Assembly: GCF_018977255.1 (NCBI RefSeq)
Contig: NW_024704742.1
Span: 95,854,001-95,918,000, forward strand
Reading direction: 5' to 3'
DNA from: Callorhinchus milii
Lineage: Eukaryota
Length of the DNA stretch: 64,000 nt
Below the pieces are notes generated by a model that searched no databases, had not been told where the DNA came from, and saw nothing but the letters and a program-made list of their open reading frames with translations. Each line of letters starts with the position of its first letter. Position 1 is the stretch's first letter. A program made the translations under genes and the position numbers. Positions 1-64,000 of the stretch are shown in pieces.

Positions 1-128
1 GGCTCCATCTGCCTGTTTAGGTGAACATTAAATATCCCATAGCACAATTTGAAAAGAAGTGAAAATTTAACCTGGTGTCCTGGCCGGCCGTTTCCCAGAA
101 CAAAATTGGCCATTTGTGGGACATTTTA

Positions 129-484
129 GAGTCCTGTCGTGGAGTAGATAGTGCGCTTGCCTCGCAAACGAGAGGACCTGGGTTCAATTCACAGGCAGGG
201 CAATACCTTCGGTAAGTTTCCTTTCTCTTTACGCCTCTGTTTACCTAGCATGAAGTAGGAACATAGTTGTTAATCGATTGGCAGATTACTTTCCTGGAGA
301 GTAATATTCCTTCAAAAAAAAATTGATAAATTAATCCACGGGGACTCTGCTGTATGCTGTTGGTTGTTGCATTTTACCCACAAAGTGTACAGTCAATTCA
401 TGTTACAGTATATTCTGTGAAGCGCTTTGAAACGTCTCAAAGATCTTGTGAGACGCTATATCAAATGCAAGAATTATTATTATT
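129..484 (+). mobile_element. tRNA-derived SINE family A, long form (tRNA-Ala-like head, L2-type tail, (ATT)n end)
   Basis: Head GAGTCCTGT...GGTTCAATTC (B box); tail GCGCTTTGAAACGTC...TATCAAATGCAAGAATTATTATT; aligns by eye with the copies at 47471 and 59369. Confidence 0.85.
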
Positions 485-1896
485 GGGCAGGACACTGGGA
501 GAAACTCCCTTCTCTTTTCAAATAGTGCCATGGGATCTTTAATGTCCCAAGGGTGATCATTTCCAGCAAGCACACTTGAAATACTACTGTGCAGATGAGA
601 GCACACCAAGAGAAGATAATAAGAATGCTTCAGTACAATAAGATGGGTGTGAGCAAAACTGTGGGGGTAGTGAGACTCATCTGATAATTTGCATCATTAC
701 CGCATGAGAAGTTATCCCATACAGCATACAACAGAACACCACCCAACTACTGATGGATGGTCGTCCCCATAAACACATGTCATTCAAATGCTCCTGACTC
801 AACTGAGTAAATTTCTCTCTTCCCAGTCAGAGGCTTGGTCTCCGCTGAAGAAATGATACTTTGGGGAGAGCTGAACCAGCCATTTTTATCCCCCTAAAAT
901 CATGCTTCCTGACAGTTAATTATTGAGCAGACTGATCCCAATCACATAGAGGTCTACCATTCCTACTGTCAGGTTGAAGACACACAGTAAACAGCCCACA
1001 AAATGAATAAAATTGAACGTTCTTTCTGGTGAAATATGAAGCACAATGTAATAGGAAAGCTTGCTTCTTCCTTCTTAAAAAAAGTGTTAAATATTTTAAG
1101 AATGCAGCAGCTGCTCACTGTGATGATATCAGTGAATAGCAGCATCAATTATGTAACTGTGATTAAATTGGCAATCCTCATCTCCAAGATCTACACGAAT
1201 AGCCGGTGTGGGAGATGGAAATGGGGCAGTGGAGAGTGCTCTTCTGAGTTGGAGCTAAGGCAAGTTAATGGGGGCAGAGCGAAGGGAGCTTTGCTCTGCA
1301 GCTGGCTATATTATACTTGATCTGGGAATACGTGATGCTGATACAGGGTTCGTGGACATGAGAAAGTGGCTTCATTCACCAGCATTTAAGAAATAGAGCT
1401 GGAGTAAATGGAAAAACTAACTGGCATCAGCAATGCCATTTGGCGTAAGGGATGTCTGCATTTATAGCTTATGATTTCAGGGAAAATTCAGAAATGTGTC
1501 CCATTATCGATTTCACTGAGGAGAATACTGCAGGCAGGGGAATTTTATCAGGGCATAAAATTAGACAAGTAACATAGTGAAATGACCCCCTGGAGCCATG
1601 CAACACAGATTAAATCTACCCCCCAACCCCACCTGCCATTCAGCTTGGCTCCATTAGTGCCTGGAAGATGGTTCCTCACAAAGGGAATGATCAGAGGGTG
1701 GGTACTGACACCCTGCTCCCCAGAGCCCCCTGATGGCCAGGTTAAGAATTTCACCAGCAAGAATTTGAAAGCAACTCATCTGGCTATTTTCCCTACTACA
1801 ACAGCTTGCATATATATAGCGCCCTTCATGAGGGGTAGCGTCCTGGAGCGCTTAACAGTGACTACTGGAGTTTTTGAATGAAATATGGAAACCATG

Positions 1897-2112
1897 AAGA
1901 GAGGCAGGGAAAGAGAGATAAAGAGGGGGGAGAGGGAAAGTGAGTGGGAGAAAGAGAGAGAGAAAGAGAGAGAAGGGAGGGAAAGAGAGATAGAAGGGAA
2001 AGAAAGAGAGAGGAGAGAAAGAAAGAGAGAGAGAGAGTGGAGGGAAAGAAAGAGAGAGAGAGTGGAGGGAAAGAGAGAGAGAGGGGGAGGAAGAAAGAAA
2101 AGGGTGCAAAAA
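1897..2112. repeat. Polypurine (GA-rich) low-complexity tract
   Basis: About 215 bp almost entirely G/A; explains the Ser/Leu-rich and Arg/Glu-rich ORFs here. Confidence 0.95.
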
Positions 2113-3109
2113 GAGTATAACTGCCTGAAACAAACAGGCAAACTTTCTTTGTTACTGAATGAACATCTGACTCATCCACAGGCAAAACCTTGTGCCACTG
2201 AGATGTTTGCAGCTAGGCCAAATAGTTGGGCTGACAGCTAGAGCAGAGAAGGAGAGACTGAAGAATCAAACAGGGTCAGGGAAGAGAAAGAAAGAAAAAC
2301 ATTACACAAGAAATAAGGAAAGAGTAAAGATGGTTAAACTTACAGTTAGGGTTATTGTCTTGGGATGGTAGCTTATTAGAACTGTCTGCCAGTAACTGCA
2401 AGATAAGTATGGCATCAGAGTGAAACCTATCCTGATAGTGTTTGCATTCTGAAAAATGCCTTGCAGGTGGCAGATATTAGCTAAAGTACCTAACCACCGC
2501 AGTGTATTTATAGTCTTCCTATAATGGCAAGGAGGTTTGCCGCTGGCAGATAATTAAGCTCATATTTCTCACCTGGAACCTATTTGTTGGTATGAAAGCC
2601 CAACAACCAGGGAAAAAAGCTACAACAGTAACCCATCTATTGGATCCCATTGCTGCTAATATAGGGTCATGATCTAAAAACAGAGCCCCTCTATTAGAGA
2701 AAGGCAAGCAAACTGGAAGGAAATATCAAATTACCTGGGAAAATCTCAAAATCTGAATGGAGAATTTAGCAACCCCCTGAAGGTGAAAAGAAGCAGAATG
2801 TTTTGGGGGACAGATTCAGGCTACGTTGTTGGTTTTGTTTCCATTCCGTTCATTACCCTCGTCGAAGAGCTTTGTTTGTTGAGAAACATGTTCTCAAGGA
2901 GCCGAAAATCTTTGGAATGCAGTAGCCATTATGCCACTGATATGGGTGGAACATAACCCAAAGTGCAGTCAGGGAGGCAGATATTGGGGAGAGTGGAAAG
3001 CCCTGTAACTGGATTTCTCTCCACATCAGCATCAACAACAATAACATCAACACCACCACCAACAACAAATTACATTTGTCTAGTGCCTTTCACATCAGGA
3101 GAACTTAAC

Positions 3110-3590
3110 AACAACAACTTGCACTTATAAAGTGCGGTCCACGCAGGGTAGGGTCTCAGAGCGCTTAACAGTGGCAGAGCTTGACTCTGAGCCAGAGTGG
3201 GGGAGGTGGCCATAAGCACAGTCAAAGAGGAAGGTTTTCAGCTGTGACTTGAAAAAGGGGAGAGAGGGCAAGGCAGAAGGATTGAATGATCCAGAGTTTT
3301 GGCGCGTAGTGCCTGAAAGCGTGACCTCCGATGGTGGAGTGAGGGACAAGCAGGAGGCTGGTGCCAGTCAAGTGGAGGTGCTGGGTGGTGGATTGGGGTG
3401 AGTAGGTTGGAGAGGTAGGGAGGTGCCAGAGAGTGAAGGGATTTGAACACAAGTGTGACGATCTTGAAGTCGATCCATTCGGTGATGGGGAGCTATTGGA
3501 GCCTGGCCAGAACTGGTGAGCTGTAGATACGGAGCTTGATCCGGATAAGTATGTGGGCGACAGAGTTCTGAAATGGGCTGGATCCTTTAA
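3110..3590 (-). mobile_element. L2-clade LINE 3' fragment
   Basis: Minus-strand translation FKSLHSLAPPYLSNLL...FRHYAPKLW...FKSQLKTFLF is typical of the L2 ORF2 C-terminus; (TTG)n tail. Confidence 0.85.
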
Positions 3591-5270
3591 ATACAACTCA
3601 AAGCGCATCAACAGGTTCAGGGCTCGGAGCGGAGAACTACGATCATGAGTAATAGAGCACTGATGTTCAAATTAAGTTTAGCAGTTAGCTAGTCTCCCTT
3701 AGAAGACTTTTCAATTCAGCTGAAATCTTCATTCGAATTCTAACGCTAATAAATACCTATTTCATCCTGATCAATCTGGAGTACCAACTGATTTAATAGG
3801 CCATTCCAACTACATTACCCTTCTGTAAATGCCTCTGTACTGAATGCAAAAACTAAAACTAAAAAACTAAAATAGCCGATGACCCAGTATCTCAATGGGT
3901 CTATTAAATAGACACTGCAATGTATTTATACTGTACTCCAAGTCTCTCCTAAATATCAGTACTTACTGTCTGATATTATTTGGCTGCCAGCATTTCTTTC
4001 TGAAAGGTATAGCCCTGGGTGCTAATTCAGTTGGGTTTTGACTGATCATCCTTGTCAATTGAATTACCTCTGAGTGGTAATACAGGAAGTTTTTTTTTAC
4101 AATTTATGGCAAACATTAATGCCATTAAAGGTTATAGTACACTGAGCTGATTTTATGAAAGAGAAATCCGATATATTCAGGTTTTGGATCATGTTGAAAC
4201 ATGGATTTTCCTTCATATAATACTGATATATAATATTATTTTATCGAAATAACTATTTAAGGTGCATATGTACAGTAAGAGATTTAGGAATGGGAAAATA
4301 CCATTAGGCCCAACAAGCCAATGCTTTTATAAATCCCAACCTCACCAATGGGCTTCTCTCCATCTCATGTTTCTGTTTCACATTGAACTGTTGGACTGGA
4401 TAAGTAACTACATTTTAACTTAGGACTTTAGTTAGCAAGTGCCACATTTTCCATTTTCCCATTTTAAGCTCTAAAGACATGCCTTAATAGGCATTCCCTA
4501 CAAGCAACTCACATGGAAATCAAATGACCATTATTAAAGGCTTATGCTCATGCCAAACACTGTTCCAAGATCTTTAACCCATTACTATTTATACAGAGAG
4601 CATCTCTTACATATATTTCACATGTAAAAATGGAGTTGTCTTCTTCTCAAAGCTTTTCTCAAAAACATTTATAATTATCCATGTAAATAAATGGAGTAAA
4701 ATTGCATTGTAGTGATTTTGAGTCTTTAGGTTGTTTCTGTGGAATCCATTAAACCATCCAGAAAAACATGAATTAAATTAGCCCTGTGGGATAAAAGACT
4801 TGGCAGGATATTACATTTTTATGAAAGGACTATTGCATTCCTTTGCTGCTAAGAAAGGACCTATTAACTGAAAAAGTACATGCCCACATGGATTAAATTA
4901 GGCCACTCTTTATGTTCCATTTTAAATTCTAATAAAGTAATGCTTTCTGATTCAGCCATGCATTTAGGATCTAAAATGGGTGGTTGAATGTATTTCAAGC
5001 AATTAAGCATTATTTTAGCACTATCAAACGTTACTGTGTTGCCATATCCATAAGCCAGTTAGTTTATATGATAATCTTTCGAAAACAGCAATTTGCTTTT
5101 TAAAGCTCAAGGGGACTTGGGCTTGACAACAATCAAGCCATTTGTAGCAGAGCTGCAGAGTTGGAGATCTATTGTTTTACTTCAGTGAGAATTATTCCTC
5201 TAGTTTTTATACAGAACAGTTGGAGAAAAACTACGTTGAAATAGTCAAAAAAAATTATCAAGAGATCTGA

Positions 5271-5628
5271 TGTCAGCTTGGCAAGCTCGCTATTGGGACT
5301 TGAATTCTCATTCCAGGCCAACTACTCCAGTGCTGTCTTGGGAAACATTGCATTGTCAGAGGTGCTGTCCTTCGGATGAGACATCAAACCGTGGTCTTCA
5401 GGTGGATGCTAAAGATGTCTTGGCACTATTCAAAACGCGAACGGTGTTTTTCCTGGTGTTCTGGCCAACAACTCCCACCCAGATAAATTGGTCATTCCCT
5501 TCATGTCTGCCTATAGGACGTTACTGTGTGTAAATTGGTTGCTGTGTTTTCCTATAAATGGAATCACTTCACTTAGAGCAATTCATCATGAAGTTTGGGA
5601 CACTATACCAAATGCATAGATTATTAGC
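5271..5628 (+). mobile_element. SacSINE1-like Deu-domain SINE (family B)
   Basis: TGTCAGAGGTGCTGTCCTTCGGATGAGACATCAAACCG...CAGGTGGATGCTAAAGAT...GGCACTATT resembles the recalled Deu core; shared with many copies in the window. Confidence 0.75.
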
Positions 5629-6679
5629 AGTAGTTAAGTGATATTTAACTCAGCACATTTACTCAGCCCATATCTAACCTGGGGATGTTGTCATGTGGAC
5701 ATAAATGAGAAAGTAATGAGTGCAAAGCCAGCACGTCTTCTGTACTCGCTTTCAACGTGAAAACAGCACCAAACAGGCATATCATTAGTGCTTTGGTAAA
5801 TAAACAGATTTCACAAGCATCGGAAAGTTTGAATAGTCTATCAGATTCGATGTCAGTGATGGGACACTTGAAATTGCATCTGACAGTCACTTGGGAAGGA
5901 GAATTATGGAGTGGCCTCCGTCAGCTGCACACACAGCCTGGCATTGCTGAGAGGAGTTCTCTCAGCTTGATTGCGTGTGTGCACAGGGAATACTGTACAT
6001 CTCATCCAGCATCAGAGAGACAGACCACTTCCTTTTTCAGTGCAGACATTACTTAGGCCTATAACATTCCTAAGAATCTATTAATTCTGCCTCCAGGTCA
6101 ACTACCTGAGTGGTTAAAAAATGGCTATTATTCTGAAAGCCCCACTGCGTCAGAGCAACACACTAACAATTATCAGTCATGACATCTGAAAAAAATTCTG
6201 TTCATGCTGTATTTTGATTTCTGCAGGTTTTCCTCTCCTTCCTCAATAGCTTCTGTAATTAATTATAGATGATATGTGGCAGGGTTTCAGGTAGGTCTGT
6301 CCCTCTGTAATTTTTATTGGGTTTTTACAGGCTTCCTGGTAGTTTCTGTGTTTGTGATGCTGACTGATGGGGGTGAAACTTTTGAATGATCCCGACTCTA
6401 CCTTGGTCATTGTGCTGTGGTGTGAATGGGGCTTTTTCTATGGTGTCAACAGTTAAGATTTCGAACTCAGTGCCAATGTAGCTGCCATCACCCAGCAACA
6501 GAGAAAATGAATGACCCACCACTCCATTAGCAGATTCATGATGATTGACCTAGCCCTGAGAAGAGTGTTTGTTTTTTGAGATTAGAATATTTTAAATAAA
6601 ACACCGGATCTCAGCTTTGTAGATCTCTTAATAGCAAATACATTGAAACAGAGAGCAATCCTGAAACACAGAATAAAAA

Positions 6680-6880
6680 GTCTCAGGTTTGATTCTCAAC
6701 AATGTGCAGAGTTTGCTGATGTTGGTTCGTGTAGCATTCCGCGGGGGGTGTTGTGTGTTGTAGGAGGGGAGGGCTACGATTAATCTCAGTACCTCTGGGC
6801 TCAGGAAGCTAAAGATCAGTCCTTATTTCTGTTCCTGATCGCTTGCTATTCCACTGGCCCCTCTTGGAAAGCGTATTCTG
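6680..6880 (+). mobile_element. Old SINE-like repeat (family C) fragment
   Basis: TGTGCAGAGTTTGCTGAT...CTCAGTACCTCTGGGCT...CCTGATCGCT...CCCCTCTTGGAAAG shared with 33540 and 54170. Confidence 0.55.
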
Positions 6881-9800
6881 AGGGTAAAATAAATATTTGG
6901 CATGAAAGCAGAAACCAAGCTTCTCAGAGGCTTTACCAATGGAGGAAAGGTGAGAATGCTATTTGAGATCAGAGGAGAGGGGGAAGCCAAGAACGTCAAC
7001 AGATCAAGAAAGATTAGGAGTGGAGTCATTTAAGAGACGAGGTGATAGCTGTTGGTTAGACTTGTGAGACACATCAAAAAAATGTCTTTTGAGGAATTGA
7101 AGGAAATAAGATTATCATTGCCCTGTCAAAGGGCATAGAGAAGATCAAAGCTCAGACACTTTACTCCACTGGAAGAGTGAAGGTTGGTAAATGTAGAGTG
7201 GAATCATCAGAAAAAAGGAAAAAAGGAGCAAAGTGTGAGAGAAACCAGAACCTGGGGAATCCTAAAATTAATGCCCAAAGAGTCAAAGGATGAAGCCTTT
7301 ACTAAGGCACGAAAATGGTCTAAAATGCACTATTTCAAATGGGATTGTTTGATAAGCAATCCAAGTTGTGTAAATGAGAATTCCTCCAGGTTAGTGACAA
7401 ACTGTTCACCTCACAACAAAGACCTCTGTTTTAAGGGAAAACAACATTATTCCCAGTTTGGAATTTTTGCTTGCCAAAGTCTCAGATATTAATGATTAAA
7501 TCACCTATTCTTTCCCAAGTGATTATTGGGGACATGGCTTTATCTAAGAGCAACTCTCCAGGAAATTGGGTGCCTGAAGTGGTGGCTGTAGATCATAATT
7601 CTCAGCCTGGCTCAGTACTAATACTACTGCTTCTGGAAAGATGAGATCAGATGGGCTGAACAGCCTTCTTCATTCAAACTAATCTTGTGATCTTGTGAGT
7701 TGGTAGAATTCACACCTCTGGGTCAGAAAGTTGTGCGCTGAAGCTACTTGTTGGGGACTCTGAGCTCAAAGTCTGAGTTGAAACTCTAGTGCAGGGTTTG
7801 GGAACCCTCCATTTTAAGTGACGATGTCCATCAGATGTGATTCTCTTAAAGCTGTACATGGTAAATCAAAGAATATCAATATTCAAAACACAGTCTGAAG
7901 TGTAGATTAGTTAACATTCACAGCACCGTTAATGCTGACAGTAAAATGGTGGTTGGTTTTAATTTTCATAATCTAAACTTTTAACAAGATGGTTTGGGGC
8001 AACATTAATAAAGATACCAGTTATGTTGTTTCCCAGTCCCCTGTTGAGCAAACTTAGATCCCACCAGCACCGACGGGCATCAAGGAAATAGTCAAGGAAA
8101 AGAGAATCTGTTTAATTTTACTGAGTGTGAATGGAATTAATGAACTTGGGAGAGAACAGTGGGTTTTAATTGAGGCGATACAAAGACTGAAGGACTTTAA
8201 CTGTGGTCTTGCCTTTCAATCAAGTGGCCTGTCCTCACTTACAAAACCACTGCACTCCCACATAGCCATTACTGCTTAGAAACTGTCCACGCTGATTCAG
8301 AACAATTTAAGAGTGGACATGTTAGCTTGTTAAGGGCATTGGCATGCAAGAAACACAATTCTATCATAATAATCATCGTTTTCATATTGTTGATTAACGA
8401 CAACTTTGCAAAGCACTGTCTCAGCCAATTAATATTTATTTATCTTTAATAGTAGAAGCAAAAAAGCCTCCACACTTGTGTAACCTGAGCATGAGCAAGC
8501 CAATGTGTAATTTGTCATTTTCTTATTTAATCCTTACATGTGGTTTTAATTTAGTATAAAGACCTCAGAAGCCGGGCTCGGTATCCTCACACCAAAGCTG
8601 GTTTAGATTATGTGCAGCAACTTCTTAAGCATATTAGCAACAAGAACAAGCTGTCCTCTTGCTAACTGGTCGTGCTTTGTTCTTGATTGTGGAAAATCTT
8701 GGTTTAACTGCCCTGTAATTTGTTGCAGATCGCTACTGCCCCAGCTGCTGCCCTGGCAAATGATTAAACACACCCAAACAGCTTTCCTTTTGCACAAATA
8801 ACACGAGTGTGCCAAAGCCCACAAAAGTCATGGAAAATTCCTTTCATTTCTTGCACGATCAAAAAAAAAAGAGAGAAACCTGAAAAGAATTATAGCTCAA
8901 TAAAATCCGCTGAAAATCGAGGTTTATTAATCATATTCTTTTAATTCCTTTTTGATAGGTTTTACCTCAAAGTTGACACAGTGTCTTTACTGGTGCGGTA
9001 AGCACCAATTCTGCAATACCTCTTTAAGAGAAGGTACGTCCACTGAAGATGTAGCCTATACTTATGCATCAGCAGCTTGGGTCTGTTTGGAATCAGTCTG
9101 AGATAATGGGGTTTAAAAAGCGTTTGCTGGGAAAGCGGAAACATAAATGGCGTCTTGAGACATAATGTGTGTCTCCTCCAGGGAACCAGACGTGTGAGAA
9201 CTCCAAGGTGTGCTTTCAATTCAGTCCTGTCTGAATAAACAAGTGTCATGTAGCACTGTATGCCACTATCTCATTATTACGTGGTGTCAGAAGTAAAAAA
9301 TTTTATATTAAAAACTTCATATTAAAGTGGAGAAGATGGAACAAATAAAATTGGTCATCCACTTCTTGGTACTTTGTGGTACTTATATCGGCTGTCATTT
9401 TCACCTACATACATACATGCAGCCACTGCACTTCACAGTAAAATGCTGTGAAGTTCTTTAAGACATCATCTTGACTTGCAAGGCCCTGTATCAAATGCAA
9501 GGATTATTTATTGATTTAAATGAAACCTTCATAGCTCTTTGAGCTTCGCAGGTAAATTCGCTGAAAAGTGACTGCAGAATTTCACTTTTTTTAAAATCTT
9601 TAAGAAAATGAAATTGCTGAAAGCCTCCGTTCTACCTGACTGAGGGTCATTCAGTCAATGTTCATAACTCCCTCAGATGGGAAGAAAAAGGTTATATGAA
9701 AATGGATTAGGTTGTTGAAAAAGTTCAAACTCAATTCATTCGCCACAAGAATATAATCTTGAGAAAGGAATGCTTTATTTTCTCCTATCATTTTTCTCCC

Positions 9801-9884
9801 CTCTCCACTGTTCCTCCTTTCCATAAGGTACTTGACTCTGTTTCCCTTCCAGAGGGGTAACTTCCATCTGCGGCCTTCTGCTAC

Positions 9885-9980
9885 TTTGCTCAAGTGGCCA
9901 TTATTCATGTGTTTGCCTTGACAGCGATTGTTGGCAGGCTATTCAACCATGGAGGAATATCACAACCAAGCCTGATCTCT
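9885..9980 (-). mobile_element. Family C 3' fragment
   Basis: AAGTGGCCATTATTCATGTGT...GGCAGGCTATTCAACC is closely similar to 40012-40070. Confidence 0.6.
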
Positions 9981-10659
9981 CATGTCTTAGCATTATGTCC
10001 AATGACATAACATTTAAGATTCAGCAGAATACTTTTGGAGCACTCTCAATTTCAGTCTTACTTTGGAAGCTAGAAGCTCAAAACTAAACCCGGTTTATTT
10101 TAAGGTTAATTCACCACCGTCTTGGGATATCCTCCTGACATTCTGCCCAAACTTAAATTTGAAGCCATTTGAAGCTATGACTAAGTGAAATTTCAGGCTA
10201 TAGTTATCAGCAGACCTTAACCTTCCAGTCAGTATGGCTCACTGCTGCACAGGATGACATTTTTGGTCACCAGACCACTTGGGGGAGTGGAAAGTCATGT
10301 TTTGAGTACTAGAATACTTTGTGTGTCACCCTGGTTCAGCTGGAAACATTCTCACCTCTGAGTCATAAGGTTATGGGTTCAAACCCCAGCTAATAGCTAA
10401 CAGTCTGAATAGAGATCAATATTTCTGTGGAATATGAAGTAGTCAAGTGAATCCGATTTCACATTAGTCAAAGCCATTGACATTTGCAGAACAAGTGAAA
10501 TGAGTGTGCCACACACAAATTCACCATTGCTCAGTGTCAAATCCAAAGCACACGCTATTGAAAACCAAAATAGAGCAAACAAATCAACAGTACTTGCAAG
10601 TAGCAAATCTGTTAAATGCATCATTGTTTGTAATGGAGGTGGTATCCATTATTTCTCTA

Positions 10660-10920
10660 CTCTTTTCTTATCCCGCTCTTCTGCTCACTTGCTCAGCTAA
10701 CTCTGGCCTCCTGTGCACCCCCACCCCCTCCACACCACCTTCAGTGGCCTAGCCTTCAGTCACTATGCCCTTAACCTCTGGAACTCCCTGTCTCTTTCCC
10801 TACACTTTACCCTTTTTTATGTGGCTTTAATTCCTCTGGCCACCTCCCCTTTCTTCCTTGTACTTCTTCCGACACCTCCACTGTAAAGTACTATGATCCT
10901 ACACGAAGGGCGCTATATAA
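10660..10920 (+). mobile_element. L2 LINE 3' fragment
   Basis: CTCTGGCCTCCTGTGCACCCC...GCCTTCAGTCACTATGCCC...CTCTGGAACTCCC, ending GGGCGCTATATAA. Confidence 0.7.
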
Positions 10921-11298
10921 TAATAATAATAACCCTTGCATTTAATATAGCGCCTTATTATATCTATGAGACGTCTCAAAGCATCTCACACTTCACAGAA
11001 TATACTGCAAAGTGAATTGACTGTATATTTTGTGGGCGAAATGCGGCAGCCATTTGCACACAGCAGTGTCCCACAAATAGTTGTGGATTGAGTGAACAAA
11101 TTATTATTTTTTTAAGGGATTATTACTGCCGGGAATGCGATCCCGCAATCGACTAACAACCGGGTTCCTACTTACTGCTAGGTGAACGAGGTGGTGTGGA
11201 GTAAAGAAACTCGCCCAACTTTTCGCCCTGCCTGGGAATCAAACCTGGGTCCTCTTGCTTGCGAGGTGAGTGCTTTAACCACTAAACTACAGTTCTCC
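10921..11298 (-). mobile_element. SINE family A, long form
   Basis: Reverse complement shows the tRNA-like head, the CCTAGCAGTAAGTAGG segment and the family A tail. Confidence 0.85.
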
Positions 11299-13749
11299 AT
11301 GCAAGTTGTTTAAATCTCATTTTGAATACAAGAGAGGTCCAGCACAAGACATTTGGCATCTGTGGCCTGTGACAAGCTAAACCATATCCTGACACTGTTA
11401 CATCCAGGCTGCGGAAAACTAAACCAAACAGTGCATCTGACAGATAAACCAAAGACATGCTGTCTCTGAGTCAGAGGCTGAATTATTCATGTAAGTTTTG
11501 AACAAGGGAGTTCTAGGTTTAAAATAAGTGAAATAAAAGCAGAAGTGCAGAAGATTAAAATAAAAAGATGATGAGTATGTGGAACAAACTATCAGCTGGT
11601 GAAACAAATAATGATAAATAGCTTATATAGATAGCAGACAAGTAACTATAAGAAGGTTTCCAAAAGGAAACAGACAAAAAGACAAAAGGAACCAGAATAC
11701 TACCACTAATAATAATAATCCTTCCATTTGATATGGCACCTATCATGTCAGGAGGACGTCGCAAATTGCTTCACAGGATTTACTGCAAAGTGTTCATCAC
11801 ATCAAATTTTGTGGGAAACATTTGAGTTTCAGTCCATTATAAATGGTCAGTTTTGGAGGTTAAGAGCCTCTCCCCAAAAACAACAACAATTTGCATATAT
11901 AACACCCTTCACGCAGGTACCCACCCCCCCAGCTCACACACACCACACAGACAGTGGTTAATCCCCAAGATTTCAATGGTGCTGTTCTTTCTGCTTATCG
12001 TGCAGGGTGGCATTCCAGGGCTGATGAGCAGCTGTGAGACTCTAATCTCAGAAACACAAATGACAACATCAACAACAACTTGTATTTATATAGCATCCTT
12101 CAGTCCGTGTCGTGTCTCGCAGCTCTTAATAGTGGCAGAGCTTGATGCCTAGCTACGGAGAGGGGAGAAGTGACCGTAGGCACACAATTTTCACACAGCA
12201 ATGTCCCACAATGAGCCATGAATTGAATGATATATTTCGGCATGGTGAGAAAGTGTTATATGAGTGGGGCTTGAACCTTTTGACTCAAAGGCAAGAGTTT
12301 CACCAACCGAACCAGGCTGACACCTGGCTGATGGTGGAAATCTCAAACAAAACCAGAAATCCTGAAAATTCACAGCAGCGAAACCAGCAACTGAAAGATG
12401 AAGAGAGTCCAACAATTCGGTAGAGCTTATTAAAGGCAACACCAGGAACATGGGCCTGGTTGACCGGCCTGCTGTGGATTTCCAGCATCTCTGTTTCTGA
12501 TTAAGGTACAGACTTGTTTGCCTGCCAGTAAGACAAATCAAATAGCTAACTTCTGTAGTTGTGAACCTGTGACCTGCACCTGCACTTTAGAGGCTCCATT
12601 GCAGAGCAATAATGAAAGAGTTGAGTCAATCCAGGAAAAACAACTTCAAAGAAATCAAAACCCTATCGTGACTAATGCTAATGGTACTCATGGATGTAAA
12701 TCTGCAGATGAGATGTCGATTAGAACCAGAAGTGCCTGAATGATGGAGGCAGAACAACCCTCTCATCTGCTTGGAGTACTCAGCCGGTTCACTCTGAACG
12801 CTATTCGTCGGATCCATTAAAGGGTTAACTTAATTGTCACTATCCTAGAGTTAATTTTGCATTGTGTGTTCTATTTTGAGTGATGACTAATGTGAATATC
12901 TTCATATTTAAAAGGAGATGAAACATAGGCTGAATTGTGTAATGTCACTTTAAGAGAAGGTACTTTGATTGAAGCTGCAGCCAAGATGTATTTGTGCCTA
13001 TTTCACAAGTTACGTGTCAGTTTAGAGTCAGGTTGAGATAGTGTGTGCTTTCAATCCAGATTTATCTGAGCAAACAAGTGCTGTGCTGTGGTGTGCAGTC
13101 TCCTTATTACTACAGTCAGACAGTCTGGAAAAGTACCATTTGTGTTCTCTCCTTTCTACCTTCCTGCTGAATACAGGAGCTTCTCGAAAAGCACAACTTT
13201 ATATACATTTCAGTCTCGTTGTCTCTTTTCCAGTCTTCAAAGCAAACATAATGAAGGAGTTAGCAGCATTTATAATGCTGAGTGAGAAATTTCAGAGCTT
13301 CTGTGCTTTATCATTTGACTTACCTGGTTTAGAAGAGAATCCTTATGCAATGGTTGTGTTACAACAGGGCACATCAGTGATTCATTCTTACTACTGTAGT
13401 TACTCATTCAATACAAATAACTGTTCAGGCTATTAAAATCTTGTAGAAATGGTATTTTTTTAGAGAAATATTGAATCCAAATATGTGAAGATTAAACATT
13501 CTAAAAATACACCCAAAATTTGCAATGTCTCATTCTGCTGAACGTCTGATATTTTTCCCTGTTTACCGCCTGATGATGTTTTCTGTATCCTGGTCTTTAG
13601 TCTACTATGGAGCTACTTCTCTTGAAAATGTTTGATTAAAAGTAATTCGTCTTTTCCTATTCAGTTACTGAAAATGTTAATTTTAATTCACCTTATTTGT
13701 CTGTCTGTCTGTTTGATTGTTTGTTTGTTTATCTATTTATTTATATTTA

Positions 13750-13895
13750 TCAGCCGGGTGTCTGACACAAGCGGAAACCCATTGCCATGCTTATGAGTAT
13801 CCAAACCAAACTGCATGCCACCTACACATTCTGTGTTTTGAATGGAATGCACACTCTCTCACGGGGATGCATCCTGCTTATCTATTTCCATGATG
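13750..13895 (+). repeat. Unclassified dispersed repeat (family D) fragment
   Basis: CCATGCTTATGAGTATCCAAAC and GAATGGAATGCACACTCTC...CCTGCTTA match the copies at 48440-48810 (minus) and 41240. Confidence 0.65.
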
Positions 13896-14389
13896 TACAA
13901 TTCTAACTTTGAAATGCTTAAAAATGGTCTGCATTTTAGACCAAATGGAATTTTTACCCCCCTCCCCCAGGCCTCCAGGTGAGAATTGCACTGCTGCACC
14001 TGTCTGAATATAATTGAAAGACCTTCTTCTGCTGTGAAATTCATCTTTACCACAATGATACCACACTTAAAAACAATAGCATATAATTGAAGCCTTTCAT
14101 CTCATACAGCAACTGATGATAAGTTTCCTAAGAATGCTCCTTATGTTTTTTCCTCTTTACCTCTTATGACTGCTTGGTGCACACCAATCAGTCATAACAG
14201 AACAGGTTTGGAAGCAAAAATAACCATATGAGCTTAAAATTCTGTCCCTGAAAAGGGGTTCTTCAAGTTGGTGCCCAGCTGTGTCTAAAGAGAGGCAGGG
14301 AAGTATTAAACTGTCCATGCTTCAGATTTGTAATTCCCATAAAAACTAATTTCAATTCATTGTACCACATGAATTGAGAAGGAACAAGC

Positions 14390-14830
14390 AAAAGAGAAGC
14401 AATAGGTGACTTTATAGAGGTGTATAACATTTTAATATTAAATAGGAGTGAAAAAGTAAACCCAGTTCAATACAATCGGATGCAACATGATAGAAGAACA
14501 AGAGGACATAGGCTTAGAGTTGTAAGGGGCAATTTCAGGACAGATACCAGGAAGTTTTGCTTCACTCAGAGGGTAATTAACAACTGGAACAGGTATGGTT
14601 GAGCGGTTATTGATTACACTCTGAGTAAAGATCTGGGTTCATCAGGCCCATTTGACCTCATCCTTCCAGAACACCCACCTCACTGTCCCCACATTACAGT
14701 ATCAATCACCAGAGTGTTTGATATTTATTTAAAAAACAGCTTGATGTTGTGATGGGGGTGGAAGGGTGGGTGTTCTGGAAGGATGAGATTCAATGGGCTG
14801 AAGGGCCTTCTTCATCCGAACTGCTCATGT
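14390..14830 (+). mobile_element. CR1 LINE 3' fragment, with an antisense tail fragment nested at about 14625-14700
   Basis: Translation RTRGHRLRVVRGNFRTDTRKFCFTQRVINNWN is the canonical CR1 ORF2 C-terminus; 3' UTR GGGCTGAAGGGCCT. Confidence 0.85.
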
Positions 14831-15447
14831 GTAGAAAAGTTGTTGGCCTAATCCCACATTCGATTGCTTTGTGCGATATTTAAATGGAGTGTAAGGTAAA
14901 CATTTATAATCTAGTAAGTGTATTAATAGAAATCATTCCACATGTATCATTAACATTCTCATGACAGCAGTCTGATCGGTGATCTGGCTGCGGTTACCAG
15001 ATTATTAATAACTACGCTTGCAACCAATGGACCCAATATGGAATGTAGATTGACACACAGACAGACACACAGACAGGCATTTCATCTTTATTTATACTCA
15101 TCTGGGAGGACTCCTGTGGGAGGACTCATTTTAGCCGTGCTGTTATTTGAGTGGGTAACTAATTTTGGCGCACTGTTGCAGTCCTTTCAGCATTGAAATG
15201 CAGCCGCGCTGTTCTTTGATCTTCAGTTTCATTTAATGAGCTTCAAACAACAATGTCTGTCTGCATTTTTACTTATCCTTGAAAGGTTTGATTTTCACTT
15301 AGGATTCTTTATAATGCTAAATATGCCCGTGTCATTCCCAGGTGCAAGACCTTTCCGATGAGTTATAAATCATGTCTCTGCATCAATTGATTATTGACAT
15401 CCTTCTTGAAGCGCAGACAGACATTGTTGTTTGATTAGTATATATTT

Positions 15448-15788
15448 AATAATAATCCTTATAATAATCCCTCAAGGAAAAAAAAACAATAATAAAATTG
15501 GTCACTTCGATCCACGATTGTTTGTGAGACACTGCTGTGCGCAATTGGTTGTCGTGCTTCACCGACAAATATACATTTATATATATACGCACGACAGCCA
15601 ATTGTGCATAGCAGTGTCTCACAAACAATCGTGGATCGAAGTGGCCAATTTTATTATTTTTTTTCTTGAGGGATTATTATCAGGTGTGTGAAGTAAGGAA
15701 ACTTGCCCAAGATTTCACCCTACCGGGAATCGAACCCAGATCTCTCCCTTGCGAGGTGAGTGGTCTAACCACTGAGCTACAGGACCCC
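15448..15788 (-). mobile_element. SINE family A, short form, whose 3' half is replaced by an inverted duplication
   Basis: tRNA-like head at about 15715-15788 (minus); arms 15461-15557 and 15589-15680 are reverse complements. Confidence 0.85.
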
Positions 15789-16129
15789 TGTGTATCTTAT
15801 ATGTATGACAAGATAATAATATAATAATCCTTGCATTTGATGTAGGACCTTAACACATCTTTAAGATGTCTCAAAGGGTTTTTATTATTTTGTCATTATT
15901 AATTTATTATTATTATTTCTATTATTGAGGCTCAGGTGGGTTTGTCTCCATACACACAGATCGATTTGCCCAGTCTACCACAGCATCTGTTCATGGTGCG
16001 TGTGAAATGTGGTTGCCAATGGAGACTAGTGATGCGAGTTAGACATATCAAGGCTGAATTACACGTGGAATCATATGTTGGTTTCCATACATATTAATAG
16101 AGGCTGGACACAAAGAGAATGGCAAATAG

Positions 16130-16610
16130 CAACAACAATATTACCAACAAATTGCATTTATTTAGCATCTTTCATATCAGAAGGATGTCCCAAGGTGCTG
16201 GACAGTCAATTGTTTGCACCCGAACAGTCAATAGGAATGGAGGACAAGAGGGTTGGTAGTGGGAAGACGAACAAAGGCACAGTTGAAGAGGAAGATTTTG
16301 AGATGGGCCTTAAAGGAGGCAAGGGAGGATGCAAGGCAGAGAGGCTCCGGGTTGTGTTTCAGAGAATGGGTGCAGAAAGGCAAAAGGCGCAACTTCCTAT
16401 GGTGGAGCAGGCGGGGTAGGCGGTGGGGGGTGATAAGGAACAGACCAGTACCCACTGAGCGGAGGTAGCCATCAGGTTGGTAGGGTGTTTGGAGGTCAGA
16501 GCAAGACAGTGGAGGACTTTAAAGGTAGGGACAAGGATTTTAAGCTCAATCCTCTAGTGGGCTGGGGAGCCAGTGAAGCCGGACGAGGATGGTGGTGATC
16601 GGCTCATGAC
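16130..16610 (-). mobile_element. L2 LINE 3' fragment
   Basis: Minus translation ...SLASFKAHLKIFLFNCAF; tail stem-loop and (TTG)-like end. Confidence 0.8.
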
Positions 16611-16719
16611 GAACAGAAATGATACAGGGACAATGGTTACATCAGTAGGCAGAAGCATGTATCAGGATATACCATCAATTATTTCCCCCCTTCTCCACTT
16701 CATCTGAAGATATTTTTCC

Positions 16720-17000
16720 TTCTTTTTCCTCTGTTGGGATATAGATCACAGCGCAGATTTCAGTGTCACTTCCAAGTGTCCCTTATTTATGTGTGAGTTT
16801 TAAGGGTGTGTTATATTGCCATCTTTGTGGGAAACATTACATTTGCATCACCTTATTCTCACAAATGTCAAAATGCATGGACCTTCAAGCTAGGGTCTAC
16901 GGACAGTGATGACTGGAGCCCTAGCTGATTTTTCCCCTGCCTAACCCAATGGCTTCTCATGAGTTGAATCAGCTAACTTGGAAACAGACTATAACCTGGG
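16720..17000 (-). mobile_element. Family C SINE-like copy
   Basis: GCTGATTTTTCCCCTGCCTAACCCA...ATCAGCTAACT is the reverse complement of family C motifs. Confidence 0.55.
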
Positions 17001-17152
17001 CCATAAGAAAAGTGCGGTGGCAATTTTTCCGCGGAACCGCTATAAACAGCGCCCTCCTCTATAAACAGCGCCCTCTGCTAAAAAACGCTAAATAATTAAG
17101 TTTCTGGCACCTGGGGCTCTGCGCACTTCTGCTGACTGTTTACCTGATGGCA

Positions 17153-17770
17153 CTGTGGGCGGAGCTGTGATGCTGTGGGCGGGGCTGTGCTGCTGCGGTG
17201 GGCGGGGCTGTGCTGCTGTGGGTGGGGGTGTGCTGCTGCGGTGGGCGGCGCTGTGCTGCTGTGGGCGGGGCTGTGCTGCTGCTGTGGGCGGGGCTGTGCT
17301 GCTGCGGTGGGCGGGGCTGTGCTGATATGGGTGGGGGTGCGCTGCTGCGGTGGGCGGCGCTGTGCTGCTGTGGGCGGGGCTGTGCTGCTGCGGTGGGCGG
17401 GGCTGTGCTGCTGTGGGTGGGGCTGTGCTGCTGTGGTGGGCGGGGCTGTGCTGCTGTAGGTGGGGATGTGCTGCTGCGGTGGGCGGGGCTGTGTTGCTGT
17501 GGTGGGCGGGGCTGTGCTGCTGCGGTGGGCGGGGCTGTGCTGCTGTGGTGGGCGGGGCTGTGTTGCTGTGGTGGGCGGGGCTGTGCTGCTGCGGTGGGCG
17601 GGGCTGTGCTGCTGTGGTGGGCTGGGCTGGCCATTTGGTGTGGCGGGGCTGTGCTGCTGTGGTGGGCGGGGCTGTGCTGCTGTGGTGGGCGGGGCTGTGC
17701 TGCTGTGGTGGGCGGGGCTGAGCCATTACTGTGGGCGGGGCTGTGCTTCTGCTGTGGGCGGGGCTGAGCC
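17153..17770. repeat. GC-rich minisatellite with 20/23-bp units CTGTGCTGCTG(YGG)TGGGCGGGG
   Basis: Directly visible tandem array of more than 25 variant units; produces stop-free ORFs on both strands. Confidence 0.97.
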
Positions 17771-17864
17771 ACTGCTGTTGGGGGAGTGGCTCCGGATGCA
17801 CATGCGCAGTGTGGCGCGAGTGGGAAATGGGCTTCGCTCCACTTTGTGGCCCCGCTGTTGAGAC

Positions 17865-17985
17865 TGTGTGTGTGTCCCTCTGTCCTCTGTATGTGTGTGT
17901 TTGTGAGTGTCTCTGTGTATTTCTCTCCTCTGTATGTGTGTGTATTTACGAGTCTCTCTGTGTGAATGCGCCTGTGTGTCTTTCT
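17865..17985. repeat. Degenerate (TG)/(TC) simple repeat
   Basis: Visible TG-rich run following the minisatellite. Confidence 0.8.
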
Positions 17986-19670
17986 CACCAGCCACCCCAC
18001 CCCCTCCACTGCAATTTTCCCGCAAAGCATATCAAATTTGCCCGTTACTTTGGCAAATATTTCCTCAATTTTCGATGGACCTTGTCTATAACCTTCCTGT
18101 TGGTACGGGTCATTGCTGTAGGGCGGTTCCTGGCCTACAAGACGACCTGGGATCTGTCAGGACATTCTGAAATGATTACAATTTATAGATTTTGGACCAG
18201 ATTCCAGGAGTTGAGCTCCAACAAACCGACCAACACAAGAAATGTAGTTAATAAGAGAAGTAGGGCTGAAGGAAATTTGCAATTGAAGTCATAGCTCTTA
18301 CAGCGTGACCTTTCCCAAGCAACAGTTGCACGTGGAGCTGTGGAAATGTTCGTTTTGATTTGAACGTGACGCAGTTCAAATGTGACGTTGCCTTTAAGAG
18401 GTGTTTATTGTGAGCAGATTTATTTTCACATCTACTACCAGGTTCTGTGCTGATGAAGTACACTTCACAGTGTTAAAGGGAACAGTTGTTCTTAAGTGCG
18501 TGGAAACCAGCAGGAAACATAATAAAAGTTTTTGAAGACGACGTTGAGTATAAGCAGCCATTAAATGGGTGAGTCAGAGTCAAAACCTCTTGTCGGTTAC
18601 CTCCTGCTTTGCTTGCCCTGGCTTCACTGGCTGTAATCTCGAGTTGGTGAGTGCGAGACCACTAAATAGTGGGAAAAACATTTCCAAGAAACAAAACACT
18701 GCACACTTCATGTCGATTTGATGTGGTTTCTGTGTCAAACAGACGCTAAAAATATAGAGAGGCAGCAGTTTAACTGTTGGTGCGACAGTGACGCCGAATC
18801 TGTCAAGAAATATCAGAATTTTCAGCCAACTTTGCTATTGTTAATAAAAGTTATGGCTGGTGGTTTGGAAGTTCTGAACACTTTTACAGTAACAGGAGAG
18901 CCAGCCGTACTCTTGCTGACCAGGTCTTGATGCTGCTGATAGAGTTGAATCTTACCCCTTGAAATAATATTAAATGTGTCTATTTGCTGCTCAGTGCACA
19001 GAGGAATCTGTGCTTAGTGATATAGTGCAGGGTGGGTGGTGGTGGCTTCTCTGGCAGTCTAAGGAGGCTCCTGCACCAACCTGGAGAAATTAGAGTCAGG
19101 CTTTGGCTTCACAAATGCTTGAGGTTGACAGATTCTGCAAACACATTGAAACACTTATCTCTACCAAACAAAGATGGAATTCATGAAACAATATTAATAA
19201 CATGCACAAAAAACAACAAAAAAAAAGGAAGAGGATGCAGTGTGTAAATACTGGCAAAATTCAGCGGGAGATCATTTTGAATACATCCTGTCTTCTCAGC
19301 CAATCTGACCTCGTCATCCAATTTTACACATTGGACACGATGTTCCATTGGCACGAGCACAGCTTCATGTTTGTTCTGAAGCATGAACTAATACAAATGT
19401 TGTTTGTTTGTTTTCTCCAACACCACAGCCAACATTATTCCCCTGGGCTAGCCACAGTGCTAACGTGGTAGGTAGCACTGTGGCTAGACAGGGGAAGTGG
19501 GCCTATTTAAGAGTACACTGGGTCAGCTACCTTACCACTGAGATCTCTGATTTTGCCTCTTTAAAAACTGGCCAATTTGCTCTTGGACTTGGATGTGAAA
19601 AACGCCAGCCAAGAAATTGTGCTATTTGACCAAAAGACTCAAAAAAGTCAAAAGCATTGGGCAGACTCCA

Positions 19671-19917
19671 GGACCCCGAAATCCCACCCGGTTTTAGACT
19701 TGGACTTTGCTTTGCTTAACATTTCAGAGTGGCAGAATTTTGGCCAATTCACAAATTCTTCATTCAGAAGCTGTTTTGCTTTGGTAGTTAATTCTTATTA
19801 AAAAGGGAACCTACAGAAAAATGCCTTCCAAAATTTGAGTGATTTGGCCAAAATTCCACACACTCTGAAATTAAAGAGAAAAAAGGGATGAGCCAAATCC
19901 ATGTGGAATTTCAGGTC
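19671..19917. repeat. Imperfect palindromic element (old MITE-like)
   Basis: 19721-19757 ATTTCAGAGTGGCAGAATTTTGGCCAATTCACAAATT versus the reverse complement of 19832-19871; outer arms also pair. Confidence 0.7.
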
Positions 19918-20171
19918 CCTATTCGTGTTGTGACAGAACTTTGAGGTGTTTGAGTTTTATGTTTTCAAAAAAGTAGGGTGGTATAGGATCATAATCTTCA
20001 ATTCCATTGGAGGTGATACCTGTGTAATTGCTGTCAGGTCTCAGTCACACCTTGTCAGCCTGTTTTATTGTTCTGCTCTGCTGGCTGGATGCAAAAAAAA
20101 GGAATTTGTATAGCGCATAGCGCCTTTCATGTCAGGAGGACATCCCAAGGTGCTGGAGTACTGAGAACACA

Positions 20172-20600
20172 TATCAGAAGATCATGAGAGAGATTTGGAT
20201 GACAAAGGTCCTTTGGCCTATTTGATCTCAACCTTCTAGAATTCCAACCCTACTGACTGACATCAAACTGGTTTTTAAAATGAATTCAGCATCCTGCCTC
20301 AACCACCCTTCTTGGTAGCCTGTTCCAGTCATTACTTACCCTCCAGACATATAAATATTTCCCAGTGTCTGTCCTGAAATTGCTCTTCGCAACACGAAAA
20401 CCATGCCCTCTTTTTCTTCTGTCTCAGCGGATTCAAGATAATTGTTCTGGGTTTACTTTCTCAATTCCATTTCAAATCTTACATACCTCAATAAGGTTCC
20501 CTCTGAGATGTCTCCTTTCAAGACTGAAGAGCTCCAGTGTGTCTAATGTTTGGTCATAGCTCATTTCTCTAACACTGGGATGTAGAAATCCCTCTGTGGT
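20172..20600 (-). mobile_element. CR1 LINE 3' fragment
   Basis: Reverse complement shows CR1 motifs (TTCAGTCTTGAAAGGAGACATCTCAGAGGGAACCTTATTGAGGTATGTAAGATT; GGGTGGTTGAGGCAGG). Confidence 0.8.
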
Positions 20601-22104
20601 GCCATTCTGCTCCACTGACATTGTGAATGGGGACAAAAGATTTTCATGATCTCAATTGGCAGCATATTACTTATTTTGAAGTTAGATAGTCACTAGTTGG
20701 CCATTTGACACCTGATAAGAACAGGTTTGAGCCCTGACTAGGTGGATGGCAGGTTCCAGGAACTGACAACTTGGACCCAGAATCATCCCAATCATCCCAA
20801 GCATTGGATTCAAAAAACATTACTTACATTAACTCTTCATTCCTATTACATTGCATTGTATTGTGCTGTGCATTTTACATCAGGCAAATGCTGAGTATAC
20901 TATAATGATGTGTACCAAATCTCCATGAATATTGGTCCCATCTTTGCTGCTAGAATATATTAGTCTATACAAACTGAATTAAGTCTGTCTGCTGTGCTGG
21001 CTGAGGGTTCACCAGAAAAAATTATAACTTTTATGTCTTGCATTCCTTATTTAAAGTTTTTTTCCCCTAATTAAAACCATTATAATGTGAAACAATTCTG
21101 TGTCCAAGCTGTCAATGATTGAAAACACTTGATTTCCAAAGAAGGGTTTCCAAGCGAGTGTTTTGACTGGCCTACAGTTGAACCAAGGCTTGGATTTTAT
21201 TTAATTAATTCTGTGTTTATACTACATTATAAATCGGGTTGAACCAGCATGAATCATCCTGTGAGCCCAATTTTCATACCCCCTGGAGGAGAAGATGGTT
21301 TCAGGAGTAGTTCAATCTGTCTCCCAGCCGTGTAAGCGCAGAAGTCCAAATCAAAATGGGTTCCTCTCCCCCTCCCCCCCATGCAGTCTCTTGAAAGCTC
21401 TTAGATAGGTCAATGATCAACCCTAACTGATTATTTCTTCATGTTACTGGAGAGTTGGCTGTGCAACAGTCTGCTTAACACGTAACACTGGAACTCTGTG
21501 CGTGCGCTAAACTGCAAACCGCTCCAAAGGACTCCAGCAAATGCCAATATAAACACGGCATTAGAGAATCCCATGACATGAGAAAGACTAACAAAAATAA
21601 TCCGAAAGGCTTCATGTCCTTATTGTTATTTTAATTGGCCTATACACTGTAACCCATGAAAAATTATGAACTAGGGAAATCACAATATTACTCTAAAGAT
21701 CATTGTCCTTTTAAGATCAATATTTATTTAACAGAATATTGTTTTTAAGTTAAATTTGATTTTAACAATCAATATAAGACTTCTTTATAAAAAGGTTCCC
21801 TCCTTTAGCCAGTCCTATACCATGAGATGTAGCCTGGTTTAGAAGTGGGGCAGATTGCCTTTTGCAAACATTAAGAGTGATGTGGACTAACCCTCCGATT
21901 TACTTTTGCACCCTATGACCTCCCCTCTTCCTCACTCCACTCTACTTACACAGTCAGTATCAAAAACTTGCTGTTTGAGGACACAAAAGTGAACACATCA
22001 AAAAGATAGAACATGCGTTTTTAGAGTGCTTATCACGTTGAAAATGTTTAAAAACAACTTGCACTAATTACTGTCATGCCGAGACTGCTTTTTCTCGGCA
22101 AACA

Positions 22105-22343
22105 ATTTGTGCATGACAAGGTCCCACAAACAGCTGTGAAAGAAACTCCGTTCTGTTCTTCAATAATGTCACAGGATCTTTGATCAGCTAAATAGGCAGA
22201 CAAGCCCTCAATTTCACATTTTATACAAAGGACAGCACCCTCATCGCTGCATTGGAATATGAGCTCAAGTCCCAACGTGGGTCTTGAACTACAAATTTCT
22301 ATTCCAGAGGTGAGAGTGCTCCCAACCGAGCCAAGCTATCACC
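22105..22343 (-). mobile_element. SacSINE1-like SINE (family B)
   Basis: Head reverse complement TAGCTTGGCTCGGTTGGGAGCACTCTCACCTCTG; degraded Deu core. Confidence 0.65.
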
Positions 22344-22517
22344 TAAACCCGCTTTCTGATGGCCCAACAGTATGTTGATACTTGCGGACACCCATTGCTT
22401 TAATTCTGGAAAAAGTGACTCAGGACCCAAAAATGCTGGTGTTTGAGTTATTGAATCTTTGTCATCCTCATGTTGGGAATTGAAAATATTTCATTCTTTT
22501 CACCCAGTGTGGGCAAC

Positions 22518-22775
22518 ACCAATTTACATTTATATAGTGCTTTGCACATTGAATAACGTCTCACAATGCTTTACAGAGACTGTGACAGAGAGCAAGCGGA
22601 GGATGTGGGAAGAAAGAAGAGGAAAGAGTTGACCATCTAGAAGCTAGGCATTGTAGCTGGTGAAGGAAACGTGCAGCAGGCCTGAGCAGAGGAGTGAGGT
22701 GAGAGAAGATTACAGAAGTAGGCAAATGTGAAGGCATGAAGGGATTTATTGCTAAGGATCTCAAAGTTGATATGG
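22518..22775 (-). mobile_element. Old L2 3' fragment, head-to-head with the next copy
   Basis: Tail CAATTTACATTTATATAGTGCTTT; L2-like body. Confidence 0.55.
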
Positions 22776-22789
22776 TGGGAGAGCAACGT

Positions 22790-23232
22790 ACCCTCATCAA
22801 ACCGGTGCTAGCCAGGCTCCACTGGCTCCGTATTGCCAAACAGATCAATTTCAAGATTCTCACACTCATTTTCAAATCTCTTCACGCCCTGGCACCTCCT
22901 TACCTCTACGAACTGCTTACCCCCCAACTCACAACCCACTGGCTCCGCTCGACTTGCTCTGGCCTTCTGCATACCCTTTGTGCCCTCCATTCCACCATTG
23001 GCGGTTCCGCTTTCAGCCACTACACCCGGAAAATCTGGAACACTCCTCCTCTCTCCCTTCACCTTGCCTTTTCCTTCCCCATATTCAGGTCATATCTGAA
23101 GACCTTCCTCTTCAACCGTGCCTACGGTCACCTCCCGTTCCCCCCGGCTCGGCATTGTGCTCCCCCACTGTCAAGCGTTCTGGGATGTTAACCTGCGTGA
23201 GGGGCATTATATAAATGTGAATTGTTGTTGTT
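22790..23232 (+). mobile_element. L2 LINE 3' fragment
   Basis: ORF 22736-23191: LARLHWLRIAKQINFKILTLIFKSLHALAPPYLYELL...AFSHYTRKIWN...LKTFLF; (TTG)n tail. Confidence 0.9.
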
Positions 23233-23329
23233 GAGATGGGAGCACTGCTAGTTTGAGTACAGCATGAGACGTTGCAAGATAAAATTTGCCCTGCACTCCC
23301 CTGAAACCCCAATAATGAGGCCATTCGGC

Positions 23330-23880
23330 ACTATAGCTAGAATGTAGTGAATTGATCATTGAGTATTAGGAATGCTAATCTTGTTGTTAAAGCAACTGAA
23401 ACAGTGGAATAGTACAATACAAGTAAGAAGTAACATTTTATGGTAGTTTTAAGGACACGGCTCTGCATTGTTCTGATGGCTCTTGCAAACCAGGCTTTGA
23501 AGGTAGTTTACAGGTTTGTCCCTGTACACTGAAGAAGGATACTGTTGCTCTGCAGGAAGCATGGAGAACATCAATTGAGATGATTCCTAGGCTCAGGTTC
23601 AAACAAGCACAGAAATAGATTGAAATGGCTTAAGTTTTCTTCCTTAAAGCAAAGAGTTTTAAGACATGATACAACTATTTAAACTGATAAAATGGAGATT
23701 ACATTCTTTGTACTTGATTTGGACCTTAGAACAAGAGGGCATGAGAGCCAGATTTGGGAGAAGAGATCTAACATAGAGATGTGCAACACTCTGCAGCCTG
23801 ACTTATTTCCTTCGGCACAGCACTACAGTAGCCTCATAGTTCAAAGAGAATTGGATATGTGTTTGTTCTGCAGGCTATGG
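23330..23880 (+). mobile_element. Old CR1 LINE fragment
   Basis: Degraded CR1 motifs (GAAGAAGGATACT...GAGATGATTCCTAGG; AGAACAAGAGGGCAT). Confidence 0.55.
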
Positions 23881-26169
23881 GCACACCAACTTACTGTATG
23901 GCAGAAGAAAAGAACACTTAGAATCTCAAGTTTAGGAGGGAAATAAAATTGGAACAGTACAAGATTAACAGAGGTGGGCAAAGGTCAACATGTTTGTTCG
24001 TGATAATTGATCTATTGGTATCAATCTCAGATGGATTGCTCAATGGGCTGAAAGGATTTTCTGTTGTTTAATTCATTATGTGGTTGAAGAAGAAGGAAAT
24101 GAAACTTGATTTTGAATCTCCACAGACCAACATTATTCCATAATCTTTTTGATCTTAGGATGGATTTGATCTGATTTCAACCATGCTAATATGCATTGAA
24201 AATATTCTCACTGGGGTTACAAAGGCAAGAAAGTATGAGAGTAGCAAAGCTCACTTGTTCCATTCAGCCGCTCCTGCCAATAAACCCTGTTCGATTCTGC
24301 CTCCAGCTTTTCACACTCTAATTCATAAGGGCAGTTGAGGCACTGCAGATTTGGAAAAGAGAAAATTTGCTGTGAGCAGAGGATGCAAGGCCAGTTATAT
24401 GTTATGCTACAGCTTTTGCACTGATTTGATGTGAACCTTTATTGTATTGCTCCAAAACCAGTGGTATATATAGATTTGCAGTTCTATTGGCTCTTTACTA
24501 ACATTAAAGATACATCTACTACATTATTCAAACACATGATTGTGCAGTATACAATGTCCATGGCAGAGCCATCAGTGTAACTGTGAATTCGGTTTTATTC
24601 TATCACATAGTTTTATTACAGGGACCAATCTGACCCCTTTATACTGCACTTTAACTGGAAATATGAGGTGTTTTAAATGGAGAAAAGGAGTATTTTAATT
24701 CATCAAAACATAAAATTAACAATAATAATACTTATGTTTCACATAGAGCTGTGTTAAACGTTGAGATATATGTTTCACTGAGTAACTTTGAGGTGTAGTG
24801 ATTGTTGGTAAAACGGTAAACACTGACATCACACAAGCACACTTTCTAGGCAGGGTTATCTGACAGCAATCAGGAGCAGAAACACTGGCTGATAGTCTCC
24901 TCCGTAGAGAGTGGCACGGAGACCAAACATAGCCCCCGATCATCTAAATTAGTACAGATCCACACAAACCTGTGACCATCTGGGCTGTGTAACTTATTAT
25001 TGCCTTTACCCTTCCTCTAAGAGCATTGGCAAAGTTCTGCCAAAGGATCTAAGTTAATCACTTGAATCATCAGGCTCAAGACCCTCAACCTTCTGACCGA
25101 GAGATAAGAGTGCCACCAACACAACCAGATTGAAACTTCAATGTCGTCTTTAAGCTTCTAAAATACTTACAGCTGTAAAATAAGAAAGGACTGAGTGTTG
25201 CTGAAAGCTCATATACTAGTACACAAACATCTGTAATGCAGTATTGTTTTACCATATCCTTTGAAAGTTAGTGGACCGTCATATTAAACTGAAAGAATTT
25301 GCATTCAAGTAAGCAGATGGCAATGTTCACTGTATTTTGGTACATACCACAAACCAACACATGGAAATCAGATTTTTTCCACTCAGTTAATTACAATTTG
25401 ATGTTTTCAAGATGATAGCTACTGCTGCTACACCTTTGGCTGCCGCCAAGTATACACATTAAAAAATGTATGCCATCCACCTTAAAAAGCTGTGGGTGAA
25501 GCTGGATTGTGGCCACTGCTTTTGCTGGGTTATTTTGTATTCTTGTTAAAAAAAAGTTTACAGGATACAGCTTAATAAATTCAAAGCCATCTCAAGAGAT
25601 TTAGTTGTGTTTTTCTTTAAAAAACAGTTACAGTTTTATGTCTCCTTGTGTTTCAAACTGTAAGCAAGTCAAACAGATAAAGCTGGCAATCGTTTTGAGT
25701 TCATCTGCATCCAGTTTTCCACTTTCACTAATGTGTTTGGCATTTACACTGTGGCTGAGATGTCTGGAGAATGTGAAACTGACACAACACTGCCACATAA
25801 ATCTGATTTAATCGGACTCGAATTCGAATGAAGCTATATTGTGTAAATAATGAGGTTTGTCCATAATTCCAACAACAACAAAAAATCCTTCATCGCTCCA
25901 GCCAGTTCAGCCTATGGAAATAGTTTGAATCAAATTGCTTTGACCTCTTCTACCACACAGTTCATTTCAGCGTAGAATTTTTAAGCTTAACTACATGCAC
26001 GTGGTTATGATGATGTCTTGAGAATTATCAGGACAGGAAAACCACAATATGAATACCAGAGCTTTGTGTTCATCCAACACAGGCAAAACAGCACTTTATA
26101 TGGATTTTTGCCACTCTAACTGGAGAGCAGTCCATGGTGAAAAATAGAAGCGATTGACTGGAAGCAACC

Positions 26170-26345
26170 TTGATGATGTAGTGGATTGAACCGCAGATTG
26201 TGGACTTGGAGCTTGCTGGTTTGAATCTCCAGTCTGTGCTGAGCTTGCTGGTCTCAACTGCACAGTAAGGCTAAATTGGCTCTGGCTTCCCAGGGTTAGA
26301 GAAGTGAAAAATAGCCAGAATTCCTGCTTTTAATCACTTTATGGA
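26170..26345 (+). mobile_element. Family C SINE-like 5' part
   Basis: GGTTTGAATCTCCAGTCTGTGCTGAGCTTGCTGGTCTCA...AAAAATAGCCAGAATTCCTGCT. Confidence 0.6.
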
Positions 26346-26980
26346 ACCATTTATTTACAAATTGAGACTAAATCTAAGAAATGCCCACAATTCTGCATCA
26401 TTTTAATTGTTAAAATACAATAGTCTTGCAGGCTAAGACGAGGTGAAATTTCTGGCAAGTAGTAAGTAGCTAATAACAGTGTTAAAATATTTGCACAAAC
26501 GCTAGTGGTGTTATATGTAGGGCAGAACTCTCAGGAAATTACACATGCTATTTATTGACTATGATCTGTTTTTCATGCGCCTGAATTCCAACCACCACAA
26601 AGAAGTCTTTGCTTTCAACCACACTTGGTCACAGGCTGTGTTTGTAACTGCATAAACCACGTAGTTAGTGTATCTTTATAAAATCAATTTGTGGTTGTCG
26701 TTGCCCTGCTCCTTGTTATTCTAGCTTACTGGAGTCAAAGTCGTGATCTGAATTTTGAGTTACTAAGAGAATATAACAGTGCTACTTATAGTAACAAGGC
26801 ATAAGTTGTAAACTTCATAGGAAAATAGAAATCACTCGACTGAGAATTGGGACGAATATTGACAATCAATGGTGGACTGCACACAAGTGGACACCTATTT
26901 ATGATACAATGTTATTTTCACAGAATCTCAAAGGAATTTTAGAAAGCAAAATTCTACAGTTTGGATAATAAGCCTAGCTG

Positions 26981-27735
26981 CAACAACAACAAGATTACAT
27001 TTATATAGCGCCTTTCATGTCGGGAGGACGTCCCAAGGTGCTGGACAGTGTACAGCATTTCAGACCCGAACTGGGGTCAGTGGGGGAGAAGGGAGGCGAG
27101 GGGAAGGGAGGTGGCCGATGGCATGGTCGAAAAGGAGGGTCTTGAGGCAGGACTTGAAGGAGGCTAAGGAGGGGGCGAGGTGGGGCGATTGGGGGATGGA
27201 GTTCCAGAGGTTGGGGGCAGAGTGGCTGAAGGCTCTCCCGCCAATGGTGGGGTGGGTGGGTCAGGGGACTTGGAGCAGGCCAGAGCTGGCTGAGCGGAGG
27301 GAGCTGTCGGGTTGATAGGGGGTTAGGAGGTCGCAGAGGTAGGGTGGGGTGAGGCCGTGGAGGACTTTGTACGTGAGGACCAGGATCTTGAACTGGATCC
27401 TCTGAAGGATAGGGAGCCAATGGAGTCGGGCGAGAATGGGGGAGATGGGGTCACCGAGTTTGGTGTGGGAGAGAACATGGGCTGCAGAGTTCTGGATTAT
27501 CTGCAGCCCTGTGGAGGGAGGAGTTGGAAAGACGACAAGTAGGGCGTTTGACAGTCGAGCCTGGAGGTGATGAAGGCATGAACTAGAGTTTCAGCGGCCT
27601 GAGGGGTGAGGTAGTGGCGGAGTCGGCGATGTTACGGAGGTGAGGGAAGGCAGAGTGGATCATGGCTTGGATGTGGGGAAAAAAAGACAGTTGAGGGTCG
27701 AACAAGACACCGAGGTTCCTGACCTCCACTGGAAT
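26981..27735 (-). mobile_element. L2 LINE 3' fragment (relatively young)
   Basis: GC-rich L2 ORF2 C-terminus on the minus strand; intact 3' stem-loop AGCGCCTTTCATGTCGGGAGGACGTCCCAAGGTGCT; (TTG)n tail. Confidence 0.92.
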
Positions 27736-28004
27736 GTGAACACATTTGGACTTTGGTTAAAGACAGTAACGGGCTCAGCTGTAATGCCCCACATGGTGAA
27801 ATCACTTGACATTACTGAGTCAGAAGGTTGTCAGTTCAAGTTCCACATCAAAACTTGGAAATCATCAACAACAAATTACACTGGTATAGCACCGTTCAGG
27901 TCGGAAAGACGTCCCAGGGCGCTGGAATCAGGGGTTTTGGATAATCTAGGCTGACACTCCAATGTAAATTCCTTATTTTTATTTACCAGAAGATTATTTC
28001 TCTT

Positions 28005-28290
28005 CGGATGAAAGTCTCCTCTATCTGCTTTCTGTGCCTTGTCTGTAAGTGTCCTATGTAAAATTCACCATGGTTATCTCAATATGTTTTGTGGCACATA
28101 ATTCCTCATGCTGTTGGCAGCTGCATTAGCTTGGACTCTTTCCTTTCTGGGCCACTGGTACTATGTAGAGTATTTTCAACAGCTTAGGTTGAGGCACATT
28201 TTTAGTGCTGAATAGATAGAGCTTGCTGCACCATACCACACTGAAATTGGATGCATGGATGGGGAAGTGTTCCATTTCCCAATGCTATCC
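28005..28290 (+). mobile_element. Possible LF-SINE-like relic
   Basis: GATGAAAGTCTCCTCT...CTGTAAGTGTCCTATGTAAAAT and GGTTGAGGCACATT resemble recalled LF-SINE motifs; heavily diverged. Confidence 0.35.
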
Positions 28291-30269
28291 TTTGAGGAAC
28301 ATACAATTTGGGGATGCTGCTGTGAGCAAATTGACTGCCGCATTTGCCCACAAAATATCCATAGCCACATCACTTTACAGTGTATCGACACCATATCAAA
28401 ATCAAGGATAATTATTATTTTTATATTATTACTAATTTCACTTTCTCAAAAAAAGGCAATTTGCTTGACATAAATATTGTATGTTAAAAGCTGAAAAGGT
28501 CTTTCAGTGCTTAAACGGTTAATAGAAGATGGCTGGATCATTTATAGTGCTGACTCAGGAAATCCATGAACCTGTGCACGTCTTCATTTGGATTTGAATA
28601 GGTTCTCACAGAGTCTGTGGATGCCATACTGGTGATTGACAGGCAGGCAATAGCAGTGTTATTGGAATATTTCAAATCATATGGATTTGCTTAATAACAG
28701 CTCAAAGGCAAGGAAGTACAAAGGAGAGTGTCAGAGTGTGTTTATTTTTGAAATTATTTGCTAAAAATGGGGTAAGAGAAGCGCTGTGAAACAACAATGA
28801 CAAAGATATTGGAGTCATAGCTGCATATGAATTCATCCATTTAGCCTTTTTAATATTTGGTTCAATATAATGACATGGATTTCATTTTTTAAAAAATCCA
28901 GAATTAATATTCAAGAGGTTCGAACATGTTTAGCTGTGAAAATGAAATCTAAAGGTTTTAATCTGAAGCATCACACAGAATAAGCTGTCTAGTGTCATCT
29001 TTATTGACACTACCTTATGTATACAGACACATGGAATGACTGCAGGTATCCATAAATCTACCCCCATTCAATACAATGCAGAACCACTATTATTCTTATA
29101 AACTAAGAATAAGATGTATATGGCATGGGATTTTATTGTACATAGTTTGCTTGACATGAAGCCTCATTTACTAATCTGTAAATTCAGGATTAGTGTGGTG
29201 CAGCTTATGTTGCGATTCGTGTATGCATTTCTCAGACACTTGAAATTGGTTAAATATTATTTTGAGCCTTCCAACCTCATGCCTCTTGTGCATGACACAT
29301 ATATTTTTGCCTTTTTGCTCCCTGTGGAGTGTTTTTTGTGTGTGAGGACATGCGTTGTGTCACATGCACATATTCTTCTCATACAGTTGGCAACTAGATT
29401 AGCCTACACTCTTCTGGAATTGCTGAACAGATGTGTATTTCTGACATGAGCCAAGTACGTGGCAATGCATTCTTTCCAAGCCTTAACTGAAACTTGAACT
29501 CCACAATAATACAATTGACAACACAATTAGAAGTTGAACTCAAACTCAATGCATTTCTGACTGAGGGAAACTTGCCAATTTAGTTCCCAATGATAGCACA
29601 TCCAGACACAGTTGGCTTTGTCATATTAAATGTTGAACATATAGTTATGTTCAGGTTTAACGTTCACATGTTTGATTGAAAAAATAAGAGCAATGAGTTT
29701 TGATATGTAGTACATTGAATTACACCAGTTGACTCACTCACAATGCCCTCGGCGAGGAAATGAATCTGGATTTAAATGTAGAAACAATTAGATTTGATTT
29801 TGTGAAATACAGTACTGTGTATAATCATCAGAGTAATACAGTAATTGGATTTGGCATAGTAGCTCATTGGTGACTTACACTGTCCAATGGAGAGGAAATC
29901 TGCTAAAATCTCTCATGTTCTCATGCTTAGCATCATTGCCTTAAAGGTTTAGTGAGGAATTGTAAAAAACAGTCATCTTCAGCCTTAATTTTGAAATCGT
30001 TTTTCCACCAGTGTATTTAGGTACAGTAGAAGATCTACTTCAAGATTAAGAATGAATTAAAGACTGTTTTCCAAAATTTGTCACTATCTTACATTTTACG
30101 AAAATGGTTTTAAAATGTAAGACCATTCACTCAGAGCATGGTGTATGTTGGGCACATGATCTGAGCTGAAGCATTTGTAATGATGTTGAGAAGTGGAATG
30201 GAATTCTTGAAGGAATGGAGAATCTATTGATGTCCTGGTTTTACATGTTCTTCCTGGTACTTCCATTTG

Positions 30270-30790
30270 GAAAACGGTGTACAGCTCTGGTCACTATATT
30301 ACAGTAAGTATATAATGTAGCATTGGAGAGAGAGTAGTGTAGATTTACAAGGATGTTATCAGGGATCAGTTGGTAATACTCATCAAGAAAGATTGGACAG
30401 GTTGCAGTTTCCTCTCCAGAGATGTGACAATTGAGATTGGCTCCTAAGAGTTGTTTAAGATTACGAAAGGTTTGATAAGGTGAATGTTTAGTAGCTGTTT
30501 CCACTTGTTGAGGGAGTATAAATATAAGATAGCTAGTAGAAGACCTAAAGGGAGTTTAGGAGTAAATAGAGGATGGTGAGAAAGTGGATCCCATTGCCAA
30601 CAGTTGTGGTTGAAGGAAAAAAATTAATGTGTTTAAGAGAAAATGTGATGTGTACATGAATGAGAAGGGAATAGAAAGGAGAATAGGAGAGGGGAATGGG
30701 GTGTGGAGGGCAGGGGCGGTGGGTGGAAGAGGGGGAAAAGGGACAGAGGCATGTCTAAATTGGAGGCATGAATGGGTTGCCAAACCATTC
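30270..30790 (+). mobile_element. Old CR1 LINE 3' fragment
   Basis: GTACAGCTCTGGTCACTATATTAC...GCATTGGAGAGAGTAGTGTAGATTTACAAGGATG are CR1 RT motifs. Confidence 0.7.
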
Positions 30791-31209
30791 ACCAGCAAAT
30801 TGTGTAAAGGGTTGTGTAGGATCAGGGAAGTAAATAATCATTAAAATAAGATAAATATCATTTTTAAAACAATAATGATTCTATACATTCATCTATAAAT
30901 ATTGGCCACGGAATGCAATATTCATTATTTGGACCTCTGACTAATTCCTTACTAGTACATTTGGCAAATTTTAACATTGATGAATAATATAAATGGTCTA
31001 ATACCACACAAGTATTGTGCCATTAGTTTAATCAGCCCTGAAACAAATCTGTACACAATGTGCTCTTACTACAAATCAAAATGGGATTACATTTCACTTG
31101 GCTAAAGAGCAGGTTTTACCTTTGTTCCTTTTTAGCTGAGCTTCAAGGAACAAAACCACCAGATTTTGCCCTTTGAAGGGATCTGGCTTCAAAACTAACC
31201 ATAACTAAT

Positions 31210-31445
31210 GGAATGATAGGTTCAGATGAAGAAAGCCTTTCAGCCCATTTGATCTCAACTTCCAGAATACCCACACTACCATCTACCAATTCATCACCAG
31301 CCTGTTTCTTAAATGAGCCCAGTGACCTGGCCTCAACCACTTACTGGTAACCCGTTCCAGCTGCTGATTGAGCCATGTATGAAATGTCGCTTTCTCATTT
31401 GAATGCTTCCTAAAAAACTGTGTTTAAGCAGTTTTCACCCATGTC
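31210..31445 (-). mobile_element. CR1 3' tail fragment
   Basis: GCCTTTCAGCCCATTTGATCTCAACTTCCAGAA...GCCTCAACCAC, homologous to the 20172 copy. Confidence 0.7.
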
Positions 31446-31789
31446 CAGTAGGGGCAAGTGCATATCATGAATACAGCCATTATTTAATTCAAAATTGGAA
31501 CTAAATTGTCAGAATTACTCATATGGATGGCTGTATGGAAATTGGAAATAGTCACACTGGTGGAACAGATGTGCTCTTCTGGGGATCTACAAAGGCATAT
31601 TGTTGTGGCTAGGGTGAAGAGAGTTTTATTCCAAATCTAGTTTGTGATCATTTCTGCTCGAGTGTGCTTGATGTTGACATAGTGTGCAAAAAGTGCTCTG
31701 CATGGGTATGTCTAACTTTAGAAGCAGAAATTATAAAAGTATCAATTGTAGAATCCTGTCATGAAATACCACAAAATAAACCCTAATTC

Positions 31790-32050
31790 CAATGGGTAAC
31801 GAAAATAATGAAAGGAATTGATAAGTTCGATAGTGGACAATTCTATCATTTGGTAAAGGGATCAATTGCAAAACGGTAGAGCCTTAAAATCAGAACACAG
31901 AGCTGAGTATGGAAAGCATTTCTTCACACATAGGAATGTAGAGATGTAAAATACTCTTTCCCAGAAATTTGTACCACCAGAATAGACAGAATAGACCAAC
32001 AGATAGACAGAAACCTGGGTAGTAGAGGTATTAAAGAGTAGTGCAAAGGA
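31790..32050 (+). mobile_element. Old CR1 fragment
   Basis: AAAATAATGAAAGGAATTGATAAG...GCATTTCTTCACACATAGG. Confidence 0.55.
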
Positions 32051-33124
32051 GCCTCCATCTGCAATGTAAATATCTATGATTCCAGTCCTAACCCAACAGA
32101 AGGAAAACAGAATTGAATGCCTTCAGGAGAGAAAGAGCAAGGGATAACATTGACAAAGGCACAATTAAGTCAGAGAAAAATTGTATCTGATCCAGGGATA
32201 AAGTAGTCACTCATTGTTGCCATCAATAACCAAAGATCCTTCTGTAAGAAGACCAGTTGCATAATTATAATAAATAATCTGGAAAAGAGAAAAGAAAGGT
32301 ACCAGGTCAAGAGATCACCCAATGGGTCAATGGTCCAGGAAGGATGAGACTCTTGAAAGTGATTGTGGTGAGATGTTGTTGAATGGCAGGAGAAATAAAA
32401 ACACCTCCCAGCCACAACTGCTCCCTGGACTCACCAGTGACAGTGATGTATTATTCACCCATAATGCATACATTAATGCGTAGGCTGAGCGCACAGCTAT
32501 ACACTCTTGATCGCGAGAGGCTCCGCCATGTGATTATTTTCTCCCACTTATTTAGAATAATTGCAGTAGTTTGAGCCGCTTGCGCTATTCATTTCAAGCT
32601 TACTGTATTTTGTTACTTATAATTATCTGCTTCTGTTTGTAATGTAGCTTGTGGTATAGTTTGCATTCTTAGAAGGCACTCAGCCATTCAACTCCCATAA
32701 CTCATTGTTTAGGAACTCATAGATAATTGGCTTGACAACTCATTCAAATTAGAAATATGCAATATACACAAATCCATAAAATAACCTGGTTAGGTTTTTC
32801 TCTCTACATTTACCCGCCCACCCCCCCCAGCTCTCCTGAAGATGCTAGACCATGGTTCCACTGTAAAGGGGAACCCTGTAACAGTGCCCTCTGGTACAAC
32901 ACAGTCTCGCTTATAACACTGGTGTCTAGTGGATCCGTAGTAACCAAATGCTTCTGACATTAATTAGCCATGTATCTGTACTTCCACATTGTCAGTTTCG
33001 TGCTGAGGACACGTCCTGTACATTACTCAGATGCCAGTTATGTGCAGAAGGTAATGCTGGCATCACTTCCTGTGTGCTGCACAAACATACCATGCGCAGG
33101 AGATGCCAATGATATCACTTCGTA

Positions 33125-33485
33125 AAGGAGGATATCTCAAAACGCTTCACAAGATTTATTGCCTATGTATTTTGCAGGTCAACGCATAGTCAATTTGCAC
33201 ACAGCAATATTCCACAGATGGCCATGAAGTAGATAACCAAATATATTCAGGGGATTGTTGGTCAGGACCCTGGGGGAAACTCCTTTCTCTGTTCAAACAA
33301 TTCTGTGGGATCTTTAAAATCCCCCTAAACAGGCAAACATCCCATTTGAAGGACAGCACCCCCACAGCACTCTACTGGAGTGTCACCCCTCGAAGATATA
33401 CTTTCAAAGTCACAATGTGGATCTTGAACCCATAACCTTCTGACTCAGAAGCCAGAATGCTCCACGCTGAGCCAGACTGACACCT
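33125..33485 (-). mobile_element. SacSINE1-like SINE (family B)
   Basis: Head reverse complement GTCAGTCTGGCTCAGCGTGGAGCATTCTGGCTTCTGAGTCAGAAGGTTATGGGTTCAAG; Deu core. Confidence 0.8.
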
Positions 33486-33539
33486 GCTCAGTTAGGTTGC
33501 TTTGTGCAGTTGTGACACCTGGCAATGAGATCATAACTC

Positions 33540-33885
33540 CAGTGGCCTAGTGGTGTAGTTGGTAGAATCACTGCCCTGTGAGACAAAACCATTCAGGTTG
33601 CTTCAATCCCAGTCAGCTGAGTCAGCTGATTTCAGCCGGGCTGGAAATGGGACTTCAAAATTGATTTCAGTGCACTGGGATCAGGGGAGACAATTCAAGC
33701 AGGATTCCCCACTCCTAATCACTATCTGGAGACACAGATTGCACATATGTGGACAGCAGATAAGGACAGGATTGGGCTTGGCCATGATGCCCCTCTTCCC
33801 TTGGCCAAATAGTCTGTTAAGATTCAGACAATGATCAAAATGATTTGCACATAAATAATGACCACTTGGTTCATGTAAGGTAGGG
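33540..33885 (+). mobile_element. Family C SINE-like element (best copy)
   Basis: A/B-box-like head GTGGCCTAGTGG...TTCAATCCCAGTCAGCTGAG; body GGACAGGATTGGGCTTGGCCATGATGCCC; ATGACCACTTGG. Confidence 0.7.
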
Positions 33886-34294
33886 CAATAACAACAATAA
33901 CTTGGATTTATATAGCTCCCTGTATGCCGGGTAGCATCCTGGAGCATTTAACAGTGTAGGGCACCCAACACTGTTGGAACCACACCCCTAGTAAAAGGAG
34001 TCAGGCACCTTCAGAAGAGAAGGCGAAAAAACAAAGAACATGTTTAGACTTATGCCAGGATTACAAGCAGACAGCAACCCAACCTTTATCAGAAATGTTA
34101 CTATACGAATGAGGTACTGATATTTCTTCATGAGGCAGTTGCTGCTTGTTGTTTTGACATTGTCATCAGTGATTTCTATTTCACAATAAACAGAGTGGAA
34201 TCCCAATGCCCGCACCCTCAGTAACGTCAAAGCCAATTGTGATTGAAATGCTGCTAATATATCAAGCGACCACAAACATGCTATATGACATGAC

Positions 34295-34875
34295 ATAAAT
34301 GTGTCAGAAGTTGTAGGTTCAAGCACCTCATCAGGACACTGAATTTACCGTCTTGGTTGACACTCCAATCCATTGCTTGTGTTGCTTTGTCAGAGGTGCC
34401 GTTCTTCGAGTAACACATTAAACTGAGATCCTGTCTGCCTGTTCAGTTGGATGTTAAAAATTCCTTTCCAACAATTCCCTAGGTGAAAATGATGATTCAA
34501 TTTCTGCTGTTCATAGACTCATAGAATCATAGAATTATACAGCACAGAAGGAGGCCATTTAGCCCATCGTATCTATTCCGGCTCTTTCAAAAGAGCTATC
34601 CAATTCAATCCCACTCCCTCGCTCTCTCCCCATGGTCCTGCAAACTTGTCCTCCCCAAATAATTATCTACTTCTCTCTTAAAAGCTGTTATCGAATTGGC
34701 TTCCCTTCACCCTTCAGGCAATGCATGTTAGTGGGACACTGTTATATGCAAATTGGCTGCCTCATTTGCCTAAAAATGCATAGTCCCTGCACTTCACAGT
34801 GAAATTCTGTGAGGTGCTTAGGATGTCTCAATGTCATGATAAGGCGATATAACAAATGTAAAGATTATTATCATT
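34295..34875 (+). mobile_element. Family B SINE interrupted by a minus-strand CR1-type tail (about 34515-34725)
   Basis: Deu core at 34390-34460; insert starts ATAGAATCATAGAATTATACAGCACAGAAGGAGGCCATT; the SINE resumes at GTGGGACACTG. Confidence 0.75.
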
Positions 34876-35274
34876 ATACATTTGCTCTGAGGGCCATGTC
34901 ATCATTGATTTTATTTATGGTTTGATTCTTGTATTTACTAAATTTGGGATCTGCTACTTTTCTCCACCCAATCCCAATTTATTTGCACCACTCCTCCCCA
35001 CATTACTAGTTTGCCGTGTTAGTTCTATGCACACAAATCTACCAGAGGGCATCATTTAATTCTTAATGGAGTTGTTAATATGTAATTACTCTGCAAATCT
35101 GTTATCATTTACAAAAAACAGACATGTACCTTTTAAACTTGATACCTTGTTTTGAAGAATTTTGAGAAATCCAATGGGGTGAATTTTGCAGTATTTTTAA
35201 TTAAATCCATGACGCCAACTGGTGGGATAACCAATCCAAGTTTATATATTTTCAGAGTGGGGCTCCCTTGAGTT

Positions 35275-35512
35275 AGAGTGTCACCACCCTCTGGAACTCC
35301 ATTCCGCAGTCCCTCCGCCTCTCCCCCTCCCTTCAAGACCCGTGTCAAGACCCTCCTCTTCGACCATGACATCGATCATCCTCCTTCCCCCACTACCCTC
35401 CAAACTCTCTGATCTCATCCCCCAGCTCAGGTTCAAAATAATGATTGTCCAGCGCCTTGGGACGTGCTCCCGATGTGAAAGGCATTGTACAAATGTAATT
35501 TTGTTGTTGTAG
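35275..35512 (+). mobile_element. L2 3' end
   Basis: CTCTGGAACTCCATTCCGCAGTCCCTCCGCC...TTCAAGACC; stem-loop and (TTG)n tail. Confidence 0.85.
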
Positions 35513-35694
35513 TTGAACAGGCAGAGGAGAACTCGGTTTAATGTCTCATTCAAAGGATGGCATCCTTGAACAATGCAGTGCTCCTCACCAGAGTACTAGG
35601 ATAGTTTGTGAGCTCCAAGTGCTGCTGTGAGGCTTGAACTCACAGAGGTTTGTCTCAGAGGCAAAAATGCTACCAACTGAGCCAGAACGACACC
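35513..35694 (-). mobile_element. Family B SINE 5' half
   Basis: CTCGGTTTAATGTCTCATTCAAAGG...CCAACTGAGCCAG..GACACCTG. Confidence 0.7.
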
Positions 35695-35894
35695 TGTTAT
35701 CACATTTGTAGTAGAAAATCTTCTACAAATGAGGGCACACGAGTGAATACTGGCACAATCCTATTTACATTTGAATTTCTAATGCATTATATGACAGGAT
35801 TCAATAGGCAATGGCTTTTTTAAAATTGGATCCTATACTCGTAGTAGGGCGCTTTTAAGATTTAGAAGGACTCTCATGATCAGTAGGAAGTTTT

Positions 35895-36160
35895 CATCCT
35901 GGTTGGTTGCTCAAGAGGACCTGGGTTCGATTCCTAGGAGGGTTGAAACTTTCGGCAAGTTTCCTTACTCCAGACGACTCTGTTTGCCTAGCAGAAAGTA
36001 GGAACCTGGTTAATAATCCCTCGAAAAAAAAATAACAATTTGGTCAATGTGTTTGGGACACTGCTGTGAGCAATTGGCTATCGAGTTTCACCCACAAACA
36101 CAGTCACTACACTTTACAGTATATCCTGTGAAGCACTCTGAGACATCTCAAAGACAAGTT
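35895..36160 (+). mobile_element. SINE family A, degraded
   Basis: GAGGACCTGGGTTCGATTCC...GGCAAGTTTCCTTACTCC...TAATAATCCCTCG. Confidence 0.75.
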
Positions 36161-36598
36161 AAGCCAGTGTCTTGTTATCGGGAATTTACTGTATATGCAT
36201 TTTGATTGCTGCATGTTAATTTCCACTCTTGCAAGGTGGAAGAGTAGAAATTAACTTGCAGTGTGAATGAATTTTAAAACTGGATAATGACCCATTTAAA
36301 TCATCAAGTGAACTTTCATAAAATTATCATTACTGTGATTTAAAAGCCATCAACAACTAATGTACAAATCCTCCCTTGCAAAGGACGCAAGTCTTTTCTT
36401 AATGCAGTGAGAATGTTGAAATGCCTGGAAAGTGTTCCAGTGTTGTATTTGTAAAAAAGGAATACTCAGCGATATGAGGGCATCATTGTACCACAAATCA
36501 GGCCATTCATTAATAATCTTCATAAGTACGGTCTATGGACAATGTAATGGTTTTGAGCATTTATAATAATAATAATCTTTGCATTTGGTATTGGTCCT

Positions 36599-37090
36599 GT
36601 GTCAACCTGGCTCAGTTGGCAGCACTCTGAGTCAGAACAACAAGACAACAACAACAAGATTCCATTTATAAAGCGCCTTTCACGTCAGGAGGACGTCCCA
36701 AGGCGCTGAAAGGTTATGGATACAAGCCCCACATTGGGATGTGGATACAGATAGTCTAAGATGACACTCCAGTGCAGTATTGGGGGTGTGCTGTATTGTT
36801 GGAGGTATAATGCTTTGGATGAGAGATTAAACCGAGGTCCTGCCTGCCTGTCCAGGTGGATGTTAAAGATCCTATGGCAGTATTTGAAAAAAGAAAGGAG
36901 TTTCTCCCAGTGTGCTGGACAATAATCTCCCCAATAAAATTCCATGGCTGTTTGTAAGACATTGCTGTGTGCATATTGGCTGCCACGTTGTCCAAAAAAT
37001 ATACAGTCCCAGCACTTTACAGTATATACTGTGAAGCACTTTGAGATGTCTCAAGAATGTGATAAGACCCTTATACCAAATGCAAATATT
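36599..37090 (+). mobile_element. Family B SINE with a ~70-bp antisense L2 tail inserted in its head (36638-36707)
   Basis: GTCAACCTGGCTCAGTTGGCAGCACTCTGAGTCAGAA | L2 tail | GAAAGGTTATGG; intact Deu core GATGAGAGATTAAACCGAGGTCC. Confidence 0.85.
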
Positions 37091-38959
37091 GTAGATTTGT
37101 TGTCCTATAACTTTGAGAATGTTTCAAAGCACTTCACAAAAGTTAAGTGTATTTGTAGGGGAACATTTAATTCCAAGGGAATCAGTTTGTCTACAAGCTA
37201 CACCATCAAAGGTGATGGCAGTTCCCTTTAAAGGGTGGACCTTTACCATTTCCGGATGGGAAAGAACCTAGGAGAGCCTGATGGCAGGTCCAAGCATTTT
37301 GGGGAAGATTGTGTAACAAAATAATAAATTTTGCAATGTGGCTTATCACATCATGGCATAAGTGATTGCCTCTTGTTTGTCGACATCAGAAAAACTTTTC
37401 TTAAAAATGAAGTGGAATTTCTAAGAAGTTTACAGGACCAATTGATTTCCCTCCCACTTAACGTACACAGAGCATTTCCTTTCTGCTCTGAATTTTACTC
37501 TGTGACCTCCCTGTCAAGACCGCTCTCGCTTCTTGCTCACTTTTATGTGATTGTTTTCTTGCCAAGAGGGCGAGTGAGCACAAGCTGAAGCCTTTCTCAG
37601 AGCTTTGCGACTGACAGAACACATTAGAGGTACTTAGCTTTGCTAGGGCTGAAACCCATAATCATTGTGGTGAGAGCAAGTGACTTAACCGCCCAGTCAC
37701 TGTGCAACTTTCTAATTCACGTCTGTGAGACCTAGGCTATAATAAAGGACTGTTTACATTTTTGCAGTTTTTTTGGTTTTGCATTTTGCCATTTCAAATG
37801 TAGCCTGCCCTTTACCCACAGCTTCAAGTGCACTGCATTTGACAAAGGGCTATGCAACAGGAACAAAGAACATTAATTGAACCCCACAACATTGTGTGCC
37901 GAGGTTATTAAGTTTTTGTTATTAATAAACTCGAGGCATAGCATTGTTTATGAATACTTTTCCTAAATGATACTATGGGCTTCAAAAACATCAATGGCAA
38001 GTTGAAATCGTCACATTTCATGAAGAATGCAATTAAGACGGTTCTCTTTTCTGCCACAGTAACTATTTTATTACTAGAATTAGAGATTATAAGTCTGCTA
38101 TCTCTGTTCCCTGATTGTTTCGTTTTTTATATTTGTTTCTGTTTATTTTTAACAGATGTCGTCCTATAAGTGCCTAAGTAAAACATTTTACACTTTAACA
38201 AACTATGTCTTGGGACTTGATGCTAATTATCTCGCTGTCTTTCTAAGCAAGCTGGAGTTGGCTGGAATGGGGAATGTCAGGGATGTATCAGAAGAGACCA
38301 GTGTTTCATGTGGAAAGCTGGCAGCCTTGCCTTTTTCTGTCAACAACTCAGCGGCCGCATTTGATGCCATGAGTGGTGATTGTGCTCTTGTTACTATAGG
38401 AAGTAAACAAGAAAATGAATTCCGTGGCACAACACAGCCTCTTTGTCTCCTCAAAATGCTGGGATTGGACGTGAGCCAAGCAAGCTGAGAGTCTGAGTGC
38501 TTGTGTCATCAGTATTCTGGGACTCGTGGAAGCTTGCTTTTCTGTCAGACTGTCATGGAAGAGCATTTGTGGTGAACATGGGAAGGGTTACATTCTGGGC
38601 TTCTCAAAACTGCACCACATGACACAGGCACTACACTGCTTTGACCAACTGTTGTGCTGATTTATTGCTAAAGTGTGTCAGCCAGCGATCATTAGAAAAA
38701 GGAAAGGATTACAGACCCAACTGGTTGGTGAGCTTCATATTTCAAGCCTGCTTTTGTTTCGGCAATTATTCCAATCGTCTCCAGTTCAACTTAAGATGTG
38801 TTTTTTTTACGCAGCAAAGTGCAGTGTTACATACAAGTACTGCATATTTGTGAGAAAAATTGTACCAGGGGATTAGGCACCGAAGCCCATCTGTGATCAA
38901 ACTGGTGTTATTCAGGTCACCCAAGGGAGAGGAGTATACATTTCCAATGGTATGTTGTA

Positions 38960-39283
38960 TGGTATTAGAGCTTATAATCTATGCTGACATTTCAGTACAT
39001 TGTTGGCGAGTACTATTTTATTGGAGATGTTGTTCCTTGGATAAGATATTTGAACATGTTTTTGTCTGCTTGTTCTTCAGAAAGACTTTAAAAGTGCAAT
39101 GACACTATTCAAAACGAGAATGGAATTTCTCTCCCATTGTCCCGGCCACCAATTCTACAGATTAATAGGTCACTCACCTATCTCATGGCTGTTTGTGGAA
39201 CTTTGCCATGCAAATATTTATCATGTTTGCCTTCATTTGATTGTAAAACACTTTGAGATATTTTAATGTGATACGGTGCTATA
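38960..39283 (+). mobile_element. Family B SINE, degraded
   Basis: GCTGACATTTCAGTAC...GACACTATTCAAA...TGTCCCGGCCA...GCTGTTTGTGG. Confidence 0.6.
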
Positions 39284-39984
39284 ACCCAACCCAGATAGAA
39301 ATACAGGTCTTGTCTCTGCTGACTGTGAGTATTCTGTATGACTGAATGCAGTCAGTTCCTGCTTTGTTCCTCATGGCCTTAAACCCACAGTACAAGTTGG
39401 ATTTAATGGTCCTATTCAATTAAGAGAGGCCACTAGAACTAATGTTGCCTTCACTCCTGGGGATTAAGTGCATGTTCAACTACTTGCAAGAGGGATTTTC
39501 TTCCTCTTTGTATATACAATATTTCAATGATTGCACTATTTTGCCAATGTTATATATTTACTTTTACTGTAACTTTTACCAATTTGTATTGATGTACAGA
39601 CTCAGTTTGATTCACAAAACTTGCATCTGTATAGTAACTTGTGACTTGTAGACTTGATCCACCTTAAATTAAACTGACCACAGAAAGAAGGGAAACTTTG
39701 TTTTAAATAGGCCACTACAACAAAACATAAAGGGTGATGAGCAGATCCTAACATCTAGAATTGTCCTCTTCACAATCAGCCCCTGCCTCCACATATATTG
39801 TGAGTCAATGGGTTTTTCCACACTAACCCTCTCTCTCTGCTCCTTTTCATAAAAACAACTTTATATTCCTCGACCACATGTCGCTTTTTCATTCTCAAGG
39901 CAAAGTCCATAGTTTTTCAACTTGCCAATTTTGCTTCTTTACCTCTTCTGAAAGCATCTGTCTCTTTTCTTATTTTACTAGGTT

Positions 39985-40165
39985 AGTGGTTTCACAGGCA
40001 CCAGGCACCCACGTGGCCATTATTCATGTGTGAGCAATGACTGTGAGTGTCGGCAGGGTATTCAACCTGGCAGAGTATTGCAGCAAAGACCATTTCTGCT
40101 CTTTCCAGACACTCATACAAATAACATCTCCAGCAAAGGTCCCTTGGATACAATTTGTGGACTGA
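39985..40165 (-). mobile_element. Family C 3' part
   Basis: GTGGCCATTATTCATGTGTGAGC...GAGTGTCGGCAGG. Confidence 0.6.
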
Positions 40166-40739
40166 AATCCCTCAGCCTTAAGAACTTTCCAAAAATCTGC
40201 AATATTAAGGAAATCAATAGCCCACCATTAAGAAAGTTATATATTTCTGCCCCATCTTAAATTTTAAGATGAAATGGTTGAACAAACTCAGGTGAGACAG
40301 AATTTCAAGCCTCCTATGTTAAATTCGATGAGAAAAGGCTTGATTAACAGGTCAATAATCATTTGATGTACCATCTTGTTGTATCTGGAGAACTCTCCTT
40401 TTGCTTGTAACTCCCTACAATTAGATTTTAGATCTGAATTTTTTTGCCGTCTTAGCCTTCAAAACTATTTTGCACAGAATTGTGGAAAAGTTTCAGATTC
40501 CGTTTTAATTTAGAAACCAGTTTTGCAACATTCTTAAAAGGAAACCAGCTTCCAAATTAAGACTGAGTTTAAGAAATGTCGACAATTTTGCTTATCTTAG
40601 GATAATTTTAAAATTATCTTATAGGTTAAGCAACGGTGGCAAGCTTCTTTCTCTCATTGATAAATTGTGATACCGAATGAGGCAACACAAATCAAAATAA
40701 ACCTAAATGTGCCCTCAGACAATAACAAAAATACATGGT

Positions 40740-40930
40740 ACAATAACAAAATTATATTTGTATCGCGCCTTTCACGTTGGGAGGACGTTCCAAGGCACTC
40801 GACACTTGGACTTCCCAAGGCACTGGAGTTCCACAGAGCAGGAGCAAATATGTTGAAAGCCAGAACATCGATGGTGAGGCGAGTTGGGTGGGGAACGTGA
40901 AGCAGGCCAGTGCCCACTGAGTGGAGTAAG
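40740..40930 (-). mobile_element. L2 3' fragment
   Basis: GCGCCTTTCACGTTGGGAGGACGTTCCAAGGCAC; GGAGTTCCACAG...GGGAACGTGAAGCAGGCC. Confidence 0.75.
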
Positions 40931-41239
40931 AAAACTTGCCTGACTTGCTACTGGTAGTATTTCTGGATGATCTGCAACTTGTGGAGCGAAGAGTTGGGAA
41001 ATCCAGCAAGTAAGAGACAAATATACAACAACAGGTATACAATAGTGTGCAGAGTTATTAGTTATTAATGACTGGTAATTTTTGTGTCAGAATTGATATC
41101 ATTCAGTGTCCACATTACTTACATGCCAGGAATAAAGATCTGTAATGATGAGGAAACTTGCACAACAGACTGTTTATTCAGGTAGGTGTGGACTGAAAGC
41201 AAACACTATTTCGGGCTGATTCTTCTGACTATTCTTTTT

Positions 41240-41760
41240 GGTCAGCTGGGTATCTGACAATTGCAAAACACATCATCATACTTTTTTTTCCAAACCAGAT
41301 TGAGAGTTTTACATACGTATGCCACCTACACACGGAATGTTTCCTGTATCTAGAATGGAATATGCACTCTCTCCTTGGAGGTATGTACCCTGCTTAGCTA
41401 ATTCCAGAAACCATTACACACTGGTTGGTGAGGCCAAAGCATGGGGTCCCTAGAATGTGCGTTGGGGTACTGCTGGAGTCTAATCACCTAAATCTGCATA
41501 GCTTGCCATTGGAAGCGTCATCTGGCAAGCTTTCCATTGCATTCTGGGATGCAACCTTACGTGAGGGCTGCCATATAAATGCAAGTTGTTGTTGTTGCTT
41601 GTCCTGCTGGGACCACTCTGCCCAGTAGAGCTTTGGATTGCAGGGTTAACGGGAGCCAAGTGGGAAGAATCCTTACGCAGTTTGCCCCCCCAAATCCTGC
41701 AATTAGCCGCTGGCTGGTCTGTTATCAGCAGGGACCTGAAGTATTGTGGACCCACCTGGC
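41240..41760 (+). repeat. Family D copy (longest), with a short L2 tail inserted at about 41540-41597
   Basis: Shared blocks GCCACCTACAC, GAATGGAATATGCACTCTCT, CCTGCTTA and GCAGGGTTAACGGGAGCCAAG. Confidence 0.65.
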
Positions 41761-42816
41761 TCAGGAAATGGACAACTGAAGGTACCACAGATGTTTGACT
41801 CAATTCCAACATTCTGTTGCCAAGCATGTTACCTTGGAGCTAGCTCAGCTGCCAGTAAACCCTACTTACCTCTCCACCACAAAGAGCATAAGAGCTAAAT
41901 CCTTTGACATGTGACTTGTTATTGCATAAGCATAGGTATAGGCTGCATTTTCAGGATACACACCTTCTCTTCAATTGACATTGAAAATTAGTCCTTGTAT
42001 TACTACAGTACATCCTTTTTGCTAAGCTTGCAATATGTGTTATATGGGTTTAAAATTGATTTTTATAAAATGAACATCACTGTGCCAAAAGCAAATTTCT
42101 GAATTATGAATAAAATTGCCAGATGCACTATGAAATTCAATTTAAAATTCCCTCCAAAATTAGGAAAATATTTCTGAAAGCTAAAACCTTCTGGCTGGCA
42201 ATAATGGCATTTCGATTTTGGGCTGTTTATTGGCAGAGAGTAAACCCAAAAATTCGGACTAAAGGGTTGGAAACAAAATGTTGGTTCCAAAGAGGCTTTA
42301 GTAGGGCTTCTGGTTAGAGTTTTGTTTCCAGATTTTTTTCTCTTGATACTTTTAACAAATTAACATAATAATAAATCATGCAAGTTTATTCGCAACCAGG
42401 AAGTCTGTATTAATGCAGAAACTTCCTGTTTGCGAATACCTCATTTTTTGCCTCATTGTTACTTTATTGCTGCTACTTATCAAGTAGTAGAAAAATGACT
42501 TTGAAGGGTGCAACACACAAAATAGCTTGTTCATGACTCCAGACTACATAAGTCACTTACTTGTCGAGCGTGTGAGTTATGCAGGCTGGCGTCACTCTGT
42601 GAGTTATTTTGCAAATGCTGCAGCCTTGTCTGGTTATTATATGCTTATTATTTATGATCTGAAAAATACCTCTTCACATTCCTGCATCTCGGTTAGTTAT
42701 TTGCAACCAGGAAGTAATCCTGCTGATGGTGTGTGGCCTTGTGCTACGCGGGTGATGATAGTTGCATACAATTTACCACTGCAGCAAGAAAATGAAGTCT
42801 AGTGTGCAGTATTTTA

Positions 42817-43215
42817 GGTGTCAGCCTGGCTCAGTTGGCAGCATGCTTGCCTCTTAGTGTAAAGGTTGTAGGTTCACAATCCCATGTCAGGACTTTGAAC
42901 TCATAGTTTAGGCTAACACTCCAATGTAATGTTGGGGGTACTCTCATTGTCAGAGGAGCCATGTATTCAGATGAGACATTACATTGAGGCCCCATTTGTC
43001 TTTCAAGTGGATGTTAAAGATTCCATGGCACTGTTCAAAAAGTGAAGGGAGTTTCTCTGGGTCAACAAACCCCCAAATAAAATTGGTCATTCATGTCATA
43101 GTTGTTTGTGGGACATTGCTGTGTGCAAATTGTAAATCCTGTGAAGCACTTTCACACATCATCCAAAGTGAAGGTGCTATATCAAATGTAAAGCTTATTA
43201 TTCATTATTATTATT
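42817..43215 (+). mobile_element. Family B SacSINE1-like SINE, near full length
   Basis: AGGTGTCAGCCTGGCTCAGTTGGCAGC head, Deu core, tail GGTGCTATATCAAATGTAAAG plus (ATT)n. Confidence 0.85.
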
Positions 43216-43689
43216 TTTATTATTTCTTAATGAGGTTTTTTAAACAATAAATCTTGTCAGAATTCCCCATGACTCACTGGAACTCTGCTCAGGAGGTGGT
43301 TGGAGCAGAGTCCCCGTGGGTCAGCGTGGTATAATTCCAATTTCCGGAAGCAGCCAGGATTCCTTATTAAAAATTGCTGATAAGTGATACTGCATGTTGG
43401 CTTCCATTGTGTGGCTACAGTCAGAAGCACTCATTTGGAAAGCCCGAGGTCTAGATAACAATTCAGCTCATGACACTGCAAAGTGCTCAGTGTACTCTCC
43501 TTGAGTTCAGGCGTGACATCTTCACACCGTGGCTCAGTGATTCCAATCCCACATTCCGCCACGCCCTAGTGGTGATTCCAAATTTCATGCTGGCTGCTGA
43601 AGTACTGAGTGAAGTGAGAGGTTGAGTACGTAAGACAAAAACAATGATGGGAGAAAAAATTTCTTCTGCCATAATGAAGACTGGTACTG

Positions 43690-44760
43690 TTACATACTTC
43701 AGGGACTCGATCCTCTACTTGATAATTATGAATTCATTCAGCTACTGTACAAAATATAGCAGTGCTGGTGGTTTACATTATATTGACACTGTTCAATTAA
43801 TATTCATTAGTGTTACAAGTGAATCGTTGTTTATTCTGCGTCTTTGCAGCAATTAAAATGTGGAATCACATTTTAATTCCGCACAGTATAATTTTCACTT
43901 TTTATGTGGTGAGGAATGTGTTGCTTCATTGCAAACTGTAATTCACACTTTGCACTCAGAGAAATGAGGACTGAATCTTAAATACAATTATGATTATGTT
44001 CCAGATGCGATTTTTCAATCATTTTGGCAGCATTCATATTCAATGGTGCAGCTTATTGCATTCACGCTGGCAAGAAATACATTCCTTTGATTATTAATTC
44101 AGCTCATGCGGTTTAATTGGACAAGACTGGAGTGAATTTGACAAACATCACAGCAAAAGAAAAGGCAATCACTCTTTCAAGAAGGAAATTTGTTTGATGT
44201 CTCACTGTGTAACTCATTTACTCTCCTTAGGAGTCACATGATTTGAATGTTAATCGACCAATGATTGGTTTTTCGTCTTAGGATCACGTGAACTGAATAT
44301 TAATCACCTGGCACTTTGTTTCACTGCTGTTATGCAACCCTGTGTTTGACTGTCAAGGTAATATAGGCAGATAAGTGGGTGCTTGATGAGCACTTGACAG
44401 AACTTCACAGAAAATTAAAGCCTTAAAATAGCATGAAAAAGTCTTGTCAAATCAAGCATGATTATCGCTGAACGCTTAAGGAATTCATCATCTGCATAAA
44501 ATTAATATACCTCAGAGCAGACAAGTCTGGCAGTCAGCAGAGACTCATCTAGTTTTTTATTTATATGTGTTCACCAAATCACATTAATTCCAAGAGCTGA
44601 AATTCACTGAGGATGAAGGTTATTTTCTGTTCAATCTAATTTATCTGTGACAATAATCATTACTAATAATGTGTCAAATTGAATCGTAGCCAATTTTGCA
44701 TGCGCGCTGATTTGGAGAGCAGTGCTAAGCCAACCCTGGGTAATTAACCATTGGCATAGC
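43690..44760. promoter_or_regulatory. Candidate conserved non-coding element / enhancer block
   Basis: Repeat-free and AT-rich, with dense TAAT/ATTA, TGACA(G), E-box and TCF-like motifs; inferred from composition only. Confidence 0.45.
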
Positions 44761-46123
44761 TGTACAAAACTGAGAGCAGGGGACCTGCACAGCTGAACAT
44801 TCAAATGTGTTAGAACTATTTAAAGGTCTTGTGTCCTTAGGAATTTCAAGGAAATTCTTGATCACAGTCACTTGGGTATTGCATACACGTTCCTGCTGAT
44901 TTACTGCTAAAGCCTATCTGTGCTAGGGAGAGAGCGAGAGAGAGAAAAAACAATAACTTGTATGAAGCTTATTGTAAAGCTTTTATAGTCCTGTGTGGAG
45001 GTGACCCAGAAACAATCTGCTGCTATCATTATTGCATTTATAACCTACCCTGCTGGTGAAGTGCATCCGCTTTTTAGATTTTCAACTGCGAAGATAATTA
45101 TCTGGATAGGTTTTTTTCCCCCTTTAATTGATTTAGCGCCTGTTTTCCTCGTCTGCACATCTTTTGAGCCAACTCCGAGCAAGAGGCAATCTGTGGACAG
45201 AGAGCAATGTAGGAATTTACCACCAGATGGGTTTTCCATTGCTTTCAATGGGACTCCTGCCACGGTTCTGTTACAACTAATAGACACAGCACTACCACTC
45301 CCAAATAGATATGCAGACTGTTCCTCTGGGGTGGTTGTGAAACACCTGGTCAATATGTCTGAAATATGAGAGCTGGCGTGTTTTTCACATAAGTACATGC
45401 AAAGTGAACTCACTTGTTCACCCACCCCAGCCCACAAAAGGATACTGGAATTACAGAAAAGTATTATTTCCTATATTGCAATGTGTTTTTTAATGTAGAA
45501 TGATTTCATTTTTTTAAAAATTCACCACTGAGACTGTCCAGATGGATCACAATGATTTTTCTCATCCTGTAGACTCCTATGTTGCAATTACTCAGCATTA
45601 ACGCATTCCCCTCCCACCACAATTCTCCACTGCTGTGAAAATGATGACAATGATGGACAACCCTTAACTTATTTTGAATTGATGATGGAAATCACTATTT
45701 TCTATGCACCCAGGACAGCTAATTCATGGTGTAGGAGGATATGTTTCTCCTGATGGACCTTATAGAGTGTTAAAGATATCAACAACAACTTGCATTAATA
45801 TAGGTCCGTCCCACTGGATGGCACCTCGGAGCACTTCATTTTTTAAAAAAAAACATAATAAAATATTGATTCAAAGTACCAGATATTTGCAGCATTGAAC
45901 AGGTCAGGGAGTGGAAATCTGACTAATCAGAAATGCCAGGTAAAATCTACACCAAAATCACAGCGTTAAAGTCTCCAAACTTGCAAACCTTTCTCAGAAA
46001 AGATAATGTGAACACAGGGAAAGTTTAACTGCTAACTAAGTGTTCCCGATAGCTAGAACATCTCTCAGTATAAAAACGGTAATCAAATTATACTCAACAT
46101 TGGGCAAAACAAACATATATGAT

Positions 46124-47167
46124 GTCTCGTGTGGCGTTCCTCAGGGCTCTGTCCTTGGTCCCCTCCTTTTCAATATCTATATGCTCCCTCTTGGTGACAT
46201 CATCCGCAGACATGGGGTCAACTTCCACATTTATGAGGATGACACCCAACTCTACCTCTCTGCCTCCACCCTTGACTCCAGGACCACTGCTGTCCTAACA
46301 GAATGTCTGTCAGACGTCAAGTCCTGGATGAGAGCTAACTTCCTTCAGTTGAAAGTCAACAAGCGCCTCTTCTCCTCAGGCGCTGACAAGCATTACCATC
46401 CATGGTTGAACAATCCACCTTATTAAGCCAGTCCGGAACCTTGGTGTCTTGTTTGACTCTCAACTATCCCTCAACTACCCCACATTTGCACCATGACCCG
46501 CTCTGGCTTCCCTCACCTCTGTAATATCACCCGGCTCCACCACTGTCTCACACCCCAGGCTGCCGAAACCCTCATACATGCTTTCATTACATTGAGGTTT
46601 GACTATGCAATCTCATTGCTTGTCGGCTTCCCCAATTCCTCCCTCCATAGGCTGCAGATCATCCAGAAATCTGCAGCCCGTATCCTCTCCCACACTAGGC
46701 TCCGTGATTCTATCACACGCATCCTCGCCTGACTCCACTGGCTTTCCATCACACAGAGGTCCTGGTCCTCACCTTCAAAGCCCTCCATGGTCTTGCTCCC
46801 CCCTACCTCTGCGACCTCCTAACCCCCTACCATCCTGCTCGCTCCCTCCACTCAGCGGGCTCCAGCCTGCTTTACGTCCCCCACCTCGCTTGCCCCACTA
46901 TTGGTGGGCGGGCCGTCTGCCACTCTGCCCCCCACCCTCTGGAACTCCATCCCGCAGTCTCTCCACCTCACCCCCTCCCTTGCCTTCTTCGAGCCCAATT
47001 TCAAGACCCTCCTCTTTGACCGTGGTTTCGATCTTCCTGCCTCCCCCTGCCCGCCACCCTCCCAAACCCCGACACCCAGCTCGGGTCCGAAACTCTGTCT
47101 GTCCAGTGCCTTGAGACGTTCTCCCGATGTGAAAGGCGCTATACAAATGTAATTTTGTTGTTGTTGT
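46124..47167 (+). mobile_element. 5'-truncated L2 LINE (RT domain through 3' end), decayed
   Basis: [17 protein letters not shown]...YEDDTQLY (catalytic YADD motif altered); stops and frameshifts; (TTG)n tail. Confidence 0.95.
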
Positions 47168-47470
47168 ATATGCGACCCATATAAGGCGCTAGATGAATCA
47201 GAGTTGCAAATGAGAATAAATCATTGCATTCCTGTCAGCAGACCATGCTGCCTAAGGTACGTAAAGTGTAAGTAAGTAATGGGTAAAAGGTTATTCGAAG
47301 CATTGAATGGCTTCCTAATATGTAGATTATAAATTCATTAGTGCACATACTGAACAAAAGATACCCAGATGGGAGCAAATTTCGCCCACAAAACACACAG
47401 GCAAATCACTTTATAGTATATCTTTGAAGAGCTTTGAGACGTCTCGATGAGTTGCAAGGATTATTATTAT

Positions 47471-47800
47471 GTGGAGTCCTGTAGCTCAGTGGTTAGAGCA
47501 CTCGCTTTGCAAGTGAGAGACCTGAGTTCAATTCCAGGCAGGGCGAAACCTTGGGCAAGTTTCCTTACTCCACACAGAGCCCTAATAATAATCCCTCCAA
47601 AACCAAAAACAATAATAAATTGGTCATTTTCAATCCACGACTGTTTGTGGGACATTGCTGTGCGCAATTAGCTGCCGCGTTCGCCCACAAATATACAGTC
47701 AATTCACTTTACAGTATATTCTGTGAAGCGCTTTGGGACGTCCTCCCGACGTGAAAAGCGCTATATCAAATGCAAGGATTATTATTATTATTATTATTAT
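47471..47800 (+). mobile_element. SINE family A, short form, full length and young
   Basis: tRNA-like head with A box TAGCTCAGTGG and B box GAGTTCAATTCC; perfect 3' stem-loop at 47727-47762; (ATT)n tail. Confidence 0.92.
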
Positions 47801-47909
47801 GTGCCACGATTGCCGCCATTGCATTTTGGAAAAGTCACTATTTTTCTCCGATTAAATGCTTAACATTTTCTTCTAATGCTATGGCTTGTCAAATATTTCA
47901 TGTTCATTT

Positions 47910-48210
47910 AGAATCATAGAATCCTACAGCACAGAAGGAGGCCATTCAGCCCATTGTGCCTGTGCTGGTTCTGTGCAGCCCAATTAGTCCCACTCTCCGC
48001 TCTTTTCCCATAGCATTGAAATTTTTTTCTTTTCAAGTAAATATCCAATTCCCTTTTGAAGGTTATTAATGAATCTGCATTCACCACACTTTCAGGCAGT
48101 GCATTCCAGATCGTAACAGTTCACTGCGTAACAAAAATTCTCCTCATCTCGCCTCTGGTTCTTTGGCCATTGTCTTGAATCTGTGTCCTCTGGTTACCGA
48201 CCCACCCACT
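47910..48210 (-). mobile_element. CR1-type LINE 3' end
   Basis: TAGAATCATAGAATCCTACAGCACAGAAGGAGGCCATTCAGCCC...GGCAGTGCATTCCAGATC...TGTCCTCTGGTT (RTRGH-like motif on the minus strand). Confidence 0.8.
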
Positions 48211-48439
48211 GGTGGAGTGTTGGGGTTGTGATGTGATAATTATCAGCAGTGGAAAATTCAGTCATCTCAGTAGTTGTAGCAATTGACTATTGATGAAACC
48301 ATTGGAACAAAGTTGTGGTGGGGGGGAGGTGGTGGAGTGTTCCCCCACAGCAGTTATTGATGGGGTAGTTACAGTGAGTAGAATGTCCCACGATGTGATA
48401 TATTATCACTGGTGCTATTTAGCACATCACATGACTGCT

Positions 48440-48810
48440 TCTGTCCTATTGGTTCCTATAACCCTGCAACACAAAGCAATTGTGGTTAGGGTGGTCCTAG
48501 TTGGACAAGCAGCAGGAAGCACTCAACGGCAAGCTATGTGGTTTTAGCTGGTTGAACTACTGCAGTACCACTATGCATACTCTCAGGTCCCCAAGCCTCG
48601 GCTCTTGTCAATCCTACATCTAATACCCCGGAATTAGGTAAGCCAGGGCTTGTCCCTCCAGGGAGAGTGCGGCTTCCATTCCAGACACAGGAAAATTTCA
48701 ATATGTGTGTGGCATTTGAGGCATAAGTGGAAGTCTCAGTCTAGTTTGGATACTCATAAGCATGGTGATGAGTTTCTGCATGTTTCAGATACCTGAGTGG
48801 CCAATAAATA
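48440..48810 (-). repeat. Family D copy
   Basis: Reverse complement aligns with the 13750, 41240 and 57195 copies. Confidence 0.65.
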
Positions 48811-50483
48811 CATTTTGGACTGCGATAGCCCAAGGTTCAGTAATCTATCAATAACTTCAGTAATGTCTCAGAGGTTCAGGCATGTAAATGGGCGAGGTCC
48901 TCGAAGGTGACTGGCTACCTTGGAATCGTACTTTAGGAGAAGGATAACAAAGTACCTCATCTTCTGGAGAGAAGAAAATTGGAAGCGAAAAAAAAACTCC
49001 ATGTTTAGAGAGCCTCCAAGGCAGCAGAAAATCATAAATTTTCTTTCTTAATTGATTTCTAGAAACCATTAAGTGCCTTAATTGCTGTTTTCAACAATGT
49101 TGTCACAAGCCACTATTTACTTGTACCACGAGGTAGAAGATTGCAAGTCCTATTTTAAACAGTCCAAATGTCCATTTCCTGCTGCGGCTATTCAGGCGGA
49201 CATTTTACTGGCAAGGCAATCTAGTAAAGTGATGGCTTTACTGGACAAGAAGCTGTGATGCTGTTAGGAATAAACAATGCATCTCACAGGCTCAGTTAAA
49301 CCACACATGTGGTTTAGTCATCAGGGTGCAATTACTTTCCAACTTCTCACACTGGACATTTAAAGATATTCAATCTGCAGGATCAAGGTGACATTAACAA
49401 AGGAATGACCAAAGGTAAAGAAAATTGAATATAAAAATAGTAATTGCATAATAACTGGTGAGAGGCCTCATTTACTTAATAATAACAATAAAACTCTTTG
49501 ATTTTGCCATTTATCATGATGTCAAGATATTTCAAAGCATTTCACAGGATTTACTGAGTGTAGTGACTCCATTTTGTAGGCGAATGCATTCAAAATGAAT
49601 TTGTGCTTCCACAGGGTTCTAATCTAAGTTCATTGCAACCTTTGTGAATTATAGGAAACTATTTTAAAGTGTTTCAGTATGATTGTGTCAACTTTAAATA
49701 GTTTGCCTCAGGATTGGCGTGTCACATAATAGTCCCAAAGTCTGCAACAGCTATTGGGCATTGTAATTGGATAACCGGTTTAAGTTTAGGTACCTACGAT
49801 CAAACACAGTATTTATGAAAATATCTCTATCACCTCAATGAAAACTCCACTACATTTAAAAAATAGAGAAATATGTATATTATTAATGGCTAAAATCATA
49901 CCACTGTTTATGAAAAAATACTGCACTTGTTGCAACACAAATTAAAATCATATGCTGAGCACTAAATTTCCCCAGATCATCTGTGCAAAAGACATCTGGT
50001 TTGCAAAATCTTTAAAACTACTGAGCCGGGGAGGATCTGAAGGGGGGAGGGATTGACCAAAAGTATTCGCAAAGAGGCAAATCTGGATGTTGATGTAAAT
50101 TGTCGAGGAGTACAAGGTGTCATGTGAGATTTACCCAAAAGAAAATTTGCTTCATTTGAATGTGTTTTTCAATTGTGTAACAAAATTGCTATTTCCAGAA
50201 AATATATTTTACTAATTCTGTTTGGATTATCTGAATTAGAGTGAAACGACTTGTGAATACTGAAAACACCTATTGTTGTGACGTAGTGAATTGCTTTGTG
50301 CATCTGGGAGATGCAATCCAATTATAGCCCTATAATGGCTATACCTATTAGCATAAATTGTGGAGTTTCAAATCAATTAGAGGCAAGCAGGTCAGGATCA
50401 CCTAATAACCATGTTGCTAAGACTACAATGAGTATTAGGCCAAACTGTTATAACTACCAACAATCATTGTTAGAACAATGTTA

Positions 50484-50970
50484 AGACTTTGAACTCATAG
50501 TCTAGGTCAGTGGTGGCCAATCTTTAAGGTTGTCCAACAAAATAAATGTTCTTGATTGAGTATTACCTAGACTTGTGCGAATATTTGGGGGCTGCTTCTT
50601 GATGACCCCGCAGGCACAGATTGACCACTACTGGTCTAGGCTGGCAATCCAGTGGAGTGCTGGGAGTCTGTTGCATTGATGGAGGTGCTGACCTTTAGAT
50701 GAGATGTTAAACTGAGGTCCTATCTGACTGTTCAGCTGGACATTAAAGATCCCAATTTGAAAAGAGAACAGAGTTTCTCCCAATGTTCTGGCCAACAATA
50801 CCCCAAGTGAAATTGATAATTCACTTCATGGCTATTTGCGGAACATTGGTGTATACAAATTGCTTCCACAAAATACATTGTCTTTACACTTTACAGTAAA
50901 TCCTGTGAGGCACTTGGAGGTGTTTTGACAACATGACAAGTTGTTATATCAAATGCAAGAATTATTATTT
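50484..50970 (+). mobile_element. Family B SINE interrupted by a hAT MITE
   Basis: GACTTTGAACTCATAGTCTAGG | insert | CTGGCAATCCAGTG...GATGAGATGTTAAACTGAGGTCC. Confidence 0.8.
50508..50633. mobile_element. hAT (Charlie-type) MITE, 126 bp
   Basis: TIRs CAGTGGTGGCCAATC / GATTGACCACTACTG (13/15 match); 8-bp TSD GTCTAGGT / GTCTAGGC resembling the NTCTAGAN Charlie target. Confidence 0.8.
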
Positions 50971-51314
50971 ATAGTGAGCGAGGTGGAAGGTGGTGCAAAG
51001 AATCAAAGCAACTATTTAGAATTTAAAGTTAAAATCATGTGCATCAGATTCTAGCATGTCACCAATGCGGCCTATTAGAGCTGCTTGGAGTTTCAATACA
51101 ATAATCAATCTCCCAATGGGATTACATCCTCCTGACTTGAAAGGTCTCCACAAACAAGGGTTTAGCCAATCATGGGATGAAGGTAGCCAAGCGTTTAACT
51201 CAGTACGTGTTGTCATGGGAACTGCCAGCTGTTGGAAAGATCTTCAGTACATTTTTATTTCATGTTTTTTTAAAAAAATGAAATCTAAAACTTTCAACAT
51301 CAAAATTACTTTGG

Positions 51315-51700
51315 TGCCAGCTCTCGCCTCTGAGTCAGAAGGTTGTGGGTTTAAACTCCACATCTGGAATTTGAACTCACAGTTTATGCTGATACACCAA
51401 CACAGTGTTGGAGTGTGATGCATTATTGGAGGCACAGTGCTTCAGATGAGACATTAAACTAAGATCCCATCTGTCTATTCAGATGGGCATTAAAGATCCT
51501 ATTGCTTAAAAAGTGAAGGGATTTCCTCTTGGTGATTGGTCATTCACTTCATATCTGTTTGTGGGACATTGCTGTGTGCAAATTGGCTGCAGCCTTTGCC
51601 TACAAACCACACATTACTGTACTTTACAGTAAATCCTGCGAAGCTCTTTGAGACATCCTCCTGACATGAAAGGTGTTAACCAAATGCAAATATTATGTAT
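51315..51700 (+). mobile_element. Family B SINE
   Basis: CTCGCCTCTGAGTCAGAAGGTTGTGGG; Deu core; L2-type tail. Confidence 0.85.
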
Positions 51701-52978
51701 TTAGTTTGACTTCAGTGTGGTGGATTCTCCGACCTTGAAGTAACAAGCACCTGTCAGGAGTTTCAAAATCATAGAATACATCGATATGGTCCATTCATGG
51801 GGTGGCAGCTTGAAGGTCCAATTTAGGACTGGCACCGGGAAATATTTCCTCACACAGAATAATCATAACCTGGGGACTTTGGGATGTCTTTGGGACATCC
51901 TCCTGATGTGAAAGGTGCTGTACAAATGTAATTTGTTGTTGTTGGACTCATTTGAGAGGATAAGAGGTTGGTACTTTGGTGGGATGTGTTAAGTTCAAAT
52001 AAGTTAAAGAACAACTTCTGCATCTGTACCCCTGCATGAAGGGCATTGTGTACAACTTGTTGTTGTACTTCTCTTGTGTAATGATATGAAGTTATGGTTA
52101 TGTGCCTATAAAAGTTATTTGTGGATTTTCAGAGTTCCAATCTGATAATTGCTCTCCCAATAGGACTTTCTGTGCAGTCATGAGCTTGCAGATGTACAGT
52201 GAGGCAGCATTCAATGTGGGTATGTTTGACTCTGAGCAAACAAAGGGAAATTGAACTTTTCTTCTACAAAACTCTCTGCAGATCATAAAGAAAGGTCAAG
52301 AAGGGGAAAAGTGTAGGAGCTATATCATAGACTTTGAGCACTTCAGATTTTAGTCAAGTGACTCTTGACTGAACCAGAAATGTGAAAAAGAAAATGAAAG
52401 GAAAAAAAGAATAACATAAAGGAGGACTTGTTGAGGAAAAAGAAAGCAAAATATAGTAAATATGTTTTGAAAATTAAGGGAGATACTCGAGAGAGAACTT
52501 TCATTTAAAATGCAATGAAAAAGAGTGCGTTTGAACAGAAAATGATTTTTAAAAATGAAAGCAAAAAAAAGTATGGAGTAGCACAGGGAAAAAATGTCAT
52601 TACACAACCGCCAGAGAATTCATCAAAAGCGATGGAAATCCCACTGAAACAAGCCAGACATGAGGAGACAATAAAGGCGAGATTGTAATAAGAGTACAGC
52701 ACAGATAAAAAGTTTGGAAAGGCTAAAAATGAAACAAAAGAGAGGGAATAAGCTTCGTGACCACTTAAAGAAGACGAAGAAAAAACAAGCCAAGACAACT
52801 GGGAATATGAAGCCACAAGGGAAATTGTTTCTTAGCAAAGTGGAATGGATGTGAAAACAATGAAAGGAGTTCTTAGTAATTAGCAGAAAATATATGGAGA
52901 AATACAGAGGAAAAACATCATTACATAACTGAGGAATAGAGAATTCATCAAAAGTAATGAATTTTCCTACATACAAAT

Positions 52979-54051
52979 ACAACAAAAACAAAATTACATT
53001 TGTATAGTGCCTTTCACGTTGGGAGTTATGGACCCGAGCTGAGGGTTGGGGTGGGGGAGGGTGGAGGGCAGGGGGGGGAAGCAGGGAGATCAAAAGCACA
53101 GTCGAAGAGGAGGGTCTTGAGGTGGGTCTTGAAGGTGGTGAGGGAGGGGGCGAGACGGAGGGACTGCAGGATGGAGTTCCAGAGGGTGAGTGCAAAGTGG
53201 CAGAAGACCCGACCGCCGATAGTGGGGCGAACAAGGTGGGGGACGTGAAGCAGGCCGGAGCCCGCTGAGCGGAGAGAGCAGACAGGATGGTATGGGGTTA
53301 TGATGTCAGAGAGGTAGGGGGGAGCAAGACTGTGGAGGGTTTTGAAGGTGAGGACCAGAATCTTGAACTGTATCCTCTGTGTGATGGGAAGCCAGTGGAG
53401 TTGGGCAAGGATGGGGATGATAGGGTCATGGAGCCTAGTGCGGGAGAGGACACGGGCTGCAGAGTTCTGGATGATCTGCAGCCTGTGGAGGAAGGAGTTG
53501 GGAAGGCCGAAAAGCAATGAGTTTGCATAGTCGACCCTCGATGTAATGAAGGCACGTATGAAGGTTTCAGCGGCCTCGGTTGTGAGACAGTGTCGGAGCT
53601 GGGCGACATTGCGGAGGTGGAGGAAGGCAGAGCGGGTCATTGTGCAGATGTGGGGTAGGAGGAATAGTTGAGGGTCAAACAAGACACCAAGGTTCTGGAC
53701 TGGCTTAATAAGGTGGATTGTTCAACCATGGATGGTAATGCTTGTCAGCGCCTGAGGAGAAGAGGCGCTTGTTGACTTTCAACTGAAGGAAGTTAGCTCT
53801 CATCCAGGACTTGACGTCTGACAGACATTCTGTCAGCACAGCAGTGATCCTGGAGTCAAGGGTGGAGACAGAGAGGTAGAGTTGGGTGTCATCCGCATAC
53901 ATGTGGAAGTTGACCCCATGTCTGCGGATGATGTCACCAAAAGGGAGCATATAGATGTTGAAGAGGAGGGGACCAATGACAGAGCCCTGAGGAACGCCAC
54001 ACGAGACCGTCCGGGGGCTAGAGGAGAAGCCGTTTGAGGAGATACACTGTC
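52979..54051 (-). mobile_element. 5'-truncated L2 LINE (RT domain through 3' end)
   Basis: YADDTQLY motif (ORF 53705-53950) and 218-aa C-terminal ORF 53026-53682 (LQIIQNSAAR...LHWLPITQRIQFK...FKTHLKTLLF). Confidence 0.95.
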
Positions 54052-54169
54052 ACTGCACATTATAGTAAATCCTGTGAAGCACTTCTTCTGGTGTGAAATA
54101 TCCATTGCTATTATTATTGTTATTGTCTCCTCTGACAGCTATGGTGATAAAGCCAATTTATAAATAAAA

Positions 54170-54450
54170 GAGGTATACACAACTAGAAGGTCCCAAATTT
54201 AATCCTGGGCTAAATTAGCGGAACTCATTTGCAGTGGCAGTATTGGTGTCAGCGATCTGGGGTAAAGAGAGGGAAAAAATGGCCATGGCATCTTCTTATT
54301 CTTCTTATTATCGCTATGCAGTGTCTCTAGCTGTGAAAATGCCTATGTGTGGACACTGGATGATAGGTTGCTTATGCATAAAGAATGGTAACCTGGGGGG
54401 TGTATTGAAGGATGGCTGTCAAATTAAAGGGTGAGGAAGAACAATTAACA
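54170..54450 (+). mobile_element. Family C copy, degraded
   Basis: CCTCAG-like/GAGGGAAAAAATGGCCA...ATCGCTATGCAGTG...GTGTGGACACTGGATGA. Confidence 0.5.
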
Positions 54451-55649
54451 ACACATACCACAAAATGATGGGAGAACAACATAAAGATGGATTATTGAAG
54501 CTCCCTGGGACGCTACCCCGCGTGAAGGGTGCTACATAAATGCAAGTTGTTGTTATTGATAGGGCGCTATATCAAATACAAGGATTGTTATTATTGAGAA
54601 GGCAAGCAAAAAATTCAATCTAAGTAGGATCAGGGTATCATTTTACAGTATGACAAAATGAAATACAAAAGAAAAATGCACGACCTGAAAATTAAAGTCA
54701 CAGGAACAACACAAATCTAAACTGGGGAATGCAGCAAAAACGCAATATTATTTTTAAAATTAACATTCATTTTATATCTCATTTTGACATCAGTCATCTT
54801 AAGGGAAAGTGGATTGAAAGCATTATCAGAAAGGTATGTGATTAAAGTTATAAACAGAGAAATAATAATAATCCTTGCATTTGATATAATGCTTTTCACG
54901 TCTTCTAGATGTCTCAAAGCGCTTCACAGAATAGACTGTAAAGTGAATTGATTGTATATTGACTGTGTATGCTTACTTATATATTTCTTTGTCGCAGCCC
55001 AAGAGTAAGGTGGTAAGGGGACTCAAAGTAATGATGGAACAGTTTGTGAAAGAAATTGGCGCTTTCTTCTCTGCTGCTGCAGTGATTTTAGTGTAGCCAA
55101 AGAAACAACTCAGGAAAAGATAGCATGATTCAGCTAATGTGAAGTTTGGTTTTATATTTCCAAAGTTGTTGGAAAGTGCTCTACCTCGATGTGTTGTTTA
55201 CTTAGAAATGCTTGCAAATGAGTGCGAGGAAACATCAAACCTGCATCAACATTTGGCAACCTAGTCCCCACCCCTCCATAGTGCAAGGAAAATAGTGGAC
55301 TATTTAAATAACTAAAAACTAAATTAAAAAACTAAAAAGGAACAAGTATACAGAAGAGATAAGGCACCATATCAAGTACAAGTATTATTATGTCATTATT
55401 TATATATTATATATTACGATAACTAGAAATTTGTTCCATTTTTAAAAAGTATTCTGAAAATTGTATAGAAATGGAAAAATATAAAGAACTGGAAAATAAC
55501 TCGCCCCTCCTGAAGTCTAAATAAACTTTTCTTGACAGTCCATAGTGTCTGAGCCCAATAGTATCCAGAATGTAAACTGCATTTGAGAAATTAGCTGGGA
55601 CAGTTCCATTGAAGGCTCATTGCTCTGAATTCCTGTGTACTGAAAACTA

Positions 55650-56055
55650 AGCCTGGCTCAGTTGTCAACACATTTGTTTCTCGGTCAGATGGTTGAGAGT
55701 TCAAGTCCTATGTCAAACTCTGAGCTCATAAGCTGGGGGTTATTGCATTATTGGATGTGCCACCCTTCAGATGAGACATTAAACTGAGGTACCATCTGCC
55801 CGCTCAAGTGGACACTAAAGATCCGCGGCACTATTTGAAAAGTGAAAAGAGATTTCTCCTGGTGCAGCAGTCAAGAAGCCTCTAGATGAAAACCTGATCA
55901 TTCACTTCATGGTTGTTTGTGAGACATTGCTGTGTAGAAATTGGCTGCTACATTTTGCCTGCGAATGCAGTCATTATACTTTACAGAAACTTTAAGAAAC
56001 ACTTGGAGATATTCACAACATTATAGGCGCTATATCAAATATAAGAATGAGTATT
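55650..56055 (+). mobile_element. Family B SINE
   Basis: AGCCTGGCTCAGTTG head; CAGATGAGACATTAAACTGAGG core; tail GGCGCTATATCAAAT. Confidence 0.85.
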
Positions 56056-56959
56056 ATAATCATTGAGTACATTCAGCTTCTGTTTCATATTAATGCCAGC
56101 TGGCTTTCCAATGAAAAAGTGCTGAAAAGAATCTCATTGAGAATCATTGTAAACTACGTCCTTTTCTCCTTGAGGAAAAAATCTTTCCCTTGGCTCAGTT
56201 TTGCTCACATTGTACTTATTAAACCTGCTGACTATGGAAATATTTTTGATGCTTTGCACAAGATAAACATCACCTTGCGAGGAAAGAAAATCAACACTGA
56301 CAAAATTGCACATTTAAAGAAGTTGGGTTTCTCTCTGGTAAGTGTGAGTGTGAGATATGGACACATTATTACTGTTCACTGAGTTACCGGATAAGGAGAC
56401 TTAACACAAGATGTAATTTCTGTAAAGGCTGTTGCAATTACTAATCTGCATACTTTCACATTTCAATTCAAACAGTATTTTCCTACAAATCATTTTGGAA
56501 AATGAAGAGCAAATCATGATCCTTTTAGTAAATCTAACATGGGAATGCACATTTTCCCCAGATCTGGATTCTAACCTTGTGAATCAATTCCATACAAATC
56601 ATAGAAAATTTGACGAACATATTGACGTGGGAGGTGATATTCTTCTGAGTGGTAAAACATGTAAAAATTAAGCTTTATGCTCATGTATCAAATTATTTTT
56701 ATTCTGCCACATTAGCACTCGAAATTCTGCTTGTTGGATTACCTTAACACAAAAGAGGTAAAGTTTACATCTATGTTGCAGAATCTAAAACATCAATATC
56801 ACATTCAAAGAAGACAACTTTCAACAATATCTTTACTCATAAACTAACATCTCATGTGGTACAGTACATTTGGCATTTGGGAGTTACATTTACCAGCAGC
56901 ACACTGCTAACTTCTGTGAAATAAACATTTCTGTGTGAGGTGGGAATAGTAAGGTCCTC

Positions 56960-57075
56960 GTGGGTGTTCGCCCACAAATATACAGTCAATTCACTTTACA
57001 GTGTGTTCTGTGAAGCACTTTGGGATGTCCTCCCGACGTGAAAAGTGCTATATCAAATGCAAGGATTATTATTAT
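56960..57075 (+). mobile_element. SINE family A 3' fragment
   Basis: Near-identical to 47678-47790. Confidence 0.85.
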
Positions 57076-57194
57076 GATGCTGCAGGAGGAGCAATAATAA
57101 AGTGTCCCAAGAGGAAGAGGAAAGGAGGGTTCACAGGAAGAAGTTATTTTTGAGTTCTATCACAGAAGGATATAAGAAGGGGGTAGAAATGATG

Positions 57195-57450
57195 TCTGGA
57201 GTGAGATGAGCACTCTCTTCTGAGAGTCACATCCTGCTTACCTAAATCCTGAGAGTATTAGGCACAGGTTGGCAAGAGTCAAGGCTTGGGGAGTCCATTG
57301 TATGTTGTTGTGGTACAGCTGCAATTTGACCAGCTAAAATCTTATAGCTGTCTAGGAAGCATCCCATTGCTTGTACAAATAGGTCCATCTACTCTTTAAG
57401 ACTTTGGCTTGCAGGATTAACAGGAGCCAAGAGGGATCCCTGCCCCCAGA
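57195..57450 (+). repeat. Family D copy
   Basis: GCACTCTC...CATCCTGCTTACCTAAATCC...GCAGGATTAACAGGAGCCAAG. Confidence 0.6.
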
Positions 57451-57629
57451 CCCTGGTATTCATAATCTTCATGGTGGTGAAGCATTATGGAGAAGGTGAA
57501 TGGTCTGTGAGGGAATTGTGAGTTCAGCTGAAATACCATGACTGTACTGAATAGTGGTGTTATTTTAAATTATTTGTACAATTTGCACCATTATGCAGCT
57601 AAGGTAGTACTTGTTTTGACCATACTAAT

Positions 57630-57805
57630 TAAATCGGTCACTTCAATCCATAACTGTTTGTGAGACACTGTTGTGCGCAATTGCCTTCCACGTTTTGCCC
57701 ACAAAATATACAGTCAATTCACTTTACAGTATATTCTGTGAAGCGCTTTGAGACATCTCGAAGACGTGATAAGATGTTATATCAAATGCAAGGATTATTA
57801 TTATT
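57630..57805 (+). mobile_element. SINE family A 3' half
   Basis: GGTCACTTCAATCCA...CAAATGCAAGGATTATTATT. Confidence 0.85.
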
Positions 57806-59368
57806 GTATACTCCGCATTGTACAGAGACTGATCACCATCAGCCCATCCTTATTAGAGTTAATGGCAGTAGTATTCAATGGGAAGATGCACAAATGCAAA
57901 AAAATAATATGTCTCCCAGGCTGACCAGAAGGGCCTTCCACATCTGAACCAATCTGTGATCTTGTTCTAAAAGTGTGTGGGTGTACTATGCATTCAGTAG
58001 ATGGCGCCAAACCTTTTACGGTAATTTACCCACAAGGCCTTGACTACACTGAACTGCAACGGAAATTCACACTTGAGATTTCTAGACATTGACAAGCTTT
58101 ATTGTTGATTACTTTTGAACACAGAATTCCCTTGAGGTCAATGCATAAAATCACTGTTGTCTTTCACTGATCAGAAGCAGAATTGTTGCATTTTATTAAT
58201 GCCACACACCAAATGTTACTTACTAGATGAGCAATACTATTGGTCATTTTATAGGATTAAAACAATAGATTTGGATGTTTTAAATGAAATAAAAGACGCT
58301 GTTGGTAAAATGCTATTAGCCTGCGCTAGCAGTACCAAGTGAATATAAACAATCAGTTACTTGATTTGAATGGATGCCCCATTTAGTTTGAATAGAAACA
58401 TTTCTAAGAGACAGCAGAGGAAAAAACAAAATTTATGTAACATTATGTCAGCATTATGTACACTCTGATTGATAATAACTATAGGATCAAAAAGAGAATA
58501 TTTATAGAAATGAGAGGGGGATTTCAAATGCTATGTGCATTTATGAAGAACATACTGGATTTATTTTAATACTTATTTAATGCTTCATTGAAAAAAATAT
58601 TGTTGATGGATGAAACATGCTTGCAATGACAACTAATACAAAACACTATTTGTTGAGGGGTTTATTGGTTGCTATTTTAATGTCTTTTACATCAAGTGTG
58701 CCACCGGTGAACTGGCACAGAGTCGACTGGCTGTTAAAATCCAGACTCATCACTCACTGCCACATAAAGAAAAATGGCCACTTGGGCAAAGAATGAAGGC
58801 ACATGGAAAGTTGCAGCTTAGGATGGAAATGGGGAGAGAAGCTGGAAAACATTAAAGAAAAAAAACTTCCCCCTTCTGTTCTCTATGGAAATTCTATTCA
58901 AAGCGCTTTGAGACTTGATAAGGCGCTACATCAAATGCAAGGATTATTATTATTGCTATAGTTGTCTACTGATTATAATGATAATAATAATAATAATAAT
59001 AATAATCCTTGCATTTGATAGAGCCCCTTATCACATCTTCGGATTGGGTATAAATCCAATTTGCCATGTCCAGTAGTTATCTTTATTTTAAATGATAGTC
59101 TTATGACTACATATCCATGACAAATGATTCCTTGCTTTTGAAAGAAGCATCTTTCGGATGGGATAATTTCTTTGATAAGTTAGAAAGAATTATAATTGAA
59201 AGTACCTGAAGGTCTAATGGAGCTAATGTATCTAAATTGTCCTGCGAGACCAATGCACCCATATATTTTGCTTCATTAGATCTGATCCTACTCCGTCTCC
59301 ATAAAGAGCTGCGAGCGTTATCTTATGAAGTGAAATGTGCTACCTAAGTGCAAGTGCAATCATACCTT

Positions 59369-59711
59369 GTGGAGTCCTGTAGCTTAGTGGTTAGAGCGCT
59401 CGCCTCGTAAGCAAGAGGACCTGGGGTTAATTCCCAGCAGGGCAAAATATTGGGCAAGCTTCCTTATTCCCCATACCTCTATTTATTTAGCAGTAAGTAG
59501 GAGCATGGTTGTTAATCGATTGGTGGATCGCTTTTTCGGGGGTAAAAACTCCTTCAAAATAAATAAAAATAATTTGGTCACTCAATCCACAGCTGTTTGT
59601 GGGACAATAGGCTATCGCATTTCACCCACAAAATATACAGTCAATTCACTTTACAGTATATTCTATGAAGTGCTTTGAGATGGTACGAAGATGTGATAAG
59701 GCGCTATATCA
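59369..59711 (+). mobile_element. SINE family A, long form
   Basis: GTGGAGTCCTGTAGCTTAGTGGTTAGAGCGCTCGCC head; TAGCAGTAAGTAGG segment; tail. Confidence 0.9.
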
Positions 59712-60481
59712 TTGAATAGATTAATATTATAAAATAGTTTTAACATTATTGTTGATTCATTTGAGGTTTCTGTTAGTCTCTGCTTTGCTCAAACACCAGC
59801 TTTGCCTTGTTAAGACTTCCATATGAATAACCAGCAAAAATAAATCTGAACACTCATTCCTACATAAAATCTACACTTTTTTTCTCTGTATCAGATTCTA
59901 ATTTGGGCCACAAGAGCTGAAGGGATTGCAATTCACAACACTTTGTTGTATATTCCAAAGTCTATTGCTGAAACCTCTCTAAATACTTTGATGCTACTAT
60001 TGTGGCAACCAGAAGTTGTCTGGTTCATTGATGCCTTATGAAAGGGAAACTATTCTGGCAGAGGAAATATCCTTCCCTACCAAAAGCGGACCAAGGAATG
60101 AAGAAAACTATCCAACCGAGGAAAGAAAGCATGCTTGATAGGCATCCAAGTCGAAGAACTTGTGAGTTCTTCTTGGAAGTCAAGTGTGTAACCACATGAA
60201 AAAAAATCTACCAGACTCTCAAAAGGATCTTGATTTCATTTAACTGATGATACGACTGTAACTTTCCCTTTATTTCCCTACAGTGTTTTACAAATAATTC
60301 TCCAGTTTGCTTAAAGTGTTTTAGTTGTAAAAGATTTTTCAAATATATTTTAACTGTTACAGAAATCCATTTATGGTCTTGAAAAGTTAACATTTTTATA
60401 TTTCTAGGTAATGTGTAGTTTATTTTTTCTTCACCAGCTTTCTCCTCTCTTTTTGTAAGGATTTTTGACTTATTTTTCCTT

Positions 60482-60828
60482 CTCCTGGGGTACAGTTCGA
60501 AAGGTGCTGGTGAATTGTCCGAGTTACATGTACGAAGTTAAACTTGAATGCCAGAAGGCTATACACTCTCTGGAACATCACATCCAAGCCCAAGATTGTT
60601 TTTACCTGGTATCTCCATAAACACCTGCCTCCAGAGGGGTCACGAGATAGTGATCATGAATAGGTGCCCTGGATGATCTTAGCCTCCTCAGTCTAGGTCA
60701 CTCAGACCTATTGCAATGGCCCTTACTGCTGATTCTGAGATCAATTACCAGCATGGCGATCAAACTTGAGATCTTTCCTGACTGTAATGCTCAACTACTC
60801 ACAGACTAAATGCACTGAGCCATTGAAG
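60482..60828 (-). mobile_element. Family C copy
   Basis: CCAGAGGGGTCACGAGATAGTGATCATG...CTGAGATCA...CTGAGCCA. Confidence 0.55.
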
Positions 60829-63602
60829 AAACGCCAATGTACAGTTTTGTTTAGAAAACATACAATTTGTTTTTCTTTTCCAAATTGTCTCCCTTCCCCC
60901 AATCTCTCCTGAAGGTATTTGCCTCCTTCTACTGAGGTACAGTTCAATGAGCACTTTACCCATTTGGCTTATTTTACACACCTCAGTCAGAAGCACACAC
61001 AGTTGTTAGTTGTTCCAGATGGAGTCTTTTTCTGCTGAAGCCATTAATTGTTTCTCTTCATATGTAATATTCATTAGATATTAATGCTGCTGTAGTTTCA
61101 AATGAGAAATAAGAAACAGCACCAAGAAAAGTTTTGATTCATTTTCATAATTTATAAATAGTAAATTATTACATTATTAATGTATTCTTCCCAGCTTAAA
61201 AAACAGATTTAAAAATCTCCCATTTTATTTACTTTCCAACCACATTAACTCCCAATAGACATTGCACAGCAACAGAAATGTTTACTGATAATTGCATACT
61301 TACTAGAAAAATACACATTATTTAGAGACCAGCGCTCATAAAGTAATTTGCTATGCTTTATCTTTTCCATGTTATTGTCCATAACAATACAGCATTGAGA
61401 TTTGACAAAATTGTATTGGCGAAGAAATCTTATGGAAAAATCATATTTTATAAGCCAAGGCTGCTGTGGAAAATCAGCACTTAAAAGGTTACTTATCATT
61501 GCACTAATATACTTTTCCCATGCTTAACATACTCGGTTTACTGACATTGCTCATCTGATTGCTGTTTCATATTTTCTATCCTAATCTTCTGTGATCCTGG
61601 TACTGCTCTCTCCTTAGAGGTTCTCTTTACTGATTAAATGAATCTGCTCAAAGCCCAGTTCCCAGGCTCTTTGATCTAATCTGATCTGATTTGATCTGAT
61701 CGGTTCAGCAGGACATTGGGGAATTAACAATAAGCAGCTTTAACACAAGTGTTTAATAACTCAACACAATCTCCTTAGTGCAGAGCTGCTCATGTTCTCA
61801 TACAGTCAACAGTTCGTGGTGTAACAGATTGGACATCCCTCTGAACCCAAGGAATTTCATGTGCTGTGAAACTAATCACTTCGAGTTCCTTCATAAATCA
61901 CACAGAGCGGATTTTATCATCTAACAAATGAAAAAAAAACTTTCATCCACTGAGATAAAGACCTTGGAAAATTATAATCTAAATTCTGTCATCTTATTTA
62001 TGAATTCTCTCATCTACTTAACTTTCACAAGCATGAAATAATGTAAGCGGGCTAAACCATGATGAACCCGACAGACCTCCATTGACCCTATTCGCCAATG
62101 TCATGAAAACAATAGGGTGTGGGTTAGGGAATTCATCGCTGATTTCCAATCAGCAATAAGTGAGGAGATGATGGCAAATAAAAACGGTGAAATTTAATAA
62201 ATGGATGTACAAAGGGACAACATCTGTACTGTTAGTTTCTCTCTACCAACAGGATTATCAGCAGTCAGAGAAGTGTCATTTTGTATCAAATTTGAAAGGA
62301 CATTTTCTGCAGGGAAAATATTCATTTGTGGGATAAAATTCCACCTGGATCTAGATCTACTCTATTGATGCAGTATTTCAAAGCGTACAAACATGTATCA
62401 AGTTCTTAAATATGGTATTGAATTTTGAAGCCGTTTTCTGTAAGCTCTTTTAAGATTTACAGAAAACAGGCCTCAAACTTAAAGCTGAATTCAAATATTT
62501 GCCCACTGAAATGTTACATTAATAGAGTAAACAATAACAGTAAATCCTTACATTTTATATAGCGACTTTCATGTCGGGAGGACATCTCAATTCACAGGAT
62601 TTACTGTAGAGTGACTGTATTTTGTGGGTGAATACGCAAATCTACTCCTAGGCTGTTCCCAAATCTTATTTTCTTCTATTTTTATAAAGTAGGAACACAG
62701 AACAACATCTGATTTGTGATATATGCAAACCAAACTGTGCCTTCCAATTTAAGAAATTTGCAGCAAAATTTGCAGACAGCTCATTGTGAATTGCAAGTTG
62801 TGACAAAATCTGGAAATCAAAGTACCGGTGAGCAAAATGCCGACAGGAAACTTGGGGGGTGGGGGACACCGACAGAATTTCCGGAATGTCGCAAACTGAA
62901 AGTTACATATAACAGCCAATCCGGATTTGTGAATCACATAAATAGGCCTCAACAATGGGAATCATGTCAAATCATAAGAATTGTGCAAGTCACAAGAATG
63001 ATAGATAGCTTGTGTCTCTCTTTTCCCTATAAAGCAACAGCAGAAACAATTTGAGAAATGCTTTATCGTGAAAGAATTCCCCTTTTAAAGTATGTTATTA
63101 GATTAATTAAAATTACTATGATTCTTCTTCTTTGAATGTTTTCTCCCCAAAGTAAGCCAGCAATTGAAATCATGATCAAACATGGTAACATTTTCATTGC
63201 TACTAGCCTTTTCTTTAATTTTCGCTGAAAAAATAGATCAAAATCTTGTAAAGTGACTTTGTTATGATGAATGATATGTTTTTACAGGATGTTTTATTTT
63301 TACATGTGTTCGTTTCACCATAAAATCTTCTATAGGCCAAGAACAACAGTGATGATTTATCTTTCTCATTATGCCTCCGAATAGATATGTAATGAGTCCG
63401 ATGGCTGTGAAATACTGGATGCCTGAGATGCCCAAATCAGTCATTTTCACTTAACTCAGATAACAACCATAAAGGGAATATTTTATGTGATTTATTCAAA
63501 AAACAGTCTCTTCATTACTGCTGTGCTATACATTTTGCACACAGCTTGCATTAGAATGGAGGTGAGTATTGTATGTTACTGATGAAGAAGTACTGGTAGC
63601 AA

Positions 63603-63732
63603 GATAATAATAATTCTTGCATTTGATATAGCACCTTATCACATCATCGAAATGTCTCAAAGTGCATCACAGGATTTTACTGTAAAATGCATTTGTAACC
63701 AATACGACAGCCAATTCGCTCACAGCAATGCA
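63603..63732 (-). mobile_element. SINE (family A or B) 3' fragment
   Basis: ATAATAATTCTTGCATTTGATATAGCACC...CAGCCAATT. Confidence 0.75.
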
Positions 63733-63753
63733 GTGCATGACTAAGTTTACCTT

Positions 63754-64000
63754 AGTCCTGTAGCTTAGTGGTTAGAGCACTCGCCTTGCAAGCGAGATAC
63801 TTGGGTTCAATTCCGGGCAGGGCGAAACCTTGGGCACGTTTCCTTACTCCACACGCCTAATAGTAATCCTTCCAAAACAAAACAATAATAAATTGGTCAT
63901 TTTCAATCCACGACTGTTTGTGGGACACTGCTGTGCGCAATTGGCTGCTGCGTTTTGCCCACAAATAAACAGTCAATTCACTTTACAGTATATTCTGTGA
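63754..64000 (+). mobile_element. SINE family A, short form, cut by the window end
   Basis: tRNA-Ala(TGC)-like head with anticodon arm CTCGC-CTTGCAA-GCGAG; body very similar to 47471. Confidence 0.92.

Follow-up and report, generated by a model that had tools for sequence, protein, structure and literature searches.

Two retroelement copies that face each other in the Callorhinchus milii genome are identical over a short internal tract and diverged on either side of it, which raises the question of whether they exchanged sequence, descend from one defective source, or mark the breakpoints of an inversion. In the window, i.e., the whole stretch of 64,000 nucleotides that was analysed, copy A occupies positions 46124 to 47167 on the plus strand and copy B positions 52979 to 54043 on the minus strand, arranged tail to tail with a unique spacer of 5.8 kb between them. 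Both are 5'-truncated and decayed. Copy A extends from the C-terminal part of the reverse transcriptase (RT) to the 3' tail, and a LINE-type RT domain (Pfam RVT_1) exceeded the Pfam cut-off in A (E = 3e-13) as well as in B (E = 2e-15). Together with the A/B alignment, these domains bear out the facing pair of about 1-kb copies, roughly 5.8 kb apart, that an earlier note on this DNA had described.

The two LINE copies and their boundaries

The 231-aa frame of copy B resembles L2-like RT proteins in a protein search, and the relatives retrieved contain an RT and, in many cases, endonuclease Pfam domains as well. The 3' tail of A and B has a simple-repeat end and belongs to a tail family (D5) that is common to SINE ends, and more than 1,000 loose ends were found in run X1 at 47167, the 3' end of A. 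We regard both copies as probable L2-type LINEs, a label taken from the first reading and the SINE-shared tail rather than from an RT tree against CR1. The junctions of A with its flanks are exact in independent contigs, on the 5' side in run X2 (45850-46135) and on the 3' side in runs X1 (47142-47400) and X2 (47147-47400).

The 5' truncation points had been placed within about 45 bp of each other. Their near-equality stands, with an offset corrected to about 36-39 bp, but their worth as evidence does not. Copy B ends at about 54043-54046 and not at 54051, with close relatives matching from ORF residue 2-3, and a SINE 3' fragment (54042 to 54125, plus strand, right end read from the sequence) abuts this end with a 2-nt overlap and shows 43-bp matches to SINE tails (77-88%). 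Since B runs into a SINE fragment at this end, the matching 5' ends are poor evidence and were rejected as such.

The identical tract and its lesions

Alignment confirmed the perfect identity of 137 bp claimed previously: positions 46298 to 46434 in A (plus strand) are letter for letter the reverse complement of 53697 to 53833 in B (minus strand), and the next-longest identical run in the A/B alignment is 40 bp. Copy-specific letters bound the tract at 46294 and 46297 on one side and at 46435 and 46458 on the other, and its end may lie at 46457 if 46435, a difference at a CpG site, changed later. Upstream, the approximately 10 mismatches in 170 bp reported before were counted as 10 differences in 174 columns (5.7%; 46124-46297), and the 3' part is indeed more diverged, with indels (46435-47172; 110 differences in 712, or 15.4%, each indel counted once). 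The tract (0/137) differs significantly from both the 5' flank (p = 0.003) and the 3' part (p = 2e-9), and the absence of differences corresponds to a divergence of under 2.2% at 95%, versus 5.7% alongside. Permuting the whole alignment 100,000 times never produced a run of 137 (maximum, 126), and within the 5' block alone (46124-46457) a run of such length has a p of about 0.03. The two copies are about 85% identical overall and 94% next to the tract, and no long prior identical stretch is evident; the local identity of the tract thus far exceeds the surrounding divergence, as is looked for in gene conversion.

The tract holds changes that are common to A and B but foreign to the family: besides a 30-bp deletion and a TGA stop, these comprise one additional base and no fewer than four further substitutions. 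The reading NFLQLKVNK...WLNNPPY-stop pointed out earlier was found in both copies, and the "same disabling lesion" seen there is shared but not single, as three distinct lesions were found. Protein alignments place the junction of an in-frame deletion of 10 codons (30 bp) at 46363/46364 (plus strand), where family contigs, one from run X1 and one from run X5, cease aligning at 46363. This junction lies almost centrally in the tract, within 3 bp of its centre at 46366, and such centring would fit break repair anchored on heterology. One extra A at 46388-46389 (plus strand), which causes a frameshift, likewise rests on protein alignments and is absent from the indel table of the family contigs; in-frame relatives read GADSITI (P0043) and GADGITI (P0032) at this site. 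The stop common to both copies, a TGA read in the original frame, spans 46407 to 46409 (plus strand), and the family letter at 46409 is C, which accounts for 98.4% of the X1 and 98.2% of the X2 family depth.

The lesions are accordingly not common in unrelated copies, and the condition on this point under which the earlier note would have given up sequence transfer does not hold. The 11 close relatives that extend to the deletion site all continue past the junction; the 10-residue segment is complete in 10 of them, and the A/B junction occurs in none. Just before the deletion A and B have Lys, which is found there in none of 128 motif-bearing proteins, 122 of which have Asn. A search with the lesion-specific protein part (residues 68-114), a weak, length-limited query, gave one candidate and no match, and a metagenome scan yielded two distant loci from 107 candidate stretches at 44-52% identity, which were not used.

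Non-family sites were defined as those at which at least 80% of the X1 family depth shows another letter, and were taken from the 40 of 118 family-difference rows listed. A and B agree at 4/4 such sites in the tract, at 0/4 in the 5' flank, and at 2/23 in the 3' part (p = 4.8e-4), i.e., at 2 of 27 outside the tract versus all four inside. The sharing of non-diagnostic derived changes is therefore confined to the tract, which is again looked for in gene conversion, and outside it the two copies have decayed independently: compared with a third copy, the 3' part shows 42 changes private to A and 50 private to B, loads so nearly equal that they give no donor direction. Non-family changes in A are spread evenly over the copy (2.3%, 2.9%, and 3.2%), and the tract is therefore as decayed as the rest of it. 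Of the X1 family depth, at most 1.4-5.3% departs from the family letter at the four tract sites, and the product of these shares is 4e-7.

CpGs kept in both copies are more frequent in the 5' flank (3/4) than in the 3' part (7/40; p = 0.03), which hints at an earlier exchange over a wider region. Conversion of 46124-46297 at an earlier date was considered and is disfavoured, with 0 shared letters versus about 5.5 expected if the flank had been recently converted. Because shared non-family letters number 0/4 there, the similarity of this 5' RT-core flank seems to reflect normal conservation within the family rather than conversion.

Origin of the identity

The best explanation, to which we assign a probability of about 0.7, is a non-allelic gene conversion between the neighbours A and B that we infer to have been recent and to have left the flanks unexchanged. 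The identity of the tract and the tract-confined non-family changes support the recent sequence transfer proposed earlier; as these changes are shared and the junction is absent from relatives, a large defective subfamily is excluded and recent conversion is indicated. A and B would represent independent old insertions of one abundant L2-type LINE family, and most of their decay would already have accumulated before the transfer. Repair of a break or of a stalled fork in one of them may then have used the inverted neighbour, 7.3 kb away, as its template, possibly by intrachromatid or inter-sister synthesis-dependent repair, so that about 137-160 bp, including the deletion, frameshift, stop, and point changes of the donor, would have been copied without exchange of the flanks. 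Tract length and copy distance are both within published conversion ranges.

Between short repeats that differ by 15%, crossovers are as a rule disfavoured, and it seems unlikely that the same ectopic event was resolved as one; had it been, the copies would be 5'/3' chimeras and the tract a conversion patch at the ends of an inverted 7.3-kb segment (46434-53697). Inversions do arise between inverted repeats, and their breakpoints fall where identity is highest (PMC3961182). The motif TATATG, seen before on both sides of A, was found at 46116-46121 (plus strand, 2 nt before A) and at 47167-47172 (plus strand) and is a candidate target-site duplication; B has TATTTG at the place aligned with the latter. 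The suggestion that it favours conversion without crossover is weakly upheld by the 6/6 match in the present, unswapped arrangement (chance p of about 0.009), but the swapped arrangement, with TATATG in the 5' flank of A against TATTTG in the 3' flank of B, still matches at 5/6, and a one-mismatch 6-mer against the B flank has a chance p of about 0.18. Repeat orientations are alike in the spacer (four plus, one minus) and the near flanks (14 plus, eight minus), with p = 0.14 for a flipped spacer, and neither this bias nor base skew tells the two arrangements apart. In the outgroup run X8, which left the unique 5' flank 45850-46057 uncovered, no empty-site joint was present among the 15 joints listed. 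We consider it rather improbable that the patch is a site of self-reinforcing exchange that still segregates and recurrently flips the 7.3-kb spacer as a polymorphic inversion; if it were, identity, once gained, would invite repeated conversion, and, were this general, neighbouring inverted L2 pairs in this repeat-rich fish genome would hand inactivating lesions to each other and skew age estimates for the family.

Perfect identity and sharp edges would also be expected if reads from one copy had overwritten the other in the consensus during assembly or polishing, and the tract is known from one assembly, with no contig spanning it among the longest pieces listed from independent runs. Such an artefact is nevertheless very improbable, given that a read would exceed the tract in length, that the copy-specific letters named above lie on both sides of it, and that the flanks of A are exact in independent runs. 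Polishing would, moreover, need to force a 30-bp indel against the locus's own reads, and the unique 5.8-kb spacer should rule out a simple fold-back read chimera. Lower still is the probability that both copies stem from a small defective source element or were both converted from a third copy or cDNA. The approximately 1.6% of the family depth that is not C at 46409 could amount to up to a few dozen copies, summed depth not being a true copy number, but the non-family shares at 46409 (1.6%) and 46316 (1.4%) equal the background at the A-private sites 46231, 46297, and 46506 (1.3-2.4%), and the family depth drops from 232,000 to 25,000 just past the deletion junction. Common descent predicts shared changes over the whole length and even divergence, neither of which was observed, and none of the 11 close proteins has the A/B junction; the many dispersed lesion copies and whole-copy diagnostics of a non-autonomous L2 deletion subfamily were not found either. 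Chance agreement of two related copies over a conserved RT part has a negligible probability. Conservation is higher in the RT-core flank than in the 3' part (5.7% versus 15% divergence), a gap that is not significant once CpG-type changes are removed (p = 0.10), but conservation cannot yield shared non-family indels and a stop, nor does it fit the product of the four shares.

Comparison with known systems

Non-allelic gene conversion is known for neighbouring Alu elements less than 10 kb apart (Aleshin and Zhi 2010, as cited in PMC6598467 and PMC8230782). As described there, it resembles the A/B case in being partial, in involving dispersed retroelement copies that lie no more than about 10 kb apart, and in the shared non-diagnostic mutations of dead copies. 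A and B differ in that they are inverted LINE (L2) fragments of a cartilaginous fish whose tract contains a 30-bp deletion and a frameshift, and they are one case from one locus, whereas the Alu survey required orthologous-locus confirmation. The tract of 137-160 bp lies inside the range of most estimates for interlocus gene conversion, 50 to several hundred bp in Mansai, Kado and Innan 2011 (PMC3924818), although A and B are about 85% identical overall and 94% beside the tract. Aguado et al. 2014 (PMC3961182) define the highly identical repeats of inverted-repeat-mediated inversions as at least 1 kb long and 97% identical, and some of the repeats are made up of TE pieces, L2 among them. A and B likewise form an inverted homologous pair around several kilobases, but they fall below this definition and are known here in one orientation. 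For C. milii itself, L2-2_CM, its partner SINEs, and L2/SINE tail sharing are reported by Luchetti et al. 2017 (PMC5499810), a paper in which "gene conversion" occurs 0 times. L2-2_CM is an abundant L2 with a 3' tail common to tRNA-derived SINEs, as in the window, a likeness drawn from these features and not from a consensus comparison. By title and abstract, in a search that most subscription papers lay outside, we found no prior reports of inverted LINE-copy conversion tracts and none of ectopic gene conversion of chondrichthyan transposable elements.

The A/B pair is a clear but ordinary instance of a known process. Its value would lie in a clean, polarised neighbour-to-neighbour conversion of dead LINE copies outside mammals, with a deletion, a frameshift, and a stop copied jointly, and it indicates that lesions shared by nearby copies need not signal a subfamily. 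A simple genome-wide test is offered by shared non-family changes in relation to distance and orientation.

The event has no evident function and no evident effect on any gene. In a comparison of 170 stop-to-stop frames with Pfam, which left most frames to the left of 36000 unscanned, only the two L2 frames passed the cut-off, and a candidate exon at 51019-51243 had no match. The suggestion of long dsRNA from an intronic pair thereby gained no support. The computed energy of the A/B duplex, -695.5 kcal/mol, restates the complementarity of the two copies.

A facing L2 pair with an identical tract

LINE copies A (46124-47167, plus strand) and B (52979 to about 54043, minus strand) are 85% identical over about 1,065 aligned columns and lie tail-to-tail, with 5.8 kb between their tails, as the earlier note had described. 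In both, the C-terminal portion of a reverse transcriptase remains (Pfam RVT_1), and the nearest named proteins to the frame of B are Callorhinchus milii UniRef entries (80% and 74% identity). Their 3' tail is common to the tRNA-headed SINEs of the window, which resembles L2-2_CM, whose 3' tail is likewise shared with SINEs according to PMC5499810. A provisional assignment of both copies to L2 is supported. A third, more diverged L2-type copy is located at 26981-27723 (minus strand; 75% to A and B); its 5' end lies close to the 3' boundary of the tract, and it served as an outgroup for the 3' part.

The longest identical run of the pair spans 137 bp (46298-46434 versus 53833-53697), the second longest only 40 bp. 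With indels counted once, A and B differ at 10/174 positions in the 5' flank (46124-46297), 0/137 in the tract and 110/712 in the 3' part (46435-47172), so that the perfect reverse complementarity, the roughly ten upstream mismatches and the stronger 3' divergence of the earlier note all hold. A run of 137 bp was reached in none of 100,000 permutations of the entire alignment, but within the 5' block alone it has a P value of about 0.03, and tract length alone is therefore modest evidence for a transfer.

The two 5' ends, previously placed within about 45 bp of each other, are offset by 36 to 39 bp. This proximity was rejected as evidence, because the 5' end of B (about 54043-54046) adjoins a SINE fragment and may be a later junction. 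The 84-bp SINE 3' fragment (54042-54125) is fused directly to B with a 2-nt overlap; since no SINE head was found on the other side of B, this joint may reflect a deletion or a chimeric insertion. A 70-bp direct repeat (76%; 52560-52629 and 52882-52954) is present in the A-rich stretch adjoining the tail of B.

Shared lesions and the family background

What had been regarded as a single disabling lesion is indeed present in both copies but resolves into three: a ten-codon deletion after NFLQLKVNK (junction 46363/46364), one extra A (46388-46389) and a TGA stop in the original frame (46407-46409). The TGA emerges from comparison with close relatives; the deletion and the extra A were deduced from protein relatives and are absent from the indel table of the contig alignment. 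Among 13 relatives (11 with at least 75% identity plus the individual proteins P0032 and P0038), two stop short of the site. All 11 that reach it have residues beyond the junction, 10 keep the whole ten-codon segment, P0042 is broken in another way, and the junction of A and B occurs in none. The motif is present in 128 of 190 compared proteins, which at the residue before the deletion have Asn in 122/128 and the Lys of A and B in 0/128; these cluster representatives are biased to open frames and a weak sample of dead copies. Among the relatives checked, the lesions are uncommon, and the refuting condition of the earlier note, that they be common in unrelated copies, does not speak against a transfer.

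Contigs of two same-organism DNA-like runs (X1 and X2; about 77,000 aligned contigs each), a possible RNA run (X5) and an outgroup run (X8) were aligned to 45850-47400 at 85% likeness. From the 40 difference rows used, out of 118 in all, 7 with the other letter in less than 80% of the X1 depth (A and B agree in 3 of them) and 2 with a gap in B were dropped, leaving 31. Among these rows, A and B share a non-family letter at 4/4 sites in the tract (46316, 46409, 46413 and 46423), compared with 0/4 in the 5' flank and 2/23 in the 3' part (tract versus outside, P = 4.8e-4). The non-family share is 1.4% at 46316 and 1.6% at 46409, similar to A-private sites (1.3 to 2.4%), and these values are upper bounds, since the alignment prefers A-like contigs. 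Because of these background-level shares, an approximately ninefold drop in contig depth past the deletion junction and two listed family contigs whose alignment ends exactly at 46363, a large defective L2 lineage carrying the lesions was ruled out; a few dozen copies sharing them could still exist.

Conversion, crossover or artefact

The absence of differences across the tract and the derived letters common to both copies at all four of its sites make a recent sequence transfer between two neighboring dead LINE copies, as first proposed, well supported. Non-crossover repair from the inverted neighbor is the most likely route: a break or stalled fork would arise in one copy, repair would be templated by the other, and 137 to 160 bp would be copied without crossover. 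The private changes relative to the third, older copy are similar (A, 42; B, 50) and do not point to either copy as the donor. Conversion is reported to be more frequent among Alu neighbors less than about 10 kb apart (Aleshin and Zhi 2010, as cited in PMC6598467 and PMC8230782), compared with 7.3 kb between the tracts of A and B, and conversion tracts are mostly estimated at 50 to several hundred bp (PMC3924818), a range comprising the 137 to 160 bp seen here. This kind of transfer is already known, and the titles and abstracts searched contained no report of it in this lineage.

A crossover in the tract would have inverted the spacer and joined the 5' flank of A with the 3' flank of B. This is unlikely, and the candidate target-site duplication speaks slightly against it: the swapped arrangement offers a 5/6 match (chance P of about 0.18), whereas in the present one TATATG stands on both sides of A, as already noticed (chance P of about 0.009). 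Repeat orientation and base skew within the spacer favor neither arrangement clearly. The X8 contigs do not extend over the unique 5' flank. At 46060-46109, contigs of both X1 and X5 break off (46060-46062, some 60 bp before the left end of A), whereas X2 continues to 46135; this may be a polymorphism, but a contig gap by itself proves nothing. An origin of the identity in mis-polishing or assembly is more doubtful still. Both junctions of A are exact in independent contigs, but no listed contig piece spans the tract. Mis-polishing is, by inference, improbable for a tract that would fit within a single read, is bordered on either side by letters specific to each copy and includes a 30-bp indel.

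Timing, extent and surroundings

Changes of A at well-fixed sites are evenly spread over the 5' flank (4/174), tract (4/137) and 3' part (21/660); the tract therefore carries the full decay of the copy in both A and B, and the transfer was late. Zero differences in 137 bp correspond to a pairwise divergence below 2.2% (95%), compared with 5.7% in the adjoining flank. Since the first 3' difference (46435) is a CpG site, the tract may extend to 46457. For the low divergence of 46124-46297, conservation of the reverse transcriptase core with few CpGs is the best reading: once CpG-type changes are removed, the gap to the 3' part is no longer significant (P = 0.10), and no derived letters are common to both copies. 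CpGs kept in both copies (3/4 versus 7/40 in the 3' part; P = 0.03) leave room for an earlier, broader exchange.

No host exon was detected among the 170 frames of the window that were scanned, one candidate exon checked (51019-51243) had no match, and nothing suggested a function of the patch. Elsewhere, about 115 bp of SINE body at 15457-15684 form a near-perfect inverted repeat around an AT-rich center, with letters shared between the arms; this resembles the outcome of a fold-back or a template switch. Two SINE tails at 58916-59033 meet tail-to-tail in a short palindrome, and 17155-17766 is a GC-rich minisatellite with about 28 copies of a 23-bp unit.
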